NCBI GenBank assembly: GCA_964016885.1
Contig: CAXHJY010000005.1
Location: forward strand, 1 to 27,402
Length of the DNA: 27,402 nucleotides
Source: Eledone cirrhosa
Taxonomy: Eukaryota
Reading direction: 5' to 3'
The first letter of the stretch is position 1, and the number at the start of each line of letters is the position of its first letter. The notes below the pieces were generated by a model. It ran no database searches and was not told where the DNA came from. It saw only the letters and a program-made list of their open reading frames with translations. The position numbers were made by a program, and so were the translations under genes. Of this stretch, positions 1-27,402 are shown piece after piece.

Positions 1-1
1 G

Positions 2-118
2 TCGCTATTAAGTTCTGTTTTGTTCTTGTCTATTATCGCTGGACTTGCAACCTGCCATGAATGTGATGTTCACCCTCACCAACTGTGTTCATCTTTTGAA
101 CTTGCACAGAAATGCAAT
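2..118 (+). CDS. IFI30: GILT/IFI30-like thiol reductase, coding exon 1 (signal peptide + N-part of saposin A-like module); start ATG probably ends at base 1
   Basis: Frame 2 reads SLLSSVLFLSIIAGLATCHECDVHPHQLCSSFELAQKCN with no stop: hydrophobic leader followed by a C-x7-C-x8-C pattern. It ends at a strong donor AAT|GTAAGT (119), phase 0, and joins in frame to the exon at 18233 (MIDAC supplies the 4th Cys). Base 1 is G, consistent with (AT)G. Confidence 0.8.
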
Positions 119-335
119 GTAAGTTAAAATCACAGATATTGTCTTTAAATTATTTATGTTTTTGTGAAGTTCCAATGAAAGACACTGTCTATGGTTTTCA
201 AATCACTTTGAAAATAATGAAACATTTGGAGCGATTTACTATCTTGTTATTTATCTGGTATTTGCAATATAATTCAACAAAGTTTTTTTTATAGAATTAT
301 GATGGAAATGTTTTAGGGAAATATAAATATGTTAA

Positions 336-583
336 CCCTTTTGTTATTATATTTCTCACGAAATGCCACTGCCTATAATTTTAAAATCATTTAAAAAGAT
401 AATTAATAATTTCGAAGAATATTACTATAACTGACTTTTTTTTAATTATTTATCTGGTGTTTAGAGCATAATTTAAGAAATTTACATAATTTATGATGAA
501 AATTTTAGATAAATATAAACACTTCAAGACCCAGTTTTGTATCGTAGGCCGGAGGTGGGGTAAACGGTTTGGCATAAAAAGGG
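336..583. mobile_element. piggyBac-type MITE
   Basis: TTAA at 332-335 and 584-587 flank termini CCCTTTT...AAAAGGG. An older partial copy of its interior lies at about 225-315 (shared ttatttatctggt...ttatgatg). Confidence 0.7.
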
Positions 584-925
584 TTAAAGTTTTGGTCTAA
601 TGATAATAAAATCGTGGGTTCAATTCTCCGACTATGTGGTGACGCATAGTGGCTTTGAGCAAGGGACCCACTTCTCGTTACTCTCATTCACTCTGTTAAA
701 AAGGAATAGCAACAATAGCTATAACAGCCTGGCGTACGGTCCATGCAGCAGTCGTATACTTTCAGTCACTGAACGCCACATAAAACCGACATAAGTCCCA
801 GCTTTCATTCAGCCTGTGCTAACAGAAGAACGGCCGCAAAAACGATGAATGTCCTGTTTTCATGAATATTTTTTTTTTCTTTGACTTTTTGTTCGGTTAT
901 TAAAAGAAAGAAATCATTATTGTTT

Positions 926-1109
926 GGATTGGCAGTATCGGTAGAGGGTCGGACGCCATGTTTTCCAGCATAGTTTCGTCCCTTTACGATCTGAGTTCAA
1001 ATCCCGCCGAGGTTGGCTTTGCCTTTCATCCTTACGGGGTCGATAAAATAAAGTACCAGTAATGCACTGGTTAATTGCTGGCCTTGTGCCTAAAGTAGAA
1101 ACAATTATT
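926..1109 (+). mobile_element. tRNA-derived SINE (family A)
   Basis: A-box-like TGGCAGTATCGGTAGAG, B-box GTTCAAATCCC, body ctttgcctttcatccttacggggtcgataaaataaagtaccagt, tail ggccttgtgcctaaagtagaaacaattatt; many copies in the window. Confidence 0.9.
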
Positions 1110-1874
1110 GTTGTTATCTAGCCCAAGGCCAGCTTTTATTAAGCGAACCTATTATTTTAAAGCATATCGCTCGTGATGATTCAGTCTTTAATTTATTTTG
1201 TTTGCTTTAAAGACAAAACTTATATTTTTTATCACTTAGCCATGAGAAAGGGCACAGCCGATCACCGAGGGTGATGGGAGCAAAGTATCCTCAAACCAGA
1301 GAACTGAACATGCAATAGGGTGGATTCTCTTGAGGGCACTTAATAGCTAGGTATTATGTTATACTGGGTGACCACTCCAATATGCCAAGGCGGGTTTTGC
1401 TCTGAGTATAAAGTGTCGCTATTTCAACAATAGAGGCTCCATTCTTGTATCCCAATTTTTCTGGTAACAATAGATGGCATTTAAACTCAGAGCTTCCAGA
1501 ACTAGGAACAAATACGTCATATATCCTATCTAATATTCTAATTCCCCCCACCCAACAGCTTAGACTAGTACCTTATTTATTGACCCCAGAAGTACACAGA
1601 AAGTTGACGATTTGTAATCGGAAGGAAAGGAGTCGAAATATTTGCTGCAAAATATATATTTCACCTCCTTCGCTTTAATTTGCGTATATATAAGGGACTA
1701 TAGTTTGACTATAACTCCTTCCGATGGAGTTTATACAGCCAGATATAACTCTTCAATGAAAATTATATACTCGCTCATGTAAAATCTCTCAATTTTGCCT
1801 AATTTTTCCCCGTTTTGGGGCCAATTTTTTTCATGGCACTCCATGGACTTTTAGAAGTTGGCAGGTCTGATTAG

Positions 1875-2280
1875 ATTAGACCAGTAAAGATTATCTCCAC
1901 TCTTCTACTATTATAGAAAACAATACGGATTTTGGCATTTCTCATTGCGCGATTAGACTAGTAAAGTCTCTCTCACTAGTCTAGAAAATTAAGTAGATCT
2001 TGTCATATCTTATAGCATGATTAAACCAGGGAAATTTATATTTACTCTCTCACTAATGTAGAAAACAAAATAAATCATGTTACTTCTAATTATGTAGTAA
2101 TGAATTCTCTTGTTACTCTTCCATTGATAACTGAAATGAAATATACTTTGGCAAGACCAGTGGTGAAGTTTATTTCCACCTTTCTACCGGGTTTTAAAAA
2201 AGAACCAACTTCAGCATCTCTTATTGCATAATTTGATCAATGAAGTTTATTTACTCACCCACTGACGTATAAAGTTAAAT
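1875..2280. repeat. Degenerate minisatellite, ~70-75 bp unit, about 5-6 copies
   Basis: Recurring gattagaccagtaaag / gattagactagtaaag / gattaaaccagggaaa heads, each followed by ...tctctcacta...tagaaaa; later units more diverged. Confidence 0.55.
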
Positions 2281-2541
2281 CGACATATAGTCTAAAATCG
2301 GAAATTACAACTCAAATTTCTTTAAAAAGACATGCGAAGTCTTATGTTGTCATTCTAAGTTAACTATGAGTCACATTCATTTATAAATACGTTTCTAAGG
2401 CTCTTCAAACACAAATCTATGAATAATTTGTTCTAAATCTGTCTCGTACTTCATGTCTACGGACACCTTTCTTTAAATTAGTTGGAAAGACAAACCGAAT
2501 AGAAAATGTATATGCAAGAGCTTATATTTTCTGATAAAACG

Positions 2542-2697
2542 AAAATAGAAAACCGTTTAGGTGTGAATTTTTATTTTACTAGATATAAAATATCTTACAG
2601 AAATTAAAAATTTTATTTTAAATTTCTGTGAGTGGGATATTTTATATCTTGTAAAAAAAAAAAATACAAAAATCGCACTAAAACTGCTTTCTATTTT
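2542..2697. repeat. ~155-bp fold-back (MITE-like) palindrome
   Basis: Nested inverted matches: aaaatagaaa/tttctatttt, agatataaaatatc/gatattttatatct, acagaaatt/aatttctgt. Confidence 0.7.
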
Positions 2698-3460
2698 GAA
2701 ACCTGGTGCTTAAAAATTCTTTAAATGTATAACATCATTCAAACTATGTGTTAGAATATCTTATCTGTTTTATGAGCTTACGTCTACAGACACCCATATT
2801 AAGTTTTAAAACATTGTCTACAGGATTTCCAATCAGAATTACTTTATTTAGTTATCAACACGCTACAGATTTGATAGATTTTAAGAGGAAAGCCAATACG
2901 TAGTCATTGGATTCACTAAACATAAAAACGAACTACTACCCAAACTACATCATAGTCTTGTTTTAAAATATACATTCGGGAATGTAGGCGCGAGAATACT
3001 CCCCCCACCCCCCACACAAAAAAGAATAAACAAAGGCAGTATTTGCCTTCAATCATTGATATACTTGATCAAAGACGATTTGGGGTTAACAAAAAACGAT
3101 AAGTTTGTCAACTTAAAGCGTTTGAAATTAAATTTACAATTAGTGTAATTATATGTAGAAGTCTGGATGCAGCATGGTTGAATGCTTAAGTTCGCTTCTC
3201 AACCGTAAAATACCTGGTTCGATCACACGGTCTGGCATCTTGAGCAAAGTGTCAACCGAAGCCTAAACTACTTGGAAGCTCGCTGGCATGACTGTACCTG
3301 TAATTCAAAGAGCAAGCCTTCTCGTATAGTATTTCATTCTGAATCTCACGGGTAATTACATTATGGGTACAGGTGTCTGTGGAATACTCAGCCACATGCA
3401 TGTTATTTTCGTGAGTTGGTGGTTCTATTGATCGAATAACTGCAACGCTGATCGTCGAAT
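2690..3460 (+). repeat. Old duplicated segment (includes a second SINE family at ~3170-3460); inverted copy at ~19650-20585
   Basis: Collinear reverse-complement matches, e.g. cagacacccatattaag / cttaatatgggtgtctg, gaatgtaggcgcgagaata / tattctcgtgcctacattc, gaatgcttaag / cttaagcattc. Confidence 0.75.
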
Positions 3461-5250
3461 TCGAGAGATGTTCGTTCTATTCCATAGTGAATTAACTGGC
3501 AATATGGATTATAATGGTATACATTTTTATTTGTAGTTATTTTCATAAAAACTATTAAACTGTTGAAGAAAATACACTATATGGAGTCGCGACTGGTCAA
3601 GCACCTATGACTGATTGATCATGTTTGCCTTATCAAAGCACAAGACTGGGCAAGATGTTTTAAGGAAGGTCAACAGTCAACCACACGTGCCATTCTCCAT
3701 TCTCTACTACATTGATATTGTTCAAGGGGAAAGGCAAATGTCGAACAGCTTGGCACCAGTATCGTCGAGACTCACCTTTTTCCAGCTGAATAGACTGAAG
3801 CAACATTAAATAAACTTGTACGGCTCGGTCCAAGAATCAAACTGACTATTTTACGATCGTGAGACCAAACATCCGAACAACTACGCCAGGTGCTTTCTAT
3901 ATGAGAGCACATGTTTCGAGATATCATTGTATTTTCAACAAGCATCTGTATTCTTGTAAGATTTAAATAATTGACAATGAGACGTACAAGTAGTAGATAT
4001 AGTGATTATTACTAGTCCTGTCAGCAGATATAATCTTGGAAAATATTAACCGAATAACAAAAGGATTTGCAGTTAGAATGTTTACATCAATATGTTATTA
4101 GGATTGTTTCTGACAGGTGGGATCGTGAAGGGGTTAATCGATATTGGCCAAAATCGATACTTATTCCGACAAGTGAAAGAATATTTTGTTGATAACGTGG
4201 TAATGCATAAAAATAGTTTATATTGGTCAAATATAACTATACCGCTGTGAAGGCACGTATCTTAGTGGTTCATGATCTTCAGGCCGTGAGATCGGTCTCG
4301 GATTGCGTCTTGTCCTTTAACAAGACGCTTAATTTTACTTGCTCCAATCCACCCAGCTAGTACAAAATGAGTTGAACCTGTAATTTAAAGAGCCAGCCTT
4401 ATCCCACACTGTCTGGCTGCTTTTCATGAGAATTACGATTAACATACAGGTGTCTAAGGAATGCTCAGCTATTTGTACCTTAATTTCACAAGCCGGCTGT
4501 TTCAATGTTCAAACCAACGGAGGTACACCCCAGTACCATATCTCTATCCATTCAGTCGTACATACTATGGAGGCTAACACCGAGAGAAACATGATTGTGG
4601 TCCTCAATAGCGCCACTAATGCAACTAGAGCAAAAGCATTGTATAGGTTAGAGGTGTAAGAAAGTAGTTCTCATGGCAAATACCAGTTAAATCATGTCAG
4701 TGATATGTAATTCACAGTTCCTTACTCCCATCAAATGTGTAACCATCTTTCTGCGTAACAAATCAATATATCCACATATGCATTGTGTGTGCATTTAAGA
4801 GGAAATAGTTGTTTAAACATTTTAAAGTAAATAGTTATGCGCGCAGTTTTTATCGATTTAATATTTTTTTGTTGTTGCAAGTTCATTTGTTTTTAGACAT
4901 GAATGAGAGTTTGTGGCGGTGGCATAAATGAAAACCATGAGAACCAAAACACCGTTACCAACTCGGTTTTCAGGGAATTTATCCTTTGTTTTACCCGGAG
5001 GAGAAAGTCGAGTAAATCGACCCAGTGCGTTACTGGTACTATATTTTATCAAACCAAAGGATGAAAGGCAAAGCTAACCTGATCATGACTTGAAACTAAA
5101 ATGTAAAGAGCCAGTGCATATACTGTAAATAATTTTTCTCACCATTTTAAGAATTCTGCCAACTCTCCACTAGCAAAAAAGAAAAAAAAAACTGCACTAT
5201 GATAGTAGGATAGAAAAGTAAGGACATTATTTAAAAAACAAAAAAGCGTT

Positions 5251-5685
5251 GGATTGGCAGTATCGGTAGAGCATCGGACAATATGCTTTGTTGCATAGTT
5301 GCGGCCCTTTATGTTCTGAGTTCAAATCCCACCGAGGTTAGCTTTGCCTTTCATCCCTACAGGGTCAAAAAATAAATTCCCAGTAACGCCACATGGTCAA
5401 TTTAATCAACTTCCCCTCTCCGAAAATTGTTGGCCTTGTGCCTAAATCAGAAAACATTATTTGAACAAGCAAAAGTGCAGTTGATTGGCAGTATTGGTAG
5501 AGCGTCGGACACTATGCTTCGTGGCATAATTTAGTCCCTTTACATTCGGAGTTCAAACCCGGCAGAGGTTACGTTTGTCTTTCATCCTTAAGGGGCTGAT
5601 AAAATAAAGTACCAGCATCTCATTGGGGTCGATTTAATCGACTTTCCACTTCCTCCAAATTGTTGGCCTTTTTGCCTAAATCAGA
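5251..5685 (+). mobile_element. Two tandem tRNA-derived SINEs (family A), 5251-5460 and 5483-5685
   Basis: Each has gattggcagtat(c/t)ggtagag, gttcaaa(t/c)cc, ctttcatcc and ggcct(t)tgtgcctaaatcag. Confidence 0.85.
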
Positions 5686-6269
5686 TTAAAAATTACCCCC
5701 CCCCCCCCCCCCCCCCCCAAAAAAAAAGTTGCTATTTTGGTGAGGACCATATGTGATGAACAGTGTGCTGGATTAATTCTTTCACGGTATTTGTTCCGGC
5801 TATCTGCATTCTGATTTCAAATCAATCCCACCGAAGTAAACTTTGTTTTTCGTCTTTTCTTTGTGATAGGTACATAAAATAATAGTCCTGAGATTGGCGG
5901 AATTGTTATAACATCTGTTATCTACTTCGGCATTTTGCATTCTATGATCACCTGAGATGGCACTAGTGACAAGCTATATCGTCTCTTGCTTTTCCTTTGG
6001 ACAACGTGTGCTTGGAAGGGAAAACGTTGCATGCATGGGCAACAATAGTTGGTCTTCCCCAAAATACTTTGGCTAGGATTTGAGGAGACTAGGTAATTGT
6101 CAATTACATATGATCGTCCGTATGGGAACTGCTCTTGTTTCTAGTACCTCTTAGAGAAGCTAACTTTTGCAGCGCTCTTGCTGTGGCATTGCAGGCATTA
6201 GTGGCGCCAATGATGGTCACAATCATGTTTTGCCTCCACGTGATGGTAATGTTATTATTACCAGAGACA

Positions 6270-6712
6270 GGGCGGTGGATTGGTAGTAACGGTAAAGCGT
6301 CGGACAAAATTCTTTGCGGCATATAGTTATAGCGCGTTATGTTCTGAATTCAAATCGCGCCGAGGTTAATTCTGCCTTTCATCATTTCAGGTTCGATAAA
6401 ATAAAATACCAGTAACGCACTGAGGTCGATTTAATCGACTTGTCTCTCCGCACAAATTGTTGGCCTTGTGCCTTAATCAGAAACAATTATTACCAGAGAG
6501 CGGTGGATTGGCTTGATCAGTGGAATGTTGGACAACATTCTTTGTGGTATTTGTTAGTTACGACTTTCTACGTTCTGTGTTCAAATCTACCGAGGTTAGC
6601 TTTGCCTGTCATCCTTGCGGGGTGGATAAAATAAAGTGCTAATCTACTACTCGGTCGATTATAATCACCTGTTTCCTCTCCTCACAAATTGGTGGTCTTA
6701 TGTCTAAAAAAG
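6270..6712 (+). mobile_element. Two tandem SINEs (family A), ~6270-6492 and ~6498-6712
   Basis: gcggtggattgg heads, ttcaaatc B-box, gataaaataaa body. Confidence 0.85.
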
Positions 6713-7005
6713 AACGGCTGGGAGATGTTGGATTTAGACGTGAATTTTCTGAATCTACAGAATAGTTGTTTGCTTTGTATAAGAACCACAAAAAAGGTGC
6801 TAAATACCTAAGGCTGCAGGACATTGCTTCATATCTATCAATCCAAATACCGACAAACGAGATGCAAAGTAAAAAAAATGTTGGTGATAAGAAAAGTTTG
6901 CTTTTAATGGCCACGAGAAAAATAAAACTTTAAACGAGAATCAGATTTATTTTAAGTAAAAAGGTGATTTTTGCCAATGATAAGGAAACATTAATAGATG
7001 CAATA

Positions 7006-7711
7006 ATTATTTCTGATTTTAGTCACAAGGGCTACAATTTTGGGGGAGGGGAAATTCAATTAAATCAACCCCAGTGCATTACTGGTACTTTTTTTATCGA
7101 CCCCATTAGGATGAAAGATAAAGCTAACTACGGCGGGATTTGAACTCGGAACCTAAAGTGACGTAACTTTATGCCGCAAAGCTTGTTAACCGACGCAGAA
7201 CAAATAGTACAACACAGAGTATGAAAAAGAAAAGGATTGTGCTAAATAGTGTATATAAGGTGATTGGGGCTACCGCAAAGTTGGATAACCTTGACACACT
7301 AAAGGAAATGCTTTCTCCTAATTCTTGTTGCCAGCCTACAGTCATATAATTAGGGTCGACCCAATTAGCCACTTCCTTTTGACCGTTCTCCTCCATCATT
7401 TATAAAATTTACTGGAGACCAGCCTTTCTGTTTTCACAAGTGTTATTTAAAAATAATTGACGAGGACTTGCTCTGAATGGAATAATAATAAGGGTGTCTA
7501 ATTTAGTCACAAGGCCAACAAATTGTAAGAAAAAGGAGAAAGTCGACTGAATTGGCCCCAGTACTTGACTTGTACTTTATTTTATCAACCTCGGAGAGAT
7601 ATTACGCAATGATGACCTCGGTGGGATTTGGGCTCAGTATGTAAAGATCCGAAACAAATACGACAAAGCATCTTGTCCGACGTTTTAACAATGCTGCCAA
7701 TCCACCGCCCT
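7006..7711 (-). mobile_element. Two SINE copies (family A) on the minus strand, ~7006-7200 and ~7492-7711
   Basis: Reverse complements of the SINE body and head: actggtactt...tttatcgacccc, gggatttgaactc, tgccaatccaccgccc. Confidence 0.8.
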
Positions 7712-8486
7712 CGCAGAATAGTAATAATGACATCTTCATCACCACCGCCACTATCATCACCATGGTGTGTGTGTGTGTGTGAGGGGGGGGGGGTGTTAAA
7801 AAATACGCGAAGTTAACATCTGTAATTCATAATCAAAGAAATGTTGCCGAGTATCCAGATGGTAGAGCTTCCATTTCTTTCAGATAAACAAATGTTGATA
7901 AAACGAGTATATAAAGATAATGGTTGAATTACATCTTATTAGGTGGTTATGTATGTAGAACCATAAACTGGTATAATTAACAGATGTATTATAGATAATT
8001 GATAGACTCTTGGAAATTGTTTAACGTTGTAAACATTAGTACGGAAAGCACGAGTTGAATTCCTGTACCGGGCGGCGTGTTGTGTTCTTGAACAAGAAAT
8101 TACACTTCATGTTTCTTTTAATGAGACCGGCACCCCTACAAATAAAACACCCCCGGAAACCCCCTTCGAGATAAAATCTCGTTGACTGCCACTAAGTTTA
8201 GCTATTAGCTGCTTCTGATACTTATTTCAGCTTAGTTGAATGGAGCAACGTGAAATAAAGTGCCACGCGTCACTAGGTCCGGAGATCGAACTTAAGATCT
8301 TATAATCGTGAGACATACATCATAACTACTAGATCACGTGCCTTCTCATTCACATAAATCATAATGTCTAGGAAAGAAAATAGGTTTGAATTATAACACC
8401 AATATCTACATTACTGAAAAGCCATATATTTTAATAGGATTTATAAAGACAGGATCTTTACATTAGCTTGTTCTATATTCCTCCCA

Positions 8487-8930
8487 ATCATCATGATCAA
8501 CATCATCTGGGTGTGCTTTTTCCACGGATTTCCATGACTCGTTCTCTCCAGTCTGTTCAGTCTGCCATTGCTCCTGCTGGATCTTCGGGTGCACTCAGAA
8601 TCCTCACACAATTGCTTTATGTATGTTCGATGTGGTTTATCAACTTTTGCGTTCCCATGCTTCGGTTCACAAAGAACATCGCTAATGATTTATCCTTTGT
8701 TCTTCAGCCATGTCTAGCGAATTTTGTTCTCCTTTTCTCTGATGTCGTGTGATATTGTTAGTAAAATTCCCTGGCCCTGGAGAATTTTTTCGTTGGGTGT
8801 CGTTTCCAGATATCCAGAGCAGCTCGAAGCATTCTTGTATAAGTTCCGTAAATTTTCATTTCATAATACTTTAAGTCCATGTTGTACATCCACATAGGAA
8901 AACTGACTGCAGAATCGCTTGAAAGAAATC
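8487..8930 (-). mobile_element. Decayed 3' fragment of an RTE-class (RTE/RTE-X-like) LINE
   Basis: Minus-strand translation across frameshifts gives FQAILQSVFLCGCTTWT, YGTYTRMLRAALDIWKRHPTK and RRTKFARHG, typical of the post-RT region of RTE-class ORFs; (GAT)n-like tail at ~8487-8505. Confidence 0.75.
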
Positions 8931-9272
8931 ACGTTTATTCTTCTCCAGAATTTCCTTTAATTTCAGGAGAATAAAAGAAACACAAATTGTAGGTGGTGAA
9001 CCCTTTCAACATACTACTTTCGAAGAATTGAGGTTCAAATATTGTTCAAATAATAGTTTCTTCACAGATATACGAATTAGGATACTAATATATAGATTTT
9101 ATACTAAATATATGCGTAAACTTGCCTGTGTGGTAAAAAAGTTCCTATCACAATCACGGTTTTAAGTTGAATCCCACTGCGCAGCCTCTTCAGGAAATAA
9201 ACAGAGGCGATGTACAAGACCATACATCTTTACTCTCATCAGCTTTCATACCAGCAAAATGGCGTCGCCCCT

Positions 9273-9552
9273 TTTAAGTGATAGTACCATTTCAGAATGC
9301 TGGCTTATACTGGTATGTGTGTGTCTTTATTACATTTTTCTAGTCACTTCCATACTTCTCCTGCCCACCTCCTCTCTCAATATTTGCAATATTTCATCTG
9401 TCTGCCATCCACTCTGTGGATTCTCTCTCTGCCCATCACTGGCAGCTGCCCTCCGAAGCATTTTTACCCATCATTGTCATTGACAGCAGCTGTTCTAGCG
9501 TTGAATTCAAATATAAAATATACCCTCCCTTCGTCTCCAACAGACAACAATG

Positions 9553-9590
<38 letters not shown>

Positions 9591-9908
9591 TTAAGGGTAC
9601 TATTTATGGTTATGTATGCACTAAAACCTTTGATGGTAATATATTATATATACACAAACCCTAAATAGTGAGAGATAGTCATTAATTACTATCCTATTAC
9701 CAGTAAGATAAATAGCTCAATGTAATAACATCAGTTGTCACCCCACTGTTGATCAATATGCGCATATGTTTTATGTGTCTCTTGGGTTGAAAAGGAGGTC
9801 AAGTATGTTATAAATAGTTGCTCCGAAGAATCCAAACCTCGGTTTGGAGGAAACAATTGTAAGCAAATAAATGACTTAAACTGAACTTTGATTACTGTAA
9901 TCTCTCTC

Positions 9909-9942
<34 letters not shown>

Positions 9943-10165
9943 AACATTGTTGTCTCTGTTGGAGACGAAGGGAGGGTATGACAATGATGGGTAAAAATGC
10001 TTCGGAAGGCAGCTGCAAGTGATGAGCAGAGAGAATCCACAGAGTGGATGGCAGACAGATGAAATATTGAGAGGAGGAGGGCAGAAGTATGGAAGTGACT
10101 AGAAAAATGAAATAGACAGACATACCAGCAAGAGCCAGGATTCTGAAATGGTACTATCACTTAAA
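9273..10165. repeat. Fold-back element 1: inverted arms 9273-9554 and 9943-10165 with ~390-bp spacer
   Basis: tttaagtgatagtaccatttcagaat...cagacaacaatgtt is reverse-complemented as aacattgttgtctctg...attctgaaatggtactatcacttaaa; the left arm has an extra ~40 nt (about 9481-9520). Confidence 0.95.
9818..9866 (+). ncRNA. Minimal type I hammerhead ribozyme motif (U4C core variant)
   Basis: Stem I TTGCT/AGCAA; core CCGAAGA; stem II TCCAAAC(C)/(G)GTTTGGA closed by an A.G mismatch; GAAA (9850-9853); palindromic stem III ACAATTGT; triplet GUA (site 9861); TATAAATA directly upstream. Confidence 0.75.
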
Positions 10166-10170
10166 TCGGG

Positions 10171-10233
<63 letters not shown>

Positions 10234-10364
10234 GAGGTTATATTTAACTTGTTGGGATTCAACAAGCTTAAACATTTTTATAACTGATATAAAGCACTCA
10301 ACAGTTTAGTGGAGTAAATACACATTATATTAATAAATGGAAACTATATTTATAAAACCATATT

Positions 10365-10429
10365 TATTTTATTATACATATTTCAAGAGCAACCAAGGCA
10401 AATTATGGTGCGCTTTCATCAGATAAATA
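10365..10429 (-). ncRNA. Type I hammerhead ribozyme motif (left arm of fold-back 2)
   Basis: Minus strand: tatttat CTGATGA aagcgcacc ataatttgcctt ggttgctctt GAAA tatgtat A ataaaata. Intact core, stem II with one mismatch and one bulge, near-palindromic stem III, stem I TTTAT/ATAAA. Confidence 0.75.
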
Positions 10430-12232
10430 CAGATGTTTTATAAATAAATATTGATATACCCGGAAAAAAAGACAACCTTAACGGTTGGAGCTTCCTGGAT
10501 AGTGGATAGTACATTTATTGAGTGATACAACATTGAGTGAGTATGCAAATGAGTGTCCGAAAGGTTGAAAAGATGACGGTTTATTTAAATTAAACTGTTG
10601 GAAGAAGGTGATATGTAAGGGAGAGAAAAAAGAAAAAAAGAAAAGGAGAAAGATAGAAGAGGAAAGAAAGAACGATTATATATATTGAAGAGATGAGTTT
10701 CAAAGGATAAATATTCACAGCGTAAGTATATCTAAGTGAGAGAAGAAATGATAATAACGTGGAAGAATAATATTTATAATGCAGGATTCATTACGTTTTG
10801 ATTATAATACTTATGATAGGTTGAAAAATTAGATTAAAATTAAATTAAAATTAAAAAATTAGAAATCAAAATTAAAGATTAAAATTTACCTTAATATTAA
10901 AGATTTAATTTAATAATTTAATAGTAATAATTAGTTTAAATGTGTATGTTAAGGATTATAAATTATTTAAATTAATATATAGTATATTACATTAGAGCAA
11001 ATCTAGTATAGTTTATTTTATTAAAAGTTGTAAGTCAAAAATTTAAACATCCAAATAACTCTAAATTTATGAAAAATTTACGAGAGTTTACAAAGGAATA
11101 ACCACTTAGTTATATTATAAAAACAGTAAGGAAGTGTAAAGGAAGTTAGAAGTGTTTTTTTTTTTTTTTTTTTTTTTTTCCCCCGTTTCAAGAACTCAGA
11201 TCACTCTAAGGATTAAATGTTATAAAGTTGAAAAGTTAAAATTTTTTTTATCTTAAGAATATAATTAAATCATGAACCATATGTTATTTTATACGAAGTC
11301 ATAAATTTACTTGCTATAAAGTTAAAACATTTAAAAAAATGTATCTTAAGAATATATTTAAAGCATAAACCATAGGTTATTCCACATATATATAAAAAAC
11401 CTATATATAAAAATCATGTTTTTTCCACATGTATATAAACATTTGGATATATATATTAAAAAAGTTTGAAGATATAAAAACATTGGAAGGTATGAAAATA
11501 ATGGTTTATCTATATCTTTAATAAGTGGTTATTCCTTTGTAAACTCTCGTAAAATTTTCATAAATTTAGAATTATTTGGATGTTTAAATTTTTGACTTAC
11601 AACTTTTAATAAAATAAACTATACTAGATTTGCTTTAATGAAAAATACTATATATTTATTTAAATAATTTATAATCCTTAACATACACATTTAAACTAAT
11701 TATTAATATTAAATTAAATCTTTAATATTAAGGTAAATTTTAATCTTTAATTTTGATTTCTAATTTTTTAATTTTAATTTAATTTTAATTTAATTTTTCA
11801 ACCTATCATTATAAGTATTATAATCAAAACGTAATGAATCCTGCATTATAAATATTATTCTTCCACGTTATTCTCATTTCTTCTCTCACTTAGATATACT
11901 TACGCTGTGTATATTTATCCTTTGAAACGCATCTCTTCATGCACTTTATTTTCACTATCAATATATATAATCGTTCTTTCTTTACTCTTCTATCTTTCTC
12001 CTTTCTTTTTTTCTCTCTCCCTTACATATCACCTTCTTCCAACAGTTTAATTTAAATAAACCGTTATCTTTTCAACCTTTCGGACAATCATTTGCATACT
12101 CACTCATAATTTTGTATCACCCTCAATAAATGTACTATCTCCACTATCCAGGAAGCTCCAACAGTTAAGGTTGTTTTTTTTTTTTTTTTTTTTTTTTCGG
12201 GTATGTCAATATTTATTTATTAAACAAATCTG

Positions 12233-12297
12233 TATTTTATCTGATGAAAGCGCACCATAATTTGCCTTGGTTGCCTTTGAAATATGTATAATAAATA
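12233..12297 (+). ncRNA. Type I hammerhead ribozyme motif (right arm of fold-back 2)
   Basis: tattttat CTGATGA(12241-12247) aagcgcacc...ggttgccttt GAAA(12279-12282) tatgtat A(12290) ataaata. Confidence 0.7.
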
Positions 12298-12340
12298 AAT
12301 ATGGTTTTATAAATATAGTTTCCATTTATTAATATATTAC

Positions 12341-12376
<36 letters not shown>

Positions 12377-12522
12377 TGTTATACTTTGGGAGGGTCATGT
12401 TGCCAATAAGAAACACACGCACCAGATGCTTTCACTTCAATTTATTATAATAAATTTATAAATTTAGGAATTTATAAATTTCCGGTTGGTTGGTTCCACA
12501 ACCAGATGGTTGTTTATATATT

Positions 12523-12565
12523 ATCAAAGTTCTTTCGTCACACATTCTGTGACCTCTTCAGTAAC
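12523..12565 (-). ncRNA. Minimal hammerhead motif with extra nucleotide after CUGANGA (left arm of fold-back 3)
   Basis: Minus strand: gtta CTGAAGA g gtcaca gaatg tgtgac GAAA gaact t tgat. Confidence 0.65.
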
Positions 12566-13148
12566 TGGGGATTCTTTTCTTTGTTTTTGTGCCTCTCCTT
12601 TGTTCTGTCCTACGCCATCTTGTTTCTGTGTGAGTATTGTGTGCTCAGTCTGCGCATGCGCCACATCTGTGTGTTTATATTCGTTTATTTATTTGTTTAT
12701 TTACATGTCACAGGTTGGTTGTTTGTTCTATGTGCGTGTGTGTTTTCATTTTGTCCTTAATTGTAAGTTGTGATGTTGCTGTTCCACTCATGTTTTCTAT
12801 TTAATTTTGGTTGTAATTCTTTTATGTTTATTGCCTCTGATTTGTCTAAACGCAATGTTTAGACAAATCACAGAGGCAATAAACATAAAAGAATTACAAC
12901 CAAAATTAAATAGAAAACATGAGTGGAACAGCAACATCACAACTTACAATTAAGGACAAAATGAAAACACACACGCACATAGAACAAACAACCAACCTGT
13001 AACATGTAAATAAACAAATAGATAAACGAATATAAACAGACACCCGGATGTGGCGCATGCGCAGACTGAGCACACAACACTCACACAGAAACAAGATGGC
13101 GTAGGACAGAACAAAGGAGAGGCACAACAACAAAGAAAAGAATCCCCA

Positions 13149-13189
13149 GTCACTGAAGAGGTCACAGAATGTGACGAAAGAACTTTGAC
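13149..13189 (+). ncRNA. Minimal hammerhead motif with extra nucleotide after CUGANGA (right arm of fold-back 3)
   Basis: gtca CTGAAGA(13153-13159) g gtcaca gaa tgtgac GAAA(13176-13179) gaact t(13185) tgac. Stem I GTCA/TGAC, 6-bp stem II, triplet CUU. Confidence 0.7.
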
Positions 13190-14094
13190 AATATATAAAC
13201 CATCTGGTTGTGGAACCAACCAACCAACCAACCGGAAATTTATAAATTTATTATAATAAATTGAAGTAAATACAACTGGTGCGTGTGTTTCTTATTGGCA
13301 ACATGACCCTCCCAAAGTATAACAATATCGGTTTCAACACACGTTTTCAGATAAAGAATCTTGCTAAACAAATTCAGAAACGAAATATATATATATATAT
13401 ATTAGCGTGTGTGTGAAAGAGGCAACTAGTCGAAACAGCCGAGTTCGATCCTCTATTTACACGCACGCACGCATATATCTACACACGCACACACACACAC
13501 GTGTATATATATATATATATAAATAAAAACACATATACACGTGTATATGTTTTAAGCTCTACTTGTTTGGCAAATGACTTGATCTAAAACTGAAGCAATT
13601 ACCGCTGCGAAGATTTTTTGACACCTCAATAAATAAACGAAAAGTAAATGTTACAGATTTTGTCTATTTAAATGGCTAACACTGCTCTTAAATAGCGTAA
13701 TTGCTATATACATAAATATATACACATATATACATAAATACATACATTCTCTCTTTCTCTCTCTTCTCTCTGTGTGTGTGTGTGAAATTCTATACGATAG
13801 TTTCCGAATTAGCTGAATATAGATGTTTTAGGAAGTAAAGGCAGATGTAATCACACAACAAATATAATTAAACCTATAGAAAAAAAACCCCAGGTTTTAA
13901 ATCATTTTGAATTCCTTACACATGTTTCAATAGTTATACTTCAAATTTTTCGAATAATACTAGATGGGAATTCGTATAATCCAGATCTGTACATACAAGA
14001 TGATATAGAGATATTTGGACTTGTCCATCTTCAGAGGATTAAAACAACGTATTAAATTGAAACCGGAATATATCAGAAATTTTATTCCCGCCTC

Positions 14095-14280
14095 AATCCT
14101 CTTTTCTCTTTTTCTCTTTTCTCTTTTTCTCTTTTCTCTTTTCTCTTTTCTCTTTCTCTCTTTTTTTCCTCTTTCTCTTTTTTCCTCTTGCTTTTTCCCC
14201 TCTTTCTCTCTTTCTCTTTTTTCCCCTCTGTCTCGCGCTCTCTGTCTGTCGGTCTAGCTCTCGCGCTCCCTCTCTCGTTT
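14095..14280. repeat. CT-rich low-complexity tract (ttttctc)n
   Basis: Direct reading; explains the K/R/E-rich and F/L/S-rich spurious ORFs. Confidence 0.9.
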
Positions 14281-15323
14281 TGTATGTACGGATTTTCACC
14301 TAACATTCGAATAATTTGATGTCCAACTCTTTTGAAACATGTGTAAGGAATTAAAAATAATTTAAAAGTTAATTTTCCAACCCATTTGCCCCCCCCCCCA
14401 TATTGGTGATTTCGATTGTTATAATTGTTTGTTTCAATATTTTTACGACAGTATATAAAATCCCCGGCATGTCTTTGTATTGTCCCCTTTTCTTGTGCGC
14501 CCTTGTGGCAAATAAAGAAATATATATATTTAATTACACACACGCAGACTACACGTACGTATGTATGTATAAAGAGGTGTTCAGTCTGATGAACGCTAAC
14601 ATAAAACACGCTTCCTCATGCAACCGACTAAATTTCTCCCAGTGTCTTACATATGCTTAGAGGTATTAACTATCTAACGTATATGCGTGTGCCATACGTC
14701 TATTCACACCTATGTGCTGACATGTGCGTGTTCTCACACCAACAAACTCTATTAACAGGTAGTGATGAACTCATCTCAACATTTTTCTTATCTCTTTTCA
14801 CACATCTAACTGTTCTCAATTTATTCACAACTTGATTTTCTTTTATATAATTTGTCTTTAGTTTTTATTGTTTACATTATTTTTCTTTCCATTTCCTTAT
14901 AACTAAAGAGCAACAGCGTATTTTCATCTAGTGGTGCTCCTTATAATAGCCATATCTCAGTATGCAAAGCGGAAAAAAAATCTATAGTTTTTAATGTTTT
15001 GAATATGCCAACTAGTGTTGGTCATGTATTTTTTATGACTAATTCTTTGTTAATTGTCCAACTAGTTAGTTTCCGAAGAACAACAATCATTTGAAACGTT
15101 GGTATTCTTTTTTTCCTCGTGGCACAAGATATTCTACAGTTTGAGTTAATCATATTACACTGTTTCGACAAAAATCTCTTGGTTCCTCGGATTTTACTGT
15201 TTTACTATACAAGCCTAAGATCTACAATTCGGAGAAAAACAACAAAAGTGATGCACTCGAACAAAATAATTTGATGTTTCATCTTGAGTTGAGTTTCTCA
15301 GATACTGCTTTGTTACCCTAGCC

Positions 15324-15684
15324 CAGGCAGGGGAAATGTTTTCGAGCAGTGGGCCGCATAGGATGTGATTCCTCATAACAGACCTGTCAACTCTCCCCGT
15401 CCGACGGGGAAATCTCCCACCAATTTTGGGATGGGTGAGAAATGTCTTTTGTGAAAGTGGGTATAGCTTTCATTATGTAAAATCTCCCCAGTTTGCTTCA
15501 TTCCTCCCCGTTTTGTGGCACGTCTTTTCGTAGTACTCACCGTTTGAGTTTCTAGATCTTGGCAGGGATGTCATAAGGCGGGTCACTCTACTAAAAAGGT
15601 CAAGGCAATTTTGAAATTAGGCCTGCCATCCAGAAAGCTCAACGAGCCGCATGCGACTCGTGGACTTCAGTTTGCTCATGACTG
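15324..15684. mobile_element. hAT/Charlie-like MITE with a nested insertion
   Basis: Termini CAGGCAGGGGAAA...TTTGCTCATGACTG, subterminal gggccgca / gagccgcatgcg, imperfect 8-bp TSD CCCTAGCC / CTCTAGTC resembling the Charlie NTCTAGAN target. Confidence 0.6.
15379..15570. mobile_element. ~190-bp MITE with TIR consensus CAGACCTGCCAAC and 6-bp TSD TCATAA
   Basis: tcataa|cagacctgtcaac...cttggcagggatg|tcataa. Related copies at ~24196-24363 (opposite orientation) and a right end at ~1790-1868 (gttggcaggtctg). Confidence 0.75.
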
Positions 15685-16142
15685 CTCTAGTCATTGGAAA
15701 TACAGCGGACAAGTAGTTGGTCTGTTAGAAGCCTGTCACAGACCATGTTGTTTACAATATGAATGATATAAATAAATAAATAAATGCTCCTACTGATTAG
15801 TTGAGATGATTGATATCTCCCATTCCTATTGTGATATTTCATCACGGAAATACAACAAACACAAATATGGCTAAGCTTAAAGGAAACTGCCAGAGGTTAT
15901 ATAGTCAGTAATATGGCTTCCATGAACATCTAGAAAAGCCGTTGGTTGCAAGTGGGATAATAATACATTTTAGAATGTTAATTTATTGATCTAAAACAGA
16001 GGTCGAACATTTCTAGAGATGGGTTGAATTGGAAATGTTTTATTTGTCTTGTGGGCCAAAGCAAATATATAGGGAAACCATAATCATACAAAACTACGGA
16101 AACGGCTTATTTTAAATTACTTCCACGTATTTCATTATAATA

Positions 16143-17000
16143 TTGTTCTTGTTCTTCTTGAGAGGGTCGATAGGGGGGAGGGGCAGTCCTCAAACACTCC
16201 TTCCAGCGGGTCCAGTCAAAGAACTGCCTCCAACTGATCCGGCTGGATCCCCAAAGCGAGACCAGCCGAGTTCATGGATGTTAGCTGACCAATTGCTTGG
16301 TCTACTCCTGGGTCTCATGTCGGCTGGTTTTGCTCGTAAAACCTGTTCGGCAATTCTTTCCAAAGGCATTCTAACCACATGCCCATAGTATCGGAGCCGT
16401 GATCTTTCAATTGGGAGAAGCAGCGGCTCTGTCTGGAGTGACTCTCTGATCTCCAAGCTACGCACTCTCTCGTGTAACGTTACTACGAAGACTTTTCAGA
16501 AGAACCCCAATTCGGCCGTTGTATTTTCGATCGTATTCTTTCTGTCAATACCGAAGATTGATGGCCATAGGTAAGAGTTGGCACGAATACCGAATTGAAG
16601 ATAGTTTTACTATTATTGCTTTCTCCCTTCTTCTGATAACCGAATGCTGAAGCTGGCGCATTACTGCACCAGTTCATGCAAATCTTGCACTTAATTCTGC
16701 CTCCTGCCTTCCATCACTCGTGAACACGGCCCCGAGATACTTGAACGTCTGTACTTGCGTCAGTGGAAATACATTCACATGTAGAGTGCACTGCGCAGGC
16801 TTCCTTGAGAGGATGTCTGTTTTCACAGCACTGATTTTCATTCCAGACGTGCAGCACTCTGCATCAAACCTATCGAGTGCAAGTCGTAAATCACCTTCTG
16901 TCGAGTTAAGTAACACCATGTCGTCTGCAAGTTCCAGCCGACTGATTTTACACCCGCTAGTCATGATACCACTTCCAGCACGGCTGCGTATGTTCATGTA
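16143..17000 (-). mobile_element. 5'-truncated RTE-clade LINE (Expander/Rex3-like), RT C-terminal half, frameshifted
   Basis: ORFs 16674-17033, 16483-16677 and 16190-16465: LELADDMVLL (RT F/YADD box), GMKISAVKT, FKYLG, FVPTLTYGH, RLRYYGHVVRMP, RPRSRP; (AAG/AAC)n-like tail near 16143-16160. Confidence 0.9.
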
Positions 17001-17002
17001 AA

Positions 17003-17095
17003 TAATTTTCTCCTTTTGGCACAAGGCCAGCAATTATCCCAGTGTATTACTGGTACTTTATTTTATCGACCCCGTAAGGAGGAAAGGCAGTTAAC
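17003..17095 (-). mobile_element. SINE family A, 3' part
   Basis: ggcacaaggccagcaattatcccagtgtattactggtactttattttatcgaccccgtaagga, nearly identical to the copy at 21187-21377. Confidence 0.85.
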
Positions 17096-17629
17096 TAAAG
17101 AATGAACAGGAGTGACAGTACGCACCCTATAGTCGTTTACCATAAAATAACGCTTTTCACAGGTGATATATAGCAAACGTTTTTAATACTGCAGCATCGT
17201 TTAATTGGGCTAATAAAATTGTCTAATTCTCAGTAGGCTCAGAAGTTCATCATAGAATATTCAAACCATGATCATACAATACTATGAAACAGTCTTTTCA
17301 TTTACCACAATGCTTTTCTGAGTTTAAGTTACTGGTTGGTGGATTTTTACTTTCAGCCTTTTGTGGGTAGGTTGATAAAATAAAGTAACCTAATCCTCAG
17401 GGAGATTCAGCGTCACCAGGGAGTGTGAAACGGCAGGCTCTCTGAATCACAATCAATGCAACAGACTGCCATACGGTTTGTCAAAACAATTTCACTCAAA
17501 AGCAATGGGCAGCCCGAGGCTACATGCCGTGAGACTATCGAAACCACGGGGTTGCGAATCGAACTCCTTAACCACACACTTACATGCACACCCACACATT
17601 ATTATATTTTTTAAATGAAAATTTACTTA

Positions 17630-17668
<39 letters not shown>

Positions 17669-18116
17669 CTTTTAAATTCTAATGCATCTTTTTAAAAATA
17701 ATTTAATTTACATTTCTCAAATTTTATTTTGTAATTTTTATTTAAATATTAAGCTGAGAAGAAAACATTCAAGTGCGAGGTGTCAACCGTTTAAAACCAA
17801 CAAATGTGACTAGATTGTGATAACAATTAGCAAATGTGTCAGATTTAAAAAAAAAACTAAATTACTTAAGAGATGTCTAATTTGCTATATTTATTAGTTT
17901 CTTCCAAAGGACTTAATATGGTATTATGCAATATCCAAACTTGCGATTTTAGTTTTTTTAAATTCTCTTTTTCTCTTTTTTCCCTCCACTTTCATTCTTT
18001 TTCTCTTTTCCTTCATTCAATCTTTTTCAATGTTTAGTTCATTTTCCTTTCTTTCCTTTTATTAATGTATAATTCTCTCGCTCTCTCTCGATCTCTCGCT
18101 CGCTCGCTCGCTCGCT

Positions 18117-18151
<35 letters not shown>

Positions 18152-18232
18152 TGTATGTGTGTCCAACCAGCCAAGAAACTAAGTAATTGAATAGGTAGAC
18201 TCTCTAGATATTTAATTCTTATCTAATTACAG

Positions 18233-18415
18233 ATGATCGATGCTTGCAACTCTTATCTGTCACCGGTCCCCAAAGTAAACAAGGTAAGGGTGTCGGTTTT
18301 TTATGAATCAAGATGTCCCTACAGTATCAAGTTCATATTAAATCAACTAACGATAACCTACAAGCGAATAAAAGAGATCATGGATGTTGACTTGGTACCA
18401 TTTGGAAACTCTCAT
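18233..18415 (+). CDS. IFI30: GILT/IFI30-like thiol reductase, coding exon 2 (thioredoxin-fold active site, CPYS)
   Basis: Acceptor ...ctaattacAG|ATG, donor CAT|GTAAGT at 18416. 183 nt: MIDACNSYLSPVPKVNKVRVSVFYESRCPYSIKFILNQLTITYKRIKEIMDVDLVPFGNSH, matching the GILT motifs V-x-V-x-V-F/Y-Y-E-S-x-C-P-x-S/C and LVPFGN. Confidence 0.95.
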
Positions 18416-18507
18416 GTAAGTAGACTATCTTTCTTTGTTGTATCTGAAATTTATGAGGGAACCTCCGTCTACATAGAAGAAATGCCTTGCAGCCGCCTTC
18501 ATTATTG

Positions 18508-18712
18508 GTAGGTTGGTAGTATCGGTCAGACCACGTGCTTTGCAGCATAGTTATGGTCCTTTACGTTCTGAGCTCAAATCCCGCCTAGGTTAACTTGATT
18601 TTTTTTTCGACCTCGTAATGGATGACAAAGCAACTGTAATGCACTGGGGCCAATTTAATCGACTTTCCCCTCCACCACCAAATTGCTGGCCTTGAGCCTA
18701 TAATAAAAATCA
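18508..18712 (+). mobile_element. SINE family A, ~90 nt downstream of exon 2
   Basis: ttggtagtatcggt, gctcaaatcccgcc, aattgctggccttgagccta. Confidence 0.8.
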
Positions 18713-19649
18713 TTGTTGCTGTCTGCGGTCTGAGTTAAGATCCAATTGCGGTTAGCTTTCCCTTTCAGTCGATAAATTAAGCAACAGTTCAGAGTGGTGC
18801 ATGTTTTGTGTTATCTACTCCGGTTCTTTCTGTTCTGAGTTCGTTTCGCCTGTGCCAATGGACAGGATTAATCCCTAAATAAGAGATCACCCCATCCAAC
18901 CTGCACTTGGCCAGCGCTTACAGGTATGCCTAAAACCAGCATGGCTGCTGAGACGTCATCTAATAGTAGACCGAAAACGGTTGGATACATACACTAATAG
19001 GCTGTGAATCAACGTGACAGTGGTTGAAGTGTTCTACAGACGCGTGCACTCTTAGTGTAACTTTCAATTCCAAACAGCGTGGTATAATGTGTCAAAGCTG
19101 GACGATTGAACTACTGATACAATCTCACCTAACAGGCTTCCACTCAGTTTTAATCTACACAAACTTTACTCATAAGACTTGGAGGTGGGTCGAGCCCAAG
19201 CTAGGGTAAGAATTCTTGTTCAAGATGTCACAATGGAATCAAATTCGGGTCCTTAGGATTGCAAAACAAACTTCTTAATTACTACCATCTGAAAATAGAA
19301 GGCGGTGAGTTCAGAAAATCGTTAGAGCGTCATTAAAGGATTTGTGGTATTTGTTCCGGCTGTCTGTTCCACTGTTTAAACCCCAGCTAGATCAATTTGC
19401 CTTTCATAAAGAATCAGTCCATCCTATTACACGCATTACCAAGTAAACTGGGTTTCCTGGGTAAAGGAAAGAAAGGATTATTCAAGGAATAACCACCCAA
19501 ATAATAGTAGGCAGCAGAGTGCGCTGGGTTATCGAGGACAAGATCCGATGTTCTAATTAGAATAGTTATTTAATTTGTAGTTAATATAATTGTGATTTTT
19601 ATCACCACGTGTAACGCTCAATTATAAAGAAGATGGACTGAATAATTAA

Positions 19650-20585
19650 ATCGACTATGAGAGTTCCAGCCGTTAGATCAATGCAACTGCCTGTTCATGA
19701 AACTGACTTATAAGTGGTGGGGAATTCCAGACACTGACAAGGCTCGCTCATTGAATTACAGGTACAGTCTGTCCGGAGGGCTTCCAAGCAGTCTCCACCT
19801 ATTCAGTTTCCCACACAAGGCTTCTGTCGACCCAAGGCTAAATGACACTTGCTCAAAATGCTAGAGCATGTAATCGAACCCGTTATTTTATGATTGCAAA
19901 TCAAACTTCTTAAGCATTCACTCATTGCTTCCAGACCTTTAGATATAATAATTATACTAATTATAAAAATAATTTTAAACACTTTAAATTTGTCTACTTA
20001 TCGTTTATTATTGGTAGATTGGCAGTATCGGTAGAGCGCCGGACAAAATGCTTTGCGGCGTAGTTACGGCCCTTTACGTTCTGAGTTCAAATCCCACCGA
20101 GGTTAGCTTTGCTTTTCATCCTGCTGGGGTCGATAAAATAAAGCACCAGTAATGCACTGTGGTCGATTTAAACGACTTTCCCCTCCCATCAAATTGCTGA
20201 CCTTGTGCCTAAATCGGAAACTGTTATTTAACGCCAAGTCGCCTTTAATCAAGTATATCTGTGATTAAAGGCATTTCAGCAAATACTCTATCTTTTGTGT
20301 TGGGGATAATATTCTCGTGCCTACATTCGCCAATGTTAGTTTGGGTGGTATTTCGTTGTTATTTTTAGCGGATCCAAAGTATAAGCTCATCTCTTAAAGT
20401 ATATCAAGTCTGTCGCGATGGTGATAACTATAATATAGAAGTAATTCTGATTGCAAATTCTGTAGACCATTTTTTAAATCTTAATATGGGTGTCTGCAGA
20501 AGTGAACTCATAAAAAAAAGATAAGATATTCATAATTGAAAAATGTTATACATTTAGAGAATGTTTAAGTATTATGTTTCAGACT
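19650..20585 (-). repeat. Inverted copy of segment 2690-3460, interrupted by a younger SINE at ~20016-20228
   Basis: Alignment to 2690-3460 continues on both sides of the SINE (ggggttaacaaaaaacgataag at ~3082-3103 is contiguous in the first copy). Confidence 0.75.
20016..20228 (+). mobile_element. SINE family A, full length
   Basis: gattggcagtatcggtagagcg...gttcaaatccc...ccttgtgcctaaatcggaaac. Confidence 0.9.
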
Positions 20586-21186
20586 GTTTTTATTTTTTTT
20601 AAATTTAAAATAAAAATTTGAAATAGAAATGTTATTACTAAATATAAAATAACGCAATTTTCAGTGAAATTCAGCCTAACACAGTGCATGACAAGGCAGG
20701 TTTTTTTTTTAACTAAAGGTACAGTCCATCCGACGGACTTTCAAACAGGGACTTGGGTGACCCAAGGCAATAGTAAATGACTTGCCCATGATACCATGTA
20801 GTGGGATCGAACCCAGAACTTAATGATTGAGCAGCGAATTTCCTAACCATTCAAACATGCTGCGTCTAAAAATATACGGATACAAATTTAATGTAAGTAC
20901 AAGCAGTTGAAATCACCCTGGGATTAATGAAGTACATACTTATGTTTATGTGAAGCTAGAAATTATTTAGAAGAATAGATTAGAAGAATTGGTACAGCGC
21001 TGGACAATTGCTGTACGGTATTTCTTCCGGCTCTATCATGAGTTCAAATTCCACCGAGGTTAACAAGTACGAGTTAAGTTGCTGAACTTGCACCTAACTT
21101 AGAAACTATGAACCCACACAAGGAAATAGAGGTAAGTCAAAAAGGTGGTACACAAGTTTACATCAACAGATGGCTAGTCGAATTGA

Positions 21187-21377
21187 TAATAATTGTTTCT
21201 ACTTATGGCACAAGGCCAGCAATTATCCCAGTGTATTACTGGTACTTTATTTTATCGACCCCGTAAGGATGAAAGGTAAAGTTAACCTCGGCGGGATTTG
21301 AACTCGTACCATAAAGCGCCGTAACTCTTTGTTGCAAAGCATGGTCCGACCCTCTACCGATACTGCCAATCCACCGC
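21187..21377 (-). mobile_element. SINE family A, full length, young
   Basis: Reverse complement of the consensus, ending ctctaccgatactgccaatccaccgc. Confidence 0.9.
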
Positions 21378-21725
21378 ACCAAAGTAATAAACAAATAACA
21401 GGCCTGTCCTCTATAAGAAATCGTTATCTAACGACGTTATGGGCGACAAATTGACAGAATCGTTAGAGTAGATTTCTTAAACTCAAGCACTCAAAAGTAC
21501 CATTACATTCCGAGAGGTGATGCAAAACAGGCTAAAAGTGAGATAAGGGAGGTTTAATTTCCACCTGTTATAATGCTAACTTCCAATAGTTCATAGGTTG
21601 CTATTTCATTTTTTTCACTAAAATGAATAAGCATATATGTGAATTAGTACAAAATGGAAGCGGACTAAATTTTAGTTTCAAATTCTCATGACATTTTTAC
21701 TTTTGGGATATTCTCTTCTTATTTT

Positions 21726-21755
21726 ACTAGCAGTGTATCCCGGCGTTGCACGGGT
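21726..21755 (+). mobile_element. Possible terminus of a Helitron/Helentron-type non-autonomous element
   Basis: ttttACTAGCAG...CCCG-gcgttgca-CGGG: ACTAG after a T-run, followed by a short GC hairpin; the other end was not identified. Confidence 0.35.
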
Positions 21756-22497
21756 AAGAACATTGGTAATAGCACCTCCAATAAGAAACGTTTATTTGTG
21801 AGAGCCTGTTAAAAACTCACAAAAATATACCAACAGGAAACTTGTTTTATTTTGAGAAAATTAAGAAGTTGAAAGTACCGTTTAGCTGTCTACGTGCATT
21901 GTTCATAGAAATATTGTTGAGCCCCTTCTGTGACAGTTGTCCCCCGGCGTTTCCACTCTGTTTTGGCCTATTGGAGTAAATGTGAAAGAGAAAGTCACAG
22001 GTTAAGTTGGCAGAAGGTTCCAGTGTCATAGCAGTAAGGCGTAGGCTACTTACCTCAAAAGTTCTTTCCACTAAGTTACTCATTCTCTCTATCCCTCTCA
22101 GTGGAGTCCCTTGCGAATTTCTAGCGTAGGCCTGGTGTAGATTTGCACCCGATTCAAAGCTTTATCACATTTTAAGAAATAGCAGATATCTTTACCAAAA
22201 ATTAACTTTTTTAAAATCCCAATTTGTCACGAAAATTCTGGCGCAGGTCACACAAAAGTAGTTAGCGGGTTGCGGATTTGAGACCCCCGTGTCAGAGCAT
22301 TTGATAGAATATCTCGTACAATTTGTTCCGGCACTCTACGTTCTAAATTCATATCTCACTGGGGTCAACTTTGCCTTCCGAGATCAATAAAAATAAGTAC
22401 CAGTTATATACTGGAGTAGATTCATCAAAATCCCCTTCCCTAAAATTTGCTGGCCTTGTGTCTAAATTAGAAACGATTATTCAATAATATAAATGCA

Positions 22498-22950
22498 GTG
22501 AATTGAAAGAATCATTAGAGCAGCGGACAAAATACTTTGCTGTATTTATTCCGGCTCTTTACGTTCGGAGTTCAAATCCCACTGAGGTCAATTTTGCTTT
22601 TCAGGTAGATAAAATAATTTTCTACTTTTGGCACAAGGCCAGCAGTTATCCCAGTGCATTGCTGGTACTTTATTTTATCGACTCCCGTAAGGGTGAAAGG
22701 CAAAGTTAACCTCGGCGGGATTTGAACTCAGATCGTAAAGGGACATAACTCTATGTTGGAAAGCATGGCGTCCGACCCTCCACCGATACTGCCAATCCAC
22801 CGCCCTTGGCAGATAAAAGTACTGGGATCAATATAATGTACCAGTAAAAGTACTGGGATCAATATAACCAAATTTCTCCTCCCTTCTAAAATTGAATTTT
22901 TCCTCCCACATAAATTGCTGACCTTGTTCTTAAATAATAAATCGTTATTT
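22498..22950. mobile_element. Nested SINEs: minus-strand copy 22615-22810 inserted into a plus-strand copy
   Basis: 8-bp TSD AGATAAAA at 22607-22614 and 22811-22818; the host SINE resumes afterwards (with a 23-bp duplication at 22814-22836 / 22845-22867). Another + copy lies at ~22260-22480. Confidence 0.8.
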
Positions 22951-22996
22951 AGCGTTCTTTTTTCTTATGCTTTTTAATTTCTACTTTCATATATAG

Positions 22997-23071
22997 ATAC
23001 GAAAGAATGATGGTAAAACGACGTTCACTTGCCAGCACGGACCATTGGAATGTGTAGCTAATGTTGTTGAG
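22997..23071 (+). CDS. IFI30: GILT/IFI30-like thiol reductase, coding exon 3 (signature CQHGxxECxxN)
   Basis: Pyrimidine-rich tract then atatAG|ATA; 75 nt IRKNDGKTTFTCQHGPLECVANVVE; donor GAG|GTATAC at 23072. Not in the ORF track because it is short. Confidence 0.95.
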
Positions 23072-24924
23072 GTATACTATTAAAGTAATAAAGTCTTAAT
23101 AATGAATGAGAATTGTATTGTGGAGAGGCGGATCCATGGCTGTATGCCTAGGAAATTAGCTTCCCACCTACCCGATTTTTGATTTTGATATAATTTATTA
23201 TTGCTCTGCGTTGATCAATGGAATTTGGTAGGTGGTGGGACCAATTCTGCTTTTGAGTGGTTGAATTCATTCCAGAATCTACTTTGTTCCACCTATTCCG
23301 AGCAAATCTCCCTGCTAGATAAAAATAATTATTTTTCTTTCGCCAGTCAGAAAGAGTCGAAAAAGGGTTATAGGTGCTGATCTTCCTTCTCCGTTCTTGG
23401 ATGATCGAATTCATCTATCACCCATTTTAACATTGCCGCCGCCATCACAACATCTGTGCGCTTTTAGCGGAATCTATTTTACTGTATGCATTTGGATCAA
23501 GTCTCGGGGATGACCAAGAATGTCTTTCTCTTCGCCAGTCACAGCGGCTCTGAAAAGCGTTAATAGAATTGTCCTTTCTCTGTCTAAACCATTTAAAATT
23601 GATACAACCTATTTGTCTCATTAATTGTATATTTGTATTGACCCGATCATTTTGAACAGCTAACTATTGCACAGAGATTTCCATGGATTAGCAGAAACAA
23701 TACTTTTGTTTCTAGGATATACGCCACCCAGACTTAAGTGTAAAAGTTAAAAAAAAAATTCCCTTTAGATATATAAATATGAACACAGACCACGATTATT
23801 ATAAAGTATTGGATCAATTCAATCGATTGCATCCTTGCTTTGCTCAGTTGCGTTATTTTTTACGATTGCCCATATCTTCTTCTTTTCTACATCATTTAAA
23901 CTGCGATCATAACTAAATTGGCAGTCGTTAGTGCGTAAGATAAAACATCTTTTCAGTGTTTCTTTCGGTGTTCTTTGCTCTGAATTCAAATTACTCTGAG
24001 GGGCAACATTGCCTTTCATCCTTTCAAGTTCGATAGAACAAAGTACCTGTCCAGGATGGTGGATTGTCAGAATTATTAAAGCATCAGCCGATATGCCTTG
24101 TGGTATTTGTTCTGGCTCTTCACCTTCTGAATTCAACTGCAGTTGTAGCTTATTTGGGTGGTAGACATAATCCGCCACCTGGTTGATCCCATCACAGATC
24201 TGCCAACCTCCAAAAACCTAAATGGGGAGTACCATGAAAAAAGTGCCCCAAAATGGGGAGGTTTTACATAATGAAAGTTATACCCATTTTCACAAAAACA
24301 GACGGAGAAATGGACCAAAATGGGGATATTTCCCCGTTTGACAGGGGAGAGTTGATAGTTCTGTCTTCCCATGTCCCCTGAATGCCTTTAGCGGAGTCCA
24401 CTCTTTGGCAAATATTCAGTTACTGTTTCCGTTTAAAAAATACTTTGTTTCCACCCTGTCATTCGTCTCAGATCATGGAAAATGGCCAAGGGAAAAGTAA
24501 TAAATTGTTAGAACATAAATGGGTCTAACTAAATACTACTGAGTTCAAAATTCGCTGAGATGAATTTATTTTTCATCCTAGTGGGATCGATTAAAGGAAG
24601 TACCGGGTAAGCATAAAGGTCAATTTAATTGGCTACACTCCCTTTGCCATCATTTTGGGGTCTTGTGTGAATTTTAGAAAGCAATATTTCACTTTAGAGA
24701 AGAAAAAAAAAAAATTAGAAAATAACAAAGAAATTGTATTGAAAAGATGTTAGAAACCATTACAATATTAATTTGAGATATTTTTGTCTGTGTACTAAGA
24801 AGCCATATTACATCTTGTTATCGGTTGTAAAAGTTTTATATTTTTTTTGAGTGTTCGCATTTCTTCTTGCTTTATCACATTATGTTGAAAGCCATTTATA
24901 GCCATTTTTAAATACATTTGACAG

Positions 24925-25029
24925 GCATGCGCAATAAATCTCTTACCCGTAGAAGAGCATTTACCACTGATTGCCTGCATTTCAAACCAATTCATTAACA
25001 GAGTAAAACCAGCGATTGCTTACCAAAAT
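24925..25029 (+). CDS. IFI30: GILT/IFI30-like thiol reductase, coding exon 4
   Basis: Acceptor tttgacAG|GCA; 105 nt ACAINLLPVEEHLPLIACISNQFINRVKPAIAYQN; donor AAT|GTAAGT at 25030. It completes the signature CQHGPLECVANVVEAC (CQHGx2ECx2Nx4C). Confidence 0.9.
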
Positions 25030-25106
25030 GTAAGTGTTTAATAAATTTAAACTTTTGTTATATTCAATACGGAGTCTGATAAAGTGTTTGTTTTATTTTT
25101 CTATCT

Positions 25107-25532
25107 TGACTTCATGCCGAGGTTGACTTTGCCTTTCATCCTTACGGGGTCGATAAAATAAAGTACCAGTAATGCACTGAGTATTTGCTGGCCTTGTGCC
25201 TAAAGTAGAAACAATTATTATAGGATAGGGCGGTGAATTGGCAGTATCGGTAGAGGGTTGGACGCCATGATTCTAGCATAGTTACGTCGAGGTTAACTTT
25301 GCCTTTCATCCTTACGGAGTCAATAAAATAAAATACCAGTATTATAGGATTGGCAGTATCGGTAGACGGTCGGAAGCCATGCCTTGCAGCATAGTTACGT
25401 CCCTTTGCGGTCAGAGTTCAAATCCTGCCGAGGTTAAATTTGCCTTTCATCCTCAGGGGGTCGATAAAATAAAGCACCAGTAATGCGCTGGGATAATTGC
25501 TGGCCTTGTTCCCAAACGTAGAAACAATTATT
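25107..25532 (+). mobile_element. Three tandem SINE family A copies (partly truncated) just downstream of exon 4
   Basis: Three repeats of gaggtt.a.tttgcctttcatcct...ataaaataaa..accagta at ~25119, ~25289 and ~25430. Confidence 0.85.
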
Positions 25533-25794
25533 ATAGCTGGTAAATTGACACTCGTTATAGCATTTGTTCTATTAAAATCGCCCACCTCAGCTTTCCCTTT
25601 CACCTATTATTCCTTATATATGGTGCGGAAATAACTTCACCAGCGAAACGCGCGTATTCAATAGAGGGAAATGTAAACTTAATCAAATTTTGTATATTAC
25701 AACAGGTCTTTCGGACTGAGTGATCTGCCAACTTTGGATAATTAATTTTTTTAAAAGAAATTCACTTTATATATATATATATATATATATATTT

Positions 25795-26189
25795 ATTATA
25801 TTTGGGGAGGGTCATGTTGTTAGAATATTGCCAGAAATAACAAAACACTGTCTGGTTTAGATTGGTTTTCAATTCTGTATCTTTTATATCTCCATAGTTA
25901 ATTTATCTGGCAATCAATGTTTATCATTGATAGACCAAGGGTTAAAAATACCGATATATAATATATTAAAGTTCTTTCGTCATACATCTGACATCATCAG
26001 TGATACTATTGTTTCCTCCCGTTGTATTGTAATGTCTGCGCCATTTTTATTTTATTTATTTATTTATTTATTCTTCTGTTTGCGCATGCGTTGGGGTGTG
26101 TGTTCATGTTTGAGTCTGCGTTTTTGTAGTCTATCTTTGTTCACTAGTGTGTTTGTATGTTTGTTGTTATTGTACTTGTGTGTGTGTGT

Positions 26190-26190
<1 letters not shown>
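25795..26190 (-). mobile_element. Solo, diverged relative of the fold-back 3 arm, flanked by (TA)n
   Basis: Shares the terminus tttgg(g)gagggtcatgttg, aaagttctttcgtca and gcgcatgcg with 12373-12851. Confidence 0.75.
25964..26005 (-). ncRNA. Minimal hammerhead motif with extra nucleotide after CUGANGA
   Basis: Minus strand: tatca CTGATGA t gtca gatgta tgac GAAA gaact t taata; stem I has one C.A mismatch. Confidence 0.6.

Positions 26191-27402
<1,212 letters not shown>

Follow-up and report, generated by a model that had tools for sequence, protein, structure and literature searches.

Hammerhead ribozymes are a familiar part of Penelope-like elements (PLEs), for which fold-backs with outward-facing hammerheads have been published generally and for Hydra and octopus elements (PMC8557442, PMC3846280, PMC4209133); for Penelope-13_HM, for example, the published entry gives a 5' copy in inverted orientation and hammerheads on each strand (Craig et al. 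2021, PMC8557442). Naiads are PLEs that were reported without canonical hammerheads, and hammerhead cores fitting no descriptor were also seen (Craig et al. 2021, PMC8557442). Hammerheads with a non-circular block order have also been found, though none convincingly in a known organism's genome (Eckert et al. 2023, PMC10085705), and cleavage of the tested SGC-3 ribozyme required both stem II and the stem I-II helix (PMC10085705). We found no published link between Naiads and permuted hammerheads in the literature.

The window analyzed here is a contig of 27,402 nucleotides from Eledone cirrhosa. As an earlier note on this DNA had described, it contains three inverted repeats with (TA)n spacers (Table 1); the arms are 85% identical in fold-back 1, and 90% and 92% in the others. 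The outward polarity of the hammerheads in fold-backs 2 and 3 was also described correctly. In fold-back 1, which had likewise been taken as head-to-head, the main arms face each other with their 3' ends inward. The statement that no reverse transcriptase (RT) or endonuclease ORF is present holds for fold-back 1, the sole non-coding fold-back of the three, and fails for fold-back 3, where the end of a GIY-YIG ORF is mirrored on the left arm. The hammerhead in the center of fold-back 1 is part of a distinct, very young fourth family (family 4) inserted there. The nearest host gene is GILT, with a further exon near 23030; a signal-peptide scan and homologue search found no exon upstream of the one listed, and the placement of the cluster in GILT intron 1, given in the earlier note, is putative.

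Table 1. Positions of the elements, hammerhead motifs and host exon in the window
Feature	Position	Strand	Remarks
Family-1 repeat, inverted upstream segment with putative decayed S-G-C hammerhead motif	9192..9306	-	Matches family-1 copies, in opposite orientation to adjoining 9307-9553; aligned with other copies
Block S	9279..9290	-	Stem III 3' strand 9290-9286, predicted cleavage nucleotide A17 9285, stem I first strand 9284-9279
Block G	9259..9266	-	GAAA and stem III 5' strand; 2/4 GAAA bases mutated here; window copy fails descriptor
Block C	9236..9248	-	Stem I second strand (5/6 pairs) and CUGAUGA (9242-9236)
Family-1 repeat, 3' part; fold-back 1 left arm	9307..9553	+	Ends at (TA)n
(TA)17 target tract	9554..9587	.
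Family 4 (assigned Hydra-type PLE), 'tail', inverted	9588..9738	-	Lies between pLTR end and ORF start in full-length copies
Family 4, 3' pLTR end	9736..9905	+	Type I hammerhead 9818-9866, core CCGAAGA, predicted cut after 9861
Second family-1 piece; fold-back 1 right arm	9943..10170	-	Same internal inversion as left-arm piece; only block S kept (10148-10159, + reading), then (TA)n
Family 2 (assigned Hydra-type PLE), 5'-truncated 3' UTR, family order	10231..11519	-	Type I hammerhead 10427-10368; ~85-nt tail at 10314-10231, ends at (TA)n
Second family-2 3' end, inverted	11522..12345	+	Type I hammerhead 12236-12295; no tail; ends at (TA)n
Family 3 (assigned Neptune/Nematis-type PLE), 3' end, inverted	12373..12848	-	Type I hammerhead 12565-12523; no tail
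Family 3, 3' end	12852..13383	+	Last 33 codons of GIY-YIG ORF 12852-12953; 3' UTR with type I hammerhead 13149-13189; 55-nt tail 13329-13383, then (TA)n
GILT coding exon	18232..18413	+	Pfam PF03227 E=1.2e-11; splice signals seen

The five type I hammerheads proposed earlier were all recovered and were the sole matches of a descriptor scan across the whole window; positions 9101-13400 gave five matches, compared with none in each of 300 dinucleotide shuffles. Each motif shows CUGANGA, GAAA and U-H in the order C-G-S with stems I-III, and family 4 reads CCGAAGA throughout, with C at position 4. Stem III in these motifs is short or palindromic. None of the 55 Rfam matches in the window (E≤5) was to a ribozyme family, and all five motifs were missed. 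In diverged relatives the core was kept better than its flanks: 99% versus 83% in 27 family-2 relatives, 97% versus 82% in six family-4 relatives and 96% versus 89% in four family-3 relatives. When folded, only the 9818 motif stood out by z-score (-3.05). Self-cleavage is predicted for the five motifs.

Whereas the elements had been described as non-autonomous, three of the four families run upstream into RT and GIY-YIG ORFs elsewhere in the genome. At (TA)n, 5'-truncated, inverted copies of these three autonomous PLE families make up fold-backs 2 and 3 as well as the insert in fold-back 1; by their translated motifs, families 2 and 4 are of Hydra type and family 3 is of Neptune/Nematis type. 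For families 2 and 4, the translations were read against the published clade description: C-terminal GIY-YIG, a CxCX5C linker, no CCHH, CxxC and CxH around conserved E and N. Pfam recognized neither ORF. Family 4 has DKT in place of DKG, and RWR where the clade has RWK; the corresponding part of the family-2 ORF was not recovered. Neptune/Nematis elements were identified by a DKG-type motif, a CX2-5CxxC linker and a CCHH GIY-YIG at the C terminus, and family 3 shows DKSG, CX4CxxC and a C-terminal CCHH-type GIY-YIG (Pfam E=0.0022, below the curated cut-off). Its short linker may point to Nematis rather than Neptune.

These identities support the proposal that Penelope-type, ribozyme-bearing retroelement ends have piled up at TA microsatellites. 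Copies elsewhere displayed the insertion architecture of PLEs, with 5' truncation, an inverted 5' copy, a tail at one end and a microsatellite target. Inversions were found in 23 of the 57 copies with a visible 5' junction (8 selected by query), and a tail on exactly one end in 15 of the 16 copies with both element ends visible (8 selected by query). Each family has two alternative 3' ends, the pLTR end or the tail end. Mixed clusters were common, as 8 of 21 stretches retrieved for one family held the end of another, two of the eight overlapping the same place.

The same survey bears on the suggestion that the locus represents an undescribed class of non-autonomous elements inserting as head-to-head palindromes. 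Two clean palindromes with outward hammerheads do lie side by side here, but their arms are the 3' ends of ORF-bearing families, full palindromes with a hammerhead on both arms accounted for just 5 of the 57 copies, and the layout is already in print (PMC8557442, PMC3846280, PMC4209133). The suggestion is contradicted for fold-backs 2 and 3, and we give it almost no credence. It is also very improbable that the fold-backs are chimeras created by misassembly of a small, unplaced contig. The window is indeed an entire contig of 27.4 kb with 1.2 kb of (TA)n at its end; against this, the arms differ by 8-15%, with indels, every arm stops at one of the two natural end points of its family, and the same layouts were seen on chromosome-scale contigs.

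Our main reading, to which we assign a probability of about 0.68, is that the cluster consists of retroelement 3' ends piled up at TA microsatellites: truncated, inverted copies of three autonomous PLE families, together with an older repeat that is non-coding and probably derived from a Naiad, and whose S-G-C hammerhead is predicted to cut itself when intact. In the mechanism we propose, a GIY-YIG enzyme would nick (TA)n on both strands, reverse transcription would begin at the pLTR end or the tail end, and two cDNAs would join head-to-head, giving fold-backs tailed on one side; the flanking (TA)n would stay available as a target, so that families nest. Taken alone, the fold-back cluster is an ordinary case of Penelope-type insertion.

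What is new lies in fold-back 1 and was overlooked when the sixth motif, at 9204-9250, was called a truncated type I hammerhead: the motif is permuted, not truncated. Its CUGAUGA is preceded, not followed, by a mutated GAAA block and the cleavage-site block. Among 30 family copies, none of the 20 units bearing CUGANGA had stem II and GAAA downstream, and the truncated type I assignment was rejected. Judged by its sequence, the motif is the final block of a hammerhead, now decayed, whose blocks follow the non-circular order S-G-C (Eckert 2023). The window copy is predicted to be dead, with no self-cleavage, because two of its four GAAA bases are changed.

The carrier of this motif, family 1, is a non-coding repeat of ~555 bp that forms monomers and partial tandems, and its copies, at 78-86% identity, are old. 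Across 39 copies the most frequent letters of block G spell GAAA, all 11 core columns are canonical by commonest letter, and 16 of the 39 copies, the window copy not among them, are fully intact. Within the family the core was conserved no better than its flanks (0.904 versus 0.910 in 39 copies), and in family 5, another S-G-C family, the difference was marginal (0.95 versus 0.91, p=0.06). A simple inverted duplication was rejected as the source of the complementarity: its two pairs of complementary segments cross each other instead of nesting, and the arrangement is found again with other sequences. Single-strand folding, which is blind to pseudoknots, gave no significant z-score for S-G-C copies. 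When intact, the family-1 motif is predicted to cleave itself after N17.

Genome-wide, the S-G-C pattern gave 301 matches compared with 26 for the reversed-pattern control, and a general S-G-C descriptor gave 67 distinct matches in 1.26 Mb compared with none reversed; the repeats amount to thousands of candidate loci. In register, 38 of 63 distinct matches formed at least five of the six stem I pairs, compared with 0-10 when slid; a control stem III in this register test gave 3 of 30. Stem I was present in 16 of 18 candidates picked without using it, a level that cross-family pairing reached in 4.9%. Stems I and III covary across families; pairs were counted on motif-anchored columns, as a MAFFT alignment of 18 motifs lost the stem I register. 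In stem III the distal extension, which played no part in choosing the motifs, averaged 7.5 bp compared with 4.8 when cross-paired; an earlier, looser extension test separated poorly (28 of 53 with at least 6 bp, compared with 24% of the control). Neither stem II (mean 0.9 bp, 1.4 cross-paired) nor the stem I-II helix (4.35, 4.49 cross-paired) was supported in 17 S-G-C motifs, and position 10.1 varied freely among them. Because these two helices did no better than controls, the family-1 motif is provisionally classed as a variant working like SGC and not as HRIMA-1.

We examined the sense-strand untranslated sequence of 80 Naiad-encoding metagenome contigs and found S-G-C in 11 and C-S-G in one; no type I, II or III hammerhead was found in a 3' UTR. 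The reversed control gave 0-3 S-G-C matches, depending on the threshold. Most contigs were without a hammerhead, with 10 passing among the 62 that have at least 200 nt after the ORF. Proteins of the motif-bearing contigs are 25-73% identical, and all scored stem I and III positions show two-sided changes. These contigs have the N-terminal GIY-YIG, CxC and C-terminal RT of Naiads; the endonuclease motif is N-terminal in 10 of the 12, and in the other two the longest frame begins later. In the C-S-G contig (L348), stems I, II and III have 5, 5 and 8 bp. Nothing in 20 Naiad contigs reached the Rfam gathering score. Of the 53 3' ends visible in published Naiad consensi, 8 read by eye as S-G-C and 6 as C-S-G; the six are nematode Naiads and, again by eye, appear to have the complete form, including all four helices.

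In the E. cirrhosa genome, Naiads are few and degraded (4 motif matches), and the 3' UTRs of two long remnants are too decayed to show an S-G-C motif. The family-5 motif resembles the 3' end of Naiad_Ovul by eye; no exact match to the Naiad_Ovul-type motif occurs in this genome. The 4.5 kb upstream of each of 40 hand-picked S-G-C matches held no PLE ORF belonging to an S-G-C repeat, and none of the S-G-C repeats examined in this genome has an ORF attached. One Naiad peptide pattern had no match, and for another the 10 loci read, of 21, held just C-terminal-endonuclease families. Family 1 had no Naiad ORF, and 30 copies shared no sequence past the unit; it is likely a non-autonomous Naiad derivative, not itself a Naiad. 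On balance we consider it probable that Naiads and their non-coding derivatives use non-circularly permuted hammerheads, S-G-C in cephalopods, cnidarians and other marine animals and C-S-G in nematodes, which would have their genomic home there, with thousands of copies per genome, and that S-G-C lacking stem II cleaves as a block-swapped dimer.

In such elements the S-G-C motif would take the part played by type I hammerheads in other PLEs, cutting tandem or read-through transcripts. With just 0-1 bp in stem II, and with stem I following directly on the lengthened stem III, folding would most likely be assisted, by a block-swapped dimer of two tandem units or by the protein of the element. 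The missing stem II and I-II helix and the free position 10.1 would also suit a conserved, hammerhead-derived RNA structure that no longer cuts and acts as a signal for binding or priming by the Naiad protein, and hammerhead cleavage was dispensable for in vitro insertion in another PLE clade, Poseidon (PMC11167929). We regard this as unlikely, since the full core (CUGANGA, GAAA, U-H) stands in exact register across such divergent Naiads, albeit as part of the search, and both the nematode C-S-G forms and L348 retain their helices.

Mobilization of family 1 by another PLE, such as an abundant Hydra or Neptune-type element, would reconcile the thousands of S-G-C candidate loci with the scarcity of Naiads here, and (TA)n is targeted by all these clades. 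However, in the material examined S-G-C adjoins Naiad ORFs, the Hydra and Neptune/Nematis families here carry type I, the family-5 motif resembles the Naiad_Ovul 3' end by eye, and the age of family-1 copies matches that stated for cephalopod Naiads; we judge this alternative unlikely. Cleavage by Naiad-borne S-G-C hammerheads would join two open points in the literature, the cores of Craig et al. 2021 that fit no descriptor and the homeless ribozymes of Eckert et al. 2023, and explain the apparent absence of hammerheads from Naiads. If the motif cleaves, RNA processing in a widespread clade of invertebrate retroelements relies on pseudoknotted hammerheads that escape both Rfam and searches for types I-III, and counts of animal ribozymes are too low. 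The many diverged natural examples offer material on how a hammerhead functions with almost no stem II and on the need for tandem copies.

Compared with Hydra-clade PLEs, including Hydra-1_Obim and Penelope-13_HM (Craig et al. 2021), families 2 and 4 share a GIY-YIG without CCHH, a type I hammerhead and (TA)n. They are other families than Hydra-1_Obim, with different hammerhead sequences, and are longer than Hydra-clade elements (family 4 about 4.3 kb; family-2 3' UTR ~1.7 kb); the C at position 4 of the family-4 core is a further difference. Family 3 shares DKSG, the CX4CxxC linker, the CCHH GIY-YIG and a minimal type I hammerhead with Neptune/Nematis PLEs. Like animal non-LTR retrozymes (Li, Clavereau & Pollet 2026, bioRxiv 10.64898/2026.07.22.740005), family 1 is non-coding, occurs as monomers and partial tandems, and has a ribozyme motif and PLE-like ends. 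Those elements are defined by tandem type I hammerheads, whereas the motif in the partial tandems of family 1, known here from DNA alone, is S-G-C, and family 1 was not assigned to them. With Naiads (PMC8557442) it shares (TA)n targeting, partial tandems, an optional tail, 5' inversions and, in their untranslated ends, the S-G-C motif, but has no ORF. With the type-SGC and type-CSG hammerheads (Eckert et al. 2023, PMC10085705), the motif has in common the S-G-C block order, a complete catalytic core, a pseudoknot formed where stems I and III cross, and a short linker from stem I towards the GAAA block. It differs from type-SGC in its unsupported stem II and I-II helix, in the covarying distal extension of stem III, and in its place in an animal genome, at the 3' ends of retroelements.

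The minus-strand motif at 9204-9250, beside the first of the three inverted repeats (fold-back 1), had been described in the earlier note as a truncated hammerhead. No stem II and GAAA were found downstream of CUGAUGA in the repeat that carries it (family 1, which forms the arms of fold-back 1). From 5' to 3', family 1 has U-H between the strands of stems III and I, GAAA with the second stem III strand, and the second stem I strand with CUGAUGA. The motif is therefore permuted, with the cleavage-site, GAAA and CUGANGA blocks in the order S-G-C, and truncated type I was ruled out because the U-H and GAAA blocks precede CUGAUGA. S-G-C is the order of Eckert et al. 2023 and, in the accessible text of PMC10085705, cannot be reached from types I-III by circular permutation. 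In the window copy, GAAA is changed at two positions and stem I pairs at 5/6; core and both stems were intact in 9 of 39 family-1 copies, and dead copies kept the core no better than their flanks.

Family 1 is an old non-coding repeat of ~555 bp, with 2,560 candidates (not copy numbers) that are 78-86% identical. Both single units and partial tandems are present, and their 3' ends fall at one of two points, next to microsatellites. The fold-back 1 arms share one internal inversion that was absent from 28 other loci examined, and therefore likely arose by local duplication. The arms of fold-back 1 point inward, not head-to-head as proposed. In fold-back 2 the right arm is a second, inverted copy of its family without the tail (an extra segment at one element end).

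We then compared S-G-C motifs in the genome with chance. A pattern in which only the core and four pairs of stem III were fixed gave 301 matches forward versus 26 read backwards; one unrelated repeat without stem I pairing supplies part of these matches, so that 301 is too high as an S-G-C count for this pattern. That repeat presumably resembles RTE-type ends. Stem I was assessed at 70 loci (30 returned and 40 hand-picked for diversity from 100 listed, some repeated), and at least 5/6 pairs were present in 38 of 63 distinct motifs versus 0-10 in slid registers; the control stem III gave 3/30. With a general descriptor, loci totalling 1.26 Mb yielded 67 distinct motifs versus none in reversed sequence; among them are families that lie in unrelated flanks and differ in the sequences of stems I and III. 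When candidates were chosen ignoring stem I, 16/18 had it, though many of these are related copies. Motifs with stem I numbered 53 and formed 9 clusters (one doubtful), and pairing stem I across families reached the same level in 4.9%. The S-G-C repeats examined in the genome included no long or coding ones. Further short, TA-flanked S-G-C families were seen in flanks at seven loci; as these flanks had been fetched for other reasons, S-G-C repeats are suggested to be very common in this genome.

Naiads, the clade of Penelope-like elements (PLEs) with an N-terminal GIY-YIG, lack canonical hammerheads and some have cores fitting no descriptor, according to the accessible text of Craig et al. 2021 (PMC8557442). 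We read by eye the final 330-430 nt in 53 of the 54 published Naiad consensi (Craig 2021 File S5). S-G-C was recognised in Naiad_Obim, _Ovul, _Esco, _Amil, _Aacu, _Anas, Naiad-2_Movir and Naiad-3_Chem. C-S-G was recognised in six nematode consensi (Naiad-1, -2 and -3_Nbra, _Hcon, _Hpol and _Asuum) with all four helices, namely stems I to III plus a 6-16-bp helix linking stems I and II; neither order was recognised in the other 39. Bivalve and hemichordate Naiads share a different terminal motif (Craig 2021 File S5; one fetched locus).

One Naiad remnant of this genome led to homologues and to 80 Naiad-encoding metagenome contigs (best 80 of 150), which were scanned for all six block orders on both strands and in reversed sequence. 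Among these best 80 of 150, sense-strand S-G-C was found in the 3' UTR in 9 cases and upstream in 2, sense-strand C-S-G in one 3' UTR, and types I-III in no 3' UTR; five weak matches of mixed order lay inside ORFs or upstream. Controls for S-G-C gave, depending on threshold, 0-1 antisense and 0-3 reversed matches. The motif-bearing Naiad proteins are 25-73% identical, and two-sided changes occur at each of the six positions in stem I and of the three scored in stem III; as the stems were selection criteria, the evidence lies in how varied the pairs are rather than in how many there are. S-G-C-like motifs slightly below the scan thresholds lie in two more Naiad 3' UTRs, and two metagenome contigs show C-S-G order, one complete and the other cut by the contig end. 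Rfam at gathering score detected nothing in 20 Naiad contigs.

Several results count against a working ribozyme. Stem II and the I-II helix were no better than cross-paired controls, and the accessible text of PMC10085705 reports that the tested SGC-3 needed both. A distal extension of stem III, on the other side, did beat cross-paired controls, less clearly so in another test. Of the 62 Naiad contigs whose 3' sequence was long enough, only 10 passed the scan, and an S-G-C motif was not shown in the two long Naiad remnants of this genome. We put the probability that the permuted hammerhead in and around Naiads is genuine and conserved as a structure at about 0.9; judged from sequence, it probably also cleaves. 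S-G-C would stand in for the type I hammerhead and cut tandem transcripts. Because the lengthened stem III runs almost directly into stem I, the preferred model is a dimer, one unit lending its block C to complete the core of the next, or else folding aided by the element's protein. Lunse in 2017 reportedly described dimer dependence of PLE hammerheads. Such dependence is also reported in the accessible part of PMC4209133. Our literature search, which covered papers outside subscription, found none linking Naiads to permuted hammerheads; the link is not made in the accessible text of PMC13725137 or in that of a 2026 retrozyme preprint, supplements aside (bioRxiv 10.64898/2026.07.22.740005).

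The window is an entire 27.4-kb contig of a 3.0 Gb genome, and one ORF has a close named homologue, from Argonauta. No GILT exon upstream of the two tabulated was found in the window. Another non-LTR element has left a decayed piece of its reverse transcriptase at 16190-17033 (-) (Pfam RVT_1 E=5.5e-5), and a degenerate 1.2-kb (TA)n array (26189-27401) closes the contig.

Coordinates of type I hammerheads and GILT exons in the window
Feature	Position	Strand	Basis
Type I hammerhead	9818-9866	+	descriptor scan
Type I hammerhead	10427-10368	-	descriptor scan
Type I hammerhead	12236-12295	+	descriptor scan
Type I hammerhead	12565-12523	-	descriptor scan
Type I hammerhead	13149-13189	+	descriptor scan
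GILT exon	18232-18413		
GILT exon	near 23030		

The five complete hammerheads of the earlier note were confirmed, with exactly 5 type I motifs in the window and 0 in 300 shuffles of the region; an Rfam scan of the window detected none of the five. The three inverted repeats and their (TA)n spacers were likewise present, with arms 85, 90 and 92% identical (fold-backs 1, 2 and 3). Type I cores are conserved above their flanks among diverged relatives, and the question of whether the families conserve the core is therefore answered in favour of the hammerheads.

The fold-back 3 arm has 2,431 first-look candidates in the genome (not copy numbers). Upstream in other copies is an ORF that encodes RT, a linker of the form CX4CxxC and a GIY-YIG of CCHH type, and its final 33 codons are retained in the window, contrary to the claim that no RT or endonuclease ORF is present. 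A 55-nt tail occurs at the right end only, and (TA)n adjoins both ends. On its sequence, fold-back 3 is assigned to the Neptune/Nematis-type PLEs. Fold-back 2 (1,864 candidates, not copy numbers) reads in family order from 11519 to 10231 on the minus strand; other copies have ~0.6 kb of extra UTR upstream and then an ORF with a C-terminal GIY-YIG. The centre of fold-back 1 (9588-9905) is a separate, fourth family with 1,555 candidates (not copy numbers). It is Hydra-type, with DKT and direct pseudo-LTRs (pLTRs) 4.3 kb apart, and in the window its tail, inverted, adjoins a short pLTR end in direct orientation. The 165-nt pLTR end was 100% identical in 32 of 40 scored copies; this family is very young, and some copies are full-length, having direct pLTRs and frames of 700-770 codons. 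Core position 4 of its hammerhead is C, not U, likewise in relatives 74-84% identical. As all three families reach ORFs upstream in other copies, they are not non-autonomous as had been supposed. At least two more C-terminal-endonuclease PLE families with long linkers, and another Hydra-type ORF in tandem copies, were seen elsewhere in the genome.

Layout was assessed in 82 other copies of these three families, of which 25 ran off the fetched locus and 57 were scored. A 5' inversion was present in 23/57 (8 of these selected by query), and a full palindrome with a hammerhead on each arm in only 5/57, so that palindromes are not the rule that had been proposed. The tail was one-sided in 15 of 16 copies with both element ends visible, and mixed-family clusters occurred in 8 of 21 stretches examined. 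In many insertions the 5' end is an inverted tail alone, with no overlap with the direct part. Such tail-only inversions fit two primers on one RNA at two known start sites; overlapping palindromes, unlike these, call for either another template or another pass. On the basis of known PLE biochemistry, nicking of the two (TA)n strands would prime two cDNAs at two start sites, the cDNAs would join head-to-head, and the TA flanks would stay targets for further insertion.

The fold-back cluster as first described is thus already known and not an undescribed element class. The accessible portions of the literature describe inverted 5'-truncated PLE copies with one-sided tails and (TA)n bias (PMC8557442), head-to-head junctions (PMC3846280), hammerhead pairs on opposite strands 100-700 bp apart (PMC4209133), a tail defined by two internal start sites (PMC11167929) and Penelope families that were active recently in O. 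vulgaris (PMC13282606). In the Craig et al. 2021 supplement (PMC8557442), as far as it is accessible, an octopus Hydra element carries a hammerhead and Penelope-13_HM has hammerheads on both strands. The ORF end of the fold-back 2 family, with CxCX5C and CxxC/CxH and without CCHH, shares the marks given for the Hydra clade in the accessible text of the same paper.

What the first reader, a model, noticed from the sequence alone, without database searches (positions are those of the whole stretch)
9818..9866. Compact hammerhead with palindromic stem III and U4C core, sense to the host pre-mRNA and not masked by an antisense arm
Seen: TTGCT-CCGAAGA-A-TCCAAACC-TC-GGTTTGGA-G-GAA-ACAATTGT-A-AGCAA, preceded by TATAAATA. 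It sits in a ~310-bp unit (9588-9900) between (TA)n and (TC)n tracts in the loop of fold-back 1. Known: minimal Penelope-type hammerheads have self-complementary stem III and cleave as dimers. Inference: this is the motif most free to fold in the GILT pre-mRNA, but the U4C change and the A.G closing mismatch may reduce or abolish activity.
Basis: partly seen in the sequence, partly recalled or inferred. Interest (0 to 1): 0.7.

Follow-up and report, generated by a model that had tools for sequence, protein, structure and literature searches.

The report
C4-core hammerhead of Hydra retrotransposons
This is the hammerhead RNA motif from the end of a Penelope-type jumping gene, found over 4,000 times in this animal genome and here stranded in an intron; its odd core letter (C for the usual U) is the normal state of whole families of the element rather than damage to this copy, and it likely makes a slow self-cutter that needs a partner copy and is predicted to stay misfolded at this lone site.

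Summary
The motif is real and exactly as described. It is the end-repeat (pLTR) hammerhead of a young Hydra-clade Penelope-like retrotransposon. The window holds a 320-bp two-armed stub of that element in the first intron of a GILT-like gene. C4 is the family state: 4,259 exact C4 matches against 37 canonical U4 and 56 G5A copies, so U4 copies look like CpG decay. C4 also dominates older related families (92 of 100) and a distant third family (35 of 36); a tree test rejects one exclusive C4 clade. Between two subfamilies with dS about 0.55 the motif is 45/47 identical, and both changes keep the stem III palindrome. The element is copied from uncut RNA: both 3' ends lie downstream of the cut site and no truncations pile up there. 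Best reading: a slow, dimer- or protein-dependent hammerhead. Cleavage is untested. U4C is known from a viroid; I found no fixed U4C retroelement family in the papers I could read. This scan already noted C4 Hydra hammerheads on other DNA of this genome (e1-10319565).

The parts
9818..9866 (+). Type I minimal hammerhead motif of the element's pLTR
   Evidence: identical 49-mer in most fetched copies
9823..9829 (+). Core strand C3-C4-G5-A6-A7-G8-A9; C4 at 9824 in place of canonical U4
   Evidence: 4,259 C4 vs 37 U4 vs 56 G5A genome matches
9830..9849 (+). Stem II: A10.1.G11.1 mismatch, then 7-8 bp hairpin
   Evidence: pair probability 0.57-0.86; 11.1 is A in 11, G in 4, U in 1 of 16 aligned relatives; one A-U/G-C covarying pair
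9853..9860 (+). Palindromic stem III, predicted intermolecular helix of a double hammerhead
   Evidence: cofold; subfamily variants keep pairing
9861..9862 (+). Predicted cleavage site after GUA (H17 = A)
   Evidence: position from hammerhead consensus; cleavage not tested; no genomic truncation pile-up
9736..9905 (+). Sense arm: last 170 nt of the element up to 3' end site 1, 5'-truncated
   Evidence: 170 of 170 identical to L032 6882-7051
9587..9738 (-). Inverted arm: 152 nt of the ~175-nt tail, ending at 3' end site 2 next to (TA)n
   Evidence: 149 of 152 identical to L032 tail
9736..9738 (.). 3-nt microhomology (TGT) joining the two arms
   Evidence: the junction differs in the other short two-armed copies printed
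9554..9587 (.). (TA)17 target microsatellite
9901..9942 (+). (TC)n / (ATCTCT)n tract at end site 1, longer than the element's template
9273..10165 (.). Older fold-back repeat (arms 9273-9554 and 9943-10165, 86% alike) whose centre received the insertion; a different repeat family
   Evidence: other genome copies only 71-83% alike
2..118 (+). Predicted first coding exon of the GILT-like host gene (hydrophobic leader, Cys-rich), GT at 119
   Evidence: no Pfam hit; inferred
18233..18415 (+). GILT-domain exon of the host gene
   Evidence: Pfam PF03227; AG/GT borders

Best explanation
The motif is the pLTR hammerhead of a Hydra-clade Penelope-like retrotransposon, carried into a predicted GILT intron as part of a two-armed truncated insertion, and its C4 core is the inherited family state, which likely gives a slow self-cutter that is predicted to fold only as a dimer. 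Shown: the parent element (4.2-4.3 kb unit, 830-832 aa RT/GIY-YIG frame, one hammerhead per unit, sense to the ORF), the C4 counts, purifying selection on the motif, and two fixed 3' ends about 40 and 215 nt downstream of the cut site. Inferred: two tandem pLTR copies in one transcript pair through the palindrome, probably helped by the element's protein as reported for the anole element; C4 weakens but does not abolish cutting after GUA, possibly by standing in for U4 as a protonated C; the reverse transcriptase starts at the two downstream sites on uncut RNA, so slow cutting costs the element nothing and may help it. The window copy arose when both sides of a break in (TA)n were extended from the two start sites and joined at a 3-nt microhomology; alone and misfolded, it likely does nothing to the host transcript.
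For: Parent: window pieces match a long element with inverted and tandem pLTRs; 13 of 13 frames of 829-832 aa have a C4 hammerhead downstream (loci picked for long frames). Counts: 4,259 C4, 37 U4, 56 G5A; two insertions carry one C4 and one U4 copy (L052, L058). Older families: 92 C4G5, 4 U4, 3 G5A, 1 both among the first 100 of 288 matches (counted by eye). Third family (47-49% protein identity): C at position 4 in 35 of 36 copies, with canonical G10.1-C11.1. Selection: dN 0.10, dS 0.53-0.59 between subfamilies; hammerhead 45 of 47 identical against 35-65% in the 100-column bins of the upstream 3' UTR, P 3e-8 (upstream rate) to 2e-4 (downstream rate). Palindrome: 3,099 matches with changed centre, all 100 listed are G-U or G-C forms. 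C3, G5, A6, G8, A9, G12, A13, A14, A15.1, U16.1 invariant in 16 aligned relatives while N7, 11.1 and H17 (A, C, U) vary. Uncut template: 12 of 33 loci span both hammerheads; 58 site-1 and 17 site-2 ends among 89 copies. Literature: viroid U4C is slow in vitro yet sufficient in vivo (PMC3088659); PLE hammerheads are slow dimers (PMC4209133); the anole one needs the protein and insertion uses uncut RNA (PMC11167929); C+ can replace U in a U-turn (PMC4105743).
Against: No cleavage was measured. In a deep mutational scan all single changes in the CUGA turn gave low activity (PMC9901934). There is no genomic trace of cut RNA: 4 matches broken at the cut site (2 point changes, 2 internal deletions, no 5' truncation) against 11 at a control position. 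That C4 itself is selected is not shown: synonymous CpG cytosines are kept 7 of 12 and 7 of 15 times across the same subfamily split. The covariation rests on few events (2 pairs change on both sides; 108 of 500 shuffles reach that number), and the 16 aligned rows were mostly found with C4 patterns. The C+ precedent is from other RNAs, not from a hammerhead.
Confidence: 0.6

Rival explanations
1. C4 has switched cutting off; the fold is kept only as a scaffold for RNA dimerisation or for binding the element's protein.
For: CUGA single mutants have low activity (PMC9901934); catalytic mutants did not reduce insertion in vitro for the anole element (PMC11167929); no truncations at the cut site; the palindrome and stems are conserved.
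Against: All catalytic positions (C3-G8, G12) and a non-G H17 are kept across families 65-86% identical in protein and in a third family at 47-49%; viroid U4C keeps some activity (PMC3088659).
Confidence: 0.22
2. Position 4 is simply relaxed in these hammerheads; C4 drifted in with a master copy, or is held by an overlapping DNA-level signal in the pLTR, and changes little.
For: CpG cytosines at silent sites survive the same split about half of the time; C4 families are not one clade (AU p 0.005, at least 2 changes); an unchecked note reports a U4A family in this genome (e1-10310971).
Against: C4 is the majority state in every family of the main clade examined although the CpG constantly yields U4 copies; all 34 published Hydra/Chlamys rows read have U4, as do 66 of 70 other-family hits in the fetched loci.
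Confidence: 0.13
3. One reading: this copy folds in the GILT pre-mRNA and cuts or regulates it.
For: It is sense in a predicted intron and lies in the loop, not the arms, of the fold-back.
Against: Stem I probability 0.02-0.09 in context; no partner copy in the window; sequence identical to thousands of young copies, so no sign of host-specific retention.
Confidence: 0.05

Closest known systems
Hydra clade of C-terminal EN+ Penelope-like elements and their hammerheads, e.g. Hydra-1_Obim (Craig et al. 2021, PMC8557442; section 11, passages, supplement part 2 and supplement searches read)
   Same: Single RT + GIY-YIG ORF with DKT, CxCX5C, CxxC and CxH motifs, (TA)n targets, inverted and tandem pLTRs, one sense hammerhead near the 3' end with a palindromic stem III and often a 10.1/11.1 mismatch.
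   Different: All rows of File S2 have U4 (ctga); none has C4 or an A.G mismatch. The unit here is 4.2-4.3 kb with a 1.4-1.9 kb 3' UTR (published: mostly <3 kb), RWR instead of RWK, a GFKTF motif present, and a ~175-nt tail instead of 30-40 bp.
Minimal hammerheads of metazoan PLEs (Cervera and de la Pena 2014, PMC4209133; parts 1-2 of 4 and one of two supplement files searched)
   Same: Type I, short stem I, long stem II, palindromic helix III, predicted dimer, low expected activity.
   Different: Their consensus is CUGANGAH with G10.1-C11.1; the core variant reported is U3-A8, not C4.
Viroid U4C hammerhead (Ambros and Flores 1998, seen only as cited in Perreault et al. 2011, PMC3088659; passages and section 8 read)
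   Same: Same core change; reduced activity in vitro but enough in vivo.
   Different: A variant of a viroid RNA, not a state fixed in thousands of genomic copies of several retroelement families.
PAc Poseidon element of the green anole (Frangieh et al. 2024, PMC11167929; parts 1-2 of 4 read)
   Same: Two reverse-transcription start sites downstream of the hammerhead define the tail; both target strands are extended; uncut RNA is the template.
   Different: Different clade, canonical core as far as read, 30-40 nt tail; its hammerhead overlaps the ORF start, whereas here the frame begins about 250-300 nt downstream.
C+ for U in U-turns (Gottstein-Schmidtke et al. 2014, PMC4105743; abstract, passages, section 9 read)
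   Same: A protonated C can take the first U-turn position.
   Different: Shown for a riboswitch and a 23S rRNA loop, not for a hammerhead core.

Membership tests
Hammerhead ribozyme (type I, minimal) | Three helices around the core, in type I order | tested here: met
   helix III only as an intermolecular helix
Hammerhead ribozyme (type I, minimal) | C3-G8, G5, A6, A9, G12, A13, A14, A15.1-U16.1, H17 not G | tested here: met
   invariant in 16 of 16 aligned relatives; H17 = A, C or U
Hammerhead ribozyme (type I, minimal) | U4 of the CUGA turn | tested here: not met
   C4 in 4,259 vs U4 in 37 matches; a variant with an active viroid precedent, so filed as a variant, not as a canonical member
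Hammerhead ribozyme (type I, minimal) | Base pair 10.1-11.1 | tested here: not met
   A.G here, A.A in older families, A-U in L172, G-C in the third family; U.U mismatches are common in Hydra hammerheads
Hammerhead ribozyme (type I, minimal) | Compensatory changes in the stems | tested here: inconclusive
   92.9% of cells paired, covariation score above 500 of 500 shuffles, but only 2 pairs change on both sides (108 of 500 shuffles reach this)
Hammerhead ribozyme (type I, minimal) | Self-cleavage after NUH | not testable with these tools
   no assay; no RNA run listed
EN+ Penelope-like element | Single ORF with RT and C-terminal GIY-YIG | tested here: met
   830-832 aa frames with YRDD and YIGST/YVGST motifs; Pfam gives no hit, so this rests on motifs
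EN+ Penelope-like element | pLTRs from partial tandems, inverted 5'-truncated copies, tail at one end | tested here: met
Hydra clade | DKT, CxCX5C linker, CxxC and CxH around the conserved E and N | tested here: met
   ADKT (5 of 6; PDKT in 1), CNCRxxRTC, CNLC, CQHR in 6 of 6 proteins against the definition
Hydra clade | RWK motif; GxKF/Y not conserved; length under 3 kb | tested here: inconclusive
   RWR and GFKTF present; unit 4.2-4.3 kb
Hydra clade | Insertion into (TA)n | tested here: met
Hydra clade | Groups with published Hydra proteins in an RT tree | not tested
   published proteins were compared by eye only; the trees hold sequences of this genome alone
Retrozyme (non-coding tandem hammerhead repeat) | Short non-coding unit replicated as such, in tandem | tested here: not met
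   the ~310-bp pieces have different junctions in each readable copy and derive from the coding element

The most novel reading that the evidence does not exclude
Natural hammerheads have replaced the U-turn uridine with a (probably protonated) cytidine, at least twice or once with a later loss, and the change is selected as a brake: it keeps the RNA whole long enough for the element's reverse transcriptase to start behind the cut site. These elements would then be a ready system to settle what Penelope hammerheads are for.
Probability: 0.25. Interest if true: 0.7.

Novelty: new variant of a known kind. Interest (0 to 1): 0.42.

Why it matters
The role of hammerheads in Penelope-like elements is open (PMC8557442, PMC11167929). 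Here a successful family with intact reading frames has kept a core change regarded as damaging while conserving everything else, next to U4 and U3-A8 families in the same genome. That gives a natural series for testing whether cutting is needed, and whether C can serve at position 4. Descriptors that demand CUGANGA miss these thousands of motifs. For the GILT gene itself the copy is probably irrelevant.

Tried and rejected
Rfam: no hammerhead family at E<=1. Pfam on the element protein: no real hit (one spurious E 0.04 match). RNA evidence: no RNA holder listed. The contigs of 4 runs of unrecorded kind, one study, list no other letter at the C4 place at 5% or more; weak, possibly not independent. 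Copy-specific decay of U4: rejected. An active U4 subfamily: not seen; U4 copies are spread over several subfamilies and are fewer than G5A copies. A separate 310-bp mobile unit: rejected (L007 was mis-anchored in that printout and not read). Cut RNA as template: no excess of ends at the cut site. A second hammerhead in the unit: none on either strand in two elements. One exclusive C4 clade: rejected, AU p 0.005, 3 of 13 rows left out (short or without a readable hammerhead), test run after seeing the first tree, and it depends on one U4 family read by eye. The endonuclease-only tree was uninformative and mislinked nested hammerheads. TATAAATA as a conserved promoter: not kept in the sister subfamily. 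Literature: 10 searches; 'U4C' with hammerhead appears only in PMC3088659. Not held and not read: Lunse et al. 2017, Ambros and Flores 1998, Nelson and Uhlenbeck 2008, Arkhipova et al. 2017; supplement file 1 of PMC4209133 was not searched; figures are not visible. A C4 variant may be described there. PMC3376415 and PMC6155905 (passages) and PMC6061696 (abstract passage) added nothing on hammerhead C4.

Full report
Observation. The motif is at 9818-9866 as written. A looser descriptor gives 3 hits in the window and at least one hit in 3 of 300 shuffles. Rfam does not report it. The window is a whole small contig of a 3.0-Gb genome; I did not establish the species. A GILT-domain exon lies at 18233-18415 and a likely first exon at 2-118 joins it in phase, so the motif is sense in a predicted 18-kb intron.

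What it is part of. The 313-bp query splits into two parts in the genome. The part 9736-9905 is the 3' end of a long element and matches L032 at 170 of 170 letters; the part 9587-9738 is the reverse complement of the tail that follows it in full copies, 149 of 152. The two meet at a 3-nt microhomology. Other short two-armed copies have other junctions, so the 310-bp piece is not a mobile unit. The long element has a repeat unit of 4,336 bp or 4,189 bp, one hammerhead per unit and a stop-to-stop frame of 830-832 aa. The protein has DKT, CxCX5C, CxxC and CxH motifs and the copies sit in (TA)n, which fits the Hydra clade as defined in PMC8557442; RWR, GFKTF and the length depart from that definition, Pfam gives no hit, and no tree with published proteins was built.

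C4 is the family state. An exact 20-mer with C4 has 4,259 matches, the canonical U4 form 37, and the G5A form, the other product of the same CpG, 56. These are motif counts; many insertions carry two. Two insertions hold one C4 and one U4 copy. All 13 frames of 829-832 aa examined have a C4 hammerhead downstream. In older relatives, found with a pattern open at positions 4 and 5, the first 100 of 288 matches are 92 C4G5, 4 U4, 3 G5A and 1 both (counted by eye). A third family, 47-49% identical in protein, has C at position 4 in 35 of 36 copies, a canonical G10.1-C11.1 pair, a 94-nt stem II region and the same palindrome. Other hammerhead families in the fetched loci keep U4 (66 of 70 hits; 2 were C4, 2 doubtful). 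The tree puts a U4 (U3-A8) family as sister to the third family and rejects one exclusive C4 clade (AU p 0.005): two origins, one origin and a loss, or a swap of end modules.

The fold is under selection. Two subfamilies differ by dN 0.10 and dS 0.53-0.59. Their upstream 3' UTR bins are 35-65% alike, yet the hammerhead is 45 of 47 identical (P 3e-8 on the upstream rate, 2e-4 on the more conserved downstream rate). The two changes turn the A-U centre of the palindrome into G-C; of 3,099 matches with a changed centre all 100 listed are G-U or G-C. In 16 aligned relatives the ten core positions other than 4, 7 and 17 never change, while N7, 11.1 and H17 vary as hammerhead rules allow. The covariation rests on few events, and most rows were found with C4 patterns. 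Whether C4 itself is favoured is open: silent CpG cytosines survive the same split 7 of 12 and 7 of 15 times.

How it likely works. Alone, the RNA is predicted to misfold: stem I has probability 0.02-0.09 in four contexts; two copies fold as a double hammerhead with an 8-bp helix III at -31.0 kcal/mol. Among 89 copies, 58 end at site 1 about 40 nt behind the cut site, 17 at site 2 about 175 nt further, 12 run on into the ORF and 2 have variant tails. So every such copy was made from RNA uncut at that hammerhead; 12 of 33 loci span both hammerheads, and there is no excess of ends at the cut site (4 matches, none a 5' truncation, against 11 at a control position). This matches the anole element, where two internal start sites define the tail, both strands are extended, uncut RNA is the template and cutting needs the protein (PMC11167929). 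PLE hammerheads are slow even as dimers (PMC4209133). A viroid U4C is slow in vitro but sufficient in vivo (PMC3088659); single CUGA changes had low activity in a mutational scan (PMC9901934); a protonated C can replace U in other U-turns (PMC4105743). I therefore read the motif as a slow, dimer- or protein-dependent cutter (0.6), with a non-cutting scaffold (0.22) and a relaxed position 4 (0.13) as rivals. Cutting, protonation and protein help are all inferred.

The window copy. It is a lone, young stub at the centre of an older fold-back. It has no partner in the window and is predicted to misfold, so an effect on the GILT pre-mRNA is unlikely (0.05). No RNA data were available.

Comparison and novelty. 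All 34 rows of the published Hydra/Chlamys table have U4, and the consensus of PMC4209133 is CUGANGAH. Ten paper searches gave U4C only for the viroid. Four relevant papers were not held, above all Lunse et al. 2017, and one supplement file and all figures were unseen, so the claim that a fixed C4 family is not in print is provisional. Earlier notes of this scan, seen after my own tests, report the same C4 Hydra hammerheads on other DNA of this genome, a U4A family, a U4C Penelope stub in another genome and U4C cores in phages; they are unchecked. Verdict: a new variant of a known kind, interest 0.42.

Noticed in passing
window 9901-9942; site-1 ends in loci L001-L195: 35 of 58 site-1 ends carry 3-37 TC units where the element's template gives one (20 have one, 3 none, none two); the window end has ATCTCT repeats and L016 a duplicated 9-mer. 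This suggests repeated copying at the start of reverse transcription, of interest since these enzymes are sisters of telomerase; insertion into compound microsatellites is the alternative. One paper search found nothing.
   Followed up: partly
L002 2025-2174 (-); L208-L237: Third, distant Hydra family with C4 core, canonical G10.1-C11.1, 94-nt stem II region and 3-bp stem I; 35 of 36 copies C4.
   Followed up: yes
window 10368-10427 (-) and 12236-12295 (+): Two canonical CUGAUGA hammerheads in the arms of the fold-back 10326-12336 (90% alike), of another repeat family; similar hammerheads follow Hydra-type ORFs in L239 and L240.
   Followed up: partly
window 12373-13328: Near-perfect 950-bp fold-back (92%), a repeat seen in many fetched loci; its Rfam microRNA hits are below gathering scores.
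   Followed up: no
L032 7051-7226 and other copies: The tail between the two 3' ends is about 175 nt, far longer than the 30-40 bp reported, and is 75% conserved between subfamilies.
   Followed up: partly
L241 4029-4080; L248 4661-4770; L039, L047, L133: U3-A8 hammerhead cores in several other families of this genome.
   Followed up: partly
window 18233-18415: The GILT exon reads SRCPYS, a CxxS-type site where the mammalian enzyme has CxxC (recalled).
   Followed up: no
window 900-1110, 5240-5690, 6270-6710, 20010-20230, 25110-25530 and others: Many copies of one short interspersed repeat family.
   Followed up: no
window 16116-17033 (-): Decayed LINE-type reverse transcriptase fragment (ORF listing; read by eye).
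   Followed up: no
L101, L104, L109-L111: A subfamily of the element with an extra ~390 bp in the 3' UTR.
   Followed up: no

Follow-up and report, generated by a model that had tools for sequence, protein, structure and literature searches.

Minimal hammerhead motifs with a non-palindromic loop III in a probable Penelope-like retroelement of Eledone cirrhosa

The locus

We focus here on a window of 27,402 nucleotides (Eledone cirrhosa, assembly GCA_964016885.1, contig CAXHJY010000005.1, positions 1 to 27,402 of the forward strand), which holds three copies of a minimal hammerhead-like motif of type I that has a one-nucleotide insert, a CUU triplet and a 2-bp helix III. The copies lie at 13149..13189 on the forward strand and at 12523..12565 and 25964..26005 on the reverse strand, with the inserts G, G and U, as a first-pass annotation of the sequence had read them, and an exact search of the window with the 15-mer TGACGAAAGAACTTT returns these three motif sites only. 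The motif at 13149 is composed of stem I GUCA/UGAC, CUGAAGA, the inserted G, a stem II of up to 6 bp, GAAA, G-AA-C, U16.1 and U17, with the predicted cut between 13185 and 13186; its loop II is short through a 2-nt deletion common to a few other copies. The core CUGANGA ... GAAA ... UH with a type I stem I is present at 13149 and 12523. The annotation had taken GUUA/UGAU at 12523 to be a pairing-preserving variant of stem I, but it results from two private C>T changes away from the family sequence GUCA/UGAC, which leave wobbles in place of two stem I pairs, without compensation. Nor are the stems of the third copy kept as had been proposed: the motif at 25964 is decayed, with a C.A mismatch at the second stem I pair, so that it fails a 3-bp stem I test, and with stem II shortened by 2 nt relative to its own family (lineage F2).

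The two motifs near 13 kb sit in the arms of one inverted insertion. The right arm (12850..13386, forward strand) is a 5′-truncated Penelope-like copy which, on translation, opens with the last 33 codons of the element ORF. This C-terminal end, at 12852..12953 on the forward strand, has the same C-terminus as the frames of four longer copies (L061, L063, L069 and L101); it is followed by the 3′ UTR or pseudo-LTR (pLTR) with the hammerhead, by an ORF-start tail and then by a TA run. The tail (13303..13386, forward strand) is an optional feature that represents the first 28 codons of the element ORF; it is found on the right arm only, and L101 carries its frame on into the element body. The left arm (12375..12851, reverse strand) is an inverted 5′-truncated copy of the same insertion, without the tail and with a TA run at its end. 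The arms overlap by 2 nt at 12850-12851; of 446 aligned positions, 18 differ between them, in part through misalignment in a short repeat. The third motif belongs to an older copy of the F2 sister lineage (25792..26180, ends approximate, reverse strand), which is truncated to the 3′ UTR, flanked by TA runs and carries the ORF-start ATG at 25815. The three motifs are thus real as motifs, but the window holds two independent insertions and not three. Being on opposite strands, the 12.5-kb and 13.1-kb motifs cannot share one transcript, and the copies in the window are likely to be inert remnants. Rfam microRNA matches over 12759-12953 score below gathering and were set aside as reflecting the inverted repeat itself. 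A 1.2-kb TA-rich microsatellite (26189-27401) adjoins the 25964 copy and reaches the contig end.

The host element

The first-pass annotation missed the retroelement context, which becomes apparent from longer copies. Ten longer loci were taken at places where listed copies were spaced by a few kb. Four of them (L061, L063, L065 and L069) contain a reverse transcriptase (RT) frame with YVDD, a CX4CxxC finger and a GIY-YIG endonuclease (EN) frame directly upstream of the motif, and four others (L064, L066, L067 and L062) contain parts of these frames. The RT and the C-terminal GIY-YIG lie in adjacent frames in several copies, interrupted by frameshifts. Pfam matches to RVT_1 (E=6.6e-5) and to the GIY-YIG domain (E=1.4e-4 and 3.2e-4) all fall just under their curated cut-offs, the N-terminal frame has no Pfam match, and a PDB sequence search matched no solved structure. 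In the long copy L101, motifs at 738, 4937 and 5260 lie in one orientation around an 881-residue frame, those at 738 and 4937 flanking the ORF on both sides. The motif is placed about 200 nt past the ORF stop codon and about 120 nt ahead of the next ORF start; a conserved block 120 nt downstream of the motif is the ORF start. Longer copies of the sister lineage represented by the 25964 motif bear the same EN remnant. Two further RT/GIY-YIG families occur in these loci (L068 and L070), and a descriptor scan found no hammerhead adjoining them.

The finger within the linker joining RT and EN reads C-IDKK-C-II-C in L061 and others, which fits the CX2-5CxxC of Neptune. Judged by this finger, the element matches the description of an EN+ Penelope-like element (PLE) of Neptune type; a linker finger is also found in Nematis, and the Neptune placement is tentative. 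As in the Neptune-type EN+ PLEs described by Craig et al. 2021 (PMC8557442), a single ORF would encode RT, CX4CxxC finger and C-terminal GIY-YIG, and insertions have an inverted 5′-truncated partner, an optional tail and (TA)n microsatellite targets. In contrast to that description, the tail here is about 60 nt rather than 30-40, and DKG reads DKS. The partial tandem or inverted 5′-truncated structure with optional tail is seen both in the arms of the window and in L101. To sample copies without regard to the motif, we searched with a 29-nt 3′ anchor alone and kept 88 distinct copies among the first 100 of its 23,958 matches; 44 of these copies carry the ORF-start tail, and most copies end in TA runs.

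The motif also agrees with the minimal hammerheads of PLEs as presented by Cervera and De la Pena 2014 (PMC4209133), with a type I layout in the pLTR, a short helix I, a 6-bp helix II and a G10.1-C11.1 pair, thousands of single truncated copies, and opposite-strand pairs 100-700 bp apart. We are almost certain that it is a PLE minimal hammerhead by descent. We also consider the fuller reading highly probable, namely that a Penelope-like retroelement with many copies carries the motif as the minimal hammerhead of its 3′ pseudo-LTR, that the copies in the window are truncated ones, and that a weak dimer cut is likely in tandem elements. A non-LTR retrozyme was also considered and rejected. Such units are tandem repeats of 150-300 nt; the window has no head-to-tail short-repeat array with hammerheads, and its copies are ORF-bearing truncations.

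The extra nucleotide and the triplet

The first-pass annotation had regarded the nucleotide inserted between A9 and position 10.1 as non-canonical. It is in fact a consensus feature of PLE minimal hammerheads, present by our own count in 54 of the 56 rows of Fig. S3 in PMC4209133, and the descriptor published there in 2014 permits it; the feature has been in print for PLE hammerheads since 2014, nothing changes by it, and the only departure of the present motif is its non-palindromic loop III. The CUU triplet occurs in three rows of the same figure (Oikopleura, Philodina and Chrysemys), and the Oikopleura row has the 2-bp helix III of the form G-NN-C found here. The identity of the insert differs somewhat: it is G in F1 and F4 and U in F2 and F3, and G, the base of the main lineage, falls outside the published consensus (H at >80%) and is seen in one of the 56 rows (Nasonia, PMC4209133). 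Since our search patterns presuppose the insert, only the sample chosen without regard to the motif speaks to its constancy; there, 57 of 59 copies have it, and long gaps account for the remaining two. Similarly, all 18 distinct rows have the G10.1-C11.1 pair, which the patterns used to pick them require; the unselected sample has G in 56 and C in 57 of 59 copies.

Outside PLEs, the closest likeness is to the plus-strand hammerhead of the viroid CChMVd, in which an extra A10 places one nucleotide between A9 and G10.1 (PMC3705267, PMC1636495), although that ribozyme is of type III, active as a monomer and derived from a plant viroid. In the viroid hammerhead a G insert is reported as strongly detrimental (PMC3705267) and a U insert as raising the rate 3-4-fold (De la Pena and Flores 2001, as given in PMC3705267 and PMC1636495).

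The proposal that standard descriptors would miss the motif is borne out, for another reason than the one given. Among 69 Rfam matches in the window, with E up to 10, there is no hammerhead family. The strict 2014 descriptor, re-coded with two letters between GAAA and UH, finds none of the motifs; when four letters are allowed it finds two of the three in the window, and the third fails on stem I. It is thus the 4-nt GAAC segment, not the insert, that makes the strict descriptor miss the motif. Both Rfam and the strict published descriptor therefore overlook a family whose motifs number well above ten thousand in a single genome.

Loop III and the predicted dimer

In the consensus of PMC4209133, both the 15.2-16.2 pair and loop 3 are palindromic. 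Here the 15.2-16.2 pair is G-C and follows this rule, on which the dimer model depends, but loop III is AA, GA or AG and departs from it. The loop is AA in F1, F2 and F3 (in 97 of the first 100 F3 matches, by hand count) and AG in F4 (77 of the first 100 of 1,248 matches, by hand count), and it is GA in another sub-lineage, which also has A17 (91 of the first 100 of 4,346 matches, by hand count). Watson-Crick palindromic loops account for 13 of the first 100 of the 1,248 matches and for 4 of the first 100 of the 4,346; they are about as frequent as non-pairing transversions (10 AC), and are strewn over the lineages in the manner of point mutations. Among the first 100 matches of either set there is no sign of a palindromic ancestor lineage.

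Nearest-neighbour energies for the dimer helix III, with core tertiary contacts left out, are +2.4 kcal/mol for AA, -0.4 for AG, -1.7 for GA and -5.0 for AU, so that the AA dimer helix is predicted to be about 7 kcal/mol weaker than one with AU. In the same kind of energy model, a monomer is less favourable by 5.7 kcal/mol when helix III is closed than when it is open. Two explanations of the loop types were tried and found unsupported. Selection for purine-only loops is one, since, of 12 shared UTR changes from A, 10 are A>G, and two A>G loop changes are thus expected. The other is a trend towards more stable dimers in younger lineages; the GA group has a mean pairwise divergence of 0.036 (n=14) versus 0.023 (n=10) in its AA sister.

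As regards precedent, Perreault 2011 describes 'the vast majority', not all, of these loops as palindromic. No G-purine-purine-C is present among the 56 rows published in PMC4209133, where Latimeria 3 alone is non-palindromic, in another way. A search of publications other than Lunse et al. 2017 (RNA Biol 14:1499), which concerns variants of these ribozymes, retrieved none on a non-palindromic loop III in a PLE. What makes the departure of interest is its persistence in lineages that have drifted apart to near-random identity in their flanks. It may be that this is a hammerhead which works without self-complementarity of helix III, either in a dimer, with tandem purine-purine mismatches (A.A, sheared G.A, A.G) holding the two copies together, or in a monomer that the element's RT-EN protein completes; we put this forward tentatively, as an unlikely reading. 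If true, it would widen the hammerhead consensus and provide a natural switch that leaves the template uncut until the protein binds. The family supplies natural AA, GA and AG loops together with G and U inserts, material for one cleavage panel.

Lineages and selection

Comparison of the lineages allows conservation of the motif to be set against its surroundings. The 26-kb copy had been described as much more diverged outside the motif, and this is correct: identity between the 13-kb and 26-kb copies is 0.76 in the motif versus 0.49-0.55 in the flanks, where the shuffled level in the family comparison is about 0.4-0.55. Yet the ribozyme is matched in conservation by another block, located around the start codon of the ORF, with an identity of 0.81. 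Across families (9-10 copies each), motif identity is 0.83 between F1 and F2 and 0.73 between F1 and F3, with flanks at 0.41-0.58, near shuffled values. Lineage F3, with stem II GUUGCA/UGCAAC, has 4,671 matches.

Pairing was assessed over 12 pairs in 20 hand-picked rows, 18 of them distinct. Paired cells make up 94.9% of 214, compared with 20-44% in slid controls. Changes on both sides occur in 3 of the 12 pairs, two in stem II and one in stem I, each a single lineage event, and their number does not exceed that in a shuffle control (405/500). With about five lineages, a covariation significance test would count copies rather than events. At one position of stem I, 6 of 18 rows do not pair, and most F2 and F3 copies have a C.A or C.U mismatch in this stem. 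In F2 and F3 (L149, L152-L171, L072-L100), the mismatched inner stem I can be extended by eye for 4-5 pairs past a bulge, a possible loop-1 contact which F1 does not have.

Variants shared by at least three F1 copies are absent from all 34 constrained positions and occur at 3 of 9 tolerant, 36 of 227 UTR and 15 of 164 coding positions. The difference between constrained and UTR positions has a Fisher p of 0.004, or 0.016 at a threshold of five copies, with positions treated as independent and some UTR variants possibly alignment noise. Private mutations have a rate of 1.1% at constrained positions versus 1.5% in UTR and ORF. Between lineages, changes are confined to N7, the inserted nucleotide, loops II and III, H17 (U or A) and stem pairs; position 17 itself is U in 32, A in 24 and G in 1 of 59 copies. 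This pattern of sequence change indicates that selection acts at the level of element lineages, on active elements and not on inserted copies. The earlier suggestion of a selected motif thus holds for the lineages, while the changes among window copies that had been cited for it represent decay after insertion.

Cleavage, copying and alternative modes of action

We propose that when two motifs share a transcript of a full tandem element, they would pair into a weak dimer, probably with help from protein, and cut after CUU. Helix III would have no monomer form, and a dimer form only with two A.A mismatches; cleavage is for this reason likely to be slow. This is in line with the low self-cleavage as a dimer in vitro reported by Cervera and De la Pena 2014 (PMC4209133). 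The genomic copies bear on how often such a cut takes place. Of the 88 sampled copies, 69 have alignments that begin upstream of the cut (one of them short of the anchor) and 19 begin 5-106 nt downstream; none starts within 4 nt of the cut, the nearest being at +5 (two copies) and -16, and the cut site was on these grounds rejected as a 5′ boundary of copies. Because copying starts downstream, at the tail, the long copies must stem from RNA that was continuous across the site, being either uncut or cut and re-joined, and this probably applies to most copies. In tandem transcripts, a dimer that is slow and probably assisted by protein would then trim the RNA only occasionally. Outside the 88-copy sample, one inverted copy (L068:5095) begins no more than 2 nt from the predicted cut, which is compatible with chance. 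Two RNA runs (0.04 share, contigs only) cover window positions 12850-13006, and the motif lies outside the covered stretch.

The Poseidon element PAc of Anolis (Frangieh et al. 2024, PMC11167929) offers a parallel for such a course of events. There, too, two end points within the start of the ORF delimit the tail, templates are apparently uncut and the cut site is without ends; the ribozyme needs protein, assisted cleavage having been shown, and uncut RNA is the main template. The two elements differ in that the ORF starts inside the ribozyme in Anolis and about 120 nt past the cut here.

The absence of copy starts within 4 nt of the cut in 88 copies, with 69 spanning it, would also suit a motif that is kept as a folded RNA signal, for protein binding or for positioning the start of reverse transcription, with no useful cleavage left. 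Both the non-palindromic loop III and the G insert predict poor activity, and catalytic mutants of the anole element are without effect on insertion in vitro (PMC11167929). On the other hand, it is precisely the catalytic positions that do not vary, and the changes follow the pattern predicted by selection on chemistry. We consider a pure signal unlikely, and somewhat favour the view that an active element is still able to cleave.

A further model, proposed in PMC4209133, is that both motifs of a tandem cut efficiently and the released piece is re-joined to a circle and then reverse-transcribed across the junction. It would explain the ORF-start tail after the 3′ pLTR as well as partial tandems such as L101, and, if it is true, copies spanning the site are no sign of weak cleavage. 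However, short copies starting at the cut do not pile up, the predicted dimer is weak, and the anole data reported in PMC11167929 have no reads ending at the site. Efficient cutting followed by circularization thus seems improbable to us, and slow dimer cleavage of tandem transcripts is the reading we retain.

That these genomic copies are themselves selected as host regulatory ribozymes, as the first-pass annotation implied, might be argued from the intact core and stems of the 13149 copy. Among unselected copies, however, 49 of 59 likewise have an intact core (and about 56 of 59 have GUCA/UGAC), the rate of private mutations at constrained positions is close to that in UTR and ORF, and the other two window copies have stem damage; a host function is very improbable. 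Finally, we discount almost entirely a chance match or an assembly artefact, even though a loose hammerhead pattern is weak on its own (its 10 matches are reached in 5 of 100 shuffles) and the contig is short, since the family pattern has 8,995 exact matches in the 3.0-Gb genome versus 0 for the reversed control, which shows that the motif is not chance, the motif has a fixed place in a retroelement, and the differences between the arms mark them as no duplicated read. The family as a whole exceeds 15,000 copies.

Other repeats in the window

Apart from the Penelope-like copies, the window contains an inverted repeat, rich in AT, whose arms of about 430 bp lie at 10686-11119 and 11511-11939 and are 94-97% complementary. 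It belongs to a dispersed family with 765 first-look candidates, 92-97% identity among 40 that were scored and some members in inverted pairs. About a dozen copies of a dispersed repeat of 200-230 nt, some head-to-tail, lie at 913-1114, 5238-5685, 6264-6714, 18529-18767, 20003-20228, 22326-22949, 23995-24617 and 25115-25535; it resembles a tRNA-derived SINE, of a kind common in octopus genomes. Fragments at 16190-17033 on the reverse strand resemble the C-terminal region of a LINE reverse transcriptase.
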